Source of the DNA: an uncultured Haloferula sp. | GTDB taxonomy: Bacteria; Verrucomicrobiota; Verrucomicrobiia; Verrucomicrobiales; Akkermansiaceae | NCBI GenBank assembly: GCA_965652295.1 | Contig: CBFGTS010000001.1 | Location: forward strand, 480,001-544,000 | Length of the DNA: 64,000 bases | Reading direction: 5' to 3' | In this document: positions 1 to 64,000 of the stretch, piece by piece | Position numbering within the stretch: the first letter of the stretch is position 1 | Layout of the letters: every line of letters starts with the position of its first letter | Notes under the pieces: model-generated | Told to the model about the DNA's origin: nothing | Database searches by the model: none | Seen by the model: the letters and a program-made list of their open reading frames with translations, nothing else | Made by a program: the position numbers and the translations under genes

Positions 1-1200
1 CTTGAGAACGCATGCCGCCAACTTGACCCTGGGTTCGATTTCCCTGACGCGGCAATCGCCTCGGTTTGCGGCTTGATGGAACAACGGTTGATTGATCGCC
101 ACGGGGAAACTGATCAACAGTCAGTCAATGCCTTGAGGAAGATCATTGATTTAGCGCTTGAGTGGGTGCAGATCCTTGAGACCCCGGGAAAGCTCGATCG
201 ATTCTACGTAGGGTCCAGTCAGATTGTGACTGGGACCTGCGTTGGAGTGGGGCGCTGGCAGCTTGGCCTTGAAAGCGAAGCCTTCGACTGCGTGATCATC
301 GACGAAGCGGCTAGATGCGGCCCGGGCGACCTGGCGGTTGCGAGCCAAGTGGCCCATCAGGTGATTCTCGTGGGAGACCACAAGCAACTGCCTCCGTTCC
401 TTGAGAAGGACGTCGTGAATCGCGTTGCGAGGGACTTGCCGTGCCCTCCCTGTCAGGTCGAGCGCAGCGACTTCCAAAGGCTGTTCGAGTCGCCTTACGC
501 TGAGTTGGCCGGTCGTACGCTGAAAACCCAGTATCGGATGAGGCAGCCCATCGGGCGGCTTGTGTCCGAGTGCTTCTATCCGGAGACAGGTGGCATTGAG
601 GCGGGACGCAAGACGAGCTCCGAGTGCTACGACAGTCTACCGGAAAGGATTTCGCGGCACGTGACATGGATCGATTCAGAGGATGGCGGAGAGGAACGAG
701 TTCGGACGAGCTTTGTGAATCGTTCTGAGATCGACCGGATCATGCAGGTTCTGGAGGAGATCGACCGCGATGAGGCTTTGATTGACGGCCTGATCAATGA
801 TGCAGCTGCGGAAGGACTTCCTGCTGCGATTGGTATTATCGCCGCCTACAAGGCTCAGGCCGACGCGATCGAGGAGAGGGTCTGGCAGTCATCGCTAACT
901 GGCAAGCTACGCCAGACCTGCAAGGTTGGCACTGTCGATAGCTATCAGGGGAAGGAGAATCCCGTGGTGATCTTCTCAGCCGTTCGATGCAATCCGCATG
1001 ATGAGATTGGATTCACGCGGAGTTGGGAGCGGGTAAATGTGTCCCTCTCAAGGGCAAGGGAGCGCTTGGTGATTGTTGGAAGCTGGAACTTTTGGGAGAG
1101 CGCCGGTGTGAAAGCCCCACTCGGCAAAGTCGTGAACTTTCTCACCGTTAGGCTCGCCGAGTCCGACGAAGGATACGCCCGCATCGCTGAACCCCTTTAA
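1..1200 (+). CDS. Superfamily 1 (UPF1/DNA2/NAM7-like) helicase, C-terminal part; 5'-truncated by the window edge
   Basis: Frame is open from base 1. Motifs VIIDEAAR (II), ILVGDHKQLPP (III), LKTQYRM, GTVDSYQGKE (V), VNVSLSRARERL (VI). Confidence 0.9.
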   Translation, partial: LENACRQLDPGFDFPDAAIASVCGLMEQRLIDRHGETDQQSVNALRKIIDLALEWVQILETPGKLDRFYVGSSQIVTGTCVGVGRWQLGLESEAFDCVIIDEAARCGPGDLAVASQVAHQVILVGDHKQLPPFLEKDVVNRVARDLPCPPCQVERSDFQRLFESPYAELAGRTLKTQYRMRQPIGRLVSECFYPETGGIEAGRKTSSECYDSLPERISRHVTWIDSEDGGEERVRTSFVNRSEIDRIMQVLEEIDRDEALIDGLINDAAAEGLPAAIGIIAAYKAQADAIEERVWQSSLTGKLRQTCKVGTVDSYQGKENPVVIFSAVRCNPHDEIGFTRSWERVNVSLSRARERLVIVGSWNFWESAGVKAPLGKVVNFLTVRLAESDEGYARIAEPL

Positions 1201-2675
1201 TGAAAATGAGTGCTTTGGAGAATTACGCGGAAGAGGAAGCGGAGTTCGTCTTCGGTTCCCGGACGATATTCATTCCCGGACGGAGTGTTGAGATCGGCTA
1301 TTCGGTAAGGAAGAAGTCAGCGTTTCCTTTGGTGGAGGAGTTGGTGCTCAAGCTCCTCAATATCGTCGGTAGCGCATCGCTGTCCGACATCGCCAAGTTT
1401 GTGGATCTGCCCGCCAAAGATCTCAGGACCGCGTTTCAGCCCCTTCTAGTCAAGGGGTTGATGATCCAGCGTGGTGATGATTTCGAACTCTCGGAGGTCG
1501 GGCGGATGCTCTTTTCGCGTTCAGATGACGACACTCCAGCCTTGACGGAATCGGAGTCGAGGGTCCACCCATTTACGATTGATGACGAGTGCGCCCTTCC
1601 CATCGTCGCACCGGATTTTAGTGAGCACCGGGCGACGGCGAAAGGGGCCTTGAAATGGCTGATCGATGACCTTAGGAAAGCCCCCAATGCTGGTGATGAC
1701 TTGCTGAGCCGCGTGCGCCGGAACTTCGGTGAGTATTTTGCGTATTTCATGCGGAATGAGGGGGACTTGGAGAAGATCAAGGAAGAGCAACTCGAGCTAC
1801 ATAAGACGGAGTATGCGAAGACTAGAAGCAGTTTTGCTGTTCCGGTGAATGTCGAAGGCGTGATCCGTAAGAACGGGCTGGTTACGAATCGAGTGCTGCC
1901 CTTAGACGAGTTCACGGCGAGACCCGAGAGCCGGATGGGGATGAGGTCCGCATTGATCGAATCCGCGAGAGTGCCCTTGGAAGATGGAGAAGCGGGTGAA
2001 ATTGAGTTCCTTCGGAGTTGCTTCGGAGAGGACTTCCTTGGTGGGATCGCGGCGAATGGCGCACTCCCGTGGTTCAAAGTGATGCCGACATTCTCCAAGG
2101 GAGATCGCACCACACTTCAGTCCGGAGGGAAAATTGCGATTGGAGAATTGAGCGTCCCAAGAAACCTGTTGCGGATCGAAGCACTTTTTCATGCGGTGAC
2201 TGAAGGAAAAGAGTTTTCTCAAGAAGCACCTCTACGAATTTCATGGTTGCGACCGCCAGTGACCTCGTGGGGAAGAAGCATTGCGTTCCTCGATGGGGTC
2301 AAGGCGCTCCGGGAGATTGGAGCGCGATTGCGAAAAGGAGCGGTTGTATTGGAGCTTTGGGAGAATCGATTTGGTTCGGAAGTCGACCTTGAACCGGAGC
2401 TCCGTTCCTATTGGCCCTGGTTTGACGATGTCCGATACTTCCGCGATTCGGAAGTCCCCAAGAGGATGGAGATGATCTTGATTGGAGAGGGAGCAGGGAT
2501 CGCCGTCACACACGCGTTCACTCCACTCCAGGCCTGCTTTCCCTGCCCAGTTGGCGTCTCCTTCTCTGAAAATGAGACGATACGAAAGCTGGTTTCGGAA
2601 AGGATCGTGCCCAATCTGCGTTCACTGCCCAAGACAGAAAAGAAGGCGAAAAAGGCTGCGAAGAAGGTCAAATAG
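1200..2675 (+). CDS. Hypothetical 491-aa helicase partner with a probable N-terminal winged helix (possibly Mokosh MkoB-like)
   Basis: Start overlaps the helicase stop (TAATG). Same lower-GC composition. N-terminal PLVEELVLKLL..SLSDIAKF..ELSEVGRMLF looks like a wHTH. No clear HxK(x4)D motif. Confidence 0.65.
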   Translation: MKMSALENYAEEEAEFVFGSRTIFIPGRSVEIGYSVRKKSAFPLVEELVLKLLNIVGSASLSDIAKFVDLPAKDLRTAFQPLLVKGLMIQRGDDFELSEVGRMLFSRSDDDTPALTESESRVHPFTIDDECALPIVAPDFSEHRATAKGALKWLIDDLRKAPNAGDDLLSRVRRNFGEYFAYFMRNEGDLEKIKEEQLELHKTEYAKTRSSFAVPVNVEGVIRKNGLVTNRVLPLDEFTARPESRMGMRSALIESARVPLEDGEAGEIEFLRSCFGEDFLGGIAANGALPWFKVMPTFSKGDRTTLQSGGKIAIGELSVPRNLLRIEALFHAVTEGKEFSQEAPLRISWLRPPVTSWGRSIAFLDGVKALREIGARLRKGAVVLELWENRFGSEVDLEPELRSYWPWFDDVRYFRDSEVPKRMEMILIGEGAGIAVTHAFTPLQACFPCPVGVSFSENETIRKLVSERIVPNLRSLPKTEKKAKKAAKKVK

Positions 2676-2713
2676 GTGATGAGTTCACGCCTTAAAGGCC
2701 GTGCCCGCACGAA

Positions 2714-2915
2714 AAGTTCCGCCTCGTCTTCGTCTGCGCCATGTGGTTGACGGGCTTCGACGCGCCGAGCTGCTCGACGCTCTACCTCGACAAGCCGATG
2801 CGCGGCCACACGCTGATGCAGACCATCGCCCGCGCCAACCGGGTGTATGGCGAGAAGGTGAACGGCCTGATCGTGGATTATGCGAACGTGTTCCAGGAGC
2901 TGGAGAAGGCCTGGC
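2714..2915 (+). pseudogene. hsdR: Internal fragment of type I restriction enzyme R subunit
   Basis: Translates to [56 protein letters not shown], the HsdR helicase motif V-VI region. The rest of the gene is absent. Confidence 0.85.
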
Positions 2916-2997
2916 GATCTACCCATGCACATGGTTGGTCTCGACTGTGGGGGATCGGCGGAGGGGGGCGCTTCCGGCGGAGAGCAGGGCAAGCTCG

Positions 2998-3062
2998 GGT
3001 AGGGCGGGCCGGCCCGGTCCGCCGAAGAGTGAAGTCGGCGCGGCGGGCCGCCACGCCCTACC
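2998..3062. repeat. GTAG-type REP/REPIN-like inverted repeat
   Basis: GGTAGGGCG (2998-3006) and CGCCCTACC (3054-3062) are perfect inverted ends around a GC-rich interior, in an intergenic position. Confidence 0.5.
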
Positions 3063-3151
3063 GGTTTGAAGCGCTGCGACGAATTTCGCCTTCATTGCTT
3101 TGGGATTGAGTATTTCTGCTTCGTCCCCTTGATCTCTGGTTCTCCCAGCCC

Positions 3152-4450
3152 ATGAGCCCTCCATCCTTTCCCTCCTTTGGCGAAGCCGTCCGGTTCTGGA
3201 GCAAGCTCGGCTGGATCAGTTTCGGCGGGCCTGCCGGACAGATCGCGATCATGCACAAGGAGCTGGTGGAAAAGCGCCGCTGGCTCAGTGAGGACCACTT
3301 CCTCCACGCCTTGAACTTCTGCATGCTCCTACCCGGGCCCGAGGCGCAGCAACTGGCCACGTATCTCGGTTGGCGCTTGCACGGCGTGCGCGGCGGAATC
3401 GCGGCGGGGGCGCTGTTCGTGATTCCGTCGGTGTTCATCCTGTTCGGCCTGAGCTGGCTCTACATGGCGGGCGGAGACGTGGCGTGGGTCCGCGGAATCT
3501 TCTACGGCCTGATCCCGGCGGTCATCGCCATCGTCGTCTCGGCGGTGAAGAGGATCGGTTCGAAAGCGTTGAAGACGCCGGCTCTCTGGGCGCTGGCACT
3601 GACCTCCTTCGTGGCGATCTTCGTTTTCAAGATATCGTTCGTGCTGATCATCGGTGCCGCGGCGCTGGCGGGATTCCTCGGGAGGAAGAGCTTTCCGAAG
3701 CAGTTCCCGGCAGGCGACAGCCATGCGGCGGCGGGCGGCGGCGGTCCTTGTCTCGCGCTGCCTCCCGTTCCAAAGGGTGGGTGGAGGCGTGCCTTGAAGG
3801 TTTCGTTTCTCTGCCTGCTCCTGTGGTGGGTTCCGGTGTTCGTCCTGGGCTGGCTTCGTGGCTGGCACAGCGTTCATTTTCAGGAGGGGTTGTTTTTCAG
3901 CAAGGCGGCGTTGGTCACCTTCGGCGGGGCCTATGCCGTGCTGCCTTATGTCGCCCAGATGGCGGTCGAGCATCACGGATGGCTGAGCCAACGGCAGATG
4001 ATGGCGGGGCTCGGGCTTGCCGAGACCACCCCGGGCCCGCTGATCATGGTGCTGCAGTTCGTGGGCTTTGTCGGTGCGTGGCAGAACCCCGGCGGCCTGG
4101 AGCCCTTGGCGGCGGCCGCGTTGGGATCGATGATCACGACCTGGGTGACCTTCCTGCCCTGTTTCCTCTTCGTCTTTCTGGGAGCACCTCATGTCGAGTC
4201 CCTGCGGGAACGACCGGCTCTCGCCTCCACCATGACGGCCATCACGGCGGCAGTCGTCGGGGTGATTCTCAACCTCGCCATCTGGTTCGCGTGGCACGCA
4301 TTGAAACCGGAGGGCAGGGACTTTGACTGGTTCGTCGCCGCCCTGGCGGTCGCATCATGGATCGCGATGGAGCGATTCAAGCTCGGAGTCATCCCGATTT
4401 TATCCGCATGTGCCGCGCTGGGACTGGTTTGGACGATCTGGATCGGCTAA
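3152..4450 (+). CDS. chrA: Chromate efflux transporter (long-chain CHR family)
   Basis: KLGWISFGGPAGQIA, LPGPEAQQLA, TFGGAYAVL and ETTPGP motifs; two hydrophobic CHR halves. Confidence 0.93.
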   Translation: MSPPSFPSFGEAVRFWSKLGWISFGGPAGQIAIMHKELVEKRRWLSEDHFLHALNFCMLLPGPEAQQLATYLGWRLHGVRGGIAAGALFVIPSVFILFGLSWLYMAGGDVAWVRGIFYGLIPAVIAIVVSAVKRIGSKALKTPALWALALTSFVAIFVFKISFVLIIGAAALAGFLGRKSFPKQFPAGDSHAAAGGGGPCLALPPVPKGGWRRALKVSFLCLLLWWVPVFVLGWLRGWHSVHFQEGLFFSKAALVTFGGAYAVLPYVAQMAVEHHGWLSQRQMMAGLGLAETTPGPLIMVLQFVGFVGAWQNPGGLEPLAAAALGSMITTWVTFLPCFLFVFLGAPHVESLRERPALASTMTAITAAVVGVILNLAIWFAWHALKPEGRDFDWFVAALAVASWIAMERFKLGVIPILSACAALGLVWTIWIG

Positions 4451-4462
4451 TCGGCCCCGGCA

Positions 4463-5377
4463 TTACTTGACGGGCTCGATTTTCTTCAGCGTGGAAAAGC
4501 TGATCCGGCGCATGGTGTCGAGAAACTCGGTCATGTAGGCAGCGGAGGATTGGTCGGTGGTCGTGGCCGCATAGAGGTTGGCGAATAGTCCGGACTTCCG
4601 GATGGGACGCGAGACGACGTAGCTTTTATCGAGATAGGGTTGCACCGCCCAGCCGGGCATCGCGGCGATTGCGCGGTGACTCGCCACCAGCTGGAGAATG
4701 GCGACGGTGAGTTCCGTTTTGCGCCGCGGCGGCTCGACCTTCGCCGGCATCAGGACTTCGCGGATCACGTCGATCCGGTCGTCCGGGATGGGATAGGTCA
4801 CCAGCGTCTCCCGGGCAAAGTCCCTGGCGGTCAGATGGCTTTTTCTCGTGTAGGGATGGTTCCTCGCCATCAAAGCGAGCACCTCGTAGCGGAAGAGCGG
4901 GTGAAAGATCACGCCGGGGCGGGGCTTGGCCTGGGACACGATCACGAGATCGGCCGCATCGTCGGCCAGGAGTCCCACAGGATCGGGCTGGAAACCGGAA
5001 ACCAGATCCATTTCCACCTCCGGCCAGCCTTCGCGGAAGGCGTCCATGCTTGGCATCAACCAATCGAAGCAGGAGTGGCATTCCACCGCGATGCGGAGCT
5101 GACCGGCCTTGCCATCGGAGATGCGGGCGACATCGCGCTCACACTGCATGACGAGCTTCTCGACATCGTAGGCGGTGGTCAGAACCCGCTCGCCTGCGGG
5201 GCTGAGCCGCAGGGGATTGCTCTTCCGCTGGAACAGCTCGACGCCGAGGTGATCCTCAAGCGCCTTCATCTGATGGGAAAGGGCGGGCTGGGAGAGGTTC
5301 AGACGCTTTCCTGCTCTGGAGATGCTGCCCGCTTCGGCAATGGCGACCACGGACCGGAGGTGTCGGAGCTCAAGCAT
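4463..5377 (-). CDS. metR: LysR-family methionine regulator MetR
   Basis: MLELRHL..LNLSQPALSHQ HTH; the MetR-typical LRIAVECHSCFDWLMP motif; divergent from metE. Start placed at ATG 5377. Confidence 0.9.
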   Translation of the reverse strand: MLELRHLRSVVAIAEAGSISRAGKRLNLSQPALSHQMKALEDHLGVELFQRKSNPLRLSPAGERVLTTAYDVEKLVMQCERDVARISDGKAGQLRIAVECHSCFDWLMPSMDAFREGWPEVEMDLVSGFQPDPVGLLADDAADLVIVSQAKPRPGVIFHPLFRYEVLALMARNHPYTRKSHLTARDFARETLVTYPIPDDRIDVIREVLMPAKVEPPRRKTELTVAILQLVASHRAIAAMPGWAVQPYLDKSYVVSRPIRKSGLFANLYAATTTDQSSAAYMTEFLDTMRRISFSTLKKIEPVK

Positions 5378-5392
5378 GAGCGCAGGCTGATT

Positions 5393-5407
5393 ATTCGCAA
5401 AACGAAT
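5393..5407. promoter_or_regulatory. LysR (MetR) operator-like palindrome
   Basis: ATTCG-CAAAA-CGAAT is a perfect dyad containing T-N11-A, located between metR and metE. Confidence 0.6.
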
Positions 5408-5467
5408 GACCAACATAAAAACAATGAGCTACCTCGATGAGCGCGCCATCCTTTACGGTGCGGATTC

Positions 5468-7807
5468 ATGTCCAACATCCGCACTCACATTCTCGGCTAC
5501 CCCCGCATCGGGGAGCAGCGCGAACTCAAGAAGGCCATTGAACTCTACTGGAAGGGGGAAATCCCCAAGGCAGCGCTTGAGTCGGTGGGCAGGGAGCTGC
5601 GCCGGCACCACTGGAAGAAGCAGGCCGCCGCGGGCATCGACCTCGTTCCCTGCAACGATTTCTCGTTCTACGATCAGGTGCTCGATGCGAGCTGTCTCGT
5701 CGGCAACGTTCCTTCCCGTTTCGGCTGGGAGGGTGAAGGCGTCGCTCTGGAGACGCGCTTTGCGATCGCCCGCGGAGCGCAAAACGGCAGGGCGGAGTCC
5801 GGCTGCGGCGGTGCCTGCGGTCATGCCGGCTTTGCCAGCGAGATGACCAAGTGGTTCGACACCAACTACCACTACATCGTCCCCGAGTTCGAACGCGACA
5901 CGCGGTTCAAGCTCTCGGACACCAAGGTGTTCGATGAATTCAAGGAAGCGAAGGCACTGGGGCTGAATGCCAAGCCGGTGTTGATCGGCCCTGTCACCTA
6001 TCTCACCCTCGGAAAAGTTCAGGAGGCCTCCGATTCTGGGTTTGACCGCTTCGATCTGCTGGACCGCCTGCTTCCGGTGTATGAGGAAATCATCGCCCGT
6101 CTGGCAGCCGAAGGAGCGGAATGGATCCAGCTCGACGAGCCGGTGTTGGCGCTCGATCTCGACGAGCGCCAGAAAGAGAGCTTTGCCGTCAGCTACGGAC
6201 GCCTTGCCCGGGCCGCGGGTTCCGCGAAGCTGCTGGTGGCGACCTACTTCGGTGAGTTGCGCGACAACCTTCCGCTCTTCCTCGGTTTGCCGGTCGCGGC
6301 CTTGCACTATGATGCCGTCCGCGGAGCAGCGGAGGTGGACGTCCTTCTGGAAGCGTTCCCCGCCGACAAGATCCTTTCGCTGGGCGTGGTCGATGGTCGC
6401 AACATCTGGAAGAACGATTTCGACGCCTCGCTCGCCGTGCTGAAGAAAGCAAAAGCGAAGCTCGGTCCGGATCGACTATGGGTTTCCGCGTCGAGTTCGC
6501 TGCTCCACTCGCCGGTCACGCTCGCGAGCGAGAAGGGGCTGGATGGCGAACTGGCGGACTGGCTCGCCTTCGCCGATGAGAAGCTCGTGGAGATCGTCAC
6601 CCTCGCGGGACTGCTTGCCGGGGGAGGGGATCCCGCTGCTCTCGCCGCAAATCGGGAGAGTCACCAGCGCCGCCGCGAAAGCGCCCGCACCCACGATCCG
6701 GCGGTGAAGGCCCGGCTGGCTGCCATCACGCCTGCGGACAGCCGGCGGGGCTCGCCGTTTCCTCAGCGTCAGGTCCTCCAACGCGAGAAGCTGGACCTCC
6801 CTCTTTACCCGACCACCACGATCGGTTCCTTTCCCCAGACCCGCGAGGTCCGTGCCGCGCGGGCGAAGTGGAAAAAGGGGGTGCTCAACGACGCCGAATA
6901 CGAGGTTTTTCTCAAGGAGGAAACCCGCAAATGCGTCGCGTGGCAGAATGAGATCGGCATCGACATGCCCGTCCACGGTGAATTCGAGCGCAACGACATG
7001 GTGGAGTACTTCGGCGAGCAGCTCCACGGCATCGCCTTCACCGCCCATGGATGGGTCCAGAGTTATGGCAGCCGCTGCGTGAAGCCTCCGATTATTTTCG
7101 GGGATGTGAGCCGCCCGCGGCCGATGACCACCTACTGGGCCGGGTTCGCCCAATCGCTGACCGAGCGCCCGATGAAGGGCATGGTCACCGGTCCGATCAC
7201 CATCCTCCAGTGGTCCTTCGTGCGCAACGACCAGCCGCGTGAAACCACGGCGCGCCAGATCGCGTTGGCGATCCGTGACGAGGTGGTCGACCTCGAGAAG
7301 TCAGGCATCGCCGCCATTCAGATCGACGAGCCGGCTCTTCGCGAAGGGTTGCCCCTGCGCAGCGGCGATTGGGGCACTTATCTCGCTTGGGCTGTGGAAT
7401 CCTTCCGTCTCAGTGCCAGTGGCGTGAAAGATGATACACAAATCCACACCCATATGTGCTATTCGGAGTTCAATGACATCATTGGAGCGATCGCCGACAT
7501 GGATGCCGATGTGATCACCATCGAAACCTCGCGTTCGAACATGGAGCTGCTCGATGCTTTTGTGGAGTTCGAGTATCCCAACGAGATCGGACCCGGAGTC
7601 TATGACATCCACTCACCGCGGATTCCGACCGTCGGGCAGATGGAGCGTCTGCTGCAGAAAGCCCGCGAGGTGATTCCCGAGGGCAGCTTGTGGGTGAACC
7701 CCGATTGCGGTTTGAAGACCCGAGGTTGGGAGGAGGTGAAGCCCGCCCTCCTCAACATGGTGGAGGCCGCCCGCAGGCTCCGCGCCGCCGCGGTGACCAC
7801 CGTCTGA
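5468..7807 (+). CDS. metE: Cobalamin-independent methionine synthase
   Basis: [48 protein letters not shown] (Zn) and [11 protein letters not shown]. Confidence 0.97.
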
Positions 7808-7819
7808 CCCCACCAAGGC

Positions 7820-8716
7820 ATGCATATCCGTGAGATTCTTTCAGGCGGGGGGGCGAAGTTCTCTTTCGAATATTTTCCTCCGAAATCCGAGGAAGCGGCG
7901 GACGAGCTGCTGGAGACGATGGCGGAACTGCAACGGTGGTCTCCCGCCTTTGTCAGCGTCACCTATGGAGCGGGCGGGACCACCCGTAAGGCGACCCAGG
8001 GATGGGTCCTGCGTTTGTTGCGGGAGACGCGGCCCGATCCGGTACCGCACCTGACCTGCGTCGGCCACACGGAGAGGGAAATCAGCGGACTTTTGGAAAG
8101 CTATGCCGAGGCCGGAGTCTCGAACATTCTCGCGCTGCGGGGAGACCCGCCGAAGAACAGGGCCGATCTTGCGGCGGGTGATTTTTCCCATGCCTCGGAC
8201 CTGGTAGCCTTCATCCGGCGGTTCTCCGAACGCCATGGCCACGACTTCGGGATTGGTGTTGCCGGCTTTCCGGAAGGCCATCCGGCCACGCCGAACCGGA
8301 TGCGGGAAATGGATTTTTTGAAGGCTAAGGTCGATGCCGGAGCCGACTACGTCTGCACGCAGCTGTTTTTCGACAACGCCGACTTTTTCGATTTCCGCGA
8401 CCGTTGCGAGTTGGCCGGCGTCCGTGTGCCGATCCTGGCGGGCATCATGCCGGTGACCAGCCAGGGAGGTCTGGGCCGCATCTCCGAGTTGGCGGCGGGC
8501 GCGCGTATTCCGGCCAAGTTGCTCCGGGCCCTGGCCCGGGCCAACGGCGATGACAGCGCCGTCCGGCGCATAGGCGTTCATTATGCGGCGACGCAATGCG
8601 CCGACCTGCTGGATCATGAGGTGAGGGGCATCCACTTCTATACCCTCAACCGCTCCGCGCCTACGGTGGAGATTCTCCAGCACCTCGGTCTGCGGAGTTC
8701 ATCGGTAGCCGTCTGA
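7820..8716 (+). CDS. metF: 5,10-methylenetetrahydrofolate reductase
   Basis: FSFEYFPPK, FVSVTYGAGG, ILALRGDPP, KVDAGADY..TQLFFD and HFYTLN. Confidence 0.95.
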   Translation: MHIREILSGGGAKFSFEYFPPKSEEAADELLETMAELQRWSPAFVSVTYGAGGTTRKATQGWVLRLLRETRPDPVPHLTCVGHTEREISGLLESYAEAGVSNILALRGDPPKNRADLAAGDFSHASDLVAFIRRFSERHGHDFGIGVAGFPEGHPATPNRMREMDFLKAKVDAGADYVCTQLFFDNADFFDFRDRCELAGVRVPILAGIMPVTSQGGLGRISELAAGARIPAKLLRALARANGDDSAVRRIGVHYAATQCADLLDHEVRGIHFYTLNRSAPTVEILQHLGLRSSSVAV

Positions 8717-9102
8717 GCGGTAGGAGCTTTTTCATCGCTGCCGGAATTCTGGCGGTTCCTCCATCTGCTTTGCCCCCGTGGGGGCTGCTGGGGAATTCCG
8801 ACGGGGCTCGCAACGTTGGTCCATTGAGGAAGGGCGGATCTTCGAGCTGGCTCGGGTGACGGGTCGGCCGGTCGGACTGGCGGTCGGTCCGTGGGGAGAA
8901 ACCAGGTCGTTCTGACATCGTCGTTAAGATCGGACGCCCGGCGGCTATCCTAAGAACCAGTGCCAAATCCGTGAAACCGGAGAGAGCCGCGGCGGTCCCT
9001 CTGAGGCCGCGGTGTCTTGCGCCACGACCACGCCGTCTCAACGGCTCCGGCCAACGGAAGAAGGAACCATCCCCCAGACCTGAAAATAAAAAAACAGCTA
9101 AT

Positions 9103-9912
9103 ATGAAACCAAGGAAAGATCGTTCATCATCCCTCAAGCCCATCGTGGCCTCAGCTGCCGTTTTGGCCGGCCTCGCGCTGCCTGCCCAGGCGGTCGTGGT
9201 CTCGGTTTCGGGCACGAATGCGACCAACGACGCGGCGATCACCGCCTTCATCAACGCCAATTTCACGAATGTCACTTCGGTCACCTACGGCGATTACTCG
9301 AATCCCGCGAACATCCCCGTCGGCACCGAGGTTCTGATCATCGGGCGCTCGTTGAGTAGCACCTCATATGCGAATGCCACCAATTCCGCGACCTTCAATG
9401 CGCTGACCATTCCGATCGTATCCTTTACCAGCTACGTGACCCGCCCGGATGGTGGTCGCTGGGGTTGGGAAAGTGGAGGCGTCGTGGGTGAGTTCAACGA
9501 AGTGGGCAGCGAGACGACCGTCACGGCATCGGGTGCCTCCATTTTGGGCATCAATGCAGGCGCACAGGACCTCTGGACGGCCTCTGGTAGTGAGTTCGCC
9601 TTGGGTGGTGGTACGGTCGGCACCGGCACCATCCTGGCCTCGATCGCAACCAACAGTAGTGGAACCGGTATTCTCGCCGCAGGCTGGACGGCAGGCCAGA
9701 CGACCGCGGGCGGTGCCACTCTCGGTGGCAATCGACTGCTGTTCAATGCGTTCCAATCGGGCTCGGCCACGATCCTGCCCGACACTGCGGACGGCCAGAC
9801 GGCATTGGCGAACGCCATCGCGCATTATACTCCGCTGAATGTTCCAGAGCCTTCCGTGGCTCTTCTCGGCGGGCTGGGCCTGCTCGGTGTGTTGCGTCGC
9901 CAGCGCGCCTGA
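9103..9912 (+). CDS. PEP-CTERM sorting-domain protein
   Basis: Signal peptide ending AGLALPAQA; C-terminus VPEPSVALLGGLGLLGVLRRQRA. Confidence 0.9.
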   Translation: MKPRKDRSSSLKPIVASAAVLAGLALPAQAVVVSVSGTNATNDAAITAFINANFTNVTSVTYGDYSNPANIPVGTEVLIIGRSLSSTSYANATNSATFNALTIPIVSFTSYVTRPDGGRWGWESGGVVGEFNEVGSETTVTASGASILGINAGAQDLWTASGSEFALGGGTVGTGTILASIATNSSGTGILAAGWTAGQTTAGGATLGGNRLLFNAFQSGSATILPDTADGQTALANAIAHYTPLNVPEPSVALLGGLGLLGVLRRQRA

Positions 9913-10050
9913 TTCCCGCAAAACAAGTGCCTGTAAGGCTCGTCCATGGCCGCCGCGGAGTTGGGAACACCCGCGGCGGCATCTGATGGTCGATGAGCCT
10001 CCCCGGTCACAGCCTTACCAATTTCCGATTCTTCCAACCCAAAGCTCATC

Positions 10051-12564
10051 ATGAAAAAGCCCACCTTGTTTTCTTCCTGGGTCCGCCTCGGAGGAGCCGC
10101 CCTTTCCTTTGCCGGGCTGGCCCTTCCTGCGCAAGCGCTGGACATTCTGGTTTCCGGAACCAACCAGGCCAATGATCAACCGATCATCGATTTTTTCCTC
10201 AATAATTTCGAGGACGTCACGGTCACCTACGCGAACTATAGTGACTATCCGGCCAACGCCGCGGTGATTGAAGCGGCGGATATCTTCGTCGTGGGTCGGA
10301 GCTTGAACAGCACCCACTACTCCAATGCCGCGAACTCCGCGTCGTTCAACGCTCTCACCATTCCGGTGGTGTGCTTCACCAGCTATGTGGCGCGTCCTGA
10401 CGTCAACCGCTGGGGGTGGCACAGCGGGGCGATTTCGACAACTGGGGCCTCGGTGGCGGGAAGTGAGACGACGGTGACCGCGGAGGGTGCTGCCGCCTTC
10501 GGTGTTGCCGCCGGCGCCGTCGATTGGTTTTCAATGCCCGCAGGCGATAATTTCTATGCGCTCGGCACCGGTTCGGTGGGGGAGGGGGTGATCCTTGCGA
10601 CGATGGCGGGTAACATTCTTGCCGCTCACTGGGATGCAGGCGAGCAGTCGGGAACCGGAACCGTTTTCGGCGGCACGCGCCTGCTGTTCAATCTGCCGCA
10701 AAACGGAGCAGCCACGGTCATGCCCGATGTGACTGGTTTGCAGGCGCTCGCCGAGGCTCTGACCACTTTTACGGACCTCGTGGCGCTTCCGGATGACAGT
10801 GACAACGACGGGCTGCCGGACATCTTCGAAAATCAAATCATCAATTTCTCCGAGTTCGATGATGTGACCGATCTCTCTCTCGTCGCCGGGCCCAACGATG
10901 CTCCGACGACCACCGATTTTGACTTCGATGGTCTGAGTGACGCCGACGAATATGCTCATGGCACGGATCCCACCAATCCCGACAGCGACGCGGATGGCCT
11001 GTGGGACGGTCCGGAAGTGGCGGGAACCGATAACTCCGATAATTCTCACGGCTTTGGTGCCACCGATCCGAACGATCCCGACAGCGACGACGATGGTTTG
11101 GATGACTTTCCTGAAATCGATGGCTCGGACAATGATTTCGTGCTGCACGGCTTCGGTGCAACCAATCCCAACTCGCCGTTCAGCGATGGCGACAGCTTGC
11201 CCGACGGCTGGGAGGTGCAGTATGGCTTCAACCCGAACAGCGACGCAGGCGGGGACGGGGATTCGGCCGATCCGGACAGCGATGGTCTGGACAATGCCGG
11301 GGAGTACGCCAACGGCACCGATCCCACCAATCCGGACAGCGATGGCGACGCCGTGAGAGATGGTCCGGAGGTGGCGGGAACCGACAACAACGGCACCGAC
11401 TTTGGTTTCGGTCCGACCAATCCCACTGCGGCCGATAGCGACGGTGACGGCTTCAGCGATTGGTTCGAGCTGCGTGCTGGAAGCAATCCCAACGACGTTT
11501 CCGCGCTGCCAGCTGGAACCGCCGTGCCGTTCGTGAACGGAAGCTTTGAAGCGCCATCGGTGGCGGTCTCATCGGTGGGAATTCCGGTTTCGGGTGGCAA
11601 CGTTCCGGGGTGGAGCACCGCCGTGAACGATTTTTACGTGATCGATACGGACCCGGCGCAGACGGCCGCCAGCGCGAGCGAGGGTCTGCAATTTGCCAGT
11701 GCCAGTCGACTGGCACCTGATCCGGACGTCGATCCAGCCACCTTCGATGGCGGGGAGGGTGCGACGATGAGCATGCGCCAGGATATCGACGTTTCCTCCC
11801 TATCGACGGACATCGACGCAGGTGATCGCAGCCTGTTGATGATGTTCGAGTGGAACGACAATGATGCAGGTGACGAGGGGGTGGTGACGCTGAACTTCCT
11901 GGATGGCTCCAATGCCGACCTTGGAAAGCAGACGGCGTTCCGGACCGGCGGCGTGGGAGGCCAACACACGTGGCACACCGCCACCTTGGCCGGCTATCCG
12001 CCGGTCGGCACGCGGACGGTCCGGGTGACTGTTGACGCCGTGCGGCTCGCTGCGGGGACCGTTCGCAACATCGCGTTCGATAATTTCCGGGCGCAGATGT
12101 TCCACTTGGACGCCGACTCCGACGACATGGCGGACGACTGGGAACTGGCCCACGGCCTGAATCCGGATGACCCCTCTGACGCGGGAACGAGCGCGGACGG
12201 CGATACGCTGACGAATCTTCAGGAGTTCCAGTACGGGACGGATCCGAACGTGGAGGATACCGATGGCGACGGGATCAACGATGACGAGGAGGTGACGAAT
12301 GGAACCGATCCGCTCGATCCGGCAGACCCTGCGACCGAAGCCCCGAGGGTGGTCTCGGCAGTGTTCGTCGATGGCGAATTTCAGGTCACCTTCGAGGGAC
12401 TGAGTACTGCGACGACTTACACCCTTCAGCGAGGCACCGACCTTCAAACCTTCCCCGATGCAGTGGACACCCACACACCGGCTACCGAGACGGACACGTT
12501 CGTCGATCCGGCACCGCCCACTGGGCCGAATGCCCGGGCTTTCTACCTCCTGGACGAGCCGTAA
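10051..12564 (+). CDS. Secreted protein: N-domain paralogous to the upstream PEP-CTERM protein, Ca-binding DxDxDG (TSP3-like) repeats, putative sugar-binding beta-sandwich, C-terminal sorting-like domain
   Basis: Signal peptide AGLALPAQA; many GTDPTNPDSDGDG-type repeats; NGSFEAP...MRQDIDV...PVGTRTVRV module; ends YTLQRGTDL...AFYL. Confidence 0.85.
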   Translation: MKKPTLFSSWVRLGGAALSFAGLALPAQALDILVSGTNQANDQPIIDFFLNNFEDVTVTYANYSDYPANAAVIEAADIFVVGRSLNSTHYSNAANSASFNALTIPVVCFTSYVARPDVNRWGWHSGAISTTGASVAGSETTVTAEGAAAFGVAAGAVDWFSMPAGDNFYALGTGSVGEGVILATMAGNILAAHWDAGEQSGTGTVFGGTRLLFNLPQNGAATVMPDVTGLQALAEALTTFTDLVALPDDSDNDGLPDIFENQIINFSEFDDVTDLSLVAGPNDAPTTTDFDFDGLSDADEYAHGTDPTNPDSDADGLWDGPEVAGTDNSDNSHGFGATDPNDPDSDDDGLDDFPEIDGSDNDFVLHGFGATNPNSPFSDGDSLPDGWEVQYGFNPNSDAGGDGDSADPDSDGLDNAGEYANGTDPTNPDSDGDAVRDGPEVAGTDNNGTDFGFGPTNPTAADSDGDGFSDWFELRAGSNPNDVSALPAGTAVPFVNGSFEAPSVAVSSVGIPVSGGNVPGWSTAVNDFYVIDTDPAQTAASASEGLQFASASRLAPDPDVDPATFDGGEGATMSMRQDIDVSSLSTDIDAGDRSLLMMFEWNDNDAGDEGVVTLNFLDGSNADLGKQTAFRTGGVGGQHTWHTATLAGYPPVGTRTVRVTVDAVRLAAGTVRNIAFDNFRAQMFHLDADSDDMADDWELAHGLNPDDPSDAGTSADGDTLTNLQEFQYGTDPNVEDTDGDGINDDEEVTNGTDPLDPADPATEAPRVVSAVFVDGEFQVTFEGLSTATTYTLQRGTDLQTFPDAVDTHTPATETDTFVDPAPPTGPNARAFYLLDEP

Positions 12565-12679
12565 GCCCGCGTGATGATTCCGGGCGGGGAGAGGGGTCTC
12601 TTCGCCCGTTGCTGGCCGCGTTCCGTGGTTAATGGGTTTTTCCACGGAACGCGGCCTTATCTCTCTCGGGGAGTGGTCT

Positions 12680-13858
12680 TCAGGGGTTGGCGCGCAGCCC
12701 AAGAAGCAGGCCCCGCAGCTCGGCGAGGCCTTTCATGCGGCCAATGCACGGATAGCCGGGAGTGATGCCTTCGGGCTTCCCGAGATCATCCATGATGACC
12801 AGCCCATGGTCGGGGCGGAAGGGCACCGGCTCGTCGGACGAACGCGCCGAAATGAAGGCACGCAAGACGGCGACCATGTCGCTCGATCCCGCGAGGTGGC
12901 TCGCCTCGTGAAAGGAACCGTCCGCTTCGAGCCGGGTGTTGCGGAGGTGCATGGCATGGATGCGGTCGGCGAAACGGCCGGCCATGGCGGGAAGGTCGTT
13001 GTCGGCGCGGGCACCGAAGGAACCCGTGCAGAAGCAGAGCCCGTTGGCGGGGCTGTCGGCCATCGCAAGGATGGCGGCGGCATCGTCTCCGGTGGAAACG
13101 ATCCGGGGCAGGCCGAGAATGGAAAAGGGGGGATCGTCCGGGTGGATCGCCAACTTCATCCCAAGGCGCTCGGCGGTGGGAATGATCGCCTCAAGGAAAC
13201 GAGCGAGGTTTCCGCGGAGTTCGGGTGCTCCGATCCCGTGGTAGCGGGCCAGCATGGCGCGGATGTCATTGAGCGAGAGGTTCCACTTCACACCGGGGAA
13301 GACATCGATGATCGAGCGGATGAAACGCGCGCGTGCGTCATCGTCGAGACCGCCCCACCACGCCGCGGCTTTTTCGCGGACCTCGGATGGATGATCCTGT
13401 TCCGCCCCGTTGCGCTGGAGGGCGTGGAGGTCGAAGGCGGCAAAATGGACGGGGTCGTAGCGCATCGATCGCGAGCCGTCGGGGAGTTCCCAGCTCATGT
13501 CGGTGCGGACCCAGTCGAGGACCGGCATGAAGTTGTAGACGACGGTGCGGATTCCCTCGGCGGCGAGGTTTTCGAGACTGACGAGGTAGTGGTCGAAGAG
13601 TTGCTTGAGGTCGCCGCGCCCGGTCTTGATGTCCTCGTGGACCGGGACGGACTCGACGACCTTCCAACTCAGGCCCGCCTGCTCCAGGATTTCGCGGCGT
13701 TCGCGGATCGCTTCGCGGGGCCATGCTTCGCCGTAGGGGATGTCATGGAGGGAGGTGAAGATCGCACTGGCTCCGGCCTGGCGGATGAATGCGAGCGGCA
13801 CGGAATCATCCGGCCCGAACCAGCGGAAACCTTCGTCGAATGAGGGAGGCGGTGACAT
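12680..13858 (-). CDS. uxuA: Mannonate dehydratase
   Basis: FRWFGPDD, VVESVPVHEDIK, YNFMPVLDW, IHPDDPP and RPDHG. Confidence 0.95.
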   Translation of the reverse strand: MSPPPSFDEGFRWFGPDDSVPLAFIRQAGASAIFTSLHDIPYGEAWPREAIRERREILEQAGLSWKVVESVPVHEDIKTGRGDLKQLFDHYLVSLENLAAEGIRTVVYNFMPVLDWVRTDMSWELPDGSRSMRYDPVHFAAFDLHALQRNGAEQDHPSEVREKAAAWWGGLDDDARARFIRSIIDVFPGVKWNLSLNDIRAMLARYHGIGAPELRGNLARFLEAIIPTAERLGMKLAIHPDDPPFSILGLPRIVSTGDDAAAILAMADSPANGLCFCTGSFGARADNDLPAMAGRFADRIHAMHLRNTRLEADGSFHEASHLAGSSDMVAVLRAFISARSSDEPVPFRPDHGLVIMDDLGKPEGITPGYPCIGRMKGLAELRGLLLGLRANP

Positions 13859-13870
13859 GGCAGGAAGGGG

Positions 13871-14695
13871 TCAGACGCCGGAGAAGGCGACGAATCCGCC
13901 GTCCACGGTGAGGACGGTGCCGGTGACGAAGGAGGCGGCGTCGGACAGCAGGTAATGAACCGCGCCGTGGAGTTCCCCGGCTTCGCCGAAACGACCGAAG
14001 GGGGTGCGGTCGATGATGGTGGCGCCACGCTCGGTGAGAGAACCATCGTCATTGAGCAGCAACTTCCGGTTTTGTTCGGCGAGAAAGAAGCCCGGCATGA
14101 GGGCGTTCACCCTGACCTTGTGGCCGTTCTTTCCCGCCATGTGGACGGCCAGCCAGCGGGTGAAATTCTCGACCCCGGCCTTGGCGGCGGAGTAGCCGAC
14201 CACGCGGGTGACGGCCAGCGGCGCGGAGACGGACGAGTAGTTGATGATCGAGCCCGCGCCGCCCTCGCCCATCGCTGAGCTGAACACAAGGGAGGGGAGG
14301 ACCGTGCCATGGAGGTTGAGATCCACCACCTGCCGGTAGCTGTCGAAGTCGAGTTCATCGAAGGCCTTGTCCGGCATCACGTTGGCGCCGGGCATGTTGC
14401 CGCCCGCGCCGTTGAGCAAGCCATCGATCCGGCCCCATTTCGCGATCACCTGATCGCGCGCCGCCTCCAGCGAACCGCGGTCGAGGACGTCCGCCACCAC
14501 ACCGAGACACTCGGCGGAGGGATGAAGCGACCGACACTGCTGGCAAGCCTCATCCACTTTCCCGCGGCTACGCCCGACGAAGGCGATTCGGGCACCTTGG
14601 CTGGCGAGATAGCGCGCGGCCGAGCCGGCCAGCACGCCTGTGGCACCGGTCACGATGATGACCCGGTCTTGGAGATCGAAGAGATGAGTGGGCAT
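13871..14695 (-). CDS. uxuB: SDR-family D-mannonate oxidoreductase (UxuB-like)
   Basis: TGATGVL, NGAGGN, YSAAK and VRVNALMPGFF; directly upstream of uxuA. Confidence 0.8.
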   Translation of the reverse strand: MPTHLFDLQDRVIIVTGATGVLAGSAARYLASQGARIAFVGRSRGKVDEACQQCRSLHPSAECLGVVADVLDRGSLEAARDQVIAKWGRIDGLLNGAGGNMPGANVMPDKAFDELDFDSYRQVVDLNLHGTVLPSLVFSSAMGEGGAGSIINYSSVSAPLAVTRVVGYSAAKAGVENFTRWLAVHMAGKNGHKVRVNALMPGFFLAEQNRKLLLNDDGSLTERGATIIDRTPFGRFGEAGELHGAVHYLLSDAASFVTGTVLTVDGGFVAFSGV

Positions 14696-14836
14696 GGTGA
14701 TGAGGAAAGGCGGACATCGGGATGAGGTGTCCCGCCCCAAAACCTAACGATCCGGATGGTGGAGACAATCCATGGAGTGCGCAGCCATCGTTCGTTTTTG
14801 CGAAGCGCCTCCGCGACCTCGGGAGGGCGGGGCTCG

Positions 14837-16027
14837 TCATGCTTTCGGTGCGAGGGGGGCGTCGGCGACGCGGTAGTGGCTCGGCGGCTGTCCCACCCGG
14901 GCTTGGAATGCTGCCACAAACGAAGGATAGCTGCTGAATCCGCATTCGGTGGCAATCTGGCGGAGGTTCTGTTTGATGGGACGGCGGAGGATCTTCTTGG
15001 CCTGATCGATCCGTGCCTCCGTGAGGTACTGATGGGGCGATTTTCCCATGCATGCCTTGAAGCGTACTTCGAGGGTCCGTTTGGAGACGCCCGTGTGCCG
15101 CGCGACGGCTTCGATCTTGGGGCTGTCTTTGAGGTTGCGGAGCATGAAGGCGACCGCCAGCTGGATGAGTTCATCCGGATGGTGGAAAAGGTCGGTGCTC
15201 TGGCGCTCGGTGATCCCTTCGGGGGGCACGAGAATCTCGGACGTGCTGACATCCTCGCCATGCACCATCCGATCGATCAGCGCCGCGGCCTCCCAGCCGA
15301 TGCCGCCGGAGTCCCGGCATACGCTGGTGAGGGTGGGATTGCTGTGTTCGCAGACGAGGGCGTCGTCATCCATGCCGATGACCGCGATGTCTTTCGGCAC
15401 GCGCAGGCTCAGGTGGGCGCAGGCTTCCATGACGAGTTCGGCGCGGTAGTCGTGGACGGCGAAAATGGCACAGGGCGTGGGGAGGGATTTCAGCCAATCT
15501 CCGAGTCCCTTCAGGTCATCCACCAATCGCGGGTGGCGTTTGCCCTCCGGATCGTCGAGTCGGACGTGGACCTTGAAGCCTTCCTCACGGATTCTCGAAG
15601 AGAAGCCGGCCTGCCGCTCCTTCGAGTAGTGGACCGTTTCCCAACCCACGTAGCCGAAATGCCGGAATCCACGCTCAAGCAGGTATTCGGCGGCGAGCCG
15701 GCCGGAAAGCCGGTTGTCGACTCCGACGCGGGGGATGCCATGAAGCCGGGCCTCCCAGGTCGAAAGGTTGACCACGGGAAAACCGAGTTGATGGGCCATT
15801 TCCCGATCGGCTTTGCTCCGGATCGCGGCGATCGCTCCGTCGCCCGTCCAGCCGATGAGGGAGCTCAGTGTCCGTGGTCGCTCACCGGAGGTCGCCAGAG
15901 AAGGCGGGCAGGTCAGGAGTTGCCAACCGCCGAATTGCAGGCCGTAGCGCCGCACCCCATCCACCACCTGCGCCATCCATGGCAAGGAGGTGGGAGAGAC
16001 GAAGGCGATCTTGAGAGGCCGGTGCAT
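14837..16027 (-). CDS. XylR-type regulator (periplasmic-binding-fold sensor plus C-terminal AraC HTH)
   Basis: VGVDN..GRLAAEYL, VPKDIAVIGMDD, and C-terminal SKRTLEVRF...IATECGF. Confidence 0.88.
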   Translation of the reverse strand: MHRPLKIAFVSPTSLPWMAQVVDGVRRYGLQFGGWQLLTCPPSLATSGERPRTLSSLIGWTGDGAIAAIRSKADREMAHQLGFPVVNLSTWEARLHGIPRVGVDNRLSGRLAAEYLLERGFRHFGYVGWETVHYSKERQAGFSSRIREEGFKVHVRLDDPEGKRHPRLVDDLKGLGDWLKSLPTPCAIFAVHDYRAELVMEACAHLSLRVPKDIAVIGMDDDALVCEHSNPTLTSVCRDSGGIGWEAAALIDRMVHGEDVSTSEILVPPEGITERQSTDLFHHPDELIQLAVAFMLRNLKDSPKIEAVARHTGVSKRTLEVRFKACMGKSPHQYLTEARIDQAKKILRRPIKQNLRQIATECGFSSYPSFVAAFQARVGQPPSHYRVADAPLAPKA

Positions 16028-16115
16028 GAAGGACACGTTGGCTCATCCTGCCCGACCTGGCCATCTTGGAACGTGAATCCCCGGCGCGGCGAGCCTCTCC
16101 CGGGCGTCCATCGGT

Positions 16116-16841
16116 TCAGGGCGTGCGGATGGGTTGCACGGTTTCGGCGGTGAAACGAACGGCGGTCTGGTAGCCGGAGCCTTGCCGTGCGGTGCCGAGG
16201 AGGGCACTGCCGCCGTGTTTGAGGTGCCAGAGGTGGGTTCCGAGGAATCCTCCATCCGGGAGATCGGACAGGCGGGGATACGGCGTGTTCTGGACCGGCT
16301 TGCCGTGAAGCTGGCTGAGGAGGGTGATGAGTTCCTGCCAGGTGCTTTTCAGCTTCACGGGATAGGCGTCGTCGCCGCAGGCCTCGGTTTGCAGGATCAC
16401 CTCGCTGAGCTTGTCAGCTGGTCCCCAGGTGAAAAACAGGAGGCAGTGCAGATCGCCGATCTTCTGGCGGGTGCGGAAGCTGCCATTGAGGCCGAGGCGA
16501 CCGAGAAAGGTGGGATCGACCACCGGCTCCACCACGCTGCTTTCCAGAAGCTTGGCCTCGACCTGCTTGCGATCTTCCCCGAAGCGCAGGGTGTCGAACA
16601 CGGCATCGTCCGGTGGTGGTGGCGGAGCGTCCTTCTCCGTCAGCCAAGCGATGTCGTCTTCGTGAAGTTTGGCGCGGGAGAGGGTGAATTCCTTTCCGTC
16701 GGCGCGGCGGATCGTGACGTCCTGAGGCGTATGGGAAAGGTACTCGCCCTCGAAGGAGGCGCTGGCGTCGGCGTTCTTCCACGTCCGGGCTTGGGCGGAA
16801 GAACACAGGGTGGCAAGGAACAAGATCAGGGCGGGTCTCAT
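16116..16841 (-). CDS. Secreted SHD1-domain protein
   Basis: Signal peptide followed by ARTWKNADAS.SFEGEY...LSRAKLHEDD, an SHD1-like pattern. Confidence 0.7.
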   Translation of the reverse strand: MRPALILFLATLCSSAQARTWKNADASASFEGEYLSHTPQDVTIRRADGKEFTLSRAKLHEDDIAWLTEKDAPPPPPDDAVFDTLRFGEDRKQVEAKLLESSVVEPVVDPTFLGRLGLNGSFRTRQKIGDLHCLLFFTWGPADKLSEVILQTEACGDDAYPVKLKSTWQELITLLSQLHGKPVQNTPYPRLSDLPDGGFLGTHLWHLKHGGSALLGTARQGSGYQTAVRFTAETVQPIRTP

Positions 16842-16935
16842 CGTGGGATCCGTCGGTTAGGCACAAGAGGGAAACGGCGCGGTCGAAGGGGATTGTCTGT
16901 CCGGAAGTGTGAAACCGCAACTTGCTGCGGGACGC

Positions 16936-16969
16936 AAAAAACCCGGCAGTGGGAGCACTGCCGGGTTTT
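16936..16969 (-). terminator. Intrinsic terminator
   Basis: AAAACCCGGCAGTG-GGAG-CACTGCCGGGTTTT; on the minus strand the stem is followed by T6, just downstream of 16993..17424. Confidence 0.85.
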
Positions 16970-16992
16970 GGAAAGAGTGGCTGGACGCCGCT

Positions 16993-17424
16993 TCAGAACT
17001 TCTGGGTGCGGCTGTGGCGGTAGTAGACCTCGAAGCCAAGATCCGGCGGGAATTCGGAGAGGCCGTCGTGGACGTTCATCTCCATCCGGTTGTCGGTGCC
17101 GCAGCGCTCGTAAGGAGGCTTGAAGGTGCCGCGGTAGGTCGGGCAGGTGAAGGTGAAGAGTTCGTAGAAGCCGTAGCCAAGGCGGCGGAGGGCACGATGG
17201 CCACCATCAACCGCGCCGTAGGACCAGCCGGCCTTGCGACCGTAGTTGTCGGTCTTGCGGACGATCTGCTCGGGGATCTCCATGAAGCCGTAGAGGATGT
17301 TGCCCAGAGCACGGCCAAGCTTGCGGGTCGAGGTGTAGGTCGAGCCGGGAGGAGCCTGGATATCGGCGGACGCCATGCCGGTCAGGGCAAGCGCGACGGA
17401 TGCAAGTACAAGGAGTTTTTTCAT
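16993..17424 (-). CDS. Exosortase system-associated protein (TIGR04073-like)
   Basis: Signal peptide followed by RKLGRALGNILYGFMEIP...G..RALRRLGYGFYELFTF, the pattern recognised for this family. Confidence 0.7.
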   Translation of the reverse strand: MKKLLVLASVALALTGMASADIQAPPGSTYTSTRKLGRALGNILYGFMEIPEQIVRKTDNYGRKAGWSYGAVDGGHRALRRLGYGFYELFTFTCPTYRGTFKPPYERCGTDNRMEMNVHDGLSEFPPDLGFEVYYRHSRTQKF

Positions 17425-17477
17425 CTGCTGGAGAAAGTTTTGGACGGCACGCGGGGGGTTGGCAACGGGAAAGTTCG

Positions 17478-23276
<5,799 letters not shown>

Positions 23277-23463
23277 GGGAGGCCGGGCGACATCCGTTTG
23301 GCGACGCGCGGCGATCCTGCCCGACGCCCCCACCGACTGGCAATCCCGCAGAATCGGGTTGCGCAGGAACCTCCGGCCGATGTCATGCGAAGGATCGATT
23401 CTGGACGCGGCGTGGTTCGTATGAATGTTCGGAAGGTCCCCGTATCCTCCTTTTCCATCGCTC

Positions 23464-26400
23464 ATGACACGTCTGCTTGTATCGATTTTCGCTGTGACCA
23501 TCTCCGCCTCAGCCCAGCTGGGGGTGACGGAGATCAATTCCGATGGCACTCCGACGGACTTCTGGGAACTCACCAACTTCGGAGGCACGACGGTGGACCT
23601 GTCGGGCTACAAATGGGATGACGAATCGGCCAACCCCAACGATGCCGCCGCGGTGACGATCCCGAGCGGCACGCTCATCGAGGCCGGCGAATCGATCCTC
23701 TTCTCCGTTTCCTCCTCACCCGCCGTGTTCCGGGCGGCATGGAATCTTCCCGAGACGGTGCAGGTCATCAGTGGTGGTCCGGGCCTGGGGCAGGGCGACC
23801 GGGTTTACTTGTTCAATGCCTCGAACGTCCAGGTCACGAATCTCAACTATGCCGCCGGTGGATTCACCCGGAACACGGGCGCGACTTCCCTTGGCGGGCA
23901 TGCCGGCCTTTCCGCTGGCGGCAGCTCCGGCGCGCAGTCGCTGATCATCGATCCCAACTTCAGCGCGTCCTCCCCGCGTTATACTTTTGCCACGGGCGGA
24001 AACTTCGATAGCTATGCTGCCAACTCCCCCAATACGAGCATCGGCTCCCCGGGTGCGATCGGCGAGGCAGGCACCAATTCCGCTCCCGCCTTCGCCCTGC
24101 CCACCAGCACCTATTGGACCGCCGGCACCGCGCTCACGAACTCCGCCTTCCGTGTCAGCGCGACCGATACCGATGCCGGGCAATCGGTCACCCTCTCCGT
24201 CCTCGACAAGCCCGCATGGCTCACGCTCACCGCCGATGGCACCGCGCGCTACCGCCTGACGGGCACACCCCCGTCCGCAGAGGATTACACCTTCACGGTC
24301 CGCGCGACCGATGACTTCGCGACACCGGCGACCACCGACCAGGTCTTCACCCTCGTCGCCCTGCCTGCCACCTCGCCCATCATCCTCAACGAATACAACA
24401 GCGTTTCTTCCACCGACTATCTCCGCGGAGGCACGGCCAGCGCCGACGCCGATGGCGTTTCCCCCGGACCCACTGATGCCACCTTCGGTCGCGTTCTCGG
24501 AAACGGCGGCCAGTGGGTCGAGTTCGTCGTTGTTGGAAACGGCAGCGCCAACAGCACCACCGACATGCGGGGCTGGACGATCCGGATCCAATCGACCTCC
24601 GGCTCCGCCACCCTCGTGCTCAGCCAGAACCCGTATTGGTCGAACGTCCGTGCCGGAACCATCCTCACCTTCATTCAAAACGACAGCGCCAACGGCGGGC
24701 TCGATACCTCCATCCACCGCACCAGCGCGCTGCACACCGCGGGCGGCGGCTACCTCTGGTCGAATATCTTCGTGGGCGATCCTGTTTACATCTCGCAGAC
24801 CTCGTCCGACCTCGGCGGTGACCTTGGCATCGGCTCCGATGACACCACCTTCACGGTTTTCGATGCCGGGAACACCCGCATCTACGGCCCCGCCGGTGAA
24901 TCGATCGCCGCCTACGACAGCGACTCGAACGGCTCGCTCGATGCTACCTACGGCGTCAGTAGTACGGAAATCCTCCGCGTGGAGGAAAACCCCGCGCCCT
25001 CGGTCAATCCGATCTCCGGTGCCCACAACGACGCCTCCACCTTCTCCACCTTCGGTGCCCGCAACCGATGGGGCGCGGGCGGCGTGAACAGCCAGTCGTT
25101 CGCCGCCTTCGCCACCAGCAACTCGCCGCCGCGCTTCACCTCCACACCGGAGAACACCCAGGTGACGGATTCTTTCAGCTACCCGATCACCACGGCCGAT
25201 CCGAACGGCCACTCGGTCACGGTGGGTGCCGCCGCGCTGCCGTCGTTCCTGACCCTCACGCCGGGCGCTTCCGGCACGGCCACGCTTGCGACCCACCGTG
25301 ACCTGACGCTGGCCGACGCGGGACAGTATCTCATCGAGCTCACCGCCGACGATGGCCAGCCGGTCGCCAACACCACACCGCAGGCGTTCTATCTGAACGT
25401 TTTCCACACCGCGCCTTCGCTCATCCTGAATGAATACAACGCCGTCGGTGCCAGTGAATTCCTGAATGGAGGCGACGCGATCACCGATGACGACGGAGTT
25501 CCTCTTTCGGAGGATGGCTGGTTCGGTCGCGTGATCGGAAACGGCGGCCCGTGGTTCGAACTCGTCGTCACCGGCGACGGCGGTGCCGGGACGGTGGACC
25601 TGCGGGGATGGACGATCGAGATCGGAACCTCCTGGAGCGGCGAGTTCGTCGCTTCCAATACCCTGGTTCTTTCCGCGGACGACGCTTGGTCGGCGGTGCC
25701 AACCGGCACCCTGCTGACCTTCAGCGGATGGAACAGCGCGAATGGCGGCCTCGACACCGGTCTCTCGCTTCGCGACCGGAGCGCCACGCTCGGGGACCGC
25801 TGGACGAACGTCTGGATCGGTGATGCCGCGTTGCTCGTGCAGACCAGCCCGGAAGTGAACGGCTACACCATCAACGGCGGCGTGGTGGAGAATCTCGGCA
25901 TCAACCAGGACAACACCCAGTTCGTCCTGAAGAATCCGCTCGGCCAGCGGGTCTTTGGTCCGGCGGGCGAGGGAATCGCGCCGCTCTCCGGTGTTTCCTC
26001 GACGGAGATCCTCCAGCTGGACGCGAATCCGACCGCCGGGCTTCTTCCTCTTCTCGTGGATGAGAATTCCCCCTACACTGCGACCGCTGCCGCCTCGACC
26101 TTTGGACTGCCGAATGGTGCGCAGGATTTCTCTCCCTATGTCGTGGAACCCACACCGTACGAACTCTGGGCGGAGTCCTTCGAGCTTGAAGGCGACAGTG
26201 CTCTTGCCTCAGCCGATCCTGATGGCGATGACCGCGACAACTTCACGGAGTATGCCTTTGGCGGCGATCCGTCGCAAGCTGATGCCGGTCCCGCCCCGAC
26301 GATGGTTGTGGGAGATGGCACTGCGGAGTGGAAATTCGTTCTGCGCGATGACGATTCGATCCAGCTCGCCCTCCAGCGCTCCACAACCTTGGAGAGCTGG

Positions 26401-26535
26401 TCTCCCCTCGAAGCCGCAACCACCGTCGAGGCCCATCCGAGTCTGGCGGGCTATCAGTGGATGACCGTGACGATCACACCCGCACCGGAAAATGGTCGCG
26501 AGTTCTTCCGCGCGGTGGCGACACCGGGAGGGTGA
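23464..26535 (+). CDS. Secreted lamin-tail-domain protein with Ig-like linkers and a duplicated LTD-like domain
   Basis: Signal peptide; VTEINS..DFWELTNFG..VDLSGY; two units of ILNEYN..GRV.GNGG.W.E.VV.G..D.RGWTI; C-terminal DPDGD..N..EYAFGGDP...FFRA. Confidence 0.85.
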   Translation: MTRLLVSIFAVTISASAQLGVTEINSDGTPTDFWELTNFGGTTVDLSGYKWDDESANPNDAAAVTIPSGTLIEAGESILFSVSSSPAVFRAAWNLPETVQVISGGPGLGQGDRVYLFNASNVQVTNLNYAAGGFTRNTGATSLGGHAGLSAGGSSGAQSLIIDPNFSASSPRYTFATGGNFDSYAANSPNTSIGSPGAIGEAGTNSAPAFALPTSTYWTAGTALTNSAFRVSATDTDAGQSVTLSVLDKPAWLTLTADGTARYRLTGTPPSAEDYTFTVRATDDFATPATTDQVFTLVALPATSPIILNEYNSVSSTDYLRGGTASADADGVSPGPTDATFGRVLGNGGQWVEFVVVGNGSANSTTDMRGWTIRIQSTSGSATLVLSQNPYWSNVRAGTILTFIQNDSANGGLDTSIHRTSALHTAGGGYLWSNIFVGDPVYISQTSSDLGGDLGIGSDDTTFTVFDAGNTRIYGPAGESIAAYDSDSNGSLDATYGVSSTEILRVEENPAPSVNPISGAHNDASTFSTFGARNRWGAGGVNSQSFAAFATSNSPPRFTSTPENTQVTDSFSYPITTADPNGHSVTVGAAALPSFLTLTPGASGTATLATHRDLTLADAGQYLIELTADDGQPVANTTPQAFYLNVFHTAPSLILNEYNAVGASEFLNGGDAITDDDGVPLSEDGWFGRVIGNGGPWFELVVTGDGGAGTVDLRGWTIEIGTSWSGEFVASNTLVLSADDAWSAVPTGTLLTFSGWNSANGGLDTGLSLRDRSATLGDRWTNVWIGDAALLVQTSPEVNGYTINGGVVENLGINQDNTQFVLKNPLGQRVFGPAGEGIAPLSGVSSTEILQLDANPTAGLLPLLVDENSPYTATAAASTFGLPNGAQDFSPYVVEPTPYELWAESFELEGDSALASADPDGDDRDNFTEYAFGGDPSQADAGPAPTMVVGDGTAEWKFVLRDDDSIQLALQRSTTLESWSPLEAATTVEAHPSLAGYQWMTVTITPAPENGREFFRAVATPGG

Positions 26536-26578
26536 GGGGAGCGTTGGGGATGAATTGATCCCTAGCTTTCGGGCTACA

Positions 26579-27058
26579 CTAGCCGAGGCCGTTGAGCACC
26601 AGAATGCCTCCGTTCAGATACGCGGCGTAGCCGACCCAGAAAAGGTAGGGCAGCATCAGGTAGGAGGCTCTCTTTTCCAGCGGGTGAAAGGCCAGCACGG
26701 TGATGAAGACAGCGATGAGGAGCGCGGCGACGATGGCCAGCCCGACGGCAATCTGCCTCTGACCGAAGAACACGGGCGTCCAGCAGAGGTTGATGAGAAG
26801 TTGAACGAAGAACATCGCAAGCGCCCGCCATTTCGCCCCGCTGCGCGGCGCATGATGCCAGATCAGGGCCAAGGCCGCGCCCATGCAGCCGTAGAGGATC
26901 GTCCAAACCACGCCGAACACCCAGCCCGGTGGCGTGCCGGGCGGATGCATCAGCCGGTCATACCATCCGTCCATGGAGGAAACGGTCGAGAATCCGCTCA
27001 GGATTCCCAATATCTCGCAAACCACCACACAGAGGATGACTTTCGCCTTCAGTCCCAT
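26579..27058 (-). CDS. tspO: TspO/MBR tryptophan-rich sensory protein
   Basis: WYDRL..P..TPPGWVFGVVWTILY, QLLINLCWTPVFFG and LMLPYLFWVGYA. Confidence 0.9.
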   Translation of the reverse strand: MGLKAKVILCVVVCEILGILSGFSTVSSMDGWYDRLMHPPGTPPGWVFGVVWTILYGCMGAALALIWHHAPRSGAKWRALAMFFVQLLINLCWTPVFFGQRQIAVGLAIVAALLIAVFITVLAFHPLEKRASYLMLPYLFWVGYAAYLNGGILVLNGLG

Positions 27059-27260
27059 GGTGGAAACCATCGCCGCGATTGAGCCATCCGTCCAGCCAGC
27101 CTCTTTGGTCTTTTGACCAACGCCCGCATTATCCGCGGGCAGCCGTGGGTGCCGAACGTCCTCGACCCCGAGGCCGCCACTTTCCCTCCGATGGAGGAAA
27201 TTTCCATCGTCTATCAAGAGATCACCGTCACCGACGAGATCGCCAACACCACGGTGACGA

Positions 27261-28208
27261 TCAGTGTCGGGCCCGAGTCCTGAGGCCGGGTAGGTCCTCG
27301 GGAGCGATCTCCGGTTCCGGCAGGCCGAGGCGACGGGCGAGGGCCATGGCGTCGAAGGGGGCGTGGACCTTGATGTCGTTGTCGAAGTAAACGAAGACAT
27401 CGCGTCCGGCCCGGCGCGGGGCAAGCCGACTGGCGATGGTCTTCGATTTCCGCGGGGTGGAGCCGCGGTTCCAGGTGCGGATCTTCGCCGCCCAGTCGTC
27501 GAGCGCGTCGGCGGTGTAGCCGCTGGTGTAAAGTTCCTCGTCGCCGTGCAGCCGGAGGTAGAGGAAATCCGCCGTGATGTCCTCGAGGAACGGCCACTTT
27601 CCTGCGGTGTCGGCGATCACCAGAGCGACCTTGTGGGAACGTAGTAGCTCGATGAAGTCCTCGTTCACAAAGGACTCGTGGCGGACTTCCAAGGCGTGGC
27701 GCAGCGGCCCGTCGGCTTCCGGAGTCAGCACGCTGCGGCCGGTGACGTGGTCATCATGCCGGTGGGCGAGCTTCGACGCGGCGGCGGTGTCGTGCGGCAG
27801 GAGGTCGAGGAAGTTTTCGAGGACCTCGGGCTCGTAACGCAGGGACGGCGGGAGCTGCCAGAGAATGGGGCCGAGCTTCGATCCCAGCGCCAGCACGCCT
27901 GAGGCGAAGAAGTTCGCCATGGGGGTGGCGACCTCCTTGAGGCGTCTGATGTGGGTGATGAAACGCGGGGCTTTGACGGCGAAGGTGAAATCCCCAGGGG
28001 TTTCCTCGCGCCACTTGCGGTAGCTCTCCGGTCGTTGGAGTGAGTAAAAGGTGCCGTTGATTTCGATCGAGTTGACCTGTCTTGAAGCGAACGCGAGTTC
28101 GTCCTTCTGCCGCAGGTCTTCGGGATAAAACACGCCGCGCCAGGGCGGGTAGGTCCAGCCGGAGATTCCGATCCGGCAACGACGGGCGGTGGAGGTCCGG
28201 CGGCTCAT
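27261..28208 (-). CDS. DUF72 family protein
   Basis: IGISGWTY..WRGVFYP, IEINGTFY, KAPRFITH, LWQLPP, YLRLHG and VYFDND. Confidence 0.9.
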   Translation of the reverse strand: MSRRTSTARRCRIGISGWTYPPWRGVFYPEDLRQKDELAFASRQVNSIEINGTFYSLQRPESYRKWREETPGDFTFAVKAPRFITHIRRLKEVATPMANFFASGVLALGSKLGPILWQLPPSLRYEPEVLENFLDLLPHDTAAASKLAHRHDDHVTGRSVLTPEADGPLRHALEVRHESFVNEDFIELLRSHKVALVIADTAGKWPFLEDITADFLYLRLHGDEELYTSGYTADALDDWAAKIRTWNRGSTPRKSKTIASRLAPRRAGRDVFVYFDNDIKVHAPFDAMALARRLGLPEPEIAPEDLPGLRTRARH

Positions 28209-28209
28209 C

Positions 28210-28719
28210 TCATTCTTCCTGCCAGGATTCCGTGAGCGGGCCGTGGGTTCCGTGGATCGGATCCTTTTCCGGCAGCGGCACGCGGGCGATGCGTTCGCGT
28301 GCGGCCTCGATGTCGCCCTCGCCGGCGCGGATCAGATCGGGCGAACCACCCTGCGGGTAAGCGCCGACGACCCGGAAGTCCGGACTCGCCTCCAGACATT
28401 TGTGGCCGGTGCCGGCGGGCAGGACGATCACGTCGCCGCATGCGACATCGAAGCGTTCGCCCCTTTCCCCACCCAGCATCAGCGTGGCGGTGCCGGAGGA
28501 GACACCCAGAACCTCGTGGTCGGTGCTGTGATAGTGGTGGAAATCGTAAACGCCCCAGCGCCATGTTCCGGTCCAACCGTTGCCGGTGAAGCGCTCTTCC
28601 AACCAGTCCGCCGGATCGTCTCTCTCCGGGATTTCAGCGTGATAGATGACCAGCGGCAACCGCGGGTGGTTCGGCGTCCGGCCGTCGTCAGGAAAATGGC
28701 GCAGGATGGGCGGGTTCAT
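28210..28719 (-). CDS. Cupin protein (YjlB-like)
   Basis: PNHPRLP, HHYHSTDHEVL, LPAGTGH and VVGAYP. Confidence 0.85.
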   Translation of the reverse strand: MNPPILRHFPDDGRTPNHPRLPLVIYHAEIPERDDPADWLEERFTGNGWTGTWRWGVYDFHHYHSTDHEVLGVSSGTATLMLGGERGERFDVACGDVIVLPAGTGHKCLEASPDFRVVGAYPQGGSPDLIRAGEGDIEAARERIARVPLPEKDPIHGTHGPLTESWQEE

Positions 28720-28770
28720 GCGCCTTCACCCTCGCACCAGGCGGCGTGCGACTCAAGGGGGCCCGATGGG

Positions 28771-29421
28771 CTACTTTTTCTCCGAGCCGTAGGGTTTGAT
28801 CTCGACCGGTTTGGCCTCTTTGGCCGGCGCGGGTTTGGTGGCGACCGGCTCGGGCTCATCGGTATCGCCGGCACCGCCCTCGAGCGCGGGCTTTTCCTCG
28901 CGGAGGCGGACGGCTTGGTAGAGCAGGTTGTAGTTGTGCTGGACGGCGGAGGGAAAGGCCACGCGGCCGGCCTCGACGATCTTCTCCCGCAGCAGCTTCG
29001 AGGAAAGGTCGGCCACCAGGTCGGTGCCGACCTTCACCGCGCCACCCACGCCGCTGACCTCCGCGCCGGCGCTGGCCGTGCTGCGGATCAGGTCACTGGA
29101 AATCGTGCGCCCCTGCACGGCGAGGGTCGAGCGGGCGTTGGCCACGGTGCCGTCCTGGTGGAAGGAGATTTCGAGCACCGCGTGATCGTCGCTGGCGAGC
29201 CAGCCGCGGCGGTGGTCGATGCGCACGGAGACGAAGATGCCGCCGTCGGGCGTGGGGGTGATCTCCGGCTTGTAGGTCCGGTAGTTCGCGCCGGAAAGAG
29301 AGTAGGAGGCGGTGTTTTCCTGCCAGCCGCCGAGGCTTTCGCCGAAGGCGCCGATGTCGATATCGACGTCCGCCCGCGCGAAGGCGGCGAGGGCAAGGAG
29401 GGAAAGAATGATGGCTTTCAT
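28771..29421 (-). CDS. Hypothetical secreted protein
   Basis: Clear signal peptide (MKAIILSLLALAAFARA) and host-like codon usage. Confidence 0.7.
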   Translation of the reverse strand: MKAIILSLLALAAFARADVDIDIGAFGESLGGWQENTASYSLSGANYRTYKPEITPTPDGGIFVSVRIDHRRGWLASDDHAVLEISFHQDGTVANARSTLAVQGRTISSDLIRSTASAGAEVSGVGGAVKVGTDLVADLSSKLLREKIVEAGRVAFPSAVQHNYNLLYQAVRLREEKPALEGGAGDTDEPEPVATKPAPAKEAKPVEIKPYGSEKK

Positions 29422-29541
29422 GAGAGGAAGAGGAGCTGGATTGCCGCCGATGATACGGATTTTCGAGGAAATGTATTCAGCGGATTTCCCGGAACCGGGT
29501 GACGGGTTGCCACCGGGGTTTCGCCCCGTTAGCGTCGCCGG

Positions 29542-30402
29542 GTGACCCGTCCTGTGGATCTATTGATCGAGTTTCTCAAGTCCGAGGAAGCCCGCGGCGT
29601 GACCAGCGTCTATCTCGACGAACCGGCTCGTGAAGCGCTGCGGGACCTCCATCGCCAGAAAAAGCAGGGTGCCCGGGCCTCGGCAACGACTGCCGGACCG
29701 GGCGAGACAGCCGAGGAAACGCCTTCCGTGGAGGAAAAGCCCGCACTGGCGTCCGTGGTCGTGGCCCCCGCGTCGGGCACGGCGGCGGAGCGGATCGCGG
29801 CCCTCAAGGCGCAGGCCGCTGGCTGGCCCGCAGCCCGTGAACTCGGAACCTTGCGCGAGACGATGGTGTTTTCCGTCGGAAACCCCGAGGCCGATCTGAT
29901 GCTCGTCGGCGAGGCCCCCGGTTATCAGGAGGAGCGCGAGCAGGAGCCCTTCGTCGGCCCCGCCGGCCAGAAGCTCCACGACATCCTCAAGGCCATGGGG
30001 CTGTCCCGCGAGGCCGTTTACATCTCCAACATCGTCAAGTTCCGCCCCGCGATGGAGCGGCAGACGACCAACAACCGCAAGCCGACGCCCGAGGAAATGG
30101 CCGCCTGCCTGCCCTTCGTCCGTGAGGAGGTGCGGATCGTGCGGCCGAAATGCATCGTCGCTCTCGGTGCCTCCGCCGCCGAGGGGCTGCTCGGGCTCAC
30201 CGGTGCCGTTGCCAGGATGCGCGAGCAGTGGCACGGGTTCGACGGCATCCCGGTGCGGGTCACCTACCACCCCGCCTACCTCCTCCACGGCACTGCCGCC
30301 CTGCAGGACAAACGCAAGATCTGGGAGGACATGCTGGCCGTGATGGAGCAGCTCGCCCTCCCGATCAGCGACAAGCAGCGCGGGTTTTTCCTGGCGAAGT
30401 AG
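29542..30402 (+). CDS. Uracil-DNA glycosylase, family 4
   Basis: VGEAPGYQEE, PFVGPAG, YISNIVKFRP, NRKPTPEE and TYHPAYLL. Confidence 0.92.
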   Translation: MTRPVDLLIEFLKSEEARGVTSVYLDEPAREALRDLHRQKKQGARASATTAGPGETAEETPSVEEKPALASVVVAPASGTAAERIAALKAQAAGWPAARELGTLRETMVFSVGNPEADLMLVGEAPGYQEEREQEPFVGPAGQKLHDILKAMGLSREAVYISNIVKFRPAMERQTTNNRKPTPEEMAACLPFVREEVRIVRPKCIVALGASAAEGLLGLTGAVARMREQWHGFDGIPVRVTYHPAYLLHGTAALQDKRKIWEDMLAVMEQLALPISDKQRGFFLAK

Positions 30403-30414
30403 GGGACGCGGCGG

Positions 30415-31140
30415 TCAATCGCGGCTGGTGAAAGCCATCAGGATCCGCAGGATGTACCAGAAAAGCAGCGCGATGCTGGCAAAGAGCGACAGCGAAGCCG
30501 CCACGTGCTGGCCCGGTGCGTAGCGGTGGATGATGTTGCTGGTATCGTAGAGCACCGCGCCGCCCGCGAAGATCACCATCGCGGCCGAGAACCAGATGCC
30601 GAGCGAGATCTTCAGGAAAATCGACGCGACGATCAGGCCGAGGGCGATGAATCCGCCGATTTTCAGGATGCCGCCGAGGAAACTGAAATCCTTCTTGGTG
30701 GTGAAAGCGATGGTGGTCAGCCCCAGCACCAGCGCGCCGGTCAGCACCGCTGCTTGACCCAGGATCGCCGGGCTGCCCGTCATCAGGATCGCCATCGTCA
30801 TGATCGGCAGGAAAATGAGTGCCTCCGCCACCACGTAGAGAGCCAGGCCGAGGTACTGCATGGCCGGGCTGGCACCGCTGTAGGCCAGCCGGCTGGCAAG
30901 CCAGCCTACGATCATGAACCCGCCGAGCACCGCCAGCCATCCGAAGCGGCTGCCGCTCACGAGTTGCAGCGCCATCACGCCGAGACCGCTTTCCAGCATG
31001 AACGCCTCCAGCAGCGCAAAGCCCGCCAGCGCCATGGCCAGGTGCCAATAGGTCTTGCGGATGAATTCGGTGCGGGTTTCCACCGGTTGCTCGGCAACGG
31101 TGCCGACCTGATACGGGTTGAGGCTGTTCATCGCGTCCAT
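30415..31140 (-). CDS. Bax inhibitor-1/YccA family membrane protein
   Basis: FIRKTY.HL, KKDFSFLG, VLYDTSNI and SLFASIALLFWYILRI; about seven TM segments. Confidence 0.88.
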   Translation of the reverse strand: MDAMNSLNPYQVGTVAEQPVETRTEFIRKTYWHLAMALAGFALLEAFMLESGLGVMALQLVSGSRFGWLAVLGGFMIVGWLASRLAYSGASPAMQYLGLALYVVAEALIFLPIMTMAILMTGSPAILGQAAVLTGALVLGLTTIAFTTKKDFSFLGGILKIGGFIALGLIVASIFLKISLGIWFSAAMVIFAGGAVLYDTSNIIHRYAPGQHVAASLSLFASIALLFWYILRILMAFTSRD

Positions 31141-31391
31141 CCATGCGCCGGTTTCGCCACGCTGGCAAGCCCACGGGGCAGGTGACCGCGAGCAACGTCC
31201 TCCGGTCCGCCGTCTGCTTTGCCGTTGCCGGAGCACCTCAATGGTGATCGTCCGGGTCTGTGGTGCCAAGATCATCAGCTGCGAGCCTCAAGTGCCGCGA
31301 GGCATATTGCTCCCCGCCACACCTAATTTTCCCTCGTCCGGAATGACCAGAACTGCGAGGCTCTCGTTGACCGATTAAGCCCGCGGATCCA

Positions 31392-31643
31392 ATGGACGAA
31401 ATTGAGAGAATCCTCGACGCCGCGAGTGGAAGCAGACTTCACGTTTCAGAAGAACTGGCCATGCGGTGAATTCTGGTCAAGCGCGCTCAGGCCAAAGTTC
31501 GCCTGAAGCGCACGATGAATGGCGACACTTTGGATATCTAATTGCTGGAAGTGGCGGACATGTCGCTCGATGAGCGGATCCTGGAGGTGGATGAAGCACT
31601 CTCGACTCTGGAAACTGAAAACCCTGACTGCGTGCGCACCGTG
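31392..31643 (+). pseudogene. Decayed ECF sigma factor (Planctomycete/Verrucomicrobia TIGR02999-like)
   Basis: One frame reads MDEIERILDAASG..SEEL/AMR*ILVKRAQAKVRLKR..DI*LLEVA...DERILEVDEALSTLETENP. It has two in-frame stops, lacks the segment between EEL and AMR, and lacks the C-terminus. Confidence 0.7.
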
Positions 31644-32074
31644 ATCGCCGCGGAGCGTGTAGGTGACGCTGTTGAGGTTTCCGGTGTGGGTGGCGGTGAC
31701 GATGCCGTCGATTTCCGAAAGCGGCTCCAGTCCGAGCGCGGTTTCGAGGCGCTTGGAATCGGCGGCGTTGCGACCGTGAAAGGTGAGCAGGAATCAGTCG
31801 AAGCGCTCGATCACCAATTCGCCGAGCGAATCGGTGCGCCGGTGGCGACGGCTCCGGTTTCCTCCAACGCCCCGCCGATCACGAAGAGGGCCGCGATGGT
31901 CAGGGGTGCCTCGTTTTTGAACACCTCGGTCATCCGTTCGATCGGCACCAAGCCGGGCGCGACGACCAGGCACAGGGTGGAAAGGGCGAGCACATCCGGC
32001 GGCGCCCACTCGCGGAGAAAGGCGAGCAGGACGAGGGCAACGACACCGAGAGTGAGTGTGATTTCCAGGCTCAT
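31640..32074 (-). pseudogene. Remnant of an SLC13/TrkA-C permease
   Basis: MSLEITLTLGVVALVLLAFLREWAPPDVLAL...VFKNEAPLTIAALFVIGGALEETGAV is a typical SLC13 N-terminus, followed by a frame break and a stop-containing fragment. Confidence 0.7.
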
Positions 32075-32256
32075 GGAGCCTCCGCCCCGGCCCGTATCTC
32101 TTTTCCAGCGACCGGCAAGTCCAAATCCGGGAGAGAGAGCGAGGGGACGATCACGCGAGGGAAAGGAACCGTCGATGGACGCCGATGTTTTGGGGCAGAT
32201 CATTCACCGGCCCTTCACGCCTTGGCGTTGAAAAGACGCTGTGACCCGAAGCCGGA

Positions 32257-32290
32257 CCGCCGCAGTGGAACCCTATAACCACTGCGGCGG
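32257..32290 (-). terminator. Stem-loop downstream of the PATR gene
   Basis: CCGCCGCAGTGG-N10-CCACTGCGGCGG forms a 12-bp stem; there is no U tract. Confidence 0.5.
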
Positions 32291-32325
32291 CTTGAACCCC
32301 ATGCGGCGGTGCCGCCTATCGGGAA

Positions 32326-35300
32326 TCATTCAGGTGTGACGAGGAGGCGGACGAAGAGCCGCTCCTGGCCGAGAGGGATGGTGTATTCGACGGTGTCGCC
32401 GACCACTTCAGATGATGCAGGCGACCACGTGACGAGGTCGGGAGACGTTTGGACGGTGTAGGAGCCGACGAACGAAACTGATTTCGGCCAAACGATCCGG
32501 CCATCGACGATCCCGGGAGTCGGGGTGAACGACGAGCCGGTCTCGCCCATGAAGTATTCGATGCCGTTCTGGACGCCGTCCTGGTCGAAATCCAGCTCCG
32601 GACCCTGACCTCCGGCGTTCGCTGCGGCCCAGGTGGCGTAGCCCGGGGCTGGGGCGCCGACCTGGAGGACGCCGGTTCCACTGAAGTGGACATCGTCGAT
32701 GTTTGCGGCTCCCGAGCCCGATGCACCCCAGGTTCCTTCGCCAACTGTCGAACCGTCGATGGTCAGGCTGGCGACGGTGTCGGAGCCCGTGAAGTTCAGG
32801 TCGAGCCTCGCATCCGCGGCGAGGATGACGCCGGCTCCATCGGCAAGGTAGGGCATGTCGATGCTCAGAGTGCCGGCGTTGACGGTGGTGGTCCCGGAGT
32901 AGGTGTTCAGGGCGCTCAGTTTCACGGTGCCGATGTTTCCGGCGGTGACGACGACCTGGCCGCTGCCGCTGATGACGGGCGCGAGGGTCTGGGCGTTGTC
33001 GGCGAGGGTGTTTTCAAGGGCCAGCGTGGCGCTCGGGTCGGTGATGGTGATGTCGCTGGCGAGACTTCCGATGACCTTCGTATTTCCGCTGTCGCTCAAG
33101 AGAAGGGTGCCGCCGTTGATGGTGGTGCCGCCCGTGTAGTCATTGAAGGTTCCGGGGCCGGTGAGGCCGATCGTGCTTTTCAAGGTCTGGGTGCCGGCGC
33201 CGTTCTTCACCAGCGCCAGACTGCCGGTGCTGGCGAAGCTGTCGCGGATGATGCCGGTGAAGGTGAAGTCGGCACCCGCGGTGTCGATGATGAGGGTCGC
33301 GGTGCCGGCGCCGTCGACTTCCTGGTTCTGGACGACGTTGGCGTTGCCGGCGGTGCTGGACAGGCCGCCGATGGTTTCGGTGAAGCCGAGCAGGTTGAGC
33401 TTGGCGCCGTTGTTGATCTCCACCACTGATCCGTCGGGCAGGACTTCGTTGGTCCCGATGGCCAGCCCGCCGCCGTTGAGGATGGTGTCGCCGGTATACT
33501 GGTTGGCTCCGGAGAGGGTGAGGGTTCCGTTGCCGATCTTGGTCAGAGACAGCGTGCCGGTGCCGGAGAGGTGGTCGGCGAGGACGCCTTCAAAGATCCC
33601 GCCGCCGTTTCCGCTGCCGACCGTCAGGGTGGAGTGGGTGCCGGTGGCGTTGTTGACGATGGTGCCGCCGAAACCCTCCAGGGCGCCGACGGCTTGGGAC
33701 GTGCCGTTCAGGTCGAGAACGCCGGCGTCGATCGTCAGCGGGCCGGCGGCGTCGCCCAGGGTGCCGGAGCCGGTCAGCTGGAGATGGCCGCCATCCAGCA
33801 GGGTTCCTCCCAGATAGGTGTTGGCTGCGGAAAACACGGTCGGTCCGGATCCGGTTCCATCGATCTCCACGCCGCCCGAACCGACAATCGTCGCATCGAT
33901 GGCCAGGGGCTGTTCGCTGTGATTGCTCATCGACTGGTCGAGACTCAGCTCCAGCTCGCTCATGGTCAGGGTGGCGCCGTTGTTTCCTGCCTCCATGGCG
34001 ATGCCCCCTCCTTGAAGGGTGAGCCGGCTGTCACCGGAAATGGTCACAGCCGGGGTGCCATCGGCAAAGGTAAGGCTGTAGATGTTGAAGTCTTTGCCCA
34101 GCGTGTTGGAAAGGTTGGCGGGAGCGCCGTTGCCGTTGGCGGCGAAGATGACGTCGGTGGTGGACGACGGGTAGGTGCCGAGAAAGCTGGTTCCGTTGCT
34201 GTTTTCGGTGAAGTTGCCTTCCGGACCGTCGATGCTGGTCCACGACGAGCCGTGGATGCCCGACCAGTAGGCGGTGAAGGGAACGGACGCTCCACTGGTG
34301 ACGAGCTCGATCGCGGTGTCGGTCACGTTGAGTTCGCCGGTGATCCCGAAAACCAGCGTGGGGTTGCCGAGAGTGAGGCTGCCGACGGTGACGCCGGTTC
34401 CGGTCGTGAAGCCGCTGCCGGTGCCACTGCCGAAGGTAACGAGCGTGTAGGTTTCGCCTGCCTCCAGGCCCCGGTCGGTGATGGTGATGATCGCGCCGCC
34501 GTCGTTCACCGTCAGCGGATTGCTTTCGAGGGAAAGGCCATCCCACTCGGTCGATCCCACTTCAAAGTCGAGCTTCGCGGCGTTGCCGGCAGTGCCACCC
34601 AACGTAAGACCGGCGCTGTGGGTCAGGGTCAGGTCTCCGAAGCCGTTGTCGACGAGATCGATGGCGCCCTGTTGCGCGGCGTCGCTTCCGGTCGCGAGGC
34701 TGACGGGGCCGTTGATCGAGCCGCTTCCCCCCAAGCCCGCACCATCGGCGACGCTCACCGTGCTATCGGCGGCCAGGCTGCCGTGGATGCGGAGGGTGCC
34801 CCCGAGGACATCGGTCGCGCCGGTGTAGGTGTTGATGCCCGACAACGTCAGCGTGCCGCTTCCGGATTTGGTAAGGGAGCCGGTCGCGCCGGTGTCGTCG
34901 GCGAAAGCCGCGCCGGTGGCGATGGCGAAGCCGTTGGTGTCGAACAACGCACCGTCGTTTCCGACATAGGCGGTGCTGCCTCCGGCGAAGTACTGGCTCT
35001 TGGTGATGGTCAGGAAGTTGGGGTTGCTCTGCGAGGCGATGACCTGCGTGCCGTTGAATACGTTGTGCACGGGAAAGGTGGCGTCTGTGGAATCCCGGGC
35101 GGAGATCGATCCGACGGTGAGCGTGCCGCCGTGAAGCTGGAACTGCCCGGTGGCGACGGATCCCGCGAGGTTCAAGCTGGCGGCGGTGATGTTCGATGAG
35201 TCCCGCAGAACCACGCTCGCCCAATCGTTGCTGGCGGCGCCGACGTTGGTGATGGAGCCGGTGACGTTTGCCTCCGTCGTTCCGTCGAAGATCAGGTTGG

Positions 35301-35979
35301 ACCGACCGACGATGACGTTGCCGGAGACGTTGAGCGTGGCATCGGTGACGGTGGTGCTTTGCTCCGCCGTATAGATCCCGTCGGTCTGGGGCGCCGAGGT
35401 GGGGTTGTTCCCTGCGGTGCCTTGCGAGATCAGGGAGGCGAGCGTCACCTCGCCGGTGAAGAGGGTCTGCGCTGCGACTCCGGCGGCGGCTCCGGCGCTG
35501 GTCGTCAGGCTGCGGTCGGCACCGGTGACGGCGCCGTTGAGAGTCAAAGATCCCGAGGCGGACGCATTGCCGAAGGTTTGGTCGGCGGTGAGAGTGATAT
35601 CGCTGTTGAGGATCTGTGCCGCTCCGTCGGAGGTGATGCCACCGGAGAGGGCGAAGGAACTTCCGCCGATCGTGAAGGCGTTCGCTCCCGTCGCGAAGCG
35701 GAGGCCGGCGAATGGCCCCGCCAGGTCGCTGGTGAGGGAGGTGACGGATGAGGTGCCGAAATAAAGGACATCTCCGGCCTGGGGCGCGCCGTTGGCGGCG
35801 CCGGGAACCGCGACTCCGAGCGTCCAGTTCATACCGCTCCAGGTTCCATCGGTGGGGGTCAACGACCACGCCGCATCAGCCGCCGCGAGTGGATCGGATA
35901 GCAGGATGAGGAGGGGAAGCATCGATGCTCCTGGAATGGCGAGACGGAGATTCGGCAGGATGGAATGCGAAGTGTCCAT
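32326..35979 (-). CDS. Autotransporter-associated beta-strand (PATR) repeat protein with no beta-barrel
   Basis: Repeats such as LTKSGSGTLTLSGINTYTGAT and LTKIGNGTLTLSGANQYTGDT; ends YATWAA..DFDQDG..N.IEYFMG...YTVQTSPDL..W...LFVRL. Confidence 0.88.
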   Translation of the reverse strand: MDTSHSILPNLRLAIPGASMLPLLILLSDPLAAADAAWSLTPTDGTWSGMNWTLGVAVPGAANGAPQAGDVLYFGTSSVTSLTSDLAGPFAGLRFATGANAFTIGGSSFALSGGITSDGAAQILNSDITLTADQTFGNASASGSLTLNGAVTGADRSLTTSAGAAAGVAAQTLFTGEVTLASLISQGTAGNNPTSAPQTDGIYTAEQSTTVTDATLNVSGNVIVGRSNLIFDGTTEANVTGSITNVGAASNDWASVVLRDSSNITAASLNLAGSVATGQFQLHGGTLTVGSISARDSTDATFPVHNVFNGTQVIASQSNPNFLTITKSQYFAGGSTAYVGNDGALFDTNGFAIATGAAFADDTGATGSLTKSGSGTLTLSGINTYTGATDVLGGTLRIHGSLAADSTVSVADGAGLGGSGSINGPVSLATGSDAAQQGAIDLVDNGFGDLTLTHSAGLTLGGTAGNAAKLDFEVGSTEWDGLSLESNPLTVNDGGAIITITDRGLEAGETYTLVTFGSGTGSGFTTGTGVTVGSLTLGNPTLVFGITGELNVTDTAIELVTSGASVPFTAYWSGIHGSSWTSIDGPEGNFTENSNGTSFLGTYPSSTTDVIFAANGNGAPANLSNTLGKDFNIYSLTFADGTPAVTISGDSRLTLQGGGIAMEAGNNGATLTMSELELSLDQSMSNHSEQPLAIDATIVGSGGVEIDGTGSGPTVFSAANTYLGGTLLDGGHLQLTGSGTLGDAAGPLTIDAGVLDLNGTSQAVGALEGFGGTIVNNATGTHSTLTVGSGNGGGIFEGVLADHLSGTGTLSLTKIGNGTLTLSGANQYTGDTILNGGGLAIGTNEVLPDGSVVEINNGAKLNLLGFTETIGGLSSTAGNANVVQNQEVDGAGTATLIIDTAGADFTFTGIIRDSFASTGSLALVKNGAGTQTLKSTIGLTGPGTFNDYTGGTTINGGTLLLSDSGNTKVIGSLASDITITDPSATLALENTLADNAQTLAPVISGSGQVVVTAGNIGTVKLSALNTYSGTTTVNAGTLSIDMPYLADGAGVILAADARLDLNFTGSDTVASLTIDGSTVGEGTWGASGSGAANIDDVHFSGTGVLQVGAPAPGYATWAAANAGGQGPELDFDQDGVQNGIEYFMGETGSSFTPTPGIVDGRIVWPKSVSFVGSYTVQTSPDLVTWSPASSEVVGDTVEYTIPLGQERLFVRLLVTPE

Positions 35980-36100
35980 GAAGATGGTGATGGGTTTTTG
36001 ATGGGGAGTGATTGCGAACTACGGGAGGTATAGGAGCCAGCATGGAGGAGCTTCCGATCCCATTCCGCAGTATGCGAGGGAATCACCGCTGGATCGCCAA

Positions 36101-36125
36101 GGTCAATGGACCCGATCGGGCTCAT
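36101..36125 (-). promoter_or_regulatory. Palindromic regulator box abutting TTGACC, upstream of the PATR gene
   Basis: GGTCAATGGACCCGATCGGGCTCAT; the first 17 bp are identical to 37174-37190. Confidence 0.7.
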
Positions 36126-36358
36126 CGGGGCTCCGGGCCGGGTCGCGAAAGAAAAAGGGTTCCATCAATTCTCCAGTGGTTCAGGTCGGAAGCGCGGTCC
36201 GAAAGTTTCAAGGTCGAAGGTCGAAAGTCCCTTGGTTCCTGCCGGGACGGTATTTCGGTGTCTTGGCGGCATGAAACCGATCTGGCAGAGAAGCATAAAA
36301 AAGCCGCAGACCCCTGGAAGGAGTGCTGCGGCTGAAATCGAAAGGTTCCGCGGTTCGT

Positions 36359-37081
36359 TCAGTAGCGGCGCCGGCGGACGAGCAGCAGGCCACCGATGCT
36401 GGCAAGCGATATGACGACGGCACCCGGTTCGGGCACGACGGTCGCGTCGAGCCTGAAGTTGTCCAAGCTGGCCTGGATCGTGCCGTCACCGGTATAGCTG
36501 GCTCCGACGAACAGATTGTCGCTGACGCTGGAGCCGGTCGTGAAGGTGACGACGAAGTCCTGGAAGGAGCCCGCCACGGCCGAGACGCCGGTTGTCGAGT
36601 CGAGGGTGGCGAGGAGCGTCGGGTCGGTCGTTCCCGAGGTGCCGTTGTAGAGCGAAATCGCGGTCGAGCCGTTCGTCCGGTCGAGCCTTTGCCCCAGCGC
36701 GACAGTGAGGGTGTAGGTGGTGTTCGCTTGGAGGCTTCCGACATCCTGGAAGATGTGGACGGTGCCTCCGTTGATGGATTGGTTCAGCCAGGCAATGTTC
36801 GTGCCATCGGCTCCGAGCGGGGTGCTTGATCCGGCAGCGTTGGTGTATTGGCCGCTTCCGGGGTTCTCGATTCCGAAGTCCTGGAAGCCGCCTCCTGTCT
36901 GGATGACATAGGACCAGCCGTTGAAGGTCCCGCTCGGTTTGGTGGCGGCGAGGCTGAACGTGTTGTCGCTTCCGATCGCGGGGGTTTCGAAACTGTGGTT
37001 GGTGATCGCCACGCTGGCGGCTTGAGCGGAGGACGCCAAGGCGAGCGCCAGGCTGATGACGGTGGGGAAGGATGGTTTCAT
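36359..37081 (-). CDS. PEP-CTERM protein with a putative carbohydrate-binding beta-sandwich
   Basis: Signal peptide; NHSFETP...LQANTTYTLTV...LDNFRL; C-terminus VPEPGAVVISLASIGGLLLVRRRRY. Confidence 0.9.
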   Translation of the reverse strand: MKPSFPTVISLALALASSAQAASVAITNHSFETPAIGSDNTFSLAATKPSGTFNGWSYVIQTGGGFQDFGIENPGSGQYTNAAGSSTPLGADGTNIAWLNQSINGGTVHIFQDVGSLQANTTYTLTVALGQRLDRTNGSTAISLYNGTSGTTDPTLLATLDSTTGVSAVAGSFQDFVVTFTTGSSVSDNLFVGASYTGDGTIQASLDNFRLDATVVPEPGAVVISLASIGGLLLVRRRRY

Positions 37082-37173
37082 GGGGATGATATGGGTTGCG
37101 GTAGGATGATGACGACCCATTCTGGAGGGACGGCATCATCAGCACCGTAACTGCATCACCGACCATGCGGCGC

Positions 37174-37198
37174 GGTCAATGGACCCGATCAGGCCTAT
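37174..37198 (-). promoter_or_regulatory. Second copy of the palindromic box, upstream of the PEP-CTERM gene
   Basis: GGTCAATGGACCCGATCAGGCCTAT; ATCACCG lies 12 nt away, at the same spacing as in the 36101 copy. Confidence 0.7.
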
Positions 37199-37207
37199 CT
37201 CCTGTCC

Positions 37208-37900
37208 TCAGTTCCCGAAGAACTTCGCCACCGCCTCGGTGCCGGACCTGACCTGGAGCTTCCGGTAAATCCCGCGGAGCCGATTGTGCACGGTATGCGG
37301 ACTGAGGTTCAATCGGTCCGCGATCTCCTTGTAAACGAGGCCTTTGGCGAGCAGGCCGAGGATTTCTTCTTCCCTGTGGGTGAGCGAGGCATGAGTGGGG
37401 ACCCGGGTCCGGTGGAAGTGCGAAACCACACGGCGGGCGATCTCCATGGACATGGGAGATCCGCCGCGGACCGTGTCGTGGATGGCACGGATCAGTTCCT
37501 CGGGAGCGGATCGTTTCAGGAGGTAGCCGCAGGCCCCGGAACGCAGCGCGTCGAAGATCAGTTCGGTGTCGTCATAGGTCGTGAGCATGACGAACTCGGT
37601 GTCGGGCATCGATGGCTTGAGCTGCGCGACGCATTCGATCCCGCTCTTCTCCGGCAGGTTGATGTCCATCAGGACGATGTCCGGCCGGAGTTCGGGAATC
37701 CGTTCCAGTGCCTCCGCACCATCGGTGCAGACGCCGGCGCACTCGATGCCGGAAGCGAGGTCGAGCAGCTTGGCGAACGTTTCCCTCGTCGCACGATGAT
37801 CCTCGACCAGACAGACGCGGATCACATCGGGGCTCGGACGTTGGAGTTCCTTCTCTTCCATGTCTCCGGTCATTGTCGCTGTGGTTTTTGCCGTTTTCAA
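37208..37900 (-). CDS. NarL/LuxR-family response regulator (true start possibly 37861-37873)
   Basis: LVEDH, DIVLMDINLP, GACGYLLK, and LTHREEEIL..LAKGL.YKEIA HTH. Confidence 0.92.
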   Translation of the reverse strand: MKTAKTTATMTGDMEEKELQRPSPDVIRVCLVEDHRATRETFAKLLDLASGIECAGVCTDGAEALERIPELRPDIVLMDINLPEKSGIECVAQLKPSMPDTEFVMLTTYDDTELIFDALRSGACGYLLKRSAPEELIRAIHDTVRGGSPMSMEIARRVVSHFHRTRVPTHASLTHREEEILGLLAKGLVYKEIADRLNLSPHTVHNRLRGIYRKLQVRSGTEAVAKFFGN

Positions 37901-37903
37901 TGT

Positions 37904-40900
37904 TCATCCCTGCCGGTTCCGGGACGGTCGGGCGAGCGGCAGTTTGAGCGCCACTCGCCCTCCCGGAGGGCCGGGTTGATGGAAGTCCACGCTGCCGCCG
38001 ATTGCGGCCACGCGCTCGCGTATGTTTCGCAATCCGTCCGATCCGGGCCCGGCGGAATCTTCTGAAAAACCCGTGCCGTTGTCCTCGATGACGACTTCCA
38101 GCGCGCCACCGACGATTGCGACGTGGAGGGCGATCCGATGGCCGCGCGAATGTTTCACCGCATTGTTGAGCGCTTCCTTTACGACCAGCAGGAGGTGGTG
38201 GCGGACATCGGCGGCGAGCGGAAGGTCCGGGATGTCCTGCGGCAGATCGAGTTCGCACTCGCATTCCGTGGAGGAAATGAAGCGCAGCGCGTATTTCCCG
38301 AGATATTCGACCGTCCCCGCAAGGCTGTCGTAGCGCGGGTTCACCGCCCACACGATCTCATCGAGTGTGTCCACGGTCCGCCGCGCGATGTTCGCGATGT
38401 CGTGGAAGTGCGCCGGCGCGGCCGCGGGCTCATCGAGTTGTCCGACACGACTGGTGGCGGCGATGTGGGTGAGCTGGGCTCCAAGTTCATCGTGCATGTC
38501 GCGGGCAATGCGCGTTCGCTCGCGCTCGACCGCGCGCTCTTGCCGCAGCCGGCGGATCTTCGCCCGTGCCTTCAGCATGACGATCCTCCAAACCGCAGCG
38601 GCCAGGGCGAGCAACAGCGCGATTTTGAAATAGAGCGTCTGCCACCACATCGGCCTCACCGTGAAATCCAACGTTGCGGTTTCCGGCTGCCACGGATCGC
38701 TGCCCCGCGCGGCCGCCACTTCGAACCGGTAGTGGCCTGGTCCCAGTTCGGTGAAGGTCGCTTCGCGGTCCGCGCCCACCATGTTCCAATCGCCGGAGTT
38801 CCCATTGCCCAGCCTGTAGCGGAAACGTACCTTCTCGGGCGCGGCGAGATCCGGCAGAGTGTACCGAATCCGAAGCAAGCCGGGATCTGGCGGCAGCTCC
38901 AGTGCGTCCGTTCGGTTCCGGTTCCCGATGGACTTGTCCAGGCGGACGTCTTCGATGAGGACCTTGCGGGGTCCGCCGCTTGGCTCACGTGCTGCCGGTC
39001 GGGCTTCGAGGAGGCCTCCATTGGTCGCGAACCACAAATGGCCGTCGGCCGTTTTCACGACTCCGCCCTGTCCTGCCAGAGCGAACTCAAGATTCGGCAC
39101 GCCTTCGTTGGACCCATGGTGTTCCGCGGCGATCTCCGGTTCCTCTCCCGCCAAGCGTCGCTCGATTTCGCGCCTGGTGGTGCTGAAGAGCCCCTGCGCG
39201 GTGCCGATCCAGAACTCGTCATCCGCGGGCGCACCCTCTTCAACCGGCTGGATGAAAAGTGAACGGATCTCGGCGAGCGGCAGACCCGGATCGGTCGGAA
39301 GCCGGACCGCTTCACCGTCACGCCAGCGGTAGAGTCCGCCTAACAACGTGCCGATCCAGACGTCGTCTCCGTCAGGAACGATGAACCTGACGATCCAATC
39401 CAGCTCGGAATCCGGCAGTGCCACCGGTGTTTGTCGGCCGTCCTTGGAAAAGAAAACCCGGCCGTCCCGCGTGCCGAACCAGATGCGTCCGGAGGCGTCC
39501 TTGGCGAGCGCTCTCACATCCATCTCGCCGCTGTTTTCCGAAAACCGCTCGTAGCCGTCCGGCCCGCGGCGCAAGACACCATCGCGAGCCGTCGCGACCC
39601 ATAGCCCGCCCTGGGGATCCGCCAGCAGCGCCCGCACTTCGGCATGCGCGGGCTCCGCGGAAAGGACGCCGTCCTTCCAGCGCAGCAGCCCCGTGGAGGT
39701 TCCGATCCATACGCCTCCGGTCGGATCCGCGATTACCACCCGCGCCGGATCCCGTGACTGCCAACCGGGGGGAACCTCGAATCGGTCTCCGCGCGTGTTT
39801 TCCTGCACTGCGGGCACGCCGTATTTGTTCACCCACCAAAGTTTCCCGTCGCCATCAGCGGCGAGCGAAACCAAGCCGGGATCGTCCATTCCGGCCAACT
39901 CGGGCCCGTGCAGGAAAAACCGGCGTGGTGTCAGGCGGTTCAGCCCGCCGCCCCATGTGCCGACCCAGAGCATGCCCTGATCGTCTTCGGCCAAGGCCGA
40001 AATGGCGCCCATGAACGTGGGCACCCTTTGCAAGGTCCCATTTCGAAAGTGAAACAAGCCGGCCGAACGCGTGCCCATCCATAGACCGCCGTCACGATCT
40101 TCGAGCAGGCAGTTGGTGGCATTCGGCACCTCGACGTGGAGAGCCGCCGAAACGGCGCCATCGTCGGCATACGCGAGGACTCTCGTTCCGCTGATCGCCC
40201 AGACGCCTCCGGCCGCCCGTGTGGCGATCTGTTTTTCTCCCGGGCCGGTGTCTTCCACGGCGACGAACGCTTTGCCATCGAACCTGGCGATCCCCGCGCT
40301 CGTGCAGCACCAGATCGTGCCCTCGCCGGACGAGCAAACGAGCACCCGCCCGCCGGGCGGAACTCCTTCCGCTTCCGCGTAGCTGGTGACGACTCCCTCA
40401 TTGACCCGGAAAACCCGTGCTTCCGTTCCCGATCCAAACCAGACGTCGCCCGCGCCGTCCTCGGCGAAGGAGGAGGACCACGACGCGCTCGTCGGGCGCG
40501 GCTGCACCGGAAGGATCGGGCGCACCGCTCCCTGATGATCCCGGCGGGCCATTCCGCCCTGGTCCAGTCCCAGCCAGAGCGAGCCGTCGCTCGCGGCAAA
40601 CACCGGAGAAACCCACGGCGACGGCAGCCCGGGCACCTCCCTTTTACCCATCAACTGGAATCGCACGCCATCGAAGCGCAGCAAGCCGCTGAAGGTGGTG
40701 AGCCAGAGGTAACCGTCGTCGGTTCTCGTGATACTGCTTACATGGTGATCCGGCATCCCATCCTCCAGCTCCCACGCCCGCAGGACGTAGTCGTTCGAAA
40801 CCGTCGGACCTTCCTGCGCCCGGGCGATGCCGAAAGCGCCGGCGCCGACCAGGACACCCGCAAGCACGACGGCGGCAGCCCGCAGGCTCTGAGCAGGAAG

Positions 40901-40978
40901 CCGTTGGAGATTCCTCAAGATGTTGGAATCCTCGCCCGGAACCCACCACCGGAGCAAGCGCTCCCTCCGCCGCGGCAT
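37904..40978 (-). CDS. Sensor histidine kinase with beta-propeller (Reg_prop) and Y_Y_Y domains, HisKA_3 type; start uncertain
   Basis: Repeated D..G.LW.GT..GL blades, RFRYRL...LGPGHYRFEV, one TM segment, RIARDMHDELG, EALNNAVKH and DNGTGF. Confidence 0.92.
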   Translation of the reverse strand: MPRRRERLLRWWVPGEDSNILRNLQRLPAQSLRAAAVVLAGVLVGAGAFGIARAQEGPTVSNDYVLRAWELEDGMPDHHVSSITRTDDGYLWLTTFSGLLRFDGVRFQLMGKREVPGLPSPWVSPVFAASDGSLWLGLDQGGMARRDHQGAVRPILPVQPRPTSASWSSSFAEDGAGDVWFGSGTEARVFRVNEGVVTSYAEAEGVPPGGRVLVCSSGEGTIWCCTSAGIARFDGKAFVAVEDTGPGEKQIATRAAGGVWAISGTRVLAYADDGAVSAALHVEVPNATNCLLEDRDGGLWMGTRSAGLFHFRNGTLQRVPTFMGAISALAEDDQGMLWVGTWGGGLNRLTPRRFFLHGPELAGMDDPGLVSLAADGDGKLWWVNKYGVPAVQENTRGDRFEVPPGWQSRDPARVVIADPTGGVWIGTSTGLLRWKDGVLSAEPAHAEVRALLADPQGGLWVATARDGVLRRGPDGYERFSENSGEMDVRALAKDASGRIWFGTRDGRVFFSKDGRQTPVALPDSELDWIVRFIVPDGDDVWIGTLLGGLYRWRDGEAVRLPTDPGLPLAEIRSLFIQPVEEGAPADDEFWIGTAQGLFSTTRREIERRLAGEEPEIAAEHHGSNEGVPNLEFALAGQGGVVKTADGHLWFATNGGLLEARPAAREPSGGPRKVLIEDVRLDKSIGNRNRTDALELPPDPGLLRIRYTLPDLAAPEKVRFRYRLGNGNSGDWNMVGADREATFTELGPGHYRFEVAAARGSDPWQPETATLDFTVRPMWWQTLYFKIALLLALAAAVWRIVMLKARAKIRRLRQERAVERERTRIARDMHDELGAQLTHIAATSRVGQLDEPAAAPAHFHDIANIARRTVDTLDEIVWAVNPRYDSLAGTVEYLGKYALRFISSTECECELDLPQDIPDLPLAADVRHHLLLVVKEALNNAVKHSRGHRIALHVAIVGGALEVVIEDNGTGFSEDSAGPGSDGLRNIRERVAAIGGSVDFHQPGPPGGRVALKLPLARPSRNRQG

Positions 40979-41024
40979 GGACCCGTACGGGTCCCTTGCG
41001 GCCGTTTTTTCATCCGTCTACGTT
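40977..41024 (+). promoter_or_regulatory. Third palindromic box followed by a sigma70-like promoter for the GH78 gene
   Basis: ATGGACCCGTACGGGTCCC (perfect core GGACCCG-TA-CGGGTCC), then TTGCGG-N17-TACGTT. Confidence 0.65.
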
Positions 41025-41079
41025 GGGAACTGTCTCCGGCTCGATTTCCGCGCCGTTTCCTGCTTTTTTCGATCAACCC

Positions 41080-44000
41080 ATGTACCTCCCTTTCGTCCTG
41101 TCCCGCGCGACGTGGAAAAAACCTCCCGCCCGATGGGGGGCGGCTTGTGGCTTTGCTGTCATCCTCGCCAGCCAGCCGGCCGCAGCCGAACTCGCGGTGG
41201 AACACCTGACCACCAACGGCCGCGAGAACCCGCTCGGGATCGCTGCCGACGATCTGTCCTTCTCCTGGGCTTCGGTTTCCCAAGAGCGCGGGGTGGTCCA
41301 GCAGGCGTACCAGATCCGGGTCGGAACCTCGGCCGGTGCCGCGAATGTCTGGGACTCCGGCCAGATGACGTCCTCACGGCAGGTGGATGTCGTGCTCCCG
41401 CCGGACATCGAGCTGTCGCCCGCGACCCGCTATTACTGGCAGGTGCGGGTATGGGATGGCGATGCGCAGGCGAGCGAGTGGAGTGAACCCGCGTGGTTCG
41501 AAACCGGCATGCTCGCGGAGGGCGATTGGAGCGGAGCCGAATGGATCGCCCGGCAGGTGGGAAGTCCGGACATCGACGAGTGGGACGACTACACCGCGAC
41601 GGTCCGTTTTACCCTAACGAACGAAGCATTCGGGGTCTTCCTCCGCTGTTCGGCGGACGGACGCGATGCCTATATGATGCAGGTCAACGTCACCGGCGGT
41701 GCTCCGGTGTTCAAACCCCACAAGCGGGTCAACGGTGCCTACACCCTGCTGGACACCATCAACCTCTCCGGCTTCGGGCACACGAATGCCTCGCTGACGG
41801 GATCGACCCACATCCTTCAGTTCCACGTTTCGGGCGGCAGCATCGTCACGAAGCTGGACGGCGACACGATCGACACCCGCTCCGGCGTCTCGTTTCCGAA
41901 AGGATTCGTCGGGTTCCGGACCTTCGGCTCGGAGGCGGGCGCGGTGGAACGGGTGCAAGTGGTGGACGAGGCGAGCGGCGAAATCATGATCGACCGCGAT
42001 TTCTCAGCCGGCGTCGAGAATGGATTCAGCGCCGGCGTGGTGCGCGACGGAGCCCTTCAGATCTCCGGGGACACGGATTCGATTTTCGCCAACGTCCCGC
42101 CGTCGCTTCCCCTGCTGCGGGGGAAATTCACGGCCCGCGACGATATCGCGTCGGTGCGGCTCTACGCATCGGCGCTCGGTCTTTACGAGATCTCGGTCAA
42201 TGGAGCGAAAGCTGGCGACCAGTTTCTGGCTCCCGGCTGGACCGACTACGAGCGAAGGATCCAGGCGCAGACCTACGACATCACGAATCTGGTCCAGCCG
42301 GGAGAGAACGTGATCGGGGTCGCTCTGGCGGACGGATGGTATCGCGGTGCCGTCGGGCTCGGATGGACGCGGGTCTACGGCGACCAGCTCGCCTTCGTCG
42401 CCAAGGTCAAGGTCACCTATGACGACGGTTCCTCCGAGTGGTTCGCGACCGGCCCATCGTGGAAAGCAAGTTATGGTCCCTACGTTCAAGGCGACCTTCA
42501 GGACGGAGAGGTTTACCACGCCGGCCTCAAGCGTTCCGGATGGGACACGACGGCTTTCGACGACACGGATTGGTCGTCTGTCGTGGTGGTAGCGAATGCT
42601 TCCGCCAGGCTCGTACCGCAGCCGGATGAACCGGTCCGGGAAGTGGCGTTGTTGACGGCGGTGTCGCGCGTCGAGATCCAGCCGGGGACGTGGATCTACG
42701 ATCTCGGACAGAACATGGTCGGCGTTCCGCGCATGGTCCTCAGTGGCGAGGATGGGGAAACGGCGACGATCCGCCATGCGGAGGAACTCTACCGGACCGG
42801 CTCCCGAGCGGGGCAGATCTACACCGCGAATCTTCGCTCGGCCGACGCCACCGACATCTACACCTTCGCGACGACCGGGACGGTGACGTATCAGCCGAAG
42901 TTCACCCAGCACGGGTTCCGCTACATCGAGATCAGCGGCTTGGCCTCGCCTCCGGCCGCGAGCGACGTACACGGCGTCGTTCTTTCCTCCGACCTGCCAT
43001 CTACCGGAGATTTGGAAACCTCCCATGAAATGCTCAACCAGCTGGTGAGCAACATCCGCTGGGGGCAGCGTGGCAACTTTCTCTCCATCCCGACCGACAC
43101 CCCGGCCCGCGACGAGCGCCTGGGGTGGACGGGCGACATCAACGTCTTTTCGCCGACGGCCGCCCGCCTTGGCGACACGCGGGCGTTCCTTTCCAAATGG
43201 ATGAATGACGTGCGCGACGTCCAGCGGGCCGATGGGAACCTGCCCGCCGTGGTGCCGCAGCCGGACGGTCAGTTCAACGACACGGGCGTTGGCTGGTCCG
43301 ATGCCGTCATCACGATCCCCTACTCCGTCTGGAAGGCCACCGGTGACGAGCGGATCGTCCGCGGGAACTGGGATGTCATGAAACGGTTCTACGCGTTCGT
43401 CCACCACAGCGCGACGGGTGACGGCGATCTGCTGGAACAGGGTCGGAGCACCTGGTTTTCGGGCGATTGGTTGTCTCTTGAATCGGGCTGGAACCGGCTG
43501 GAAGAGCACAAGGTGATTGCGACCGCCTACTTTGCCGAAAACACGCGCATGATGTCCGAAATGGCGGAGGTCATGGGGGAAGCCGATCTTGCGCAGGAGT
43601 GGGCGGCATTGGTGCCTCAGATCCGGGAGGCCTTTGTGGCGGCTTACCGCAGCGGAGATGGTTCGATCTATCAGGGAACCCAAACCGCCTACGCCCTGGC
43701 CCTCGGCTGGGACATGATCGCCGATCCCGAACAACGCCGGCAGACGGGTCGGAAATTTGTCGAGAAGCTGGCGTCGGATGGCGATCACCTGCGGACCGGC
43801 TTTCTCGGCACCCCGTGGCTGTTGCCGGCCCTGTCCAAGATCGGTCGCGATGATCTCGCGATGACGCTGTTGCTCAACGAGGACTATCCGTCGTGGGGAT
43901 TTCCCATCTCGATGGGAGCGACCACGATGTGGGAAAGGTGGAACTCGATCCAGCCGGATGGCTCGTTCGGTCCGGTGGACATGAACTCGTTCAATCACTA

Positions 44001-45372
44001 CGCCTACGGGGCGGTGGGGGATTGGATGTTCGGGCACATCGCCGGCATCCGGAAGATGGAGGTGGGATACAAGACGATGCGGATCGATCCCCTGATCGGC
44101 GCCGGCGGTTTGACCAACGCGCGGTGCAGCCAGCGGACGCCGTTCGGCAGGATTTCGGTCGAGTGGAACGTGGCGGAATCAGGCAACCGGCTCCAGCTGG
44201 AGATCCCGGCCAACACGACGGCGGAGGTCCACCTCCCCCGAAGCGCGGGTGCCGGAGTGTCCGAGGGAACGGGTCCGGCGGAGTCAGCTGCGGGCGTCCA
44301 ACTCCTCCGCACGCAAGGCGACACCGCGGTGTATGCGGTGGATTCCGGCACTTACGACTTCACCTGGATCCCGGTTCTGGCGGCTCCGGCATCTCTGGAC
44401 GCGGTGGCGGAAACGGACCGGGTGAATCTGACGTGGGCGGCGGTGGACGGCGCGACGGGTTACCGGCTTCTTCGATCGACCGTGAGCGGCGGGCCCTATA
44501 CTCCGATCGGCGGCGACCTGACCTCGCCGGGGTTCTCCGACAGCAACGTGGTCAAAGGAAGATCCTACTTTTATGTGGTTCGCGCGTTCAACGCCGCGAC
44601 GGAAGGCGCCAACAGCGACGAAGTTTCGGTGCAGGTGGCGCTCGCCCTCAACGGAGGCTTCGAGGATCCGCCGACGGGAGGCTACGTCTATCAGCCTGTC
44701 AGCGGAGACTGGCAGTTCGATTCACAGTCGGGAGTCGCCGCCGACGGGAGTCTTTTCACGGACGCCAATCCGGACGCTCCGGAAGGCATGCAGGTGACCT
44801 TTCTTCAAAGAACCGGCACGGTCCGCCAAACTCTCATCGGGCTCATCCCGGAGATGGCCTATGAAGTCGTTTTCCAAGCCGCGCAGCGTGCGGAGGGCTC
44901 GGCCTGGAATGCGGTGGGGCAGACGTGGGAGGTCCGGCTCGACGAGAGCGTGCTCGGCGCCTTCGGTCCCGACGAAAGTGGAACCGCCTACGCCGAATAC
45001 CGGCTGCCCTTCACGGCGACGGCCGGCCAGCACGAGTTGGTTTTTGCCGGGACCAATCTTCTTGGAGGAGACAATACGGTCTTTCTCGATGGCGTGGAAG
45101 TCGTTCCGGTGGTCGTTCCGGTGGGTGACAAGGAGCGGCGTGCGCCATTCGCCGAATGGATGCCGGATGGCGAGGCCGGGCCCGGGCTCCGTCTCACTGT
45201 TCGCGACACGGTGCCGGGCTACGAGTATGTCTTGCAGGCGAATGCGGATCTTCAACCGGAGGGCTGGTGGTCCGTTTCCCAGCCGAGGATCGGCGATGGG
45301 GGAGATATGATCTTCTCGGCCCCGTCCGTGGCGGCGCTCCGGCAGTTCTTCCGGATCATGATCTGGAACTGA
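41080..45372 (+). CDS. Secreted GH78 alpha-L-rhamnosidase with an inserted beta-sandwich, FN3, a carbohydrate-binding-like module and a C-terminal sorting-like domain
   Basis: LAPGWTDY, DLGQNMVG, FTQHGFRY, IPTDTPARDERLGWTGD, GATTMWERWN and MNSFNHYAYG. Confidence 0.92.
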   Translation: MYLPFVLSRATWKKPPARWGAACGFAVILASQPAAAELAVEHLTTNGRENPLGIAADDLSFSWASVSQERGVVQQAYQIRVGTSAGAANVWDSGQMTSSRQVDVVLPPDIELSPATRYYWQVRVWDGDAQASEWSEPAWFETGMLAEGDWSGAEWIARQVGSPDIDEWDDYTATVRFTLTNEAFGVFLRCSADGRDAYMMQVNVTGGAPVFKPHKRVNGAYTLLDTINLSGFGHTNASLTGSTHILQFHVSGGSIVTKLDGDTIDTRSGVSFPKGFVGFRTFGSEAGAVERVQVVDEASGEIMIDRDFSAGVENGFSAGVVRDGALQISGDTDSIFANVPPSLPLLRGKFTARDDIASVRLYASALGLYEISVNGAKAGDQFLAPGWTDYERRIQAQTYDITNLVQPGENVIGVALADGWYRGAVGLGWTRVYGDQLAFVAKVKVTYDDGSSEWFATGPSWKASYGPYVQGDLQDGEVYHAGLKRSGWDTTAFDDTDWSSVVVVANASARLVPQPDEPVREVALLTAVSRVEIQPGTWIYDLGQNMVGVPRMVLSGEDGETATIRHAEELYRTGSRAGQIYTANLRSADATDIYTFATTGTVTYQPKFTQHGFRYIEISGLASPPAASDVHGVVLSSDLPSTGDLETSHEMLNQLVSNIRWGQRGNFLSIPTDTPARDERLGWTGDINVFSPTAARLGDTRAFLSKWMNDVRDVQRADGNLPAVVPQPDGQFNDTGVGWSDAVITIPYSVWKATGDERIVRGNWDVMKRFYAFVHHSATGDGDLLEQGRSTWFSGDWLSLESGWNRLEEHKVIATAYFAENTRMMSEMAEVMGEADLAQEWAALVPQIREAFVAAYRSGDGSIYQGTQTAYALALGWDMIADPEQRRQTGRKFVEKLASDGDHLRTGFLGTPWLLPALSKIGRDDLAMTLLLNEDYPSWGFPISMGATTMWERWNSIQPDGSFGPVDMNSFNHYAYGAVGDWMFGHIAGIRKMEVGYKTMRIDPLIGAGGLTNARCSQRTPFGRISVEWNVAESGNRLQLEIPANTTAEVHLPRSAGAGVSEGTGPAESAAGVQLLRTQGDTAVYAVDSGTYDFTWIPVLAAPASLDAVAETDRVNLTWAAVDGATGYRLLRSTVSGGPYTPIGGDLTSPGFSDSNVVKGRSYFYVVRAFNAATEGANSDEVSVQVALALNGGFEDPPTGGYVYQPVSGDWQFDSQSGVAADGSLFTDANPDAPEGMQVTFLQRTGTVRQTLIGLIPEMAYEVVFQAAQRAEGSAWNAVGQTWEVRLDESVLGAFGPDESGTAYAEYRLPFTATAGQHELVFAGTNLLGGDNTVFLDGVEVVPVVVPVGDKERRAPFAEWMPDGEAGPGLRLTVRDTVPGYEYVLQANADLQPEGWWSVSQPRIGDGGDMIFSAPSVAALRQFFRIMIWN

Positions 45373-45384
45373 GGCTTTGGTAGC

Positions 45385-47841
45385 TCAGCGCTGCACGACC
45401 GGGATCGTCAGAGTGGCGGGCTCAAGGCCTTCGGCTTCGGCGCGCAGTTCGAGGGTGCCTTCTTCGCCGGACGGACGCAGGATCGCGAGGCAGCGACCTT
45501 CATAAGTCTCGCGTTGTGGCTGCTGGAAGCTTGCCGGTTCATTCGGCACCGCGCTGGCCTGACCGGCGAGGTCGCCAACACCGGTGACGGAGAAGCGGAC
45601 CCTGGCCCGGGCGTCGGGCACGCGGCGGCCTTCGGCGTCGACGACTTCGACCGTGACGTAGGCGAGATCGTCGCGGTCGGCTCGGATCGAGGTACGGTCG
45701 GCGGTGAGCCGGATCGCGGCGGCCGGGCCGGTGGTGGTGAGGACGGTTTCTGCGACGGGCTGGCCATCCTTCAAGCCGACGGCTTTCAGTTCGCCCGCCT
45801 CGTAGGGGACGTTGAACTTCGCGGTGAGCTTCGTTTCCTCCGAGACTTCCTTTTCCCCGACAACCTTGCCGTTGAGCTCGAGGCGGACCTGTTCGCAGCG
45901 GGAGTAAACGGAAACCTGAAGCGGCTTCCCTTGGTGGCCGGCCCAGTTCCAGCTGTCGGATTCCTTGGGCCAAGCCCACCAGCTCAGGACTTCGTGGAGC
46001 CCGTCGGGGATGGGTTCGTGAACGAACATCGCGATCTCGCGCTCGCGCCAGAGGACGTCGCGGTAGTAGGATTGCGGTTTCTTGAAGCCGCACAGGTCGA
46101 GGTCGCCACACCAGGCGTTGAACCACGGCCAGCCCATGAAGAAGGGATTTTCCTCATTGCTCAGCACGCTGTGGGCGAGGCCGGCTTCGCCGAGGTAATC
46201 CATGGCGGTCCAGACGAAGTCGCCGATGACGTAGGGCTTTTCTTCGACGTGCTTCCAGTAGTCGAAGGCGTCCTTCGGAAACGACTCGGAGCCGTACATG
46301 ATCCGATCGGGATGGCGCCGGTGGTCTCCTTCGTAAAACTGAGGGAGGTAGTTGTAGCCGGCGATGTCGAGGTGGGTGAAAGCGGGATCGGAGCGCTGGT
46401 CCCAGTTCTTGAAGACATCGCCCCAGTCGGTGCAGATCCCTTGGGTGACGAAGCGGGTGGTATCGTGCTTGAGGACCTCCTCGCGGATCTGCATGCCGAG
46501 GTCGCCGGCGCGGAACTGCTCGGGGATCTCGTTGCCGACCGACCACATGATGACGGACGGATGGTTGCGGTCGCGGCGGACCATCGAGGCGATGTCCCGC
46601 GCGAACCAATCCTTGAAGTCTCGTTGATAGCCGTGGTCGTTCTTTTCCTTCGGCTCGTTCCATTGGTCGAAGGCCTCGTTGATGACGAGCATGCCGAGCC
46701 GGTCGCAGGCGTCGAGCAATGCGGGCGAGGGCGGATTGTGGCTGGTGCGGATCGCGTTGTAGCCGTTTGCCTTGAGAAGCTCGATTTTGCGCTCCTCCGC
46801 GCGGTCGATGGCTGCCGCGCCCAGCGGTCCGTTGTCGTGATGGATGCAGCCGCCTTTGAGGAAAAGAGGTTTGCCGTTGAGAAGAAAGCCGCGCTTGGCA
46901 TCGGCCTCGATCCGGCGAATGCCGAAGGGGGTGGAGACGGTATCGATGACCTCTCCTTCCACGATCACTTCGACCTCCGCGCGATGGAGATTCGGCGCGT
47001 CGAGAGACCACAGCTTTGGCGACATCACCGCGAACCCGAGTCGCTGGGAACGCGTTTTGCCGGCGGGGATCCGCAAGGTGCTCCGGGTGGTGCCGACTTC
47101 CTTGCCGTCGGGGTCCAGCGCGCGAACCCGGATGCCGGCAGAGACCTCATTGGCCGAGCCGTTCGCCACCTCGGCATCGATGGCGACCAAGGCCTTCCGA
47201 GACGAGACTTCCGTACTCGTGACGAACACACCCCAAGTGGGAATGTGGACCGGATCGGTCACGGTCAGCCACACGTGCCGGTAGATGCCTGAGCCGGAAT
47301 ACCAACGGCTGTTCCAGCCTTCATTCCGCACTTTCACTGCCAGCACGTTCTCCTGTCCGGCGGGTTTGAGATGGGGAGTGAGGTCGAACTCGAAGCTGGT
47401 GTAGCCGTGGGGGTGCTCGCCGAGCCGGTGACCGTTGATCCACACCTCCGGGTTCATGTAAACGCCATCGAACCGCACCGAAACCCGCTTGTCCGTTTCG
47501 CCGAAGGTGAAGGATTTGCGGTACCATCCGATGCCACCTACGGTGAATCCCGTGAAATGACGGTTGCTCGCCTCGGCAGGATCGAACGGCCCGAAACGGC
47601 GTGGCGTATCGCCGGTTTTCCCGGGGAGATCCTCGATGCTCCAGTCGTGCGGCAGGTGGAGCGTGCGCCAGCCGGAGTCATCGAAACCGGCCATCTCCGC
47701 GCCGGGGACATCGCCGCGATGGAAGCGCCAGTCCTCGTCGAAGCCAACGGTCCGGGAGTCCGGCACGGCGGAGAGCCATGTCAAGGACGCCAGCCAGAGA
47801 GAAAGAGCGATGACGGAGAGAGAGAGCGATCGGTATTTCAT
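45385..47841 (-). CDS. GH2 glycoside hydrolase (beta-galactosidase-like)
   Basis: LPHDWSIE, FDGVYMN, SRWYSGSGIYR, GGCIHHD, RTSHNPP, RDRNHPSVIMWSVGNE and WTAMDYLGE. Confidence 0.93.
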   Translation of the reverse strand: MKYRSLSLSVIALSLWLASLTWLSAVPDSRTVGFDEDWRFHRGDVPGAEMAGFDDSGWRTLHLPHDWSIEDLPGKTGDTPRRFGPFDPAEASNRHFTGFTVGGIGWYRKSFTFGETDKRVSVRFDGVYMNPEVWINGHRLGEHPHGYTSFEFDLTPHLKPAGQENVLAVKVRNEGWNSRWYSGSGIYRHVWLTVTDPVHIPTWGVFVTSTEVSSRKALVAIDAEVANGSANEVSAGIRVRALDPDGKEVGTTRSTLRIPAGKTRSQRLGFAVMSPKLWSLDAPNLHRAEVEVIVEGEVIDTVSTPFGIRRIEADAKRGFLLNGKPLFLKGGCIHHDNGPLGAAAIDRAEERKIELLKANGYNAIRTSHNPPSPALLDACDRLGMLVINEAFDQWNEPKEKNDHGYQRDFKDWFARDIASMVRRDRNHPSVIMWSVGNEIPEQFRAGDLGMQIREEVLKHDTTRFVTQGICTDWGDVFKNWDQRSDPAFTHLDIAGYNYLPQFYEGDHRRHPDRIMYGSESFPKDAFDYWKHVEEKPYVIGDFVWTAMDYLGEAGLAHSVLSNEENPFFMGWPWFNAWCGDLDLCGFKKPQSYYRDVLWREREIAMFVHEPIPDGLHEVLSWWAWPKESDSWNWAGHQGKPLQVSVYSRCEQVRLELNGKVVGEKEVSEETKLTAKFNVPYEAGELKAVGLKDGQPVAETVLTTTGPAAAIRLTADRTSIRADRDDLAYVTVEVVDAEGRRVPDARARVRFSVTGVGDLAGQASAVPNEPASFQQPQRETYEGRCLAILRPSGEEGTLELRAEAEGLEPATLTIPVVQR

Positions 47842-48071
47842 GCGTGACGAAGAATCCAGAGCGTGCGTGCGGGCTACGTGAAGACGACGGGTTTCGTTTC
47901 AGGAAGCATTTCCGTCCTTGATGACGGGCTTATCTTGATCGCTGGAGGTTTCCAGTGCCTCCTCTTCCAGGCCCCCAAGGCAGGATGGTAGCCGACAAGG
48001 TTTTCGGTCGGGCAGCATGCTCGTCATTTGCTTGCTTGTTGCCGGAATCTCCTCAATCCACCCTGTCACCG

Positions 48072-48431
48072 ATGAGCGATACCACCCGAGACCGCGGCCC
48101 GCAGCCCGTTGACACCCTCATGGAAGCCTGGGGCCTGGGCAACCACGACATGGTGGACGCCTCACCCGAGCAACTGACCCACAAACAGGTCCAGCGCGCC
48201 CGCAAGGGCCGCGTGCTCACGCTCGCGATGATGCAGAAGGTCACCCGCACCTTGAACATCGCCGTCTGGTACCGCCTCAAGAAAGAAGAGCGCGAACTCT
48301 ATTACGAATACCTCCACCGCGATCTCTTCAACTACGCCAAGGGCCACGACCCGGAGTTCCAGGATCCCAACCTCCCGTTGATGGAGGCCGTGAAATCGCG
48401 GGGTTCCAGGATCATCAACCGCGAGGAATAG
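48072..48431 (+). CDS. Hypothetical protein
   Basis: 119-aa ORF with strong host codon bias, filling the gap between two minus-strand genes. Confidence 0.7.
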   Translation: MSDTTRDRGPQPVDTLMEAWGLGNHDMVDASPEQLTHKQVQRARKGRVLTLAMMQKVTRTLNIAVWYRLKKEERELYYEYLHRDLFNYAKGHDPEFQDPNLPLMEAVKSRGSRIINREE

Positions 48432-48462
48432 CGGTTCATGGAATGCTGCCGGCGAAGATGGA

Positions 48463-49404
48463 TCAGCCTCCCTTCTTCTGCGCGAACAGCCAGGCCTGGA
48501 CCTTTTCGTCCTGCAGGACGCGATCGGCGATGCCGTGGCCAGCGCCTTCGAACTCAGTGTAAGTGATGTTGGCCCGGCTCTTCTCAAGCGCCTCCACCAT
48601 TTTCCGGGACTCCTCGACGGAGACCTTGTCGTCCTTGTCGCCGTGGAAATTCCAGATCGGCAGCTTCCGCAGATCCCGCGCAAGGTCGGGGTTTCCTCCG
48701 CCAGCAATCGGGATGGCGGCGGCGAACAGCTTGGGTTCGGCACCAATGGCCGACCAGGTGCCGTAGCCGCCCATGGAAAATCCGCTGATGTAGATCCGGT
48801 CTTCATCCACCGGTAGGTTTTCGGCGAGGTCCTCGGTCAAAGCGATGACCCGCTCGGTGATCTCGGAACTGCTCCAGAAAACCTCGGACGGGCACTGGGG
48901 AGCGACCACGATACAGGGTCGCTTGGCCTGGTTGTCAGGCGAGGCGAAGGTGCGTGGCAGCCCGTTGACCTGCCGTTCATTGTCCTCGCCGCGCTCGCCG
49001 ACGCCGTGGAGAAAGACGACGAGGGGAAGCTTCTGGTCCTTCTTGAACTTGGCCGGAGCCCAGATCTGGAACTTGAGGTCCTCAATCTCCCCCTTGACCC
49101 AATCGCCTTTCGCGAATTCGGCGTACTCGCCGAGATCGGCAAGCTCCGCCTCACCGCCTTTGGCGATCATTTCCTTCGCGAAAGCGATGTCGGCTTCCGC
49201 AAGCTTCTCGAAGGGAATCCGGACTTCCCTGGAGCCCGTGCGGACCGTGACGGAGGAGTCGTCGCCCTCGACGAACTCCGCTTCGATCGTGCGGCCATCG
49301 CTCGATGTCCAGACCCGGGCTTCGAGCGCAGGCAGCGCCATGAGCAGGGCCAAGCCCCAGACGGCGAAGGGCGGCCGGGGTGATGTCTTGAATGAGAGTT
49401 TCAT
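48463..49404 (-). CDS. Secreted SHD1 + alpha/beta hydrolase (predicted esterase/peptidase)
   Basis: ARVWTSSDGRTIEAEF; FLHGVGERG; GFSMGG nucleophile elbow; FHGDKD; GAGH. Confidence 0.85.
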   Translation of the reverse strand: MKLSFKTSPRPPFAVWGLALLMALPALEARVWTSSDGRTIEAEFVEGDDSSVTVRTGSREVRIPFEKLAEADIAFAKEMIAKGGEAELADLGEYAEFAKGDWVKGEIEDLKFQIWAPAKFKKDQKLPLVVFLHGVGERGEDNERQVNGLPRTFASPDNQAKRPCIVVAPQCPSEVFWSSSEITERVIALTEDLAENLPVDEDRIYISGFSMGGYGTWSAIGAEPKLFAAAIPIAGGGNPDLARDLRKLPIWNFHGDKDDKVSVEESRKMVEALEKSRANITYTEFEGAGHGIADRVLQDEKVQAWLFAQKKGG

Positions 49405-49459
49405 GAGCGTTCCGGAACCTTACGGGTTTCGGAGCGCGAATCTGGCGAATCTTTTTCCC

Positions 49460-51016
49460 TCAGGCTTCGAGCCGGTGGATCTTCAAAGGATTCGCTTCCC
49501 GGAGTTCGGCAGGCAGGGCGGAGTCTGGGAAGTTCTGCCAGCAGGCGGGACGGCAGAAACGGTGGATCGCCAAGGTGCCGACGGAAGTACTGCGTCCATC
49601 CGAGGTGGAGGGATACGGCCCGCCGTGCACCATGCTGGCGCAGACTTCGACGCCGGTCGGGAAGCCGCCGAAGAGCAGCCGGCCGCAGCGGTCGCGCAGG
49701 GTGGTGACGAGCTGCGGATGGGCGGCGAGTTCCTCCTCGCTGGCATGCAACGTGGCGGTGAGCTGTCCTTCGAGGGCCGTCACGGCCTCGGTGATTTCCT
49801 CAAGGCTGCCACGGACGATGAGTGCGCCGGGGCCGAACAGCTCGGCCTGGAGCGCGGGATTACCGAGGAAGTCGGCGGCGGAAACCTGGAGCAGGACGGG
49901 CGTGCCACCGCAGGCGGAGGCCTCGGCGCCTTGGGCGAGCGTTTCGACGCAGGACTCGGCGGCGAGGGCTTCGCAACCCTTCCGATAGGCTTCGGAAATG
50001 CCGGCATTGAGCATGGTGGCGGGAGAGCCGGCGGCGACGAGTTCGGAAAGCTTTGCGACAAAAGCGTCGCCGGCATCGTCCGGCAGGAAGACGAGCCCGG
50101 GGTTGGTGCAGAACTGTCCGGCACCCAGGGTGAGGGAGCCGTAATAGGCTTCGGCCAGGGCTTTCTCGCCGCGGTCGAGCGCGCCGGGAAGGATGACGAC
50201 CGGATTGATCGAACTCATTTCCGCGTAGACAGGGATCGGCTCCGGTCGGGAGGCGGCGAGCTGCATCAGCGAGGTGCCGGCGGCACGCGAGCCGGTGAAA
50301 CCGACGGCCTTGATGGTGGGATGGGAAACGACGGCGCGGCCGACGGTACGACCTCCACCGTAGAGGAGCGAGAACACGCCCTCCGGCATGCCGGTTTCCC
50401 GCGCGGCCTCGATCACCGCACCGGCGACGATTTCGGCAAGGCCGGGGTGGGAGGCGTGACCGATGACAACCACGGGGCAGCCGGCGGCGAGGGCGGAGGC
50501 GGTGTCGCCACCCGCCACGGAGAAGGCGAGGGGGAAATTGCTGGCGCAGAAAACCGCGACCGGGCCGAGCGGCACGAGCATCGCACGCAGGTCCGGCTTC
50601 GGCAGCGGTTGGCGGTCGGGCTGCGCGCGATCGATCCGTGCATCGACCCACGAGCCTTCCTCGATGAGCGCGGCGAACATCCGGAGTTGGCCGCAGGTGC
50701 GGCCGGTTTCGCCGCGCATGCGGGCCTCGGGCAGGCCGGTTTCCAGCGGCCCGCGGGCGGCGATGTCCTCGGTGCGTGCCTCGATGTTCGCGGCGATGGA
50801 GCGCAGGAAGACGGCTCGATCTTTTCCGCTGAGGGCGGAGTAGACGGGAAAGGCGCTTTCGGCGAGGCGGAGCGCGGTTTCCACCTCGTCGTCGGTGGCG
50901 GCGAGGTAGCCGGGCTCAAGCGAGTCGCCCGTGGCGGGGTTGATGCCGCCGCCGCAGGGCTGGGTGCCGGCGGAGCGGGCGTAGCCGATGAAGGAGGTGC
51001 CTTGGAGATCGATCAT
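49460..51016 (-). CDS. NADP-dependent aldehyde dehydrogenase (alpha-ketoglutaric semialdehyde dehydrogenase type)
   Basis: ASNFPLAFS, FTGS, YAEMSSINP, GQFCTNPG and FPTGVEV..MVHGGPYP; located in the hydroxyproline cluster. Confidence 0.9.
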   Translation of the reverse strand: MIDLQGTSFIGYARSAGTQPCGGGINPATGDSLEPGYLAATDDEVETALRLAESAFPVYSALSGKDRAVFLRSIAANIEARTEDIAARGPLETGLPEARMRGETGRTCGQLRMFAALIEEGSWVDARIDRAQPDRQPLPKPDLRAMLVPLGPVAVFCASNFPLAFSVAGGDTASALAAGCPVVVIGHASHPGLAEIVAGAVIEAARETGMPEGVFSLLYGGGRTVGRAVVSHPTIKAVGFTGSRAAGTSLMQLAASRPEPIPVYAEMSSINPVVILPGALDRGEKALAEAYYGSLTLGAGQFCTNPGLVFLPDDAGDAFVAKLSELVAAGSPATMLNAGISEAYRKGCEALAAESCVETLAQGAEASACGGTPVLLQVSAADFLGNPALQAELFGPGALIVRGSLEEITEAVTALEGQLTATLHASEEELAAHPQLVTTLRDRCGRLLFGGFPTGVEVCASMVHGGPYPSTSDGRSTSVGTLAIHRFCRPACWQNFPDSALPAELREANPLKIHRLEA

Positions 51017-51044
51017 GGAAACGATGGGAAAACGGGATAGGGTT

Positions 51045-51950
51045 TCAGACTTCGGGAGCGGTGGCGAGGGCCTGCTCGATGATGGCGGTGGCCTCGGCGA
51101 GTTCCGCACCGGCGAGTTCGAGGCGGGGGGCGCGGACACGGTTGTTACCGAGCTTCCCGCCGGTGGCGAGGTTCTGCTGGAGCTTGATGAGCTGGACGAA
51201 CTTCACGACGGTATCCATGCGCAGCATCGGCAGCATCCAGGTGTAGATCGGCATTGCTTCCTCAATGCGGCCGCTGGTGCCGAGTTCAAGGAGTTTCACG
51301 TTGTGGCGGGGAAATGCGCCGCCGACACCGGTGATCCAGAATTTCGCACCCATGGCGAAGCCTTCGAGCGCGCAGTCATCGACGCCGACGCCGAGCGCGA
51401 GACGATCCCCGATGAGTTCGCGGATGCCGGCGATGCGGCGGGCATCGGTGGAGGATTCCTTCACCGCCGCCGCGTTGGGCAGCTCGTCGGCCAGCTCTTT
51501 GATGTGGGCCGGGGTGAAGTCGGTTTTGTAGGCGACCGGGTTGTTGTAGATGATGCAGGGCAGGTCGGTGGCGGAGATGACGGCGGTCATGTGGGCCTTC
51601 ATTTCCCGCCAGTCGGAGGCGTAGAGGTAGGGCGGCAGGACCATCAGGCCGCGGCAGCCGTTGTCCTTGGCGGCTTTGGCGAGATCGATGGCTTCCTGTG
51701 TGGAAAGCGACGCGATGCCCGGAATGATGGGCGTGTCCGGCAGGGCCTCGACGTAGGTTTTCTGCAGGGCGACCTTTTCCTCGAAGGAAAGCGTCGCTCC
51801 CTCGCCGAGCGAACCGTGGGCGACGATGGCGGTGCAGCCGTTCTCGACGAGCCACTTGCCATGCTCGGCCATCAGGCCGTGGTCGATGGTGAGGTCTTCG
51901 TTGAACTGGGTGAGGGTGGCGGGCATGACGCCCTTCCATTCGATGCTCAT
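51045..51950 (-). CDS. DapA-family protein, probably 1-pyrroline-4-hydroxy-2-carboxylate deaminase
   Basis: WKGVMPA, GSLGE, YNNPVAY and VKESS; gene context. Confidence 0.85.
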   Translation of the reverse strand: MSIEWKGVMPATLTQFNEDLTIDHGLMAEHGKWLVENGCTAIVAHGSLGEGATLSFEEKVALQKTYVEALPDTPIIPGIASLSTQEAIDLAKAAKDNGCRGLMVLPPYLYASDWREMKAHMTAVISATDLPCIIYNNPVAYKTDFTPAHIKELADELPNAAAVKESSTDARRIAGIRELIGDRLALGVGVDDCALEGFAMGAKFWITGVGGAFPRHNVKLLELGTSGRIEEAMPIYTWMLPMLRMDTVVKFVQLIKLQQNLATGGKLGNNRVRAPRLELAGAELAEATAIIEQALATAPEV

Positions 51951-51985
51951 GTCGGTGGTCGGTTGGGGATGTGGTGTTGGATCAA

Positions 51986-52942
51986 TCAAAGCACGGCGGG
52001 GATGCCGCAGGCGAAAGGGTCGTCGTCGTGGAGAAAATAGGTGGCCTCTCCGTTAACCCAGGCGCGACCGCGGATGCGGGGCAGGATCTTCCCACCCTCC
52101 AGCAGGTCGAAGCGGCCGAGGAAAACGGTGTCGAGGATCGAGGCCTGCCGCCAGAGCTGGCCGGGCTGGAGTTTCCCGGCGGCATGGAGGCAGGCGAGCT
52201 TGGCGCTGGTGCCGGTGCCGCAGGGCGAGCGGTCGTAGGCTTTGCCCGGGCACATCACGAAGTTCCGTCCATCGGCCACCGCGGGATCGGCGGGCGGGCC
52301 GAAGCTTTCGATGTGGTCGATCTCCATCCCGCCCTCGCCGGTGATGCCGGCCTGACGAAGTGCCTGGCGCACGGCCCAGGTGAAATCGGTGAGTGCGTCG
52401 AGGTTCGCCAGCTCCACCGGCGGACCTTGGTTTTCGATCAGGAAAAACCAGTTTCCGCCCCAGGCGATGTCGCCGGTGATGGTGCCCCAGCCGGGGACTT
52501 CGACGGCCATGTCGGCCGCCATGCGCCAGCTCGGGACGTTGGCGACCTCGATCGAGCCGTCATTTGCCACCGTGGCGACGACCACGCCCACCGGAGTATC
52601 GATGCGATGCGTGCCGGTGCCGATGCGGCCGATGTGAACCAGTGTGGCCACCAGCCCGATGGTCCCGTGGATGCACATGTTCAGGTTCGAGACGTTGTTG
52701 AAAAAGATGACGCCGGTGACGCAGTCCGGCTCGTGCGGCGGGCAGAGCAGCGCACCGACCATCGCCTCATGTCCGCGGGGCTCGTTGCAGACGGCCTGGC
52801 GCAGCCAGTCATGCTCCTCACGCAGCCGCTGGGAACGTCCGGCAAGCGGTCCCGTACCGAGATCCGGCCCGCCGGCGATGACGACGCGGGTGGGCTCTCC
52901 CTCGGTGTGGGAGTCGATGACGCGGATGACGGGGCGGGACAT
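51986..52942 (-). CDS. 4-hydroxyproline 2-epimerase (proline racemase family)
   Basis: IDSHTEGEPTR, EPRG, MCIHGTIG and DRSPCGTGT (Cys/Cys catalytic pair). Confidence 0.9.
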   Translation of the reverse strand: MSRPVIRVIDSHTEGEPTRVVIAGGPDLGTGPLAGRSQRLREEHDWLRQAVCNEPRGHEAMVGALLCPPHEPDCVTGVIFFNNVSNLNMCIHGTIGLVATLVHIGRIGTGTHRIDTPVGVVVATVANDGSIEVANVPSWRMAADMAVEVPGWGTITGDIAWGGNWFFLIENQGPPVELANLDALTDFTWAVRQALRQAGITGEGGMEIDHIESFGPPADPAVADGRNFVMCPGKAYDRSPCGTGTSAKLACLHAAGKLQPGQLWRQASILDTVFLGRFDLLEGGKILPRIRGRAWVNGEATYFLHDDDPFACGIPAVL

Positions 52943-53028
52943 TCGAGGACGTTTTTATCACATCGATCTTGTCGAAAGGGCCAGCGGGGACTTTCGATCG
53001 GGCATAAGTCGCGAGCAAAACGCCGGCC

Positions 53029-53778
53029 ATGAAAGACGCTTCCTTTCTCCAGCAGTTCTTCGAATCCGTCGGCGGCGTCGTGCCGGTCGACCGGCTGTTC
53101 GATGGCGTCGCGGACATCGTGTTCTTCATCAAGGACGCGGATGGCCGCTACGTGGCGGTGAACGACACGCTGGTCGAGCGTTGCGGACTGGACTCGCGCG
53201 ATCAACTCATCGGCCGCTCGGTCGCCGAGGTTTTCCCCGCGCCGCTGGCCGGGGAATTCGCCAGCCAGGATACGGAGGTGCTGCGGTCCGGGGCCTCGAT
53301 CCGTGACCGTCTGGAGCTGCACCTTTATCCCGGTGGAGCATCGGGCTGGTGCCTCACCTACAAGGAGCCGATCCGCGCGAAGGACGGCCGTATCGCCGGG
53401 CTGTGCGGGATTTCCCGCGACCTCCACGCGCTGGCAGGCCCGGACGATGAGTTCGGTGCTCTGTCGACGGCGCTCGATCACATCCACCGGCACTTCGATG
53501 AGCCGCTGCGGTTGCCGCGTCTCGCGGAAATGGCGGGTTTGTCGGTGTATCAGTTCGATCAACGGATTCGTACCCTGTTTCAAGTCACGGCCGGGCAGTA
53601 CATTCTGAAAGTCCGGCTGGACTCCGCGCGCGAGCGGTTGGCGACGACCGCCGAGCCGATCGTGCAGGTGGCGCTGGCCTGCGGCTACTCCGACCAGTCG
53701 GCCTTCTCGCGGCAGTTCAAGCAGGCGGTGGGCATCAGCCCGCACGAATACCGCAAGCGGTTTTCGACGAGCGCTTAG
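53029..53778 (+). CDS. PAS-AraC transcriptional regulator (probable hydroxyproline regulator)
   Basis: VFFIKDADGRYVAVN PAS domain; C-terminal VALACGYSDQSAFSRQFK; divergent from the epimerase. Confidence 0.9.
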   Translation: MKDASFLQQFFESVGGVVPVDRLFDGVADIVFFIKDADGRYVAVNDTLVERCGLDSRDQLIGRSVAEVFPAPLAGEFASQDTEVLRSGASIRDRLELHLYPGGASGWCLTYKEPIRAKDGRIAGLCGISRDLHALAGPDDEFGALSTALDHIHRHFDEPLRLPRLAEMAGLSVYQFDQRIRTLFQVTAGQYILKVRLDSARERLATTAEPIVQVALACGYSDQSAFSRQFKQAVGISPHEYRKRFSTSA

Positions 53779-53936
53779 GCCCCTCAGGGCGGTTCAGCCG
53801 GGAAAGGAGTGGGCGAGCGTCCGCAGGAGTGGCGAGTGATAAGGAAAAGGGAAAAAGTGGTGGGGGAACGCGCTGCTTGACCCCATGAAAGATCGATCTT
53901 GAAGAAGGCATTCCCTTCTGACACATTCCACGGGTT

Positions 53937-54719
53937 ATGTCCCCCATTTCCTCCTACCTCATCGCCCTATCCCCCTCGCTCGTCCTCGTCTGCCCGGCCG
54001 CCAGCGTGACCTATCAACTGGCGACCGACTCCAGCATGGTCAACCACTGGCCCGGACCCGACGGACTCATCGGAACCGCCGACGACATTGTCGATGGCGG
54101 TGCCACCACCATCGGCGGCTCGGGTCCCAACGTCCCGGGCGGTCTCTCGCAGGTGTCGTTCGACTTCGGCAATCCCAGCGCGGAACCCAAACTCGCTTCG
54201 CCGTTCGACGCCATCTCTTTCATCAGCACCGGCAGCTTCACTTTCGATGCCACCGCCGGCGCGGGCAGCCCCCTCGTCCTCTCCTTCACGATCGACGTGG
54301 GAACGGAGCCGTTCTTCGGTCACGGTCCATATGAGGCCATCTCCACGGGCCTTTTGCTGGGCTCGTCCGGGGCCGGCACTTTCGATGTCACCGCGGCTCC
54401 CTACGACACGGTGATCAACGGTTCACCGGACTCAGCCGTGATGTCTTTCAGCGGCACGTTCAGCCTGATCGATCCGGACGGTCCCGCCACCGGCAACACC
54501 TACTTCGACACCGTCCTCACTCCGATGGCCCAGACCGCAGGAGCGAACTCCTACGTCGTCCTCACCGGCACCGGCATGTCCGGTGCGGCGACGAACTTCA
54601 ACTTTCCCAACATGCCGATCCAGGTGACGCTAGTCGGCTTCGAGGGCGTTCCCGAGCCGTCCGTCACGGCGCTTGCCGCCGCCGGGCTGATGGCGTTCAC
54701 CCTCCGCCGTCGCCGCTGA
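53937..54719 (+). CDS. PEP-CTERM protein
   Basis: Signal-like N-terminus; C-terminus VPEPSVTALAAAGLMAFTLRRRR. Confidence 0.88.
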   Translation: MSPISSYLIALSPSLVLVCPAASVTYQLATDSSMVNHWPGPDGLIGTADDIVDGGATTIGGSGPNVPGGLSQVSFDFGNPSAEPKLASPFDAISFISTGSFTFDATAGAGSPLVLSFTIDVGTEPFFGHGPYEAISTGLLLGSSGAGTFDVTAAPYDTVINGSPDSAVMSFSGTFSLIDPDGPATGNTYFDTVLTPMAQTAGANSYVVLTGTGMSGAATNFNFPNMPIQVTLVGFEGVPEPSVTALAAAGLMAFTLRRRR

Positions 54720-54740
54720 GCCCCGGATTCCACCGCTCCG

Positions 54741-54910
54741 CAAGTCCTGATTGTCGGTGCCGGCCCGACCGGTCTCATCATGGCCCTGTGGCTCGCCCGC
54801 CGCTGGATGGTGCTGATAACTTCGCGCCGCAGTGTCGCTCGACTGGCAGGCGCATCTGTTCGGCCAAGCCGGCGACGAGCTCCGGACGGTTCTTGAAGAA
54901 CACGGGGTAA
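54741..54910 (+). pseudogene. Collapsed FAD-dependent monooxygenase remnant
   Basis: QVLIVGAGPTGLIMALWLARR (GxGxxG N-terminus) is joined directly to DGADNFAP/SLDWQAHLFG, a C-terminal-type segment, with frame breaks. Confidence 0.6.
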
Positions 54911-54921
54911 GGGAATCCGAG

Positions 54922-56169
54922 TCAAAACCGCCCGGGTGCCATTGCGTCGATCGGGCGGAAGGGGGTGTCGCCTGCGAGGAGGTCGCCGACCAAGCGGCCG
55001 GTGATCGGCCCGAGGCTGAGGCCCATCATGGCGTGGCCGGTGGCGACGACGACGTTGGGCACGGCTTTCAACCGACCGAGGTAGGGCACGCCGTCCGGCG
55101 AAACGGGGCGCAGCCCGACCCAAGGTTCGATGTTCGCGAAATCGCCGACGCTGAATTTCGGAAAGTAGCCGGAGACGGATTTCACGATGCCCATGACGCG
55201 TTTGCGGTCGATCGAGTGATCGAGGCTTCCGACTTCCATCGTGCCGCCGAATCGCAGTTTGGTCCCCATCGGCGTGATCGCCACCTTCGCTTCGGCGAAA
55301 ATCGAGCACAGCTCGGGGAGTTCAGGCGGTGTGGGCAGGGTCAGCGAGTAGCCCTTGCCCGGCTGCAGCGGAAGTTTCGCACCGAGTTTCGCGAGCATCT
55401 TCGCGCTCCACGAGCCGCAGGCGATGACGAACTCGTCCGCTTCGAAGGTCCGGCTGTTCCCACGGGCGGACACGACCCTGCCGCCACGGAGATCCAACCC
55501 ATCGATCTCGACACCGCTCACGATCTCCGCGCCGAGGGCGAGCACGCGTTTCCTCATCGAGACCATGAAGCGCTCTGGCGGAAGGTGGCAGTCCTTCGGG
55601 AAATGCACGGCGCCGGCGATGTCCATGGTCACCCCCGGGTCGAGCTTGGCGACCGACGAGGGATCTAGTACTTCGGCACCGACGCCGATCTCATTCGCGA
55701 CCTCCGCCATTTCCGCCTCTTCATCAAGGCCCCTGGCGGTTTTGCAAAGCATCAGCAGTCCGCGTCGGACGAGGCCGAAGGATTCCTCCTCCTCAAGCTC
55801 GGTGAACAGGCGGCGGCTCTCCAGATTGAGGTCGCGCAGCAGCTCGCGGGTGGCGGCCACGTGGCGCTCGTTCGCATGGCGGTAGAACAGCCATCCCCAG
55901 CGGGCCAGTCGCGGGTCCAGCCGGGGCCGGACGAAAAACGGGCTCTCCGGGTTCAGCATCCAGCGCAGGCCCTTGGAAATCATCCCGGGCGCGGCCAGCG
56001 GGACGAAATGGCTGGGGACGATCATGCCCGCGTTGCCCATCGAGCAGTTGTCGCCGCCCTCCGGCTCGCGTTGGACGATCGTCACCGCGTAGCCGCGTTT
56101 GAGCGCGTAGTAGGCGGAGCAGAGGCCGATGACGCCGCCGCCGATGATGCACACCTTCCGGGTTTCCAT
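54922..56169 (-). CDS. FAD-dependent D-amino acid dehydrogenase (DadA family), probably D-hydroxyproline dehydrogenase
   Basis: IIGGGVIG, CSMGNAG, PGKGYS, WVGLRPVSPDG and TGHAMMG; gene context. Confidence 0.88.
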   Translation of the reverse strand: METRKVCIIGGGVIGLCSAYYALKRGYAVTIVQREPEGGDNCSMGNAGMIVPSHFVPLAAPGMISKGLRWMLNPESPFFVRPRLDPRLARWGWLFYRHANERHVAATRELLRDLNLESRRLFTELEEEESFGLVRRGLLMLCKTARGLDEEAEMAEVANEIGVGAEVLDPSSVAKLDPGVTMDIAGAVHFPKDCHLPPERFMVSMRKRVLALGAEIVSGVEIDGLDLRGGRVVSARGNSRTFEADEFVIACGSWSAKMLAKLGAKLPLQPGKGYSLTLPTPPELPELCSIFAEAKVAITPMGTKLRFGGTMEVGSLDHSIDRKRVMGIVKSVSGYFPKFSVGDFANIEPWVGLRPVSPDGVPYLGRLKAVPNVVVATGHAMMGLSLGPITGRLVGDLLAGDTPFRPIDAMAPGRF

Positions 56170-56624
56170 GATCACGAAAGCCTAGCTCGCGCCGTCTTGG
56201 CGGCTTGTCGAGCGTTCGCCCGCGTTTCGGTCGATTCGTGTCCTCCGGGCACCAAGGACACCGTGATCGAGTGAGGGGAATTCAACCGCAAGAGGAAGGC
56301 CGATGCAGGCACCCAGATCCCGAACTGATTTTTCCATCACCGAGCAGCGGAGGTTTACGGAGATCACGGAGAAAGGCAGGATGGGAGGTTTACCGGTTCG
56401 GTGGCCTGCGTCTTCAGTTTTTCCGTGCCTGGGAGAATGCCTGCCCAACCGGGAACCACCTCGAAGCCTTCTGATGACGATGGGTGAATGAAACCCAATC
56501 GGCGTGCACCCCCTGCATCTGCGGTTCTTACCTCGCTGGCTTGGTCGCCTTGGGCCGGAGCGTTCCGCAGCCCTTGTTTTGAAGATCCGGAGCTGGTAGG
56601 AGCCCCGCCGTGGGGGAGGACGAT

Positions 56625-57161
56625 ATGATGAAGATCCGGGCATTGACCATTTGCGGAAGTCTGCGGGCGCGATCGTCGAACGGGGCTTTGCTCGACGCGT
56701 TCGAGGTTTTGGCCTCGGAGCGGATCTTGTCGCGGCGGCTGGAAGGAGTGGGGGAACTGCCGCTTTTCAATCCGGACTGCGAGCCCGAGGTGCCCGATCT
56801 GGTGCGGGAAATCCGGGCGGAGGCGGTCGAGGCGGACGTCTTGGTTTTTTCCACCCCGGAATACATCCATGCGCTGCCCGCGGCGCTGAAGAACCTGCTG
56901 GAGTGGTTGGTAGGCGATCCGGGTATCTATCAGAAGCCTGTGGTCATTCTCCACGCCAGTCCGGTCGCGAGGCTGGCGCTTGAATCGCTGCATGAGGTGC
57001 TTTCCACGATGTCCGCGCGGATCCTCGAATCCGCGAGCGCGGTGGTGCCCCTCGATGGCAACCGCGTGACAAAGGAGGGCATCCTCCGGAATCCGGAGTG
57101 GACCCGGGCGCTGAAGGCGAGCGCTTCGGAGATCGTCCGGCACTTGGAGGCCGAGCGATAA
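56625..57161 (+). CDS. NADPH-dependent FMN reductase family protein
   Basis: CGSLRARSSN, LPLFNPD and STPEY..LPAALKNLLEW; GGAGGA RBS. Confidence 0.88.
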   Translation: MMKIRALTICGSLRARSSNGALLDAFEVLASERILSRRLEGVGELPLFNPDCEPEVPDLVREIRAEAVEADVLVFSTPEYIHALPAALKNLLEWLVGDPGIYQKPVVILHASPVARLALESLHEVLSTMSARILESASAVVPLDGNRVTKEGILRNPEWTRALKASASEIVRHLEAER

Positions 57162-57227
57162 GGGGGTGGGCGTTGGCGCCCTCACTTGGCGCTTTGCCAT
57201 CCACCGGGGGAAGTTAGCATCGGTGCC

Positions 57228-58307
57228 ATGCGCGAGAAGGCCGTGGAGCTGTTGAAGGAACTCACCGAGGCGCACTCGGTGCCGGGACATGAGGACGAGG
57301 TGCGGGAAATCTTCGCCCGCGAGTTGGGCGGAGTGGGGGAGCTTTCCACGGACGGCAACGGCTCGGTCATTTGCGATGCCGGCGGCGAGGGTCCGCGGGT
57401 GATGGTGGCAGGGCACATGGACGAGGTCGGCTTCATGGTGCAGAGCATCACGCCCAGCGGTTTTCTCCAGTTTGTGACGCTCGGCGGGTGGTGGTCGCAC
57501 AGCCTGCTGTCGCAGCGGATCGAGGTGAAAACCCGGCGCGGCACCAAGATTCCGGGCGTGATCAGTTCGGTGCCGCCGCACTTTCTCAGCGATTCGCAGC
57601 GCAACCAGGTGCTGGGGGTCGAGCAGATGTTCATCGATGTCGGGGCGGAATCGCGCGACCAGGCGGTGCGCGAATTCGGCATTTCCCTCGGCGATCCGGT
57701 GGCTCCTGTCAGCGCGTTCAGCCGGATGGCGCGGGAGGATTGGTTCATGGCGAAGGCGTTCGACAACCGGGTGGGCATGGCCGGGGCGATCCAGTGTGGC
57801 CAGGTCACGGCCAAGGGCGTGCGGGAGAACCGGCTGCTGCTGGCTGGGACGGTGCAGGAGGAAATGGGTCTGCGTGGGGCGAAATCCGTAGCGGTGAAGG
57901 CGAAGCCGGACGTGGTGATCGTCCTCGAAGGTCCGCCTGCCGACGACACCCCGGGGTTTCCGCCGGCGGATTGCCAGGGGCGGCTCGGCGGTGGTGTGCA
58001 GATCCGGTTTTTCGACTCCAGCGCGATCGGAAATCCGCGCTTCGCCCGCTTCGCCGAGCAGGTGGCGCGGGACGAGGGCATTCCCTACCAGGTGACGGTG
58101 CGGCGGAAAGGAGGCACCGATGCCGGTTCCTTCCACCTCGCCAATGAAGGCATCCCCTGCGTGGTGCTCGGAGTGCCGGCGCGCTACATCCATTCGCACA
58201 ATTCGATCATCGATGTGAACGACCACCTGCACATGGTCGCCTTGGCGGCGGCTCTGGTCCGGCGGCTCGATGGCGGCGTGGTGGAATCCCTGACGAGCTA
58301 TTTGTGA
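57228..58307 (+). CDS. M42 family metallopeptidase
   Basis: VPGHEDEVR, AGHMDEVG, KAFDNR, VQEEMGLRGA, GGTDA and RYIHS. Confidence 0.92.
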   Translation: MREKAVELLKELTEAHSVPGHEDEVREIFARELGGVGELSTDGNGSVICDAGGEGPRVMVAGHMDEVGFMVQSITPSGFLQFVTLGGWWSHSLLSQRIEVKTRRGTKIPGVISSVPPHFLSDSQRNQVLGVEQMFIDVGAESRDQAVREFGISLGDPVAPVSAFSRMAREDWFMAKAFDNRVGMAGAIQCGQVTAKGVRENRLLLAGTVQEEMGLRGAKSVAVKAKPDVVIVLEGPPADDTPGFPPADCQGRLGGGVQIRFFDSSAIGNPRFARFAEQVARDEGIPYQVTVRRKGGTDAGSFHLANEGIPCVVLGVPARYIHSHNSIIDVNDHLHMVALAAALVRRLDGGVVESLTSYL

Positions 58308-58345
58308 GCTTGGACGGGATGGGGGTTTCGGTGTCAGCTCCGCTC

Positions 58346-59329
58346 GTGCCCCTCGCGACCTACGTCCACCATCTCGATCCGGTCATTTTCCGCATCAACG
58401 ACGCGATCGCGTTGCGTTGGTACGGGCTCTCTTACCTGGCTGCGTTCCTTGTCGGGATCTGGCTGCTGAATTTCCTCGCCAAGCGGAAGCTCTGGGTGCT
58501 GCCACCGGGGGCGGCGGGCGATTTCATCGCGGCGGCGGCGATCTTCGGCGTCTTCATCGGCGGGCGGCTGGGTTACATGCTCTGGTATGAGCCGCGGGAG
58601 CACGGGTGGGGATGGCTGACCGAGGACCCGCTGCGGGTTTTCCGCGTGTGGGAAGGCGGGATGGCCAGCCACGGCGCGATTCTCGGGTTGGTGGTTTTCA
58701 CCTGGTTTTATTCGCAGAAAAAGAAGGTCTCGTGGACCGGACTCGGCGACGGTCTCTGCGTCGTGGCTCCGCTGGGCATCATGTTCGGGCGCCTGGCGAA
58801 TTTCATCAACGGCGAGCTCTACGGCCGCGTGGCGCAGGGGGTGCCGTGGGCGGTGAAATTCCCGACGGCCCTGGCTGAGCCCGACCGGGTCGAGTCAGCC
58901 CGTTTCGACCAGGCGATGGCGGCGGCGGTTGACGCCGACCCGCGTTTGGCGGAGGTGCCCGGCCCGCAGCTTTTCAACACCGTGCTCGAGTGGCAGCGGG
59001 ATTCTCCGGAAATCCGGCACGCCTTGGAGCCTTTTCTCGAACCCCGGCATCCCTCCCAGCTCTACCAGGCGGCGATGGAGGGGTTGCTGCTGTTTCTCAT
59101 CCTGTGGACCGTGCGTCTGCGCTTTCCGAAGCTCCCGCATGGCGTGCTGACGGGGCTGTTTTTCATCCTCTACGCGGTGTTCCGGATCATCGGCGAGCAG
59201 TTCCGCGAGCCGGATTCGAGCAACAGCTTCGTCGGGGTCTTCACCAGCGGCCAGTTCCTGTCGCTGTTCATGATCGCGATCGGAGCTGCCTTCGTGCTCG
59301 TCGCGGTGAAAGGGAAACGGACGGCCTGA
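58346..59329 (+). CDS. lgt: Prolipoprotein diacylglyceryl transferase
   Basis: LRWYGLSY, GGRLGY, WEGGMASHG, GRLANFINGELYGR, HPSQLY and EQFREPD. GTG start chosen; 58304 is an alternative. Confidence 0.95.
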   Translation: MPLATYVHHLDPVIFRINDAIALRWYGLSYLAAFLVGIWLLNFLAKRKLWVLPPGAAGDFIAAAAIFGVFIGGRLGYMLWYEPREHGWGWLTEDPLRVFRVWEGGMASHGAILGLVVFTWFYSQKKKVSWTGLGDGLCVVAPLGIMFGRLANFINGELYGRVAQGVPWAVKFPTALAEPDRVESARFDQAMAAAVDADPRLAEVPGPQLFNTVLEWQRDSPEIRHALEPFLEPRHPSQLYQAAMEGLLLFLILWTVRLRFPKLPHGVLTGLFFILYAVFRIIGEQFREPDSSNSFVGVFTSGQFLSLFMIAIGAAFVLVAVKGKRTA

Positions 59330-59503
59330 GGTCGGCCGTCGATGGCGGCGCGGGTTTCTTTCCGGTGCGGAGAGACGGAGATGACGGAGGCCACGGAGGT
59401 GGAAAATCCCTCATGGTTGGCTCCGGATCACCCGTAACCCCGCTTTTCCTGCGACCTCTGCAAGCCTTTTAGGCTCAGGGAAATCAGCTCCCGCTGGCTT
59501 CGT

Positions 59504-60004
59504 TCAGCGCGCGATTTTGAGGCGCTGCCCGATGCGGATCGTGCTGCCCGAGATGCCGTTCGCCCGTTGGATCTTGGAGACCGTGGTGCCGTAGCGCTTG
59601 GCCAGACCGTAGAGCGTGTCGCCCTTGCGGACCGAGTGGTAGACCGTGGCGGGAGGTTTCGGCTTGGGCTTCGGTTTGGCGACTGGCTTGGGCTTCGGAG
59701 TCTGCTGGGTGACCACGCGGGTGGTGGTCGTCGGCGAGGATGCCGGAGCGGTGCGCTGGACGACTTGCGTCGAGGTGTTCGAGGCGAGCGCCGGGGTCGT
59801 GGTGGTCGGAGTCGCCGTCGGCTTCGGTTGCACCGAGCGGCCGTTCCATTTCGAGGGGGTGTCCGCCCAGGCTTCGACGTAGTTGCCGTTGCTGTCGAAG
59901 GGGCCGGTGCCGGTGGGATTCTCACCTGAGAAGCTTCCGTTTCCGCAGCTCGAGAGAGCCAGAGGAAGGAGACTGGAGAACAGCAATGCCCGCGAAATCC
60001 GCAT
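59504..60004 (-). CDS. LysM-domain lipoprotein
   Basis: Lipobox LSSC; Pro/Thr/Lys linker; C-terminal HSVRKGDTLYGLAKRYGTTV..IQRANG. Confidence 0.9.
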   Translation of the reverse strand: MRISRALLFSSLLPLALSSCGNGSFSGENPTGTGPFDSNGNYVEAWADTPSKWNGRSVQPKPTATPTTTTPALASNTSTQVVQRTAPASSPTTTTRVVTQQTPKPKPVAKPKPKPKPPATVYHSVRKGDTLYGLAKRYGTTVSKIQRANGISGSTIRIGQRLKIAR

Positions 60005-60294
60005 GGGCGGGAGTATTGAAGCAAACCGGAATCTTGGCAACGCATGTTTGGCCGCGAAACGACCGGACGGGTTCCTGTCTCAGGGCGGGCTGCCGGCGAA
60101 CCGGGGCCGGGATGGATGGGACGGGTAGGATGAATGGGAGGCACTGCCGTTCTTCCCGGTCCGCTGGAACGGTGAGAGAGATTCTTTCCGGCACTTTTTC
60201 GCGAGCCGGGAAACGGCGATCGCCGTGAACCTGCTTTGCCCTTGCCATGGCGAGGGGCGAATGGCATTTCCTCGCCCGTCCGCAAGGAAACGAA

Positions 60295-60367
60295 GGGGCA
60301 TTAGCTCAGTTGGTAGAGCGTCTCGTTCGCAATGAGAAGGTCAGCGGTTCGACTCCGCTATGCTCCA
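60295..60367 (+). tRNA. tRNA-Ala(CGC)
   Basis: GGGGCAT...ATGCTCCA acceptor stem, anticodon loop TT-CGC-AA, GGTTCGACTCC T arm. Confidence 0.95.
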
Positions 60368-60397
60368 CGTCTTCCGGTCGGCTCGTTTGCCTGAGCT

Positions 60398-60604
60398 TCA
60401 CTTGAAGAAGCCGCCCATTTTTCCCATCAGCCCGCCGGCGATCCGGCCGAGGTCGGGGGTGCGGCCTTCGAGGAGGTCGTCGATGACGCCGACGCAATCC
60501 TGAGGCACGCGCTCCTTCACGAAGCCCGCCACGGTGTCGAGGATCTGGTCCACCTGTTCGTCGCTAAGTCCGAGAGCGGAGAGGCGGGCTTTGAGTTCGT
60601 TCAC
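60398..60604 (-). CDS. Small helical hypothetical protein (68 aa)
   Basis: GTG start; NELKARLSALGLSDEQ...GGLMGKMGGFFK; host codon usage. Confidence 0.65.
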   Translation of the reverse strand: MNELKARLSALGLSDEQVDQILDTVAGFVKERVPQDCVGVIDDLLEGRTPDLGRIAGGLMGKMGGFFK

Positions 60605-60639
60605 GGCAGGCGGCGGGTCGGATTGCGAGGAGTGAAAAG

Positions 60640-60721
60640 TACCGGGGACAGGACTCGAACCTGCACGCCTTGCGGCGCCAGAACCTAAATCTGGTGCGTC
60701 TACCAATTTCGCCACCCCGGC
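60640..60721 (-). tRNA. tRNA-Leu(TAG)
   Basis: Reverse complement GCCGGGGTGGCGAAATTGGTAGACGCA CCAGA TT-TAG-GT TCTGG, long variable arm, GGTTCGAGTCC. Confidence 0.95.
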
Positions 60722-61054
60722 AGGTGCGGCGGAGCATGAGCCGCAAACCGGCGCGCTGGCGAGCGGAAGTTGTGGGGTCGGTTGGAATCGTCGAGAAGCT
60801 GCGGAGCAGGGAATTCGGGCTGCCCAGAAATCCAAATCTCCAACGGCCGAAGCTCAACGAAAGCTCTTTCAATCCTCAGAGCCCGCCTAATCAACCCATC
60901 CTCTTGCCATAGTGAGGTGCCGCGACCGACTCACCGCGACCCTCTGCCGGCTAACGTATTTCAACATTGAGCCCGCCTGCCGCTCATGGAATCGGGATTT
61001 GCCATCACTGATTTTTGCTTCAGCGGCCGTAACGTCGTGGGAACTGGATGAATT

Positions 61055-61084
61055 AAGCCCCCGTCCGTTGCCGGACGGGGGCTT
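61055..61084 (-). terminator. Terminator hairpin after the small ORF
   Basis: Perfect 13-bp stem AAGCCCCCGTCCG/CGGACGGGGGCTT with a GCAA loop on the minus strand, 4 nt after the stop codon. Confidence 0.8.
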
Positions 61085-61088
61085 TGGA

Positions 61089-61250
61089 TCAGGCGGCCTT
61101 GTCGTCGTGATCCACCGGAACCCACATCACGAAGACTTTGCCTCGCTTCGGATATTCGATCCTTCCGGTCGTCGGATTCCGCCGCGAACGGCGGAAGATT
61201 TTCCGATAGCCGGGACGATCGTCCGGGAACAGTTTGAGCTGATCGCTCAT
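61089..61250 (-). CDS. Small basic protein (53 aa), absent from the ORF track
   Basis: MSDQLKLFPDDRPGYRKIFRRSRRNPTTGRIEYPKRGKVFVMWVPVDHDDKAA; AGAAAGGA RBS 6 nt before ATG; terminator immediately downstream. Confidence 0.75.
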   Translation of the reverse strand: MSDQLKLFPDDRPGYRKIFRRSRRNPTTGRIEYPKRGKVFVMWVPVDHDDKAA

Positions 61251-61473
61251 AGTCTGTCCTTTCTATCCCCTGAACAGGTTCTTGACCCCGGGCGAAACCG
61301 TGGTAAACGGCCTTTGCGGAAGCGTGTTTACCACCACGATTCACCCTCTGAAGGGCTTCAGTCAGTCAGAGGTCTGCTGAAAAGCGTCTAAGGAGCCCGC
61401 CTTGTGTCTCACCACTGGCGGGCTCCATTGCGATTGCGAACTTAGAATTTCATTTGGCGTTACTTGGGGTGGG

Positions 61474-62085
61474 TTACTCAGGTTCATACCAAAGCCCCTC
61501 TCGGGTAAATCTCGTGAGTATTGCTTTCTGATTAACGCCGAATTTCTGTGCTAGTAGCTCAGCGGCTCTCCGGCGGAGATCCGGTAGTTGGCGCCAACCA
61601 GGAACTTCTTTGAAGGTGGAGGAAAGCCGCTCGAACTCAGATTCGAGTTTCTCAATGGGTACTAGCAAGCGGCCGGCAAACTCGTTCGCTTCCTTCTCAA
61701 TGTCGTATTTCCTCCCTCCCAATGAGGCCGTCCACTCCAAAAATGTTTCGAGGGTGCGAAAACCCGAAGTTTCAAATTCCTCTCGATGCATGATGTAGTG
61801 CCCAATCTCGTGCGCGATTGAGAACCTCAGTCGATTCTGCTTCCAAGGTGGGGCTCGATCCTCCAAATCGAAAATTTCCTCGTCCACGTAGATCCCGGTG
61901 AAGTCGGCAGCGAGGGCGGCTTCGACACGATATTTGGACGAGAGCCCCGCGAGAGGGATCAAATCCAAACCCAGCTCGACGTCCGCGAGAAAAACGGTGT
62001 CGATCGGTAGGTTGTTGAGCTCGAAGCAATTGTGTTGCTCCCGGAACTCACGGACATGCTCCCAAACGCGGGTCTCCCAACTCAT
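61474..62085 (-). CDS. ImmA/IrrE-family Zn metallopeptidase
   Basis: RLRFSIAHEIGH (HExxH) and EKEANEFAGRLLVP. Confidence 0.9.
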   Translation of the reverse strand: MSWETRVWEHVREFREQHNCFELNNLPIDTVFLADVELGLDLIPLAGLSSKYRVEAALAADFTGIYVDEEIFDLEDRAPPWKQNRLRFSIAHEIGHYIMHREEFETSGFRTLETFLEWTASLGGRKYDIEKEANEFAGRLLVPIEKLESEFERLSSTFKEVPGWRQLPDLRRRAAELLAQKFGVNQKAILTRFTREGLWYEPE

Positions 62086-62098
62086 TGTTATCTTTTCG

Positions 62099-62473
62099 TT
62101 ATTCTGGATCGGCCCGGTAAAGGGCGCGAATGTCATCGATCATGGATGCCAGCTCCGTTTCGTCCGGCTCCTCTCCTCGCATCGCGCGAAAGAAGGCCGG
62201 TAGCTTTGAGACCACGCCCTCACGTTCGAGGATGTCGGATGGCAGTTCATTACGGGCGAGAGATGCCGCATCGAAAAGCTCTTGCCGCTGTGCGCCGGAG
62301 ATTTCCAAGAGATCGGCGACTTGAGACAGAATGGCGACATCGCGCGGTGGTGGATTCACCCCCCGTTCCACCTTGCTCCAATTGCTCGGATCAAGTCCGA
62401 GTTGCGAACAGAATTCGCGGAGGCCAAGGCGGCGGGAGATGCGAGCAGTCTTGATGGTTTCATTGAACTTCAT
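62099..62473 (-). CDS. XRE-family HTH regulator
   Basis: FNETIKTARISRRLGLREFC..LGLDPSNWSKVERGVNPPP. Confidence 0.9.
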   Translation of the reverse strand: MKFNETIKTARISRRLGLREFCSQLGLDPSNWSKVERGVNPPPRDVAILSQVADLLEISGAQRQELFDAASLARNELPSDILEREGVVSKLPAFFRAMRGEEPDETELASMIDDIRALYRADPE

Positions 62474-62597
62474 GTGTAGTGCCCAAAATTGGCCGATTCG
62501 GGCGGTTCGGTTGGCGGTTTTCGTACATGGCTGGATTTTGTCACTATAGAGGAGCAGCATCGGGCTGCGGCACCAGCGACATGAGCTTGATATATCA

Positions 62598-62643
62598 ACC
62601 GTGGTAGAAATCAACCACAAATGTGGTTGGATTTTACCACGGT
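62598..62643. promoter_or_regulatory. 46-bp imperfect inverted repeat made of two GTGGT-N8-ACCAC boxes
   Basis: ACCGTGGTAGAAATCAACCACA-AA-TGTGGTTGGATTTTACCACGGT; arms match at 19 of 22 positions; 125 bp upstream of the XRE gene. Confidence 0.65.
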
Positions 62644-62785
62644 GCTCGTGAGCCTTGTTCGCTTGGACTCCAGCACGGCCCCTCCGCAGCGGGAAGCGAA
62701 AGAATGGCCCGGAAATGGCCCGCTAGCGAAATCGCCAGAATCAGCGGTGAACCACGGGAGCGTCACAACCCTCTGAAAAAGAGGA

Positions 62786-62871
62786 TGGTGGGCAGAGAAG
62801 GATTCGAACCTTCGTAGGCTTGCGCCAGCAGATTTACAGTCTGCCCCATTTGACCGCTCTGGTATCTGCCC
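62786..62871 (-). tRNA. tRNA-Tyr(GTA)
   Basis: Reverse complement GGGCAGATACCAGAGCGGTCAAATGGG GCAGA CT-GTA-AA TCTGC...GGTTCGAATCCTTCTCTGCCCACCA; CCA is encoded. Confidence 0.95.
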
Positions 62872-62976
62872 TTTGTCCCGGTCGGGGCCGGAGGTCTAGG
62901 GGTCGGCCCGGGCATTTGCAAGGGGAAAAATGTTCGCTCCGGAGGTCCCGGTGGAAGGGGAATTTCTCCCTCCGTT

Positions 62977-64000
62977 TCAGCTCTCGGGGCCCCAGTAGCG
63001 GGCGAGTAGATCCTCGATGAGTAGAAAGCGCTGGCCCTCGCCGTTGCGGCGGGTGGTGAGCTGGAGAACCACCGGGATGCCGACGCCGCGCAGCATCTGC
63101 TGGAAGACGGGGCTCTCCTGGTCGGCCTCGTTGGAAAACACGGCGTCGAGCTTGGCCGCGGCGAGGGAGCCCCGTTTGGCGAACGCCACGTAGCTGCGGC
63201 CTTCGATGGGCGCGGTGAGCTGGTAGGCTCGGTAGTTTTCGTTGCCGGCATCATCGGGTTTCACGAAGAGGTGGAAGCTTCCTTCATCGCCTCCGGTGCC
63301 GGCGGCGAAGTGGCGGAAGGCGTCGTCGTGGAACTCGCGGAACATGTCCCAATCGATCTTCCAGTCCTCGCCCTGCTGGAAGAGGGTGACGGGGAAGCCT
63401 TGGGGGAGCGCGGGGGTGGTGACGTCGAATCGGTGCAAACCGGGCGCCACGACAGGGCCTTCGATACCGGTGTAGGCGATGGGACCGTCGCCGGTCTCGG
63501 CGGCGTGCTGTTGCATGCGCTCGCGCAGTGGGTCGGGGTCGAGGACGTGGGGGAGTCGCTTTTCCCAAGTGGGAGCGTCGAGGAAGGCCTCAAGGATTTC
63601 GCGTGAGCGCGGGATCGGGTCGTCGGGCCGTGCGATCTCGGCCGGGTCGGGCGTGGAGGGAGGTTCTGAAGGAGGAGGTGGAGAAATGAGAGGAGGCAAG
63701 GTCGGTGCCGCGTCGGGGGCGGGGAGATCGGTCGCTTCGCTCGCTGGCGCCGGCGTGGTGCGGAAGATCGGGGCGGCGAGGCAGTTTCCCCTGAGGGCGA
63801 GAAGCTGACCGGTGACCAGACCGATGAGAAAGAACAGGAGGCTGGCGAGGATGAGGACGGCCCAGCGAAGCCGCCCGAGTGCGGGGAGTTCGATGCGCGG
63901 GTGATCCGGCGAGGACTCGGAAGCGGTCGAAGGACCCGGTGTCTCCGGCTTGAAGGGGGAGGAGGGTGAAGCCGGAGTCGGGTGGGCGGAAGTGAACATC
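62977..64000 (-). CDS. Hypothetical membrane-anchored protein, probably 5'-truncated by the window
   Basis: One TM segment (WAVLILASLLFFLIGLV), a Pro-rich linker and a globular domain with WKIDWDMF; the ORF runs to the window edge. Confidence 0.7.
   Translation of the reverse strand, partial: MFTSAHPTPASPSSPFKPETPGPSTASESSPDHPRIELPALGRLRWAVLILASLLFFLIGLVTGQLLALRGNCLAAPIFRTTPAPASEATDLPAPDAAPTLPPLISPPPPSEPPSTPDPAEIARPDDPIPRSREILEAFLDAPTWEKRLPHVLDPDPLRERMQQHAAETGDGPIAYTGIEGPVVAPGLHRFDVTTPALPQGFPVTLFQQGEDWKIDWDMFREFHDDAFRHFAAGTGGDEGSFHLFVKPDDAGNENYRAYQLTAPIEGRSYVAFAKRGSLAAAKLDAVFSNEADQESPVFQQMLRGVGIPVVLQLTTRRNGEGQRFLLIEDLLARYWGPES

Follow-up and report, generated by a model that had tools for sequence, protein, structure and literature searches.

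A small basic protein with a predicted antisense RNA behind an XRE-ImmA pair at a tRNA-Tyr gene of an uncultured Haloferula sp.

Closest described systems

The membrane type I toxins Hok, TisB and Ldr are proteins of fewer than 60 aa, with a long structured leader and an antisense RNA upstream of the ribosome site. Type I toxin proteins as a class are typically under 60 aa (PMC11264685). The symE/SymR pair of E. coli is also a type I toxin-antitoxin system, whose genes are described in two settings, downstream of an HTH regulator or on their own with a conserved upstream RNA (PMC1891008). Among switches built from a repressor and a peptidase, CapP and IrrE have a domain layout that includes a GAF domain, and the repressor CapH is cleaved at Phe-Arg (bioRxiv 2022.04.27.489752). 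SocB of the Caulobacter SocAB system is a protein with a clamp-binding motif, and the same source gives the motif consensus (QL[S/D]LF-like) and its tolerance (PMC9690074).

The locus described here lies in an uncultured Haloferula sp., in a stretch of 64,000 nucleotides (the window), and falls outside symE/SymR, CapH-CapP and SocAB, from each of which it departs in a defining feature. As in symE/SymR, a small non-membrane protein stands under a repressor and a cis-antisense RNA (the latter predicted here); symE is damage-induced, and it resides in mobile islands near restriction-modification genes (PMC1891008). Among the loci compared here, L068 has a divergent MmeI-like gene. Unlike SymE, the 53-aa protein has no SymE Pfam match and is unrelated, its repressor is an XRE with an ImmA peptidase predicted to cut it rather than LexA, and its antisense promoter is located upstream of the start codon, whereas that of symE is inside the ORF. 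As regards the AbrB fold of symE, the peptide model shows a small core of beta strands flanked by short helices at the termini (pLDDT 76, pTM 0.47), and fold searches with it returned no clear match (at best a Foldseek E of 2.5 and a Z of 2.1).

With ImmR-ImmA, CapH-CapP and DdrO-IrrE the locus shares an XRE and an HExxH M78 peptidase, operators over the promoter, and a conserved Phe-Arg in the C-terminal part of the repressor (bioRxiv 2022.04.27.489752). Its peptidase, at 203 aa against 291 for CapP, has no room for the GAF domain that CapP and IrrE carry; no integrase, att repeats or ICE genes adjoin the cassette, unlike ImmR-ImmA of ICEs and prophages; and the output would be a micro-protein with predicted antisense gating, unlike that of any of the three. 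For the defence role raised by the original prediction no supporting evidence was obtained. No CBASS or other defence operon adjoins the cassette, unlike CapH-CapP, and L068 has its MmeI-like gene in divergent orientation. Like SocB, the peptide carries a clamp-binding motif and is predicted to compete for the hydrophobic cleft of DnaN (PMC9690074); unlike in SocAB, no protein antitoxin is seen, the predicted control being RNA, and the motif is confined to part of the peptide family. The likeness to Hok, TisB and Ldr lies in a protein below 60 aa, a long structured leader and a small (here predicted) antisense RNA, and the difference in a basic beta-strand model without a hydrophobic helix.

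The cassette and its XRE-ImmA pair

The features are as follows.

62786-62871, minus strand: tRNA-Tyr(GTA) gene; the cassette lies beyond its 3' end
62601-62618 and 62623-62640: tandem operators GTGGT-N8-ACCAC, within an inverted repeat with 22-nt arms (62598-62619/62622-62643)
62099-62473, minus strand: XRE repressor gene, 124 aa (Pfam HTH_31, E 4.9e-7)
61474-62085, minus strand: ImmA/IrrE-family (M78) zinc peptidase gene, 203 aa, with HEIGH (Pfam Peptidase_M78, E 1e-8)
61251-61473, minus strand: structured leader of the peptide mRNA, 223 nt, from folding
61257-61263, minus strand: Shine-Dalgarno-like GAAAGGA, its 3' end 6 nt above the ATG, from sequence
61089-61250, minus strand: 53-aa basic ORF of an unnamed family
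61282-61309, plus strand: predicted antisense sigma-70 promoter (TTGACC, 16 nt, TAAACG)
61316-61432, plus strand: predicted cis-antisense small RNA of ~115 nt, terminal hairpin at 61392-61426
61054-61085, minus strand: GC-rich hairpin past the peptide stop codon, a likely terminator (-29.7 kcal/mol, weak U tail)

The original prediction had placed a double operator, an XRE, an HExxH peptidase, a spacer, a basic ORF and a ribosome binding site beside tRNA-Tyr, and all of these are confirmed at the minus-strand positions above. The low GC content that it noticed is also borne out (0.547, i.e., 54.7%, against 0.635 for the genome, with ~1% of equal-sized windows as low), as is the lack of an integrase: none was found, nor any repeat of the tRNA-Tyr end or att repeats around the cassette. 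Its terminator is likely the hairpin at 61054-61085, whose U tail is weak and which a terminator scan did not list.

The neighbours of the cassette are tRNAs, a 54-aa ORF and a LysM gene. We consider that the cassette is a real, recently acquired islet, because its GC is low, the peptidase was not found in 24/24 same-genus genomes, genome G194 (locus L056) has tRNA-Tyr and tRNA-Ala ~530 bp apart with the cassette absent, and most of the stretch is matched, with no differences, by contigs of public DNA runs, the best of which may come from the source sample itself. The segment at 60914-60993 has a 73% match to C7:86738-86823 in the same genome, a region near tRNA-Asn with phage-like genes, and is likely a further mobile-element remnant adjoining the cassette. 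In the interval between tRNA-Leu and tRNA-Ala, an acidic 54-aa ORF (60398-60562, minus strand) gives a weak Pfam match to MT0933_antitox (E 0.09). No support was found for a 41-aa ORF at 61362-61487 or for starting the XRE at a TTG further upstream. The end of the peptidase gene (61489-61508) and the 5' arm of the last hairpin (61068-61087) show 80% complementarity, so that the two may pair over this distance as an alternative fold.

The tRNA-proximal operator contains, on the minus strand, TGGTAAAAT, which resembles an extended -10 (the promoter was read by eye), and a perfect 12-bp palindrome, TTGATATATCAA, directly adjoins the operators at 62587-62598. The XRE-ImmA subfamily comprises 11 other loci, from 381 genomes, plus L068. 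GTGGT-N8/9-ACCAC is found upstream of 10 of these 12 related XRE genes, and we therefore infer that both operators are XRE binding sites; the whole 4.37-Mb genome holds 13 exact matches, two of them at the cassette. NrdR as the binder of the repeat at 62598-62643 was rejected, as the repeat tracks the XRE family.

The XRE ends in a C-terminal PAFFR that is kept in all full-length relatives and is, by analogy with the Phe-Arg cut of CapH, a candidate cleavage site. The peptidase has H92-E93-H96 and E130, the downstream Glu being a zinc ligand, and scores 35.5 bits against Pfam PF06114 (cut-off 22), which places it in ImmA/IrrE (Peptidase_M78). Its HEIGH and downstream Glu align with the active site of CapP, in a match to the 291-aa protein that spans query residues 83-147 only. 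By its sequence the peptidase is ImmA-like, and together with the XRE it probably forms a switch that responds to DNA damage. At two related loci (L124, L125) the XRE-ImmA pair is followed by a ~345-aa gene of nuclease-like appearance, and L124 lies downstream of an apparent type I restriction specificity subunit (both read by eye).

The peptide family, its leader and its neighbourhoods

The original prediction would have fallen if the peptide had no conserved homologs. It has close ones (53-83% identity), and a profile search recovered 60 family representatives at E <= 0.001. Across 14 homologs, mismatches at codon positions 1/2/3 number 203/230/412. The homolog family and this third-position bias together indicate that the 53-aa ORF is a genuine gene whose sequences point to coding selection. 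The family consensus is approximately RPG-x3-IFRxW-x3-PKTGxRxYPKxGKVF-x2-WV. Its core gave no Pfam or NCBIfam match for the 69 members searched; PHROGs 30400 and 4533, to which no function is assigned, weakly match 14 and 12 of the 69, and the cassette peptide is matched by neither. A PDB sequence search with the peptide returned nothing, and the Atlas nothing but unnamed clusters under 0.9. The peptide has a net charge of +6 and no membrane helix (best 19-residue hydropathy -0.06; at most 0.93 across 20 homologs), and its 53 aa lie below the 60-aa norm for type I toxins.

In counting the family, the weak hits L011-L021 (11) were left out, L082 was treated as a duplicate of L070, and 16 near-identical gut prophage loci were entered as two (L058, L067). 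L074 was discarded as a false hit, and five longer matches that might have been fusions look like wrongly called starts instead. Within a draw of the proteobacterial phylum the profile matched 1/399 genomes; judged with that profile, few genomes carry a member. The peptide gene is unannotated in both the Agrobacterium plasmid and phage LLS.

The surveyed sample consists of 28 distinct peptide loci, of which 19 are verrucomicrobial, 2 represent gut prophage types and 7 come from elsewhere. An XRE-ImmA pair lies directly upstream of the peptide in five of them, namely the cassette, another verrucomicrobium (L068), an Agrobacterium plasmid (L148), Acinetobacter plasmids (L150) and E. coli phage LLS (L152), all in the order XRE-ImmA-leader-peptide, and a Klebsiella plasmid (L151) has the pair divergent from the peptide. 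L068 also has an insertion sequence inside its peptidase gene. The proteobacterial loci with XRE-ImmA came from peptide-only queries; L148 scores 41-43 bits with the family profiles, while L150, L151 and L152 reach only 14-17 bits with profile A4 and are joined to the family through a chain of similarities. L148, L150 and L152 have XREs that resemble one another but have no detectable relation to the cassette XRE, which suggests, from sequence comparison, that XRE-ImmA has been coupled to the peptide in at least two XRE lineages.

No ImmA lies beside the peptide in 22/28 loci (1.5-8 kb flanks), and only 2/13 related XRE-ImmA loci carry the peptide, L068 alone among the 12 other than the cassette; seven viral ImmA loci were not part of this co-occurrence count. 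The association between peptide and XRE-ImmA that the original prediction proposed to look for is thus present at 6/28 peptide loci and missing at 11/12 other XRE-ImmA loci, and its three-part switch survives as a recurring cassette (L068, L148, L150, L152) but not with a dedicated peptide. These two counts mark the peptide as a plug-in output rather than a dedicated partner. Judged by its sequence neighbourhoods, the peptide-antisense unit is elsewhere a plug-in behind other regulators: at loci without ImmA its upstream neighbours are unrelated proteins of 160-280 aa, and in many of these cases an IS1-type transposase comes next or an integrase is close by; other copies are solitary. In the cassette, L068, L148 and L152 the peptide is followed by a hairpin or intergenic DNA, and together with the recurring gene order this leaves a truncated larger operon, of which the cassette would be the head, without support.

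The leader was already recognized as structured in the original prediction, and its fold bears this out (-80.8 kcal/mol, z -2.36; 2/200 shuffles equally stable). That description of spacer and peptide had overlooked the predicted antisense RNA and the clamp motif. Aligned leaders share an invariant GTCAA, which is TTGAC on the opposite strand (8/8 rows). An antisense -35 element occurs 25-50 nt above the ATG in 17/20 loci (198 of 3558 long-ORF controls from the genome; 11.6% of shuffles), and is joined by a -10 at 16-18 nt spacing in 15/20 (13 of 3558; 2.2%); the sense-strand control gave 3/20. The three loci without a -35 match are L092 and two gut prophage loci, and an opposite-strand promoter is also found in L148, L152 and L153. 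About 105-120 nt beyond the antisense promoter, most relatives have an opposite-strand GC hairpin with a U run, which a fixed test detected in 14/26 loci versus 21/800 controls and in 4/26 on the sense strand. In seven aligned copies, 11/14 pairs of this hairpin vary on both sides, the covariation score is reached by 0/500 shuffles, and slid controls collapse.

We predict from these leader sequences that the spacer encodes a cis-antisense RNA of ~115 nt, and the peptide gene is likely silenced by it. It is important to note that the cassette copy has an imperfect -10 (TAAACG) and a hairpin (61392-61426) without a U run, and that neither the cassette nor L068 passes the test for an antisense terminator. 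The ribosome site of the peptide lies outside the predicted RNA and is not clearly sequestered either (mean unpaired probability 0.48). Between 60200 and 63000, Rfam 15 (including C4) gave only three tRNAs above the gathering score.

Leaders of other kinds were also seen. One verrucomicrobial family (L084-L090) has a second leader type, with conserved RNA flanking the peptide on both sides; a far-upstream CTAGACC is complementary to a downstream GGTCTAG (by eye), like the 5'-3' fold-back of hok-type mRNA. On the gut prophage contigs L058 and L067, the peptide gene is opposite in strand to the early genes, and two leader hairpins and a terminator, with complementary loops TCCTAC/GTAGGA, are reminiscent of C4-type RNA pairing. 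L091 is a 5'-truncated peptide copy whose leader is missing. In the Rubritalea loci L069, L072 and L073, palindromes resembling the NrdR box lie about 280-310 nt ahead of the peptide gene, each accompanied at a distance of 32 bp by a weaker second site, and a sense promoter comes after the sites (by eye). The Haloferula genome has nrdR and similar tandem boxes before an nrdG-like ORF (C15:19640). Such boxes suggest that the Rubritalea copies may be under nucleotide-pool control.

At residues 4-8 (61227-61241) the peptide reads QLKLF, which agrees with the clamp-binding motif and is placed at an exposed end of the protein. Within the first 13 residues, 14/18 verrucomicrobial loci have the motif in loose form and 10/18 in strict form (background windows: 12/3581 and 0/3581), the loose pattern having been written post hoc and the loci counted being kin. 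Among the 60 representatives, 4 have the strict motif (0.02 expected) and 8 the loose one (0.7 expected); P0027 and P0055 carry it near the C-terminus, and a Bordetella phage copy has QLSF. The ImmA-linked proteobacterial copies L148, L150 and L152 have no clamp motif. We predict that the peptide binds the replication sliding clamp DnaN through QLKLF; the motif is missing from most of the wider family, and clamp binding would therefore be at best a branch-specific gain.

Proposed mechanism, alternatives and meaning

Our leading reading, which we hold tentatively and at a little short of even chances, is that the cassette is complete as it stands, an XRE-ImmA damage switch whose likely output is the 53-residue protein, predicted to be held by antisense RNA and to bind the clamp, so as to slow replication. 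It is built on what sequence comparison shows: the genes with their operators, a promoter and a hairpin conserved on the opposite strand, the clamp motif, and a gene order that recurs in distant mobile elements. In this mechanism the XRE would bind the two operators and repress the operon, while the antisense promoter would fire constitutively and its ~115-nt RNA pair with the leader; duplex decay and collision of the two promoters would keep the peptide off. Upon DNA damage the peptidase would cut the XRE, probably at FR94-95, and sense transcription would then exceed the antisense RNA. The peptide would dock on DnaN via QLKLF and hold DNA through its basic hairpin core, and the clamp-bound peptide would slow replication as a growth brake of the type I toxin-antitoxin kind.

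Three other readings have to be weighed against this damage-switched brake. The peptide could be a harmless mobile-element helper that, once the element is induced, links its transposase, its integrase or a transcription complex with the clamp or with DNA, the antisense RNA merely tightening the timing. Such a role would fit the IS1-type transposase after the peptide in L084, L086, L092 and L027 and the integrases near it in L073, L144 and L150; the clamp is exploited by TnsE and by further IS proteins (PMC9690074), and in phage Mu the C protein relies on a clamp motif in transcription (bioRxiv 2025.01.04.631326). But the window has no transposase or integrase, the Rubritalea and Brevifollis copies are solitary among unrelated genes, and at most loci a separate hairpin follows the peptide gene; we regard the helper role as unlikely. 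Somewhat less probable still is that the peptide acts back on the switch as a modulator, a role for which the original prediction had left room, either as an antirepressor or as an activator or inhibitor of the peptidase. The six XRE-ImmA neighbours in at least two separate XRE lineages, and the presence of XRE-ImmA in all three plasmid groups reached by peptide-only queries, would be expected of a modulator; the 22 peptide loci without ImmA, the 11 of 12 XRE-ImmA loci without peptide and the several unrelated proteins that serve as upstream partners elsewhere would not.

The reading to which we give the least credence is that the cassette is a decaying remnant of a deleted island, in which the three genes no longer cooperate. 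It can draw on the low GC, the tRNA adjacency and the absence of the peptidase from the same-genus genomes, as well as on the resemblance of 60914-60993 to DNA of another island in the same genome, the degenerate antisense tail, and the insertion sequence in the peptidase gene of the sister copy L068. Set against decay, none of the three frames is broken, the two operators and the ribosome site are preserved, and the same order in L068, L148, L150 and L152 implies no missing downstream operon.

The XRE-M78 switch is of a known kind. For the protein family, the antisense unit and their coupling no description was found in the main texts of the open-access literature, and the cassette genes go unmentioned in passages of the phage LLS paper (PMC12315714). 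A broader view would be a widespread family of basic micro-proteins (40-55 residues), each antisense-locked and serving as a plug-in output of replication-stress sensors (XRE-ImmA; NrdR-like boxes in Rubritalea), of which one branch carries a clamp motif and stalls the replisome, making it the first RNA-antitoxin system against the beta clamp. We consider this generalization doubtful.

Many XRE-ImmA pairs seem to be orphan switches, and in this case the missing output is likely a gene too small for annotation. If the proposed mechanism is true, the family would add a further type I toxin family that does not act at the membrane, and would provide a natural clamp ligand of 53 residues. Phage LLS can be propagated on E. 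coli K-12, which makes the cassette accessible in a laboratory strain. The locus would also exemplify a two-key logic, in which a protease cut and an antisense threshold must both be passed before the peptide is made.
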